Below are positions 1-23,032 of a DNA stretch of 23,032 nt, in pieces. The translations under genes and the position numbers were made by a program. How positions within the stretch are numbered: the stretch's first letter is position 1; each line of letters begins with the position of its first letter. This DNA comes from Chiloscyllium plagiosum (lineage: Eukaryota), in the NCBI RefSeq assembly GCF_004010195.1, contig NC_057751.1:8422404-8445435 (forward strand), written 5' to 3'. Below the pieces are notes generated by a model. That model saw nothing but the letters and a program-made list of their open reading frames with translations. It had not been told where the DNA came from and made no database searches.

Positions 1-212
1 GCAACCTTTTCATGCAGATGGTGATGTGTGTATGGAATGAGCTGTCTGAGGAAGTGGTGGACATTGGAGCAATTACAACATTTAAAAGGAAGGGTTTAGA
101 GGGATAATGGCCAAGTACTGACAAGTGGGACCACATTAGTTTAGGATATTTGGCAGACATGGCCATGTTGGACTGAAGGATTCATTTCTGTGCTGTACAT
201 CTCTCCGACTCC
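1..212 (+). mobile_element. 3' end of HER1-type CR1 LINE (ORF2 C-terminus and 3'UTR), running off the window edge
   Basis: Aligns by eye to 3616-3852 (gcaac.tttt..cag...gtatggaatgagctg...ggactgaagg...gctgtacatctct..gactc), with a short internal deletion near position 88. Confidence 0.9.
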
Positions 213-470
213 AAAAGCTCAGCCAACTTCTGAGGCAAAGAATTCCCAGGTTGCACAACTTGCTCAGAGAAATGCCATCGCCACAATTCTGTTCTCAAAG
301 GACAATGGCAAATTATCAGTTTTGTTTGATTCTGGTCTGGCCCACATGACAAAACAGCTTCCCCACATCCATTTTGTTAAGACTGTTCAGGATCTTACAA
401 ATTTCAAAGAAGTCAACCCCTCTTTGAAACTCGACTGGAAATAATAGCCTATCTATCCTATCTTCACTAG
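213..470 (-). mobile_element. Old degenerate CR1 ORF2 3' fragment
   Basis: cagccaacttctgaggcaaagaattccc and downstream sequence resemble the reverse complement of the CR1 ORF2 C-terminal region; heavily diverged. Confidence 0.5.
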
Positions 471-799
471 AACAACAGATCCATCCCCAGTATTAATCTC
501 ATATCCCACCTCCAAACCACCTCTGACACTCTGACCTCCTTCCTGAAAGAAGGCGACCAAGACTCCGCAAAGCTTTTCTGTCTCCCATCTACCTGTATTT
601 TGTCCTGACGTGTACTGTTTAAAAACTCCCTCTTCCACCAATCTTTAAAGCAACATCAACATTTCATTGTTTTCCTGGCCCCTTTCTCAGAACTCTATTT
701 CTCCTGCAAAGGATGACAAGTCAAGCTTTATATGACCAAACAACATTTATGCCTCAGTTTCCCTCATCCCAATCTGGATGAGGTCTGAGAGAGCCAATA

Positions 800-1575
800 G
801 TGTTCACCTCGACTTCCATAAGAAAGACAACAAGCATTAGTCTTAGTAATCACAGCATTGCAATGCTCGGAGGTGAGTGACATTCTACCTTCAAAATGCC
901 AGATTATGGTCTTCTCCAATTCGAGAGAGAGAGAGAGAGCAACTAACTCCCCATGACATTTAACATCATAACGTTCGCCAAGCAACACACCGTCAACATC
1001 CTGGGAATAATCGTGGATTATGAATCCAACTTAACAAGCCACAGACGTGTGTAGCATTCAGAGTTAGTCAGGAGATACCAAGCAGCTACTCCCTTATTTC
1101 CCAAAACATCTCCATCACAAACAAAACAGAAATCTGTAAATCTGATCGTACTGTCCCCATATGCCTGGATGAAGGCATCTCCACACCTCCTGAAGCTCAA
1201 CACCATCCAGGACAAGAAAGCCTCAGCTTCCCTATCACCATTTGATCAACTCCTCATGAATCATCTCAGACATTCAGCCACTCCACTACTAATGTCCTGG
1301 GCTTCTGCTGCAAGCCGCCATGGTTTATTCAGCAGCATTCGTTTCACCGTGGTTTATTTACGTCCTCAAACGTCAAAGGGGAGCTTGCAAATAGCACCAC
1401 TAAATGCCATGTCCAGGTCACACCAATGAGATAAATGTCACCATTCGTTCATCTTCACATGGTCCAACTCCAAACACCAATATGGGAGCACATGGACTGC
1501 AGCTGTTCAAGAAAAAAGTCTACCACCACCTTTTCGCAGGCAGCTCGAGTTGGGAAACAGATAATCAAGCACACA
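800..1575 (+). mobile_element. Degraded 3' part of a second, older LINE family (CR1/L2 group), same family as 17807-19099
   Basis: caacatcctggga, gcctggatgaaggcatctcc..gaagctcaacaccatccaggacaa (AWM...KL.TIQDK) and catggactgcagctgttcaagaa...caccacctt; the last matches the reverse complement of ~17885-17930. Confidence 0.7.
923..939 (+). repeat. (GA)8 microsatellite inside the old LINE
   Basis: gagagagagagagagag read directly. Confidence 0.9.
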
Positions 1576-2010
1576 ATCTGATGGAGGGAAATTTCCCAAA
1601 ATATTCCTCTTTAAAAAGATGACAAGATAACTACATGGTACGAGATGAGCGTAACGTTTTGGAGGGATGCTTCTCAACGTTCTTGGCTTTATTCTCGAAT
1701 CTGTGCAGTTGCATAAAGCAGTTCATCAGGCAAGGTTTTGTGGGCTGGGGCAAATGGGGATGGGGGAAATTAGCCGAGAAATAAAATGCTCTCTTCACCC
1801 TGCCCATCAAAGCATTTTGAAGAGCTAATTTGGCTTCAGAATTTGCAGATCAACAAGGCAGGCAGTTGTAGCATCAAACTCCCATGCAGCCCATTTCTGA
1901 GCTTCACCTACAGCCAGCAGTCAAGTCCCAAACTGGAGAATGTCTTCATTCAATTACAACTAATGAGTCAGTATTCCCATCTCTAGCATAAGCCGCTTGA
2001 TTTATATCCA

Positions 2011-3906
2011 TGTAAAGTCAGTTATTTTAGGGTTTTGGATTTTGAACTAGTGGCATGTGAGTTCATGTCTCTGTGTATGAGAGGGTTTAATAATTAATTT
2101 AGTTGCCTTTCTAGAACTATGATTTTAAACCAGCGCATGTCAGAAAGCAGCTGAAGGCCCTCCTGGAGTGAAAATGTGACTGTTTGTATTGTGAGAATTT
2201 TAGTTTAGAGACAGTAATCATTAAAAGGCATTTGTTTGTTCTTAGTGATTGTGTGGCACTAAATAGGATTTAATTTTACCAAGTCTTGCTCACCCTTCAA
2301 CTTGTGTTATCTGTAAAGTGTTTGGTTTGATCGATTTTATCTTCACTCCTGTAATTTAACAAATTTCAGGTTTATTGTTAAAACCAAATATGCAGTATTG
2401 TGTCCTGAAATCTTAAATTAGGAACAAAATACAAAGCATCATCGATCACTCTTTAAGAAGGGTAGTAAGGACAAGCCAGGGAACTATAGACCAGTGAGCC
2501 TGACGTCGGTGGTAGGCATGTTGTTGGAGGGAATCCTGAGGGATAGGATGTACATGTATTTGGAAAGGCAAGGACTGATTAGGTACAGTCAACATGGCTT
2601 TGTGCGTGGGAAATAATGTCTCAGAAACTTGATTGAGTTTTTTGAAGAAGTAACAAAGAGGATTGATGAGGGCAGAGTAGTAGATGTGATCTATATGGAC
2701 TTCAGTAAGGCATTGGGAGACTGATTAGCAAGGTTAGATCTCACAGAATAAAGGGAGAACTAGCCATTTGGATACAGAACTGGCTCAAAGGTAGAGGACA
2801 GAGGGTAGTGGTGGAGGGTTGTTTTTCAGACTAGAGGCCTATGACCAGTGGAGTGCCACAAGTGGTAGGTCCTCTACTTTTTGTCATTTACATAAATGAT
2901 TTGGATGTGAGCATAACAGGTACAGTTAGTAAGTTTGCAGATGACACCAAAATTGGAGGTGTAGTGGACAGCGAAGAGGGTTACCTCAGATTACAACAAG
3001 ATCTTGATCAGAAAGGTCAGTGGAGCGAGGAGTGGCAGGTGGAGTTTAATTCAGATAAATGAGAGGTGCTGTATTTTGGGAAAGCAACTCTTAGCAGGAC
3101 TTATACACTTAATGGTAAGGTCCTAGAGAATGTTGCTGAACAAAGAGACCTTAGAGTGCAAGTTCATAGCTCCTTGAAAGTGGAGTCGCAGGCAGATCAG
3201 ATAGTGAAGAAGGCATTTGGTATGCTTTCTTTGATTGGTCAGAGTATTAAGTACAGGAGTTGGGAGGTCATGTTGCGGCTGTACAGGACATTGGTTAGGC
3301 CACTGTTGGAATATTATGTGCAATTCTGGTCTCCTTCCTATCAGAAAGATGTCATGAAATCTGAAAGGGTTCATAAAAGATTGACAAGGATGTTGCTAGG
3401 GTTGGAGGATTTCAGCGATGGGGAGAGGCTGAACAGGCTGGGACTGTTTTCCCTGGAGCGTCGGAGGCTGAGGGGTGACCTTAAAGAGGTTTACAAAATT
3501 ATGAGGGGCATGGATAGGATAAATAGGCAAAGTCTTTTCCCTGGGGTGGGAGAGTCCAGAACTAGAGGGCATAGGTTTAGGGTGATAGGAGAAAGATATA
3601 AAAGGGACCTAAGGGGCAACTTTTTCACGCAGAGGGTGCTACGTGTATGGAATGAGCTGCCGGAGGAAGTGATGGAGGCTAGTACAATTGCAACATTTAA
3701 GAGGCATTTGGATGGGTATATGAATAGGAAGGGTTTGGAGAGATATGGGCCGGGTGCTGGCAGGTGGGACTAGATTGGGTTGGGATAGCTGGTCGGCATG
3801 GACGGGTTGGACTGAAGGGTCTGTTTCCACGCTGTACATCTCTATGACTCTAAGATTTTAGTCTTGGGTCTGATTTGTCTTGTCGCAATGCTAGCTGAGA
3901 TCATAA
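2011..3906 (+). mobile_element. Possible solo LTR (2011-2446 and 3853-3906) interrupted by the CR1 insertion
   Basis: Starts tgtaaag and ends ...gtctgatttgtc...agctgagatcataa, resembling recalled shark LTR ends (...gggatcataaca). No TSD or intact terminal CA is seen. Confidence 0.35.
2447..3852 (+). mobile_element. 5'-truncated HER1-type CR1 LINE (RT domain, C-terminus, 3'UTR), inactivated
   Basis: Translates to FKKGSKDKPGNYRPVSLTSV, VDVIYMDFSKA, GVPQ..GPLLFVIYINDL, SKFADDTK, LYRTLVRPLLEY.VQFWSP and NFFTQRV.RVWNELP. Contains stops and small deletions and ends in the ctctatgactct tail. Explains ORFs 2841..3062 and 3066..3773. Confidence 0.97.
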
Positions 3907-5414
3907 AGCGGTCTAGTAACACAAGGTAGTAAGTTTCATGTATAATCAGTTGATGATGTTTTAATTGCTTGAGATGAACTGTTCTGCTTTGAAAACTAAA
4001 GCCATAAGATTAGACAAGGTACCAGGGATGTCCAATGTCCCTGAAGTTCAGCCTCATCAAGTGTCAAAGCCCTAAAGGAAAGTGGAGAGGAAAATTGATT
4101 GGAACAAGAAACAGCCTCACACATGACAGGAGAAAATTAATCTTCAAGAACCCAGGAGACATTTATAGGAAACAAAAGAAATGCAAAACAAATGGGAAAC
4201 GTTATAAACTCAAACACATTGCAACTGACAAGTTCTGCAAACAAAGATTTGGTTGCAATCATTAAAATTCTCAACTTGCAGACAACACCACACTTGGGGA
4301 AGAATGTACTGCTCAACAACAGCAGAGGAAATACAGTGACTTCAGCTGGTGCAGAAATAGCTAATTTAACGATATTCTGCTGAACTGACAAAAATAAACA
4401 AGTACAATTCCCAGTGATGTCACAACAGTCACACTAAATGCACACAGCACAAAGGAGCAGGAACATCAGCCGATTAACTTATGTGAGATTTACGCCTGCT
4501 CAAATCAGCATTACCTTCTGGATATTTTCAAACAAAGGCAATGTGTTGTGCATATCACAAAAAAAGTGTTCTATCGTTTTTAGAAACGAAACAACTCTTG
4601 CCAACAGGACACTCTTTCTTAAGGTGACCAATCACCCACCATCATACCTGTTCTGGTCTATTCTGCACCACTGTGGTCAGCCTTTCTCTCATCTTCATCC
4701 CTCCATCACCAACTTTTAATTATTTAACTCGGCCTGTCTACCACACACAGTTCCTCATTTACGTCACAAAATTTTACCAACTCCAGACCTCTAGGAAAAT
4801 TATTACCTCACTCAGCCTTCCACATCCCTTAAAATCTTTACATCGTATTTATGGCACAGAAACATGCCAATATTTGACAGCCTCTTCTGGCCTATTTCAC
4901 ATAACTCCAACAAAGTGTTCTTTCCCATGACCATCAACATAGAAAATGCCAAATGGAAATTCACCTCAGGTACTTTGCACATTCATGAAAAGCTACAAGT
5001 TATTAAACAATAACAGAGAAACTGTTACTGTGTCACAGAAATCTAACCTTAATTAAATTATGTATGAAGACTATTTCTTTGCAACTAATATCATTAGTCA
5101 CTAAGTGCATGTCTTTGTTCATTCATCAGCTCCTGTTAAGAGTTCTGATGGATAAGAGCAGAAATTAAGCCAGGAGCCAAACTGTCCTGCATCTTAGGGA
5201 TTGAAGCCTTTTCTGTGAACACACTCAACATCAATATTGAAACAGCTATGATCCTTATTGTTCCCAAAACTCTTTGCCTTTATGAAAATTCTTCAACAGC
5301 AGATTTAATCAAGAAAGAGTAACCCATCAAATCCGCTCTGTTTGCCTCAGAGTTGAGTCCCACATTGGACCCATTCACTTGGCACAGGCATTTTCAAACT
5401 TCCCTGTTGGATAT

Positions 5415-5739
5415 TTTTTATTCATTTGTGGGATGTGAGAAGCGTTGAGTGGACAAGCATTCATTGCCCATTCCCAGTTGAAGGTCAGTCACATTGTAGT
5501 GGATCTGGAGCCGCACGGGTTAGACCATGTAAGAATAGCAGCTTTCCTTCCCTAGTGAACCACATGGGTTTATGCAACAATCAACAGTGGTCACATTAGC
5601 TCACCATTTGGCCAGATCTGTTTTGGTGAAGCTAAATTTTAACCATTTCCTTCTGAGGATTTAAAACCATGTCTTTAGAGCATTAGTCTGATTTTCTGGA
5701 TTACTGTTCCAGTGACATTACCATGACACCACCACCTCC
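5415..5739 (-). mobile_element. tRNA-derived SINE whose 3' tail matches the second LINE family
   Basis: Colinear with 20722-21028 (attgcccat.cc..., cacattg..gtgg.tctggag.c.ca, tttccttccc, gtgaacca.atg.gttt, ttctggatta). Confidence 0.8.
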
Positions 5740-5754
5740 TGGATTCTGACGTAG

Positions 5755-5858
5755 AAACACTGACTACACTTCAGAAACACTCATTGAGTGTTAAGTTCTT
5801 TGAGATGCTGATGGTCAGGCAAAGTGTGCTTGAAATGTAAGTCTTCCTTATTTCCTTT
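5755..5858 (+). mobile_element. 3' tail remnant of a Deu-type (SacSINE1-like) SINE
   Basis: tgactacacttcagaaacactcattg...aagttctttgagatg...aaatgtaagtcttcctt resembles the recalled Deu-SINE/L2-type tail. Confidence 0.5.
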
Positions 5859-6201
5859 TATTTATTAATATTATACATATTTACATTACAGCACCCATTT
5901 CAGCTTCCACTGCAAAAAAATGATAAAGATTTTTTCCATATCTACCTTGTTCATCACCTCCAAGTCTGCTACCAGATCTAACATTATCCTAATCTTTTCT
6001 ACAGAAATGCCAGTTTCATTTTAACCTTTCACAATAATTGCCAATCAGGAACTTCGTTGTAAAGAAAGAAAATCACTCACACTTATCAACTCAGGTCCTG
6101 ATGACTTCGTCTTCTAGTCTAACCCAAAGCATTCACTGCACACAGTGAAATGGAGCTGCTGTATGATACCCTTGGGAGGGATATCACCAAAATCAACTCA
6201 C

Positions 6202-6286
6202 ACTGATGCAGGAGGAAAACACCCACAACAGGGAATTGATTTATGAGATGGATGACCAACAAAGTACTGAAAGACCAATATGGGTT
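6202..6286 (-). CDS. Candidate 85-nt internal exon of an unidentified host gene (NPYWSFSTLLVIHLINQFPVVGVFLLHQ in phase 0)
   Basis: Long pyrimidine tract ending ...ttttgcctttttaatacttctttAG, donor GTGAGT, non-repetitive context, and two of three frames open. Product not recognised. Confidence 0.35.
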
Positions 6287-6780
6287 CTAAAGAAGTATTA
6301 AAAAGGCAAAAATGACAAAGCGAATAATGACATTTCCACGATCTTGCAGGTACTGTCTTCAAAAATAACCAAATCCATGACACTACAAGAAAAAGATGGG
6401 GTGGTCACTCATCACATACAAATTGTTGCAAACTTTCAAATTCTGGTTTGACAAATAAAACTGGACATTATATTCTGCCTGTTTCCTCCTTCCAAGAGAA
6501 AGGACTTTCTGACGAGATTATCCACTCATTGCTTTTCCTTGGAAAATCTCAGCAAAGCTCAACATTGTCTCTGCTGCACCCACATTACTTGAGAGGCATC
6601 TCTGAGACCAAGGATTATTTAGTTGGAGTTACCAAGCCCATGTACATTTAGACTTTGCGTCAAAGAACTCTTCATTTCAGCAACATGAGGAAGAAAAGTT
6701 TGAAATTCAGACTCCGACTGTCCAAGTATGATACATTCAGGACCAACACTTCAGTCAGTCAGTTACACAGTGTAGCAAGC

Positions 6781-7283
6781 TGAGATGGTCCATGTGTGAC
6801 ACATGTGTGATTCAAATGTTTCTTGTCACTTTGCAGCCCAAACCTGGATATTGTCCAGGTCTTGTCACATTGGACACTGACTGATGCAGTATTTGAGGAA
6901 TTGTGAATGGGACTGTACATTTCAATTAGAAGCAAACATCCCCACTTCTGACCTTATCATGAAGATCATTGATGAAGTAGCTGAAGTTGGTTGGTCCGAG
7001 GACACCACTTTCATGAATCCCTGCAGTGATGTCCTGGAGCTGAGATGACTAACCTCCAATAACCAGAAGAATCTTCTGACGTGTCAGATAATTCCAACCA
7101 GCAGAAAGATTTATCACACTGTCTTCAGTTTGTCAAGAGCTCCTTGATGCCACATTCGTTCGAATGTGACCCTGACATCAAGGGCTGTCACTCTCACCTC
7201 ACCTCTGGAATTCAGCTCTTTTGTCAATGCTTGAACCAAGGCTGTAATGAGGTCGGGAGCTAAGGGACATTGGCAGGACCCAA
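6781..7283 (-). mobile_element. RT-domain fragment of the second LINE family
   Basis: Colinear with ~18482-18989 (agccca..cctggatattgtccag, cacttctgacctt, gatgtcctggagctgagatgact, gtcactctcacct..c.tctggaatt.agctcttttgt). Confidence 0.88.
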
Positions 7284-7364
7284 GGTAAGGGAAGGGAGGT
7301 GTGTAGGAGGTGGGGTGTGTGCAGGATGGGGGTTGGAGGTGAGTGTGCTTGGCAGACTGTGGGA

Positions 7365-8305
7365 AGAAAGTGAGGTCTGCAGATGCTGGAGATCAAAGTT
7401 GAAACTTTATTGCTGGAACAGCACAGCAGGTCAGGCAGCATCCAGGGAACAGGAGATTCGACGTTTCGGGCACAGGCCCTTCTTCAGGAATGAGCAGAGA
7501 GTGTTCAGCAGGAGAAGATAAAAGGTAGGGAGGAGGGACTTGGAGGAGGGGAGTTGGAAATGTGATAGGTGGAAAGAATATCCTCGGTGGAGTGGGAGGG
7601 GGAGTTGAGATGCTGTGCTACAGGTTGGTTGGGTTGGTTCGTCCGGGTGGCCCAGAGGTGCTCTCTGAATCGCTCCGCTAGTAGGCGGCCTGTCTCCCCA
7701 ATATAGAGGAGGCCACACCGGCTGCAGCGGATGCAGTAGATGATGTGGGTGGAGGTGCAGGTGAATCTGTGGCGGATATGGAATTTTCCTTTGGGGCCTT
7801 GGAGAGAAGTGAGGGGGGAGGTGTGGGCGCAAGTGTTGCACCTCCTGCGGTTGCAAGGGAAGGTGCCGGGAGTGGTGGTTGGGTCGGTGGGGGGTGTGGA
7901 TCTGACAAGGGAGTCGCGGAGGGAGTGGTCTCTATGGAAAGCTGATAGGGGAGGGGAGGGAAATATATTCTTGGTGCTGGGGTCTGTTTGGAGGTGGCGG
8001 AAGTGACGGCGGATGATGTGCTGTACATGGAGATTGGTGGGGTGGTAGGTGAGGACCAGTGGGGTTCTGTCCTGGTGGCGGTTGGAGGGGCGGGGCTCAA
8101 GGGCGGGGGGGCGGGAAGTGGAGGAGATGCGGTGGAGGGCACCGTCGACCACGTCGGGGGGGAAATTGCGGTCCTTGAAGAAGGAGGCCATCTGTGTTGT
8201 ACGTATTTTGAACTGGTCCTCCTGGGAGCAGATGCGGCGGAGACGAAGGAATTGGGAGAATGGGATGGCGTTTTTACAGGGGGCAGGATGGGAGGAGGTG
8301 TAGTC
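7365..8305 (-). mobile_element. 5'-truncated Penelope-like retroelement (probably Neptune clade) with 12-bp TSD
   Basis: GIY-YIG ORF plus 3' terminal region with a hammerhead and AATAAA (7406-7411). Flanked by an exact direct repeat cagactgtggga at 7353-7364 and 8306-8317. Confidence 0.95.
7456..7491 (-). ncRNA. Minimal type I hammerhead ribozyme of the PLE
   Basis: Minus strand reads ATTC-CTGAAGA-A-GGGC-CTGT-GCCC-GAAA-C-GTC-GAAT: stem I ATTC/GAAT, CUGANGA core, stem II GGGC/GCCC, GAAA, palindromic ACGT stem III and GUC cleavage triplet. Confidence 0.85.
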
Positions 8306-8308
8306 CAG
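7505..8308 (-). pseudogene. PLE polyprotein fragment: RT thumb, Cys-rich linker and GIY-YIG endonuclease; C-terminus deleted
   Basis: Open frame LDYTSSHPAPCKNAIPFSQFLRLRRICS...PLVLTYHP...GTFPCNRRRCNTC...IIYCIRCSRCGLLYIGETGRLLAERFREH. The last ~23 residues are read-through into the 3'UTR. Confidence 0.93.
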
Positions 8309-8850
8309 ACTGTGGGATCCAGTCGACAGAGAGATGTTGGAGGGTGGAGAATGCTCCGGTCAGTGGTCAACAAGCATCAACCATGTCTTGTAGCTCTGTT
8401 GCTGAAGCAAATAATGTAAAAGGCCTGGGATATAAAATGTGTTCACTGCAGAGGCAGTCTCCTTGTAGCTGTTATCAGCAGGTAGCCCTAGGTTCCGTAA
8501 AGTTAGGAAGTGGTACAATGGGCATGTTATGGTAATTACGTTAATTACAATGATGCATTTTATGTCAATACTCCACCTACGTTACACTGAGGATTAGGAG
8601 GTGGATACAAAGTCTAAATTGAAAATTGCACACTCTGCTCATAACATCCCAACTGTGATGCCTATTTCTAAGTACAAAAATTCTTGCGATTTAAATATCA
8701 CTCCCAGAAGAAAAATAATTACTTTTAGAACTGGATTTTCAATGAAAACAAATCATAAGGACAAAATGAAACTTCACATTGCTTTCTGTCTGCATCCCAC
8801 CCGTACCAAGTGCAGGCAACGCTCATTTTAAACAATTTCCCCTCGATGTA

Positions 8851-8999
8851 AAAGCATTCAGTCTTTCATTTGCACCTTTGACCAAGAAATATACCACATG
8901 AGCCAATCTCCATGAGCAGCGCACTGCTCACCAGCAGCCTGCAGCACAACTTGTGATGTTGTGTCACCAAAGTGCATTCAACATGATCTCTCTCTTAAA
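8851..8999 (+). repeat. Copy 1 of a 149-bp direct repeat
   Basis: aaagcattcagtc...gatctctctcttaaa; differs from 9288-9436 by about 3 substitutions and two 2-nt indels. Confidence 0.95.
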
Positions 9000-9104
9000 G
9001 GCATGCTTTTCAACTACTTCCACTGGAGAAAATATTAAACACATTGCCCGGTCATGAAAGTTGTCGAGCACCATCGTACTGTTCCAGAGTTTGAAAAAAA
9101 TACA

Positions 9105-9210
9105 CAATGTTCCCCTTAGTTGAAAGGTCAGTGACGAGGGAGAGTATTTTCAATGGGAAGGGAGAGAGGTTTAGAGGAGAGGTTTAGATAAAATTGTTCA
9201 CCCAGAATGA
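9105..9210 (+). mobile_element. Old CR1 ORF2 fragment
   Basis: tgttccccttagttgaaaggtcagtgacgaggg...ggagagaggtttagaggaga...ttcacccaga resembles the FP..E.S.TRGH...GERFR.D...FTQR region. Confidence 0.55.
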
Positions 9211-9212
9211 AT

Positions 9213-9270
9213 GGATTTAAGAACAGCCTCTTCCCCTTAGTTATCAGACATTGGAACAGACCTCTCAAAT
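9213..9270 (+). mobile_element. Short LINE ORF C-terminal remnant (Rex1/Babar-like)
   Basis: Translates to FKNSLFPLVIRHWN, similar to the NSFFP.AIRLLN terminal motif. Confidence 0.45.
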
Positions 9271-9287
9271 ATTCAAGTCTACCCGAG

Positions 9288-9436
9288 AAAGCATTCAGTC
9301 TTTCATTTGCACCTTTGACCAAGAAATATACCACGAGCCAATCTCCATGAGCAGCGCACTGCTCTCCAGTAGCCTGCAGCACAACTTGTGATGTTGTGTC
9401 ACCAAAGTGCATTGAAAACATGATCTCTCTCTTAAA
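9288..9436 (+). repeat. Copy 2 of the 149-bp direct repeat
   Basis: Near-identical to 8851-8999. Confidence 0.95.
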
Positions 9437-9597
9437 CAGGTCTCGTTTCAAGGTGTCATCTGAGGCCACTGTCTCAGACAATGCAGGTCTGTCCCAGTGT
9501 TAGCCTGTGTTCTGTGCTCAAGACTTCAACACGGGACTTGAACCTGTGACTCTGTGACACGGAGACGAGTTAACTACACACGGAGTCACGGTCGATG
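9437..9597 (-). mobile_element. 5' tRNA-like head and Deu-domain part of a SacSINE1-like SINE
   Basis: agtgttagcctgtgttctgtgctcaag...gggacttgaacc contains a B-box-like GGTTCAAGTCC on the minus strand and resembles the recalled Deu-SINE consensus. Confidence 0.6.
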
Positions 9598-10429
9598 TTC
9601 AAGATCTTGTGGATGAGGTTGATAAAGCGGAGTCACATTTGTGCACCTGATGCTGATTTGGTGGTGCACATGCCTCTCCATGAATATTATTCCATGGAAT
9701 AATAATTCCTACTGTGAAGGGTTTAATCTGTTCAGAAAGACAACAATTAGCTCAATCAACAACTTGAGCCAAATGAAGAGAGGTCCCATCTCATTTTTCC
9801 AAATTAGTGACCATCACAGACAAATTAAAACCCAATCACAGGGCATGGGGTCACTAATATGAAACAATGAGAAATGAATTTCAAAGGGATCTTTCAGAAT
9901 GAACTTCTTCACACTAAAGGAAATGAACAAGCGACCAGTTGGGGACATGTCAGGAGCATTCAAAATTGGAAAATGTGAACTGACTGAGGTAATCTTGATT
10001 CATTGCTTAGCTCTTTGTAACTTCTAATAATCAGTTTTCAGGTATTAAGCCCAGTCATGTCCTCATCACAGCAATTCATACACCTGTACTTTGTTTCATC
10101 TATTGGTCTTCCTTCTTCTAATCACCAATCAACACTGCATTAAACTTTTTTCCACACAGCCAATTGCATTGTGGTCAAATATAACCCTACTGTACTTGCT
10201 GTAGTTCCAAGTGAAAGGATTTGCCCTGAGGCTACATGCCTGGTGTGGAAGGCATTCTGAAAATATTAAGCCATGCAAATGTATGGGAGGACCTAAGAAT
10301 GGAGCATTCTGCATTCTGAGAATTTGAATTTTATTGTCCATTCTGTATCTTCAAGTCAAAATATTCAGTAATGAATTTTTACCATTCCTAGGAAAAAAAA
10401 TTTTCTTTGGAAAAAAATGTCTTCCTGAG

Positions 10430-10740
10430 TCAACAACTGTATATGTCCTTCAAGGAAGCACAATTGCCCAAGGGTGCTTCACGATGAGATACCAACCAAA
10501 GGGGAATATTTGAAAGGGCGACTGTGATGTGGTTGAAGATGTGGCTTTTCAAGAGGTTCCAAAAAAAAGGAGAAGGAAATTTAGAGCTGAGGACTTGGGG
10601 GAGTGGATTGTCAAGCCTGGGTGGTTATTGATAGAGATGTGAAGAATAAGACAAGGGAATGAGACGTACAACAAACTGAAGCAAAAAGACGAGGAAGAAC
10701 AAACTAAATCCAGGAGTAAAACAATATGAAGAAGATTGAG
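10430..10740 (-). mobile_element. Old L2-type LINE 3' end, probably resuming at ~11104-11143 after the CR1 insertion
   Basis: caacaactgtatat...cccaagggtgcttcac...ggcttttcaagagg..., a purine-rich tract resembling the reverse complement of the L2 3' end; very diverged. Confidence 0.5.
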
Positions 10741-10741
10741 A

Positions 10742-11103
10742 ACCTTATAGAGGTTTATAAATCCATTAGGGGTATAGATAAGGTGAATGCAGGTGTCTTT
10801 TCCCTAGGGTGGGGTATTTCAAGACTAGGAGGCATATTTTTAAGGTGAGAGGAGAAAGATTTAACAAAATCATGAGGGGCAAAGGTTTTTCTACAGAGAG
10901 TAGTTGTTGTGTGGAATGAGCTTCCAAAGGAAGTGGTGGATGCGTGTACAGTTACAATGTTTAAAAGACATCTGGATAAGTATGAATTGGAAATGTTTGG
11001 AGGGATATGGGTCAAACGCAGGCAGGTGAGGCTAGCTTAGTTTGGGATTATGGTCAGCATGGATTGGTTGGACTGAATGGTTCGTTTCTGTGCTGTATGG
11101 CTA
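10742..11103 (+). mobile_element. 5'-truncated CR1 (HER1-related subfamily)
   Basis: accttatagaggtttataa (LIEVYK), gtggaatgagcttcca (WNELP), tttaaaagacatctggataag and a 3'UTR ending ggactgaatgg..gtttctgtgctgtatg. Confidence 0.92.
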
Positions 11104-11159
11104 CAGCTTAATAGGATGAAAGATTACAAAATAGAGGGATGCAAAAGTTTTTTTAAAAA

Positions 11160-11698
11160 TATTTGAAGGTACATAAGGTAAGACGATAAGTCCACTTGTT
11201 GGGAAGTCAAAGACTCATGTCCATAGAAATAAGATTGTCATTTCACACATGAACCACTCTCTATAGAAAAAACATTGCCCTTCATGACTTTGTTAAAGCT
11301 TTCTCCTCTCAACTTTCAAATATGCCTCCTCATCTTGAAATCCTCCATTCTAAGGAAATGATACCTGCCATTCACTTTATCTATACCCCTAATGGTTTTA
11401 TATACCTCTATTAGGTTCTCAACCTTCTTCATATTGTCTTACTTCCAACAAAGAACTGAAAAGACTCTTCTTCACCCAAATATTGAACAGAATGTAAAAT
11501 CTGCTACCAAGTTGCAAGTTCAAGTGACTGACAACAATGTATTTAACTGGATGCTAGCTCAGTAATTGAGGGAGAAAGGAAAAAGGCATGTTTAGGGGAT
11601 GAAACAAAGTAGGTTGGAGAAGGCTGAAATGGGGCAAATGTGAGCACAGATCAGCTGGGCAGATCGGCCTGATTCAATGTCGTAAATTCTGTGTGATT
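11160..11698 (+). mobile_element. Ancient CR1 3' end split by an inverted insertion (11160-11240 and 11445-11698)
   Basis: tccacttgttgggaagtcaaagact...cata..aataagattgtca continues after the insert as ccaacaaagaactgaaaagactcttcttcaccca...gagggagaaagga...ggcctgattcaatgtcgtaaattct. Confidence 0.65.
11238..11446 (-). repeat. Inverted duplicate of 10713-10919 (flank plus CR1 5' junction)
   Basis: Reverse complement agtaagacaatatgaagaaggttgagaacctaatagagg matches agtaaaacaatatgaagaagattgagaaccttatagagg and stays colinear for about 205 bp. Confidence 0.88.
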
Positions 11699-12665
11699 GC
11701 ATACAACAGAAGATTCCCTGTTAACATATCATACCAAACTGAAAAAAATCTTTTCTCAGTTCTGTTCTGACCGATACTGCACCAATTGCTTTTATTTCCT
11801 CGGTTGCTGGTGTGGAATTACAATCAAGCATGCTGCGTACAGCACAACACAATAGAAAGTAAAATTTCTAGATAATTCACCTGGGCTGCAGATTGAACCG
11901 TTGGGAATGTAAAATCAGTTTATTCAGTGCTAAGTGTGCATTTAGAATAAAGAGTCAACAATCAGAAGGTGAACATGGTTTTGTATTACTCCATAAACAT
12001 GAAAGGGTGGCATTTTTGGTTTCATCTCAATTGCAGGCAATTTGACCATCGGATTGCTGTCTGAAACCCAAGAAATGTCACATGTTTAAATTTTACCACT
12101 GTTTATTTGCCCAACTTGGTAGACCCCACCCTATGTTTTAGACTCTGATGATACAGGACATTTTTATTCAATTTCAATCTTGCCTTCACCATTTTCTGAA
12201 AGCACTGACTTACATTCAACGATGTCAGATGCCCACCTGTTAACTCACCCAACTGTACACGGTGGTGTGCAATGAGCAAGACAGTGCCTGGAAGCTTGAC
12301 ATTCAACTGGTGGCATCAAGGCAAACCCTGCCCTGCTCCACTCCCATTCTCAGCAAAGTTTTGACCATCTGCAGGCTTCCTAGTGATGTCGCTGCCTGAT
12401 GGGCACAAATGACAATGTCATCCCAAACTCTGAGGCAGCAAATCCGACTCCAAATCCCAAAGGCTGACTGGCGACAAGGCACTGACTGACCACCACTGCT
12501 GACCAGGCTGAGGTCACAGAATGACCTGTACTGGACAACCACATTACAGACAAAGGTTACTGTCTGATCCCAATCAATGATTACTCTTGGATGGCCCTGA
12601 TTACTGGCCAGATTGAAATCACTGCATAATTGCGAATGGACTGGTCCTGTGACTGACAACAGATG

Positions 12666-12785
12666 GACATTTTCTAATCGACCCATTCAGACCTGTTAGC
12701 ACACATCTCTGGAGCAAGTGAGGCTTGAATCTAGGCCTCCTGATCCAGACATAGGGACATTACCAGTGCATCAACAGAAATCTCT
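12666..12785 (-). mobile_element. Short tRNA-derived SINE
   Basis: Reverse complement gatgcactggtaatgtccct...agattcaagcctcacttgctccaga...tgaatgggtcgattagaaaatgtc matches the copy at 12885-12985; A/B-box-like motifs present. Confidence 0.7.
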
Positions 12786-12884
12786 GACAAGACAGCTATC
12801 GCTGGATTGCTAATGGTTGGTTGATGTTGTTAAAGATACAGAGGAGGTGGGCATTGTTTGATTAAAGAATCGGATTAACCTCAG

Positions 12885-12985
12885 GAGGTCTTGTGGTGCA
12901 CTTGTCATGTCCCTCTGTCTGGACTAGGAGTCGCAGGTTCAAGCTCCACCTGCTCCAGACTGAACAGACTGATTAGAGAATATCT
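12885..12985 (+). mobile_element. Short tRNA-derived SINE; a third, degenerate piece follows at ~12995-13070
   Basis: tcttgtggtgcacttgtcatgtccct...ggttcaagctccacctgctccagactgaacagactgattagagaatatct. Confidence 0.7.
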
Positions 12986-13365
12986 CAGGCTCACCTCAAG
13001 TCCCAGTTTCAAGTCCAACTGTAGCAAATAATGATGTGACATGACACATTTGAACAGGTCCAACTGAAATTTATGAAGGAACTCAGAACAGGCCCAGACA
13101 ATGGGCCATGGTTTAGACTTTACACCTGACTGCCTACCCACCTTCCGTGGTTATGTCCACATGCAAGTGTCCTTGGAGAGGGACTCTGCTCAAAATCACA
13201 TCTCAACTTGAATTGCTTATTTGGTTTTCAATGTAATCTGTTTAGGTCCATTGTTTTCATTGGTTCAACTAAGCAGTAGAATGATGATCAGCCTGCCCCA
13301 AGGTGTCTATTAACAGGTCAAGCAGCATGTCACAGAGAGGATATTTCCACATGACTTTTTTTCAG

Positions 13366-13699
13366 GATCCCTACAATATGGAAGCAGGCCCTTTGGCCCA
13401 ACAAGTCCACACCAATCCTCCGAAGAGTGACACGCGCAGACCCATTCTCCTACGTTTACCCCAGACTAATGCACCCACCCTACACATCCCTGACCACTGT
13501 GGGACAATTTAACACGGCCAACTCACCTGACCTGCACATCTTTGAATTGTGGGAGGAAACCAGAGCACCCAGAAGAAACCCATGCAGACATGGGGATAAT
13601 GTGCAAACTCCACGCAGGTAGGCACCCAAGGCTGAGAATCAAACCTGGGTCCCTGGCACTGTGAGGCAGCAATGCTAACCACTGAGCCACCGTGCTGCC
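13366..13699 (-). mobile_element. HE1-type V-SINE, full length
   Basis: Head ggcagcacggtggctcagtggttagca (A box), ggtttgattctc (B-box-like), V-domain gtggagtttgcacatt...ggtttcctcccaca and HER1-like tail gggccaaagggcctgcttcc. Confidence 0.93.
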
Positions 13700-13842
13700 T
13701 CTTTTTCCACTGTTTCATCTTGTAGAGGGAACACCCAGAGTCCACAGGCATGGTTGAGGTGATCAAAGGGTCCGCAGGAGCTGGAGCCCATCACCAGTCC
13801 AAGAACTGACACTGCAATTTAAATTACTGAATTTAATTCAAA

Positions 13843-14152
13843 GCTGCACAGTGCCTCAATGGTTAGCACTGCTGCCTCACAGCACCAGGGACCCAGGTTG
13901 GATTCCACCTTCAGGCGACTGTCTGTGTGGAGTTTGTACATTCTCCCCGTGTCTGCGTGGGTTTCCTCCCACAGTCCAAATATGTGCAGGTTAGGTGAAT
14001 TGGCCATACTAAATTGCCTATAATGCACAGGGATATGCAAGCGAGGTGAGTGAGACATGAGAAGTGCAGGTTATAGGGGTAGGTCTGGGTTGGATGCTTT
14101 TTGGAGGGTCAGTAGGGGCAAATGACCTGCTTCCACACAATAGCAATTCGAT
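13843..14152 (+). mobile_element. HE1-type V-SINE
   Basis: tggttagcactgctgcctcacagcaccagggacccaggtt, then gtggagtttgtacattctccccgtgtctgcgtgggtttcctcccacagtccaaa, with tail gacctgcttccacac. Confidence 0.93.
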
Positions 14153-15148
14153 ATTTGAGCATTGTTACTGTGCTCTGTTACCGAGTGCTTTAATTTGATT
14201 TAATCAATATACTGAAGAGAGCCAGTTATGACAGTGTGTTGGTCACATAACAGCTAACATGGAAAATGCTGCATCCAATGAACAAGCAGAAAAATTTGTG
14301 ATTCATTCTTTTCTTCACTGTCTGGCTTGGATCTATTCATCATGGATGACCCATCCTGACTGTCAATGGATGACCCATAGTTGATTACCCCATTACTGAC
14401 CATGATTGAACATACAACTGATGATCCCTACCAAAGGTGATCATCTCAACCACTCTCTCCACAAACACACGATAATAATGTACTACCGCAGTTGACTTGA
14501 GGAGCAGAAAGGAAAAAGTGCCATTGAACAACATAAGCATCTCTGAGTGGTAAAATACTTCGGCAAGTGTTTCCATTTCTCTTCCGTTCCTCCAAGGTCT
14601 CAGAACCTAATCTAGGAATCACAAATAGCTGAGAATCGAAAGATCACATCCTTGGTGACACCCTCAGATGACTGGAATAAATTTTGACATTCAGAAAACA
14701 CCAGGAACTAAGGATCAGGCTGAACAACATTTCAGCTGGCTAAACTTTGTACACTACGGAGCATTATAATTGCCAAAATACAGACCCCATTGACCTGTGA
14801 AATTGTGCCCCTTGTTCAAATCAGTGCATGATGAAGATTTGCCTCTGGACCTGCAGAACTGCTGACTTCTAACTCCTCTGTCACAAAACCCACGCTTCCA
14901 TGGCTCTTGAATGAATTTTATGTGCACAGGTTGAGAAATGGTAAATAAATTCTCAACAATTCTTTGAGTCACACTCTCTTGAGGCACCATAAAAGATTCA
15001 TGCACAGGACATAATCAAACACGCAAACTGACCTGCACTGATCTTGCATGCACATGTCAACATCAGTAATGGGGAGTGAACACACGTTTGCTATTTGCAT
15101 GGAACCGTCTCAGGTCAGTTGAGATAAAAGTGCATGTTCATACTGGGC

Positions 15149-15450
15149 TCAGTTGAGTAAACTGGGACTGTACTCATTGGAATTTAGAACACTGAGGAGG
15201 GATTTTGTAAAAACATATAAAATTATGAAGGATATAGCTAAGGTAGAAGCAGGGGTGTGGGGGGAGGGTTGTTTCCACTGGCAGGTGACATTAGAGTTCA
15301 GGGGGCATAACCTCAAAATAAAGCGAGGCAGACTTAGGATAGAGGTGAGAAGGAACTTCTTCATCCAAAGAGTTGTGAATCCGGATTTCCCTGTCCAGTC
15401 AAGTAGCTGAGGCAACCTCGTTGAATGTTTTTAAGGCAAAATAAATAGTT
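15149..15450 (+). mobile_element. Older CR1 subfamily ORF2 3' fragment
   Basis: LGLYSLEFR.LR.D.VKTYKIMK...RGHNLKI...RNFF.QRVVN. Confidence 0.88.
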
Positions 15451-15458
15451 CAGTCTTG

Positions 15459-16447
15459 GAGTCATAGAGTCACATGGAAACAGACCCTTCGGTCCAACTC
15501 ATCCATGCCGACCAGATATCCCAACCCAATTTCGTCCCATTTGCCAGCATATCCCTCTAAACACTTCCTATTCATATACCCATCCAGATGCCTTTTAAAT
15601 GCTGTAATTGAACCAGCTTCCAGCACTTCCTCTGGTAGCTCATTCCATACACGTACCACCCTCTGTGTGAAAGAATAGCTCCTTAAGTCCCTTGTAAATC
15701 TTTCACCTCTCACCCTAAACCTATGCCCTCTAGTTCTGGACTCCCCCACCCCAGGGAAAAGACTTTGCCTATTTATCCTATCGATGTCCCCCATGATTAT
15801 ATAAACTTCTATAAGGTCACCCCTCAGCCTCCGACGCTCCAGGGAAAACAGCCCCAGCCTGTTCAGCCTCTCCCGAAAGTTCAAACCCTCCAACACTGGC
15901 AACATCCTTGTAAATCTTTTCTGAACCCTTTCAAGTTTCACAACATCCTTCCGAAAGGAAGGAGACCAGAATTGCACACAATATTCCAAAAGTGGCCGAA
16001 CTAGTGTCCTGTACAGCCGCAACATGATCTTCCAACTCCCATAGTCAATGCTCTGACCATAACGTCTTCCTCACTATCCTATCTACCTGCGACTCTACTT
16101 TCAAGGAACGATGAACCTGCACTCCAGGTCTCATTGTTTAGCAACACTCAAAAGGACCTTACCATTAAATGTATCAGTCTTGCTCTGATTTGCTTTTCCA
16201 AAATGCAGCACCTTACATTTATCTAAATTAAACTCCATCTGCCACTTCTCGGCCTATTGAGCCATCTGATCAAGGTCCCATTGGAATCGGAAGTAATCTT
16301 CTTCGCTGTCCATTACACCTCCAATTTGGGTGTCTTCTGCAAACTTACTAACTGTACCTCCTACGTTCACAACCAAATGATTTCTATAAATGACATAAAG
16401 CAGTGCACCCAGCACCGATCCTTGTGGTACACCACTGGTCACAGGGC
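15459..16447 (-). mobile_element. 5'-truncated HER1-type CR1 LINE, inactivated
   Basis: PVTSGVPQGSVLG.LL.VIY, SKFAEDT, LYRTLVRPLLEYCVQFWSP and RVVRVWNELP, then a 3'UTR with ctctatgactc tail. Has a deletion near 16060. Confidence 0.97.
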
Positions 16448-16657
16448 TTTCAAGGATTTCTGAACTGTCCAAATTCATATAAACCTCCCACGCACTCTTT
16501 ACCTTCATTTCTTCCTGGAACTTCAACACAATTAAAAGCCAAGGATGAGACCCATTGATTTACTTCACTTTTCCTCTCATTATCTTACACCACAATAGGA
16601 CTTTACCCCTCTCAACTCAATAAAACAGCAGTAATGAGCTTCAATGTCTGTGTGAAC

Positions 16658-16764
16658 TGACGTCAATAGCCAAGCTCACAAATCATCCTCACCAAATTAG
16701 GTCAAGGCACCTTCACCTGATTAGCACACAGTACGACAGCTTTTCTCAATGACTCAGTGAGTCA
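16658..16764. promoter_or_regulatory. Candidate enhancer: CRE, RORE and two adjacent AP-1 sites
   Basis: TGACGTCA 16658-16665, AAATTAGGTCA 16694-16704 and TGACTCA-G-TGAGTCA 16750-16764. The motifs are exact; function is unproven. Confidence 0.35.
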
Positions 16765-16977
16765 AGCAAGCATTGTTACCATTCCAGTTCATATTTTATC
16801 ACACAAGTAGGATCCCAGATTGAAGTGTGGTTTGATAGGTCGTGTTCCGTTTTGGTTTTTTTTTTCGTTTTAATGAGACAGTCATTTATTGAAACACAAA
16901 CATTCAATGTGCCAGATTTGCTTCTAACAAGAAACCTGAAGTATTTTATGCAAAAAAGATAAAATAGAACGAACAAA

Positions 16978-17612
16978 ACACCAAAATTAGAGGTGTAGTG
17001 GACAGCGAAGAGGGTTACCTCAGATTACAACAGGATCTGGACCAGATGGGCCAATGGGCTGAGAAGTGGCAGATGGAGTTTAATTTAGATAAATGCGAGG
17101 TGCTGCATTTTGGGAAAGCAAATCTTAGCAGGACTTATACACTTAATGGTAAGGTCCTAGGGAGTGTTGCTGAATAAAGAGACCTTGGAGTGCAGGTTCA
17201 TAGCTCCTTGAATGTGGAGTCGCAGGTGGATAGGATAGTGAAGAAGGCGTTTGGTATGCTTTCTTTGATTGGTCAGAGTATTGAGTACAGTTCCCTGGGG
17301 TGGGGGAGTCCAGAACTAGAGGGCATAGGTTTAGAGTGAGAGGGGAAAGATATAAAAGAGACCTAAGGGGCAACTTTTTCATGCAGAGGATGGTACGTGT
17401 ATGGAATGAGCTGCCAGAGGATGTGGTGGAGGCTGGTACAATTGCAACATGTAAGAGGCATTTGGATGGGTATATGACAAGGAAGGGTTTGGAGGGATAT
17501 GGGGCGGGTGCTGGCAGGTGGGACTAGATTGGGTCAGGATATCTGGTCGGCATGGACGGGTTGGACCGAAGGGTCTGTTTCCATGCTGTACATCTCTATG
17601 ACTCTATGACTC
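16978..17612 (+). mobile_element. 5'-truncated HER1-type CR1 with a ~280-nt internal deletion
   Basis: Very similar to 2945-3256 and then 3537-3852; junction gtacag|ttccctgggg at 17290/17291; tail ctctatgactctatgactc. Confidence 0.97.
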
Positions 17613-17806
17613 CATTCACAGATAACATTTTTTAATTTCTTATCTCCTATTTCTTACATTCTAATAACACCCATTTAACGATTTTGCAATACATGACAAC
17701 AATATTAATCCTATTAATCACAACAGGATTTCAATGTACTCCTCAAACAGCACATAGAATTCCCTTCTGGATACCATTTAAGCTTTGACTTAGGTGTGAC
17801 GTCCAT

Positions 17807-19099
17807 TTTTTTCTCATTCATTCATAGGACATGGGCATTGCTGGCTGGGCCAGCATTAATCGACTGTCCTGAGTCACCCTTGAGAAGGTGGTGGCGAACT
17901 GCCTTCTCAAATTGCTGCAGTTCACATGCTGTAGGTTAACCCACAATGCCCTCACAGAGGGAATTCCAGAATTTTGACCCAGTGACAGTGAAGAAATGGC
18001 AATGTATTTCCAAGTCAGGATGGTGACAGGGACCTGCAAGCACAGGTGCTCCCATACATCTGCTGACCCTGTCCTTTTAGATGGAGGTTGCCATGGGTTT
18101 GGAAGGTGCTGCCTGAGGATCATTGATAAATTTCCACAGTGCATGTGGCAGATAATGCACACTGCTGCTGACAGGTTTCAGTGGTAGAGAATAGTATCAA
18201 GTTTTCTGATGTCTAGCTGCACTTATACCCAGGCAAGTGGGAAATATTCCATCATGCTCATGGCTCATGCTTTGTTGATGGTGGACAGATGTTGGGGAGT
18301 CAGGAGATTCACTGCAATATTCCGAGCATCTGACCTGCATTGTCAACACTGTATTTATGTGGCGAGTCCAGGTCAGCTTCTGGTCAATGGAGGCCCCTCC
18401 CCCCCAAGATGTTCATAGTGCAGAATTCAGTGATGGTAACATCATTAAATGACAAGGGGCAGTGATTAGATTGTCTCTTCTTGGATATGGTCATTGCCTG
18501 ACATTTGTGTGGCACAAATATTAATTATCACTTGTTAGCCCAAGCCTGGATATTGTCCAGATCTTGTTGTATTTGAACATGGACTGCTTCGGGAGCTGAG
18601 AAGTCGCAAATGGTGCTGAACATTGTGCAATCATCGGTGAACATCCTCACTTCTGACCTTGTGATGGAGGGAAGGTCATTGATGAAACAACTGAAGATGG
18701 TTGGGCTTTGGACATGACCCTGAGGAATTCCTGCAGAGATGTCCTGGAGCTGAGATGACTGATCTCTAACAATCATAATCACCTTCCTATGTTCCAACCA
18801 GTTGAGACTTTTCCCCTGACACCCAGTCATTCCAGTTTTGCTAGGGTTCCTTGATACCACATGGTTGAAGGCAGCCTTGATGTCAAAAGTTGTCACTCTC
18901 ACCTTGCTTCTGGAATTAAGCTCTTTTGTTCATGTTTGAATAAAGGTTATGATTTGTTCAGGAGCTGAGTGATCCTGGTGGAACCCAAACTGGACATCAC
19001 TGAGCAGGTTGTTGTTAAGTAGATACTGCTTGATAGCACTATAGATATCATCTTCCATCAGTTTACTGATGATTGAGAGGAGACTGATGAGGCAGTAAT
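17807..19099 (-). mobile_element. 5'-truncated second LINE family (CR1/L2 group): RT domain to 3' (ATGA)n tail
   Basis: NY.LISLLSIISKLME, DIKAAF, GIPQG....PTIFSCFINDLP, MFTDDCTMF and QQDLDNIQAWA.K; ends ...gcccatgtcctatgaatgaatga. Confidence 0.92.
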
Positions 19100-19691
19100 T
19101 TTATTCCCAGCTGTGATTATCTGAGCCAAGATATTTTCAGCTTTACATAAAACCCCTCTGGGGTTTACAAAAAATGTTTCTGGTCTGAAACATTTAAGCA
19201 AACACCAAGGTTTCTCTTTCTTAATGATATCCCTTTTTCAGGATGAATTACTCACACACTCAGCTTCAGCCATTCAATCATGACCTTGTAAAGCTATTCA
19301 ACTGAAACACAAACACTTCTTTGTTTCAAGCTGTAAGTATTATCCCTCATTAATATTTTTAAAAAAGTAAATCACAGGCCTTCTAACCTGATGCCTCAAG
19401 CAGAGCTACTTACATTGTTTGTTGGTAAAATTCTCCAAATGGAAACAAAAATAAAAATTACTCTCCGGGAAGTTTTGTTTTTTGAAAGAAATCTTTGTTC
19501 ATGCATAAACACTTCCCAGTTATTAATGAAATCCTTTCAAACGCACAGTAACACATATGCCACTAGTTCAAAATTCAAATATTTAAAATCAGAAGCAAAG
19601 GATATTGAGATATATATATGTGCATGTGTGTGATATTTCACGTCACAAACCAGAGACCAAGCCTAACCCTTATTGATCGTACAATCCTCAG

Positions 19692-20034
19692 AGAATCCCT
19701 ATAGTGTGGATAGCAGGCAATTTGACCCATCGAGTCCACACCGCCCCTCTGAAGAGCATCACACCCTGACCCAACCCTACTCTATCCAATCCCTGTAAGC
19801 CTGCATTCCACACAGCTAATCCACCTCGCCTGCACAGCCCTGGACACTATGGCCAATTTAGTATGGCCAATCTGCCTAACCTGCACATCATTGGACTGCA
19901 GAAGTTAACCAGGGCACCCAGAGGAAACCCATTCAGACACAGTGAAAATGTGCATACTCCACACAAACAGATGCTCCAGAGTAGAATTGATGCTGTGAGG
20001 TGGCAGTGCTCACCACTGAGCCGCTGTGCTGCCC
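19692..20034 (-). mobile_element. HE1-type V-SINE, diverged
   Basis: Colinear with 13366-13699 (ccactgagccgctgtgctgcc head, ctccacaca, cctgcacatc, agtccacacc). Confidence 0.88.
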
Positions 20035-20419
20035 TTGAGTGGGAAATAAATGTTGCAGCTCCATTTGCTTCAATATTATCATCAAAGGGATAATTTATTT
20101 TGCTGAACACTTTTGCAACTGCAAGCATTTGTTTTTGATATTTTTTATAATGCTGATCCCCACAGGTTCAGGTGGGTATATCAGTGAATGCTAAGGTTAA
20201 TCTGAACCTTTAACGTTCTGTTCCAAGTAGGACAGGATGCTTTAGACAATTAATAGGATTCTGGATGACCTCCTGGCCTCAGAATGTCCCTCTATGCTTC
20301 TTCTCTCAGTCTCTGACATGGGCTTGCTTTTGAACAAGGTCATGTTGGCCTTCTTGTTTGTCTCATCTGTTCTTTTGCGCTAGCTCCTTTTATCTCTCAA
20401 ACTCCCGATATTTCCAAAC

Positions 20420-21092
20420 TTAGAATATAGAACAGTGCGGCAGAGGAACGGACCCATCGGTTCACGATGTTCTGCCGAAGATGAGGCCAAATTAAACTGA
20501 TCCCCTCGACCTGCCCTTAGTCCACATCTTCCCATTCCTTTCATTTTCAACTTGATCAATACTTTCAGTGATCTCGTCTCCACAACTCTCTGGGGTCGAG
20601 GATTATAGGCATTCACTATTCTTTGGGAGAAGACATTCTTTTGCATCTCAGTTTGAATTGAGTTTCTCCATATTCTGTTACTATGCCCCCAAGTTAGACA
20701 TCTCCCCACTACTAGAAACATCTCACTGGCTAAGCCAGCATATATTGCCCATCCCTAATTGCCTAGAGGGCAGTTAAGAGTTCAACCACATTGCTGTGGG
20801 TCTGGAGTCACATGTAGTCCAGACCAGGTAAGGATAACAGATTTCCTTCCCGAAAGGACATTGGTGAACCAGATGAGTTTTCTGTCAATCAACAATGGTT
20901 TCACAGCTAGACCATTAATTCCAGGTTCTTCGTTGAATTCAAACTCCAAAATGTACCATGGTGGGTTCCCAGAACATTAGCTGAAATTCTGGATTAATTG
21001 ACAATACCAGCAGTCCACTGCCTCCCCCTTTTAGCAAGATCACCTCTCAATCTTTTAAACTCTCATGAATAAAGGTCAAAGTCTTTAATTTA
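20420..21092 (-). mobile_element. Old CR1 3' region (20420-20722 and 21030-21092) interrupted by a SINE
   Basis: The minus ORF gives GHS.RI...I.TEM.KN.FSQRIVN.YN..PQRVVE; 3' tail agaatatagaacagt; resumes with agatcacctctcaatcttttaaactc. Confidence 0.7.
20722..21028 (-). mobile_element. tRNA-derived SINE, same family as 5415-5739
   Basis: ctggctaagccagcatatattgcccatccctaattgcc...gggtctggagtcacatgtag...ctgcctcccc. Confidence 0.88.
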
Positions 21093-21104
21093 GAATGATT
21101 TAAG

Positions 21105-21495
21105 CCTTCACAAAGCCTGGAGATTAAAAGAGGATGAAGAGAAGATTTGATGCAAGTGGTCAAAACTCTGAAATGCTTCAATGAAATCAATATGTAGAAA
21201 CTTTTTATTCAATGAAAAGTCAGAACCAAAAGGCACAGGCTCATAGTAAATGATCTTAACCAGGAATTCCAGGAATAAAAATGTACACAACAGTTGGTTT
21301 GACTGACAATGTCCACCTTCTTGTAAAAGCACATTGAACAGCAGAGTTCAACAGAGAATCAATTCGACGCCTGAAAGGGAAAATTGCAAGGTGGTGGGCA
21401 AACAGCAAGGGTACAGGATTAATTAGATCCCTCTACTAGAAAGCTGGTTCACAAACAATGGATCGAATGATTCCCTGCACTTTGTCATCCTGAGG
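21105..21495 (+). mobile_element. Ancient CR1 3' end
   Basis: cctggag..aaagaggatgaagagaagatttgat...tcagaaccaaaaggcacag and 3'UTR-like ggattaattagat.cctct...aatggatcgaatga. Confidence 0.55.
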
Positions 21496-22165
21496 TACAT
21501 GAGATTGCAGCACCTGACCCTTCCCTGCTCCAAACTCACAAATACACTGATCAAACACTCAGAGTCTTACAGGCTGTACCGTAGGACTGGAAATAAGCTG
21601 AGGCTTGTTATTTTCTTCTACATATGATTATATAGGAAGGTACTACTTGCAATAGCAGATCAGTGTTTCTGTAAACCTTCAATATTCACAGTCATTACAG
21701 GGTTTTCCATATTGCAACAGATGCCAGCCAATGGTTGAATAAGCTCTTTGCATTTATTGCCTGATATTCCTGCTTTCAAAAATTGCTTCCCTGTTAAATT
21801 AGAGTTTTGAAATAAGCATCTGATAACAGGCAAATCCAATTATTTTCAGGAGATGGTGCATGTAACAGATATATATTGGATCATTCCAACTAAGAAAACA
21901 CTGCAATTGGAATTTTTTAAATGTTTTTTATCTTTAATTGTAATTAAATACTGATCAGGGGAAATTGCTGCAATCGAATAGAGACTTGATATTAAACTCA
22001 GAGCATTTATAGTCAGCTTTAATTGTGTTTAACTCTATCATGGGTGAAATAGTTAAGCTTCATGCAAGCACAGTGTGGTGTGAAGCAATTTGCATCACCA
22101 TTAGAGCTCTGTGCAAACATTCTATTAATCTATTTCTTCATGCCTTCTACTGTATATTGGTATTT

Positions 22166-22268
22166 CACAATTTTGAGGAAGGGTCAATCAACCAGAAACG
22201 TTAACTCTGATTTCTCTCTGCAGATGCTGCTGGACCTGCTGCAATTTCTGTTTTTGTTGTTGATATTT
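22166..22268 (+). mobile_element. Solo terminal fragment of a second PLE family with a decayed hammerhead
   Basis: ttttgaggaagggtcaatcaaccagaaacgttaactc followed by gatgctgc..gacctgctg, the same downstream motif as gatgctgcctgacctgctg in the 7365-8305 element. Confidence 0.7.
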
Positions 22269-22752
22269 GACAGGTTTGGCGGAGTGTCAATGTTTGTGTA
22301 GATGGTAGTGAAAGTGGTGATTTTAAGCCCAGGATTCAGAGACATAAAAAGAAAAGGAGAATAGTTTTAACTTCCTAATTTGAAAATATTATCCAACAAC
22401 TGCAACCTGAAGGAATGCACCTCCACACTTGTAAAAATAAATTTTCAACGCCGGGGAATTTGCTTAAGCTAATTAAGAAGAGACCATGTGAAGATCTAAG
22501 ACCTCTCAAGAGGGGCCTCTTGGTTCAAGATCAGTCAAAGAATTCAAAAAGCAAGGATCATTAGTTTATTGAATTAAGATACCTTGACGCAATTCTATCC
22601 AGCAACACAAAGATTGAAACTTCTGTGTTCCGTGGTGAAGTTGCGCAATTACATTTGAAAATTACACATTATTTATATGTTTTTTAAGAAATAGTACAGC
22701 CTCAATTACAAGAAAGACCAATCATATATAATAAGTTGACATGATTTACAGC

Positions 22753-23032
22753 AAGCTGAAAATGTGTTGCTGGAAAAGCGCAGCAGGTCAGGCCGCATCC
22801 AAGGAGCAGGAGAATACACATTTCGGGCATGAGCCCTTCTTCTGGAATGAGGAAAGTGTGTCCAGCAGGCTAAAATAAAAGGTAGGGAGGAGGGACTTGG
22901 GGAAGGGGCACTGGAAATGCGATAGGTGGAAGGAGGTTAAGGTGAGGGTGATAGGCCGGAGTGGGGGTGGGGGCGGAGAGGTCAGGAAGAAGATTGCAGG
23001 TTAGGAAGGTGGTGCTGAGTTCAAGGGTTGGG
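22753..23032 (-). mobile_element. 3' terminus of a Penelope-like element related to 7365-8305, continuing beyond the window
   Basis: ttgctggaa.agc.cagcaggtcagg...tttcgggca...gcccttcttc.ggaatgag...ataaaaggtagggaggagggacttgg aligns to ~7395-7577. Confidence 0.93.

Follow-up and report, generated by a model that had tools for sequence, protein, structure and literature searches.

The 23,032-nucleotide stretch of Chiloscyllium plagiosum DNA analysed here (the window) carries at 7456..7491 of its minus strand a minimal type I hammerhead ribozyme motif (min-HHR), which direct reading, a chance test and covariation in relatives establish as a real member of the already described min-HHR class of Penelope-like elements (PLEs). 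It forms part of the 3' terminus of a 5'-truncated and internally deleted PLE insertion. In our view it is very probably a lone passenger in a young, dead copy of the element, with little or no cutting and no function for the host.

Results

The hammerhead motif

Read along the minus strand, the motif comprises the stem I 5' arm AUUC (7491-7488), the core CUGAAGA (7487-7481), an extra A (7480), the stem II arms GGGC (7479-7476) and GCCC (7471-7468) around the loop CUGU (7475-7472), GAAA (7467-7464), C15.2-G16.2 (7463-7462), U16.1 (7461), C17 (7460), 3' of which the cut is predicted, and the stem I 3' arm GAAU (7459-7456). Stems I and II have 4 bp each and loop II has 4 nt; stem II is closed by G 7479 / C 7468 (G10.1-C11.1), stem III is the palindrome ACGU without a loop, the cleavage triplet is GUC, and the whole motif contains three CpGs. 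An earlier sequence-only reading of this DNA had placed all type I hammerhead parts on the minus strand and had described stem III as a loopless ACGU palindrome, and direct reading bears out both statements, every coordinate included. The motif departs from a canonical type I hammerhead, which has a stable stem III or a tertiary contact between stem I and loop II, a match to an Rfam model, and a 6-bp stem I with an internal loop. It has instead the features of a min-HHR, namely the CUGANGA...GAAA...UH core, the extra nucleotide together with G10.1-C11.1, the palindromic 15.2-16.2 without loop 3, a position in a PLE terminal repeat in sense orientation to the ORF, and stems that covary across element families.

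Let us consider, however, whether a motif this small could be a chance match. The sequence-only reading had suggested a check with Rfam hammerhead models, and this check failed to lend support: at E<=5 the scan returned three matches, all under the gathering score and none of them a hammerhead. The folding energy is unremarkable (z -0.81, with 45 of 200 shuffles folding equally well). A relaxed hammerhead descriptor, for which 7456..7491 is the sole match on both strands of the window, also matches 85 of 500 dinucleotide-shuffled windows. Against chance, none of 2000 dinucleotide shuffles contained a match to a strict descriptor, which took its shape from the motif and was written after it had been seen. 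What refutes chance is that related elements share the position of the motif, its strand and its covarying stems, as described below, and we give a chance match next to no probability. Since Rfam gives no match and the fold has a z-score of only -0.81, the case for the hammerhead rests on motif and context and not on energy. A search of viral contigs with the hammerhead pattern gave no matches.

The surrounding element

The insertion that carries the motif occupies 941 bp (7365..8305, minus strand) and is bounded by a perfect 12-bp target-site duplication, with its left copy at 7353..7364 and its right copy at 8306..8317 (both plus strand), a 12-mer found in the window only at 7353 and 8306. 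Family reads and contigs stop at 7365, and single-copy depth is reached past ~8325. Most of the insertion is a stop-free remnant of the PLE frame (7579..8305, minus strand; identified by Pfam, relatives and alignment), which runs from the end of the RT thumb through a CX4CxxC linker finger, CNRRRCNTC (P0001), of the general form CX2-5CxxC, into a GIY-YIG domain with CCHH, and breaks off before the endonuclease C-terminus. The Pfam GIY-YIG match of this frame has E 1.3e-4 and 22.6 bits, a score equal to the cut-off. The order of domains is that of GIY-YIG with CCHH downstream of an RT, the relatives having RVT_1 upstream. Among longer proteins, 33 relatives were found, of which the top ones are shark and ray proteins with 59-75% identity, labelled Chiloscyllium, Rhincodon, Stegostoma and Hypanus by source, followed by marine invertebrate RT-endonuclease (RT-EN) proteins; the 75% identity is to a shark RT-EN protein. 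The same protein query against viral contigs gave four pattern matches, none of which was confirmed. One ray protein, P0005, labelled 'divergent protein kinase domain 1C isoform X2', is almost wholly PLE RT-endonuclease, and its label apparently reflects a misannotation or an exonised element.

At 7577..7579 (minus strand) lies an internal deletion junction, placed by alignment and by family contigs that diverge behind 7574/7577. Near 7578 the frame jumps from mid-endonuclease into the 3' terminus, with the loss of the endonuclease C-terminus including the conserved Glu and Asn, the stop codon and part of the 3' UTR. The size of the loss, ~390 nt, is approximate, since it was taken from the frame of the Stegostoma protein P0004 (486 versus 92 nt), which belongs to a different family; the P0004 frame runs through the equivalent of the motif as LMKGLRPKRQ. 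The 3' terminus (7365..7577, minus strand), a pLTR remnant with the hammerhead in it, is recognised by an 83% match of 7396-7577 to 22753-22934. It contains AATAAA at 7411-7406 (minus strand, direct reading), and it finishes in an optional tail of ~30-45 nt that ends at 7365 (minus strand), is lacking in the 22753-22934 copy and is marked by loose ends at 7365 and 7410/7411. The earlier placement of the hammerhead in a PLE terminus is therefore correct: it is in the 3' terminus and sense to the GIY-YIG frame.

The copy has no RT core and no 5' terminal repeat, and, given the 5' truncation at 8305 and the internal deletion, it is not the complete RT-EN ORF with a terminal repeat on either side that an active, autonomous PLE has. 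With RT core and 5' repeat missing and the frame jumping near 7578, the copy is dead. Its motifs, and relatives that share the hammerhead of Acropora Neptune, suggest that it came from a Neptune-like PLE.

Several other repeats lie in the window. Fragments from the 3' end of one LINE family, which we take to be CR1-like, are found in both orientations and at most 93% alike at 1-214, 2862-3853, 10715-11443, 15473-16415 and 16975-17607, with 10715-10983 and 11238-11443 forming an inverted pair. Older LINE reverse-transcriptase remnants at 6782-7283 and 18484-18988 are 74-87% alike (RVT_1 E 6.4e-10 for 18484-18988), and the PLE was inserted ~70-80 bp past the end of the one at 6782-7283. SINE-like repeats, presumably HE1-like, occupy 13502-14070 and 19793-20033, including two in inverted orientation at a distance of 144-398 bp, and a local direct duplication of ~145 bp (8851-8995 / 9288-9430, spacing 435-437) is 90-100% alike.

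Conservation in related elements

Metagenome contigs contained 373 confirmed relatives, 80 of which were taken for analysis. The endonuclease end was placed in 61 of these 80 loci, and the 53 with at least 300 nt after it were scorable. The motif is present on the sense strand of 25 of the 53, at 80-153 nt past the endonuclease end, and on the antisense strand of none; the descriptor was blank in the remaining 28, in many of which the covariance model finds decayed matches. The set is redundant, with ~17 distinct strings. Our covariation alignment consists of the window motif and 16 relatives (n = 17), chosen by a descriptor that itself requires pairing, so that the figure of 96% paired is circular, while the position and strand of the motif are not. 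The core is nearly invariant in this alignment, G10.1-C11.1 and 15.2-16.2 are kept in 17 of 17 sequences, and two-sided changes occur in seven of the eight stem I/II pairs. The covariation score of 0.659 is to be compared with 0.18 in shuffles, none of 500 of which reaches it, and with 0.05-0.12 for slid partners. When the aligned motifs were made into a covariance model, it matched the 80 loci 59 times at E<=0.01, a count that includes the training sequences. Conservation of core and stems, on which the sequence-only reading had staked its proposal, thus holds for related element lineages, both in covariation and in sense-strand position.

In L033, L039, L061, L075, L079 and L080 the motif matches the published Acropora digitifera Neptune motif. 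L005 has two same-strand hammerheads (1018-1070 and 4084-4136) on either side of the ORF at a spacing of 3,066 nt; full-length elements are arranged in this way, and the window copy is not. Motifs on opposite strands are found in five loci (L016, L055, L073, L075 and L079).

Insertion age, allelic state and copy number

Four features suggest that the insertion is young: the perfect 12-bp duplication, a stop-free frame of ~240 codons, a CpG observed/expected ratio of 0.60 compared with 0.24-0.25 in the flanking window, and flank contigs that do not continue into the element. Youth would be sufficient reason for the motif to be intact. Eight of the 30 listed element differences are near-fixed with respect to the family contigs of DNA run X1, which puts the divergence of the copy from the X1 family at a few percent at least. 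If we assume a range of 3-5% divergence, all 30 constrained positions of the motif are expected to be intact in 21-40% of copies. All of the 30 listed differences lie outside the motif, which could hint at constraint, but the probability of this by chance is ~0.31. In family pieces clipped behind 7472, stems and core are the same, and the letters of loop II and N7 differ (free positions; consensus agreement 0.43).

The DNA runs also bear on the presence of the insertion in other genomes. In X12 (organism B), one and the same contig depth (44.8) applies to 7312 and to 8306-8800, and the record begins 174 letters before 8306; both observations fit an empty site. The flank contigs of X1 extend on the left (7364) by 430 letters and on the right (8316) by 161 letters that are unlike the element or the window, and that sample may have another allele at this target site. 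No piece bridging flank and element occurs among the pieces listed for X1 and X12. From these data, we infer a probably polymorphic or lineage-specific insertion.

The family itself is clearly very high-copy: contig depth summed at the motif exceeds that of the unique flank by a factor of ~7x10^5 in X1 and 3x10^5 in X12, although such sums give no copy number. Some details concern where copies begin. Exactly behind 7491, where stem I has its first letter, the match ends for 161 RNA reads from other copies of the family, and in X1 as well as X12 the summed DNA depth upstream of the motif is lower by a factor of four to five. Many short copies may therefore start at the 5' edge of the hammerhead (7491) and not at the cut site, 7459; this edge could mark the element RNA's 5' end or an RT stall, or else subfamily divergence. 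X1 also has a joint of 7490 to 7458 with three letters between (depth 101), perhaps from a head-to-tail hammerhead duplication, which would be a natural double hammerhead elsewhere in the genome, perhaps from a fold-back with a second arm that begins beside the cut site.

The depth of the motif region, about fivefold that of the upstream sequence, would also speak for a motif that belongs to a non-autonomous retrozyme, whose tandem hammerhead repeats give circular RNAs, and not to a PLE copy. PLE terminal repeats are the source of animal retrozymes, which a preprint (bioRxiv 10.64898/2026.07.22.740005) reports from one chondrichthyan. For this copy the retrozyme explanation is nevertheless refuted: there are no tandem motif units here, where a retrozyme has at least two, each with a complete hammerhead, and a single target duplication encloses both the motif and the GIY-YIG remnant to which it is attached. 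We regard it as highly improbable.

Partner motifs and predicted folding

A second hammerhead of the same family lies at 22813..22848 on the same (minus) strand, 15.4 kb from the first, with a covariance model score of 22.9 bits (E 1.8e-4). It is decayed, having lost U4, C15.2, C17 and two stem I pairs, i.e. half of stem I. Compared with the first copy, 8 of its 36 motif letters differ, as do 23 of 146 outside the motif, proportions which, in this one comparison, suggest that the motif is unprotected after insertion. A weak match on the plus strand (22163..22215, model R1, 13.6 bits, E 0.13) is probably a third, older relic from another PLE family. Terminus relics at 22163-22260 (plus) and ~13300-13370 (minus) resemble such an older family with a hammerhead-like core. 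A fourth relic seen by eye near 13365 (minus) was absent from the ten model matches at E<=5 and is not counted, and we take as chance the seven other places in the window that the model matches (E 0.26-4.5). With the 5' terminal repeat missing and the same-strand copy mutated in its core, the 7456..7491 hammerhead has no working partner in cis.

Predicted folding gives little encouragement to pairing between motifs. By nearest-neighbour energies, for which the tertiary core is outside the model, the double hammerhead is at -13.1 kcal/mol and two monomers are at -14.2. The pairing probability of stem I is at most 0.04 in contexts of at least 216 nt. A distal extension of stem I (7506-7502 / 7451-7447) has a probability of 0.68-0.85 in a 76-nt fragment; we considered this 5-bp pairing as a tertiary-contact stem and rejected it, its probability being at most 0.012 in longer contexts, where it lends stem I no support.

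RNA reads and the host gene question

The RNA data come from X21, one poly(A) single-cell sample of which ~2 in 100 of the run were read. On 7150-8800 it has 3,110 reads at a likeness of at least 85% and 194 at 99% or more. Of these reads, 92% continue into unrelated sequence, family reads fall in the motif bin on both strands (714 and 540), and the depth on the unique flank 8326-8800 is 0. The reads represent family copies within other transcripts and are not evidence for this locus. Read ends do not pile up at 7460/7459 (bin depth >1,200) or elsewhere on 7150-8800, a weak test of cleavage, since libraries of this kind under-capture short 5'-OH products.

The sequence-only reading had gone further and proposed that candidate exons on the minus strand would place the hammerhead in sense orientation in a host pre-mRNA, a situation in which a host gene could have co-opted it as an intronic regulatory ribozyme that cuts the pre-mRNA. 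The motif is indeed fully intact, including its three CpGs, and the window could be one large intron, so that exons outside it, or micro-exons, would escape our tests. On the other hand, the candidate exons were not found in the window: among non-repeat frames of at least 36 aa, none of the 91 on the minus strand and none of the 99 on the plus strand reaches the Pfam cut-off (five matches at E<=0.01 among the 190 frames are far below it and are taken as chance), and a splice-site heuristic gave 13 candidate rows, mostly in repeats and none convincing. With no exon, no RNA on the unique flank and flank contigs that bypass the element, the sense position in a pre-mRNA is unsupported. The insertion appears to be absent at the site in two other DNA samples, and an intact motif is no surprise at the divergence assumed above. 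Host co-option, in our judgement, deserves hardly any weight.

A further possibility is that the motif is cut in vivo without a partner in cis, either by pairing in trans with one of the very many family copies in other transcripts or with the RT-EN protein of active elements as a chaperone. The great abundance of the family, its RNA reads on both strands and a published case of protein-assisted cleavage of a PLE hammerhead (PMC11167929) would favour this. The relative energies of double hammerhead and monomers, with the reservation about the tertiary core, the low stem I probability in longer contexts, the absence of X21 read ends at the site and of X21 reads on the flank, and the weak cleavage of published dimers (PMC4209133) speak against it, and we consider it unlikely. 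The same protein-assisted case bears on the earlier statement that this copy is competent only as a double hammerhead: the double hammerhead is one of two modes described in the literature, and the word 'only' is too strong.

Discussion

Our preferred reading remains that of a passenger motif. The motif would be the 3' terminal repeat hammerhead of a Neptune-like PLE with a linker finger and an endonuclease, and target-primed reverse transcription would have produced from it a 5'-truncated, internally deleted insertion that was dead on arrival. Core and stems would be kept by selection in the active master elements. In multi-unit transcripts of these, as suggested by the literature, two motifs may exchange the partners of stem I and, through their ACGU palindromes, form a stem III in common, and/or the RT-EN protein may fold the RNA into its active form, leading to the cut after GUC. 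At 7365..8305 the motif would be intact by virtue of youth, would have no partner in cis and would most likely undergo little or no cutting, without any function for the host.

One may also contemplate a broader scenario, in which lone intact motifs are switched on in trans by family RNA or RT-EN protein, so that expression of the family, in the germline for instance, would lead to the cutting of host transcripts. It builds on motif copies that may number on the order of 10^5 in the genome, an estimate from summed depth, which is not a copy number, and on the family RNA of both strands that occurs within other transcripts. We think this very unlikely. If true, dispersed PLE hammerheads would be a genome-wide RNA cleavage system triggered by a retrotransposon, and this would be the first in vivo evidence for PLE hammerhead activity. 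The single locus at 7365..8305 does not advance the question of cutting in vivo, or that of why active lineages keep their hammerheads; the very high-copy shark family to which it belongs, however, would be a convenient substrate for addressing this by end-capturing RNA-seq. With this locus, a cartilaginous fish joins the motif class, which was described in 2014 and ranges from cnidarians to reptiles; the copy itself is debris. Our literature search, which covered few subscription papers, found no shark PLE hammerhead, though the supplements of the 2026 preprint may list one.

Comparison with known systems

Animal non-LTR retrozymes (bioRxiv 10.64898/2026.07.22.740005) likewise carry a type I hammerhead related to that of PLE terminal repeats, but they are non-coding tandem units, whereas the window copy has a single motif on a coding remnant. 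The hammerheads of Lunse, Weinberg and Breaker, as cited in PMC6765202, are PLE-associated and have a short stem III with which they cleave as dimers; by the account of the citing text, their palindromic, extremely short stem III resembles that of our motif, which differs in having no second cis motif in its copy.

The Anolis carolinensis PLE hammerhead (PAc; PMC11167929) cleaves only with the protein of the element; its cleavage is dispensable for insertion in vitro, and RNA-seq ends at the cut site are absent. The window copy resembles this Poseidon element in being a vertebrate PLE with a hammerhead in its terminal repeat and in having no RNA-seq reads that end at the cut site. An optional tail is also common to both, of 30-40 bp in PAc, from two RT start sites, with ends at 7365 and near 7400-7411 in the window. 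PAc belongs to the Poseidon clade, has no linker finger and is full-length; in contrast, the window copy has a CX4CxxC linker and is truncated and deleted.

A linker finger together with CCHH marks the Neptune/Nematis type of PLE according to PMC8557442, which calls the function of PLE hammerheads unclear. Like elements of this type, the window copy has an RT followed by a CX2-5CxxC finger and GIY-YIG with CCHH, a target duplication and a tail, and its relatives occur in inverted and tandem arrangements. Unlike them, it is without RT core, 5' repeat and endonuclease C-terminus.

The closest match is to the min-HHRs of Cervera and De la Pena 2014 (PMC4209133), which have the extra nucleotide, G10.1-C11.1 and the palindromic 15.2-16.2, and number in the thousands in a genome, for the most part singly and in truncated PLEs; their monomers did not cleave, whereas dimers and trimers did so weakly. 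No cartilaginous fish is among the 56 rows given there. The loopless C-G form is found in 28 of the 56 motifs of their Fig. S3 (hand count). The window motif shares with this set the type I arrangement, CUGANGA with the extra nucleotide, G10.1-C11.1, the short stem I, the loopless palindrome and the 3' position in a 5'-truncated element, and it has the same stem II arm, GGGC, as the Acropora digitifera Neptune row. It differs from those rows in stem I and loop II letters particular to the window family, with no difference in structure, and the 7456..7491 hammerhead is an ordinary member of this known class.
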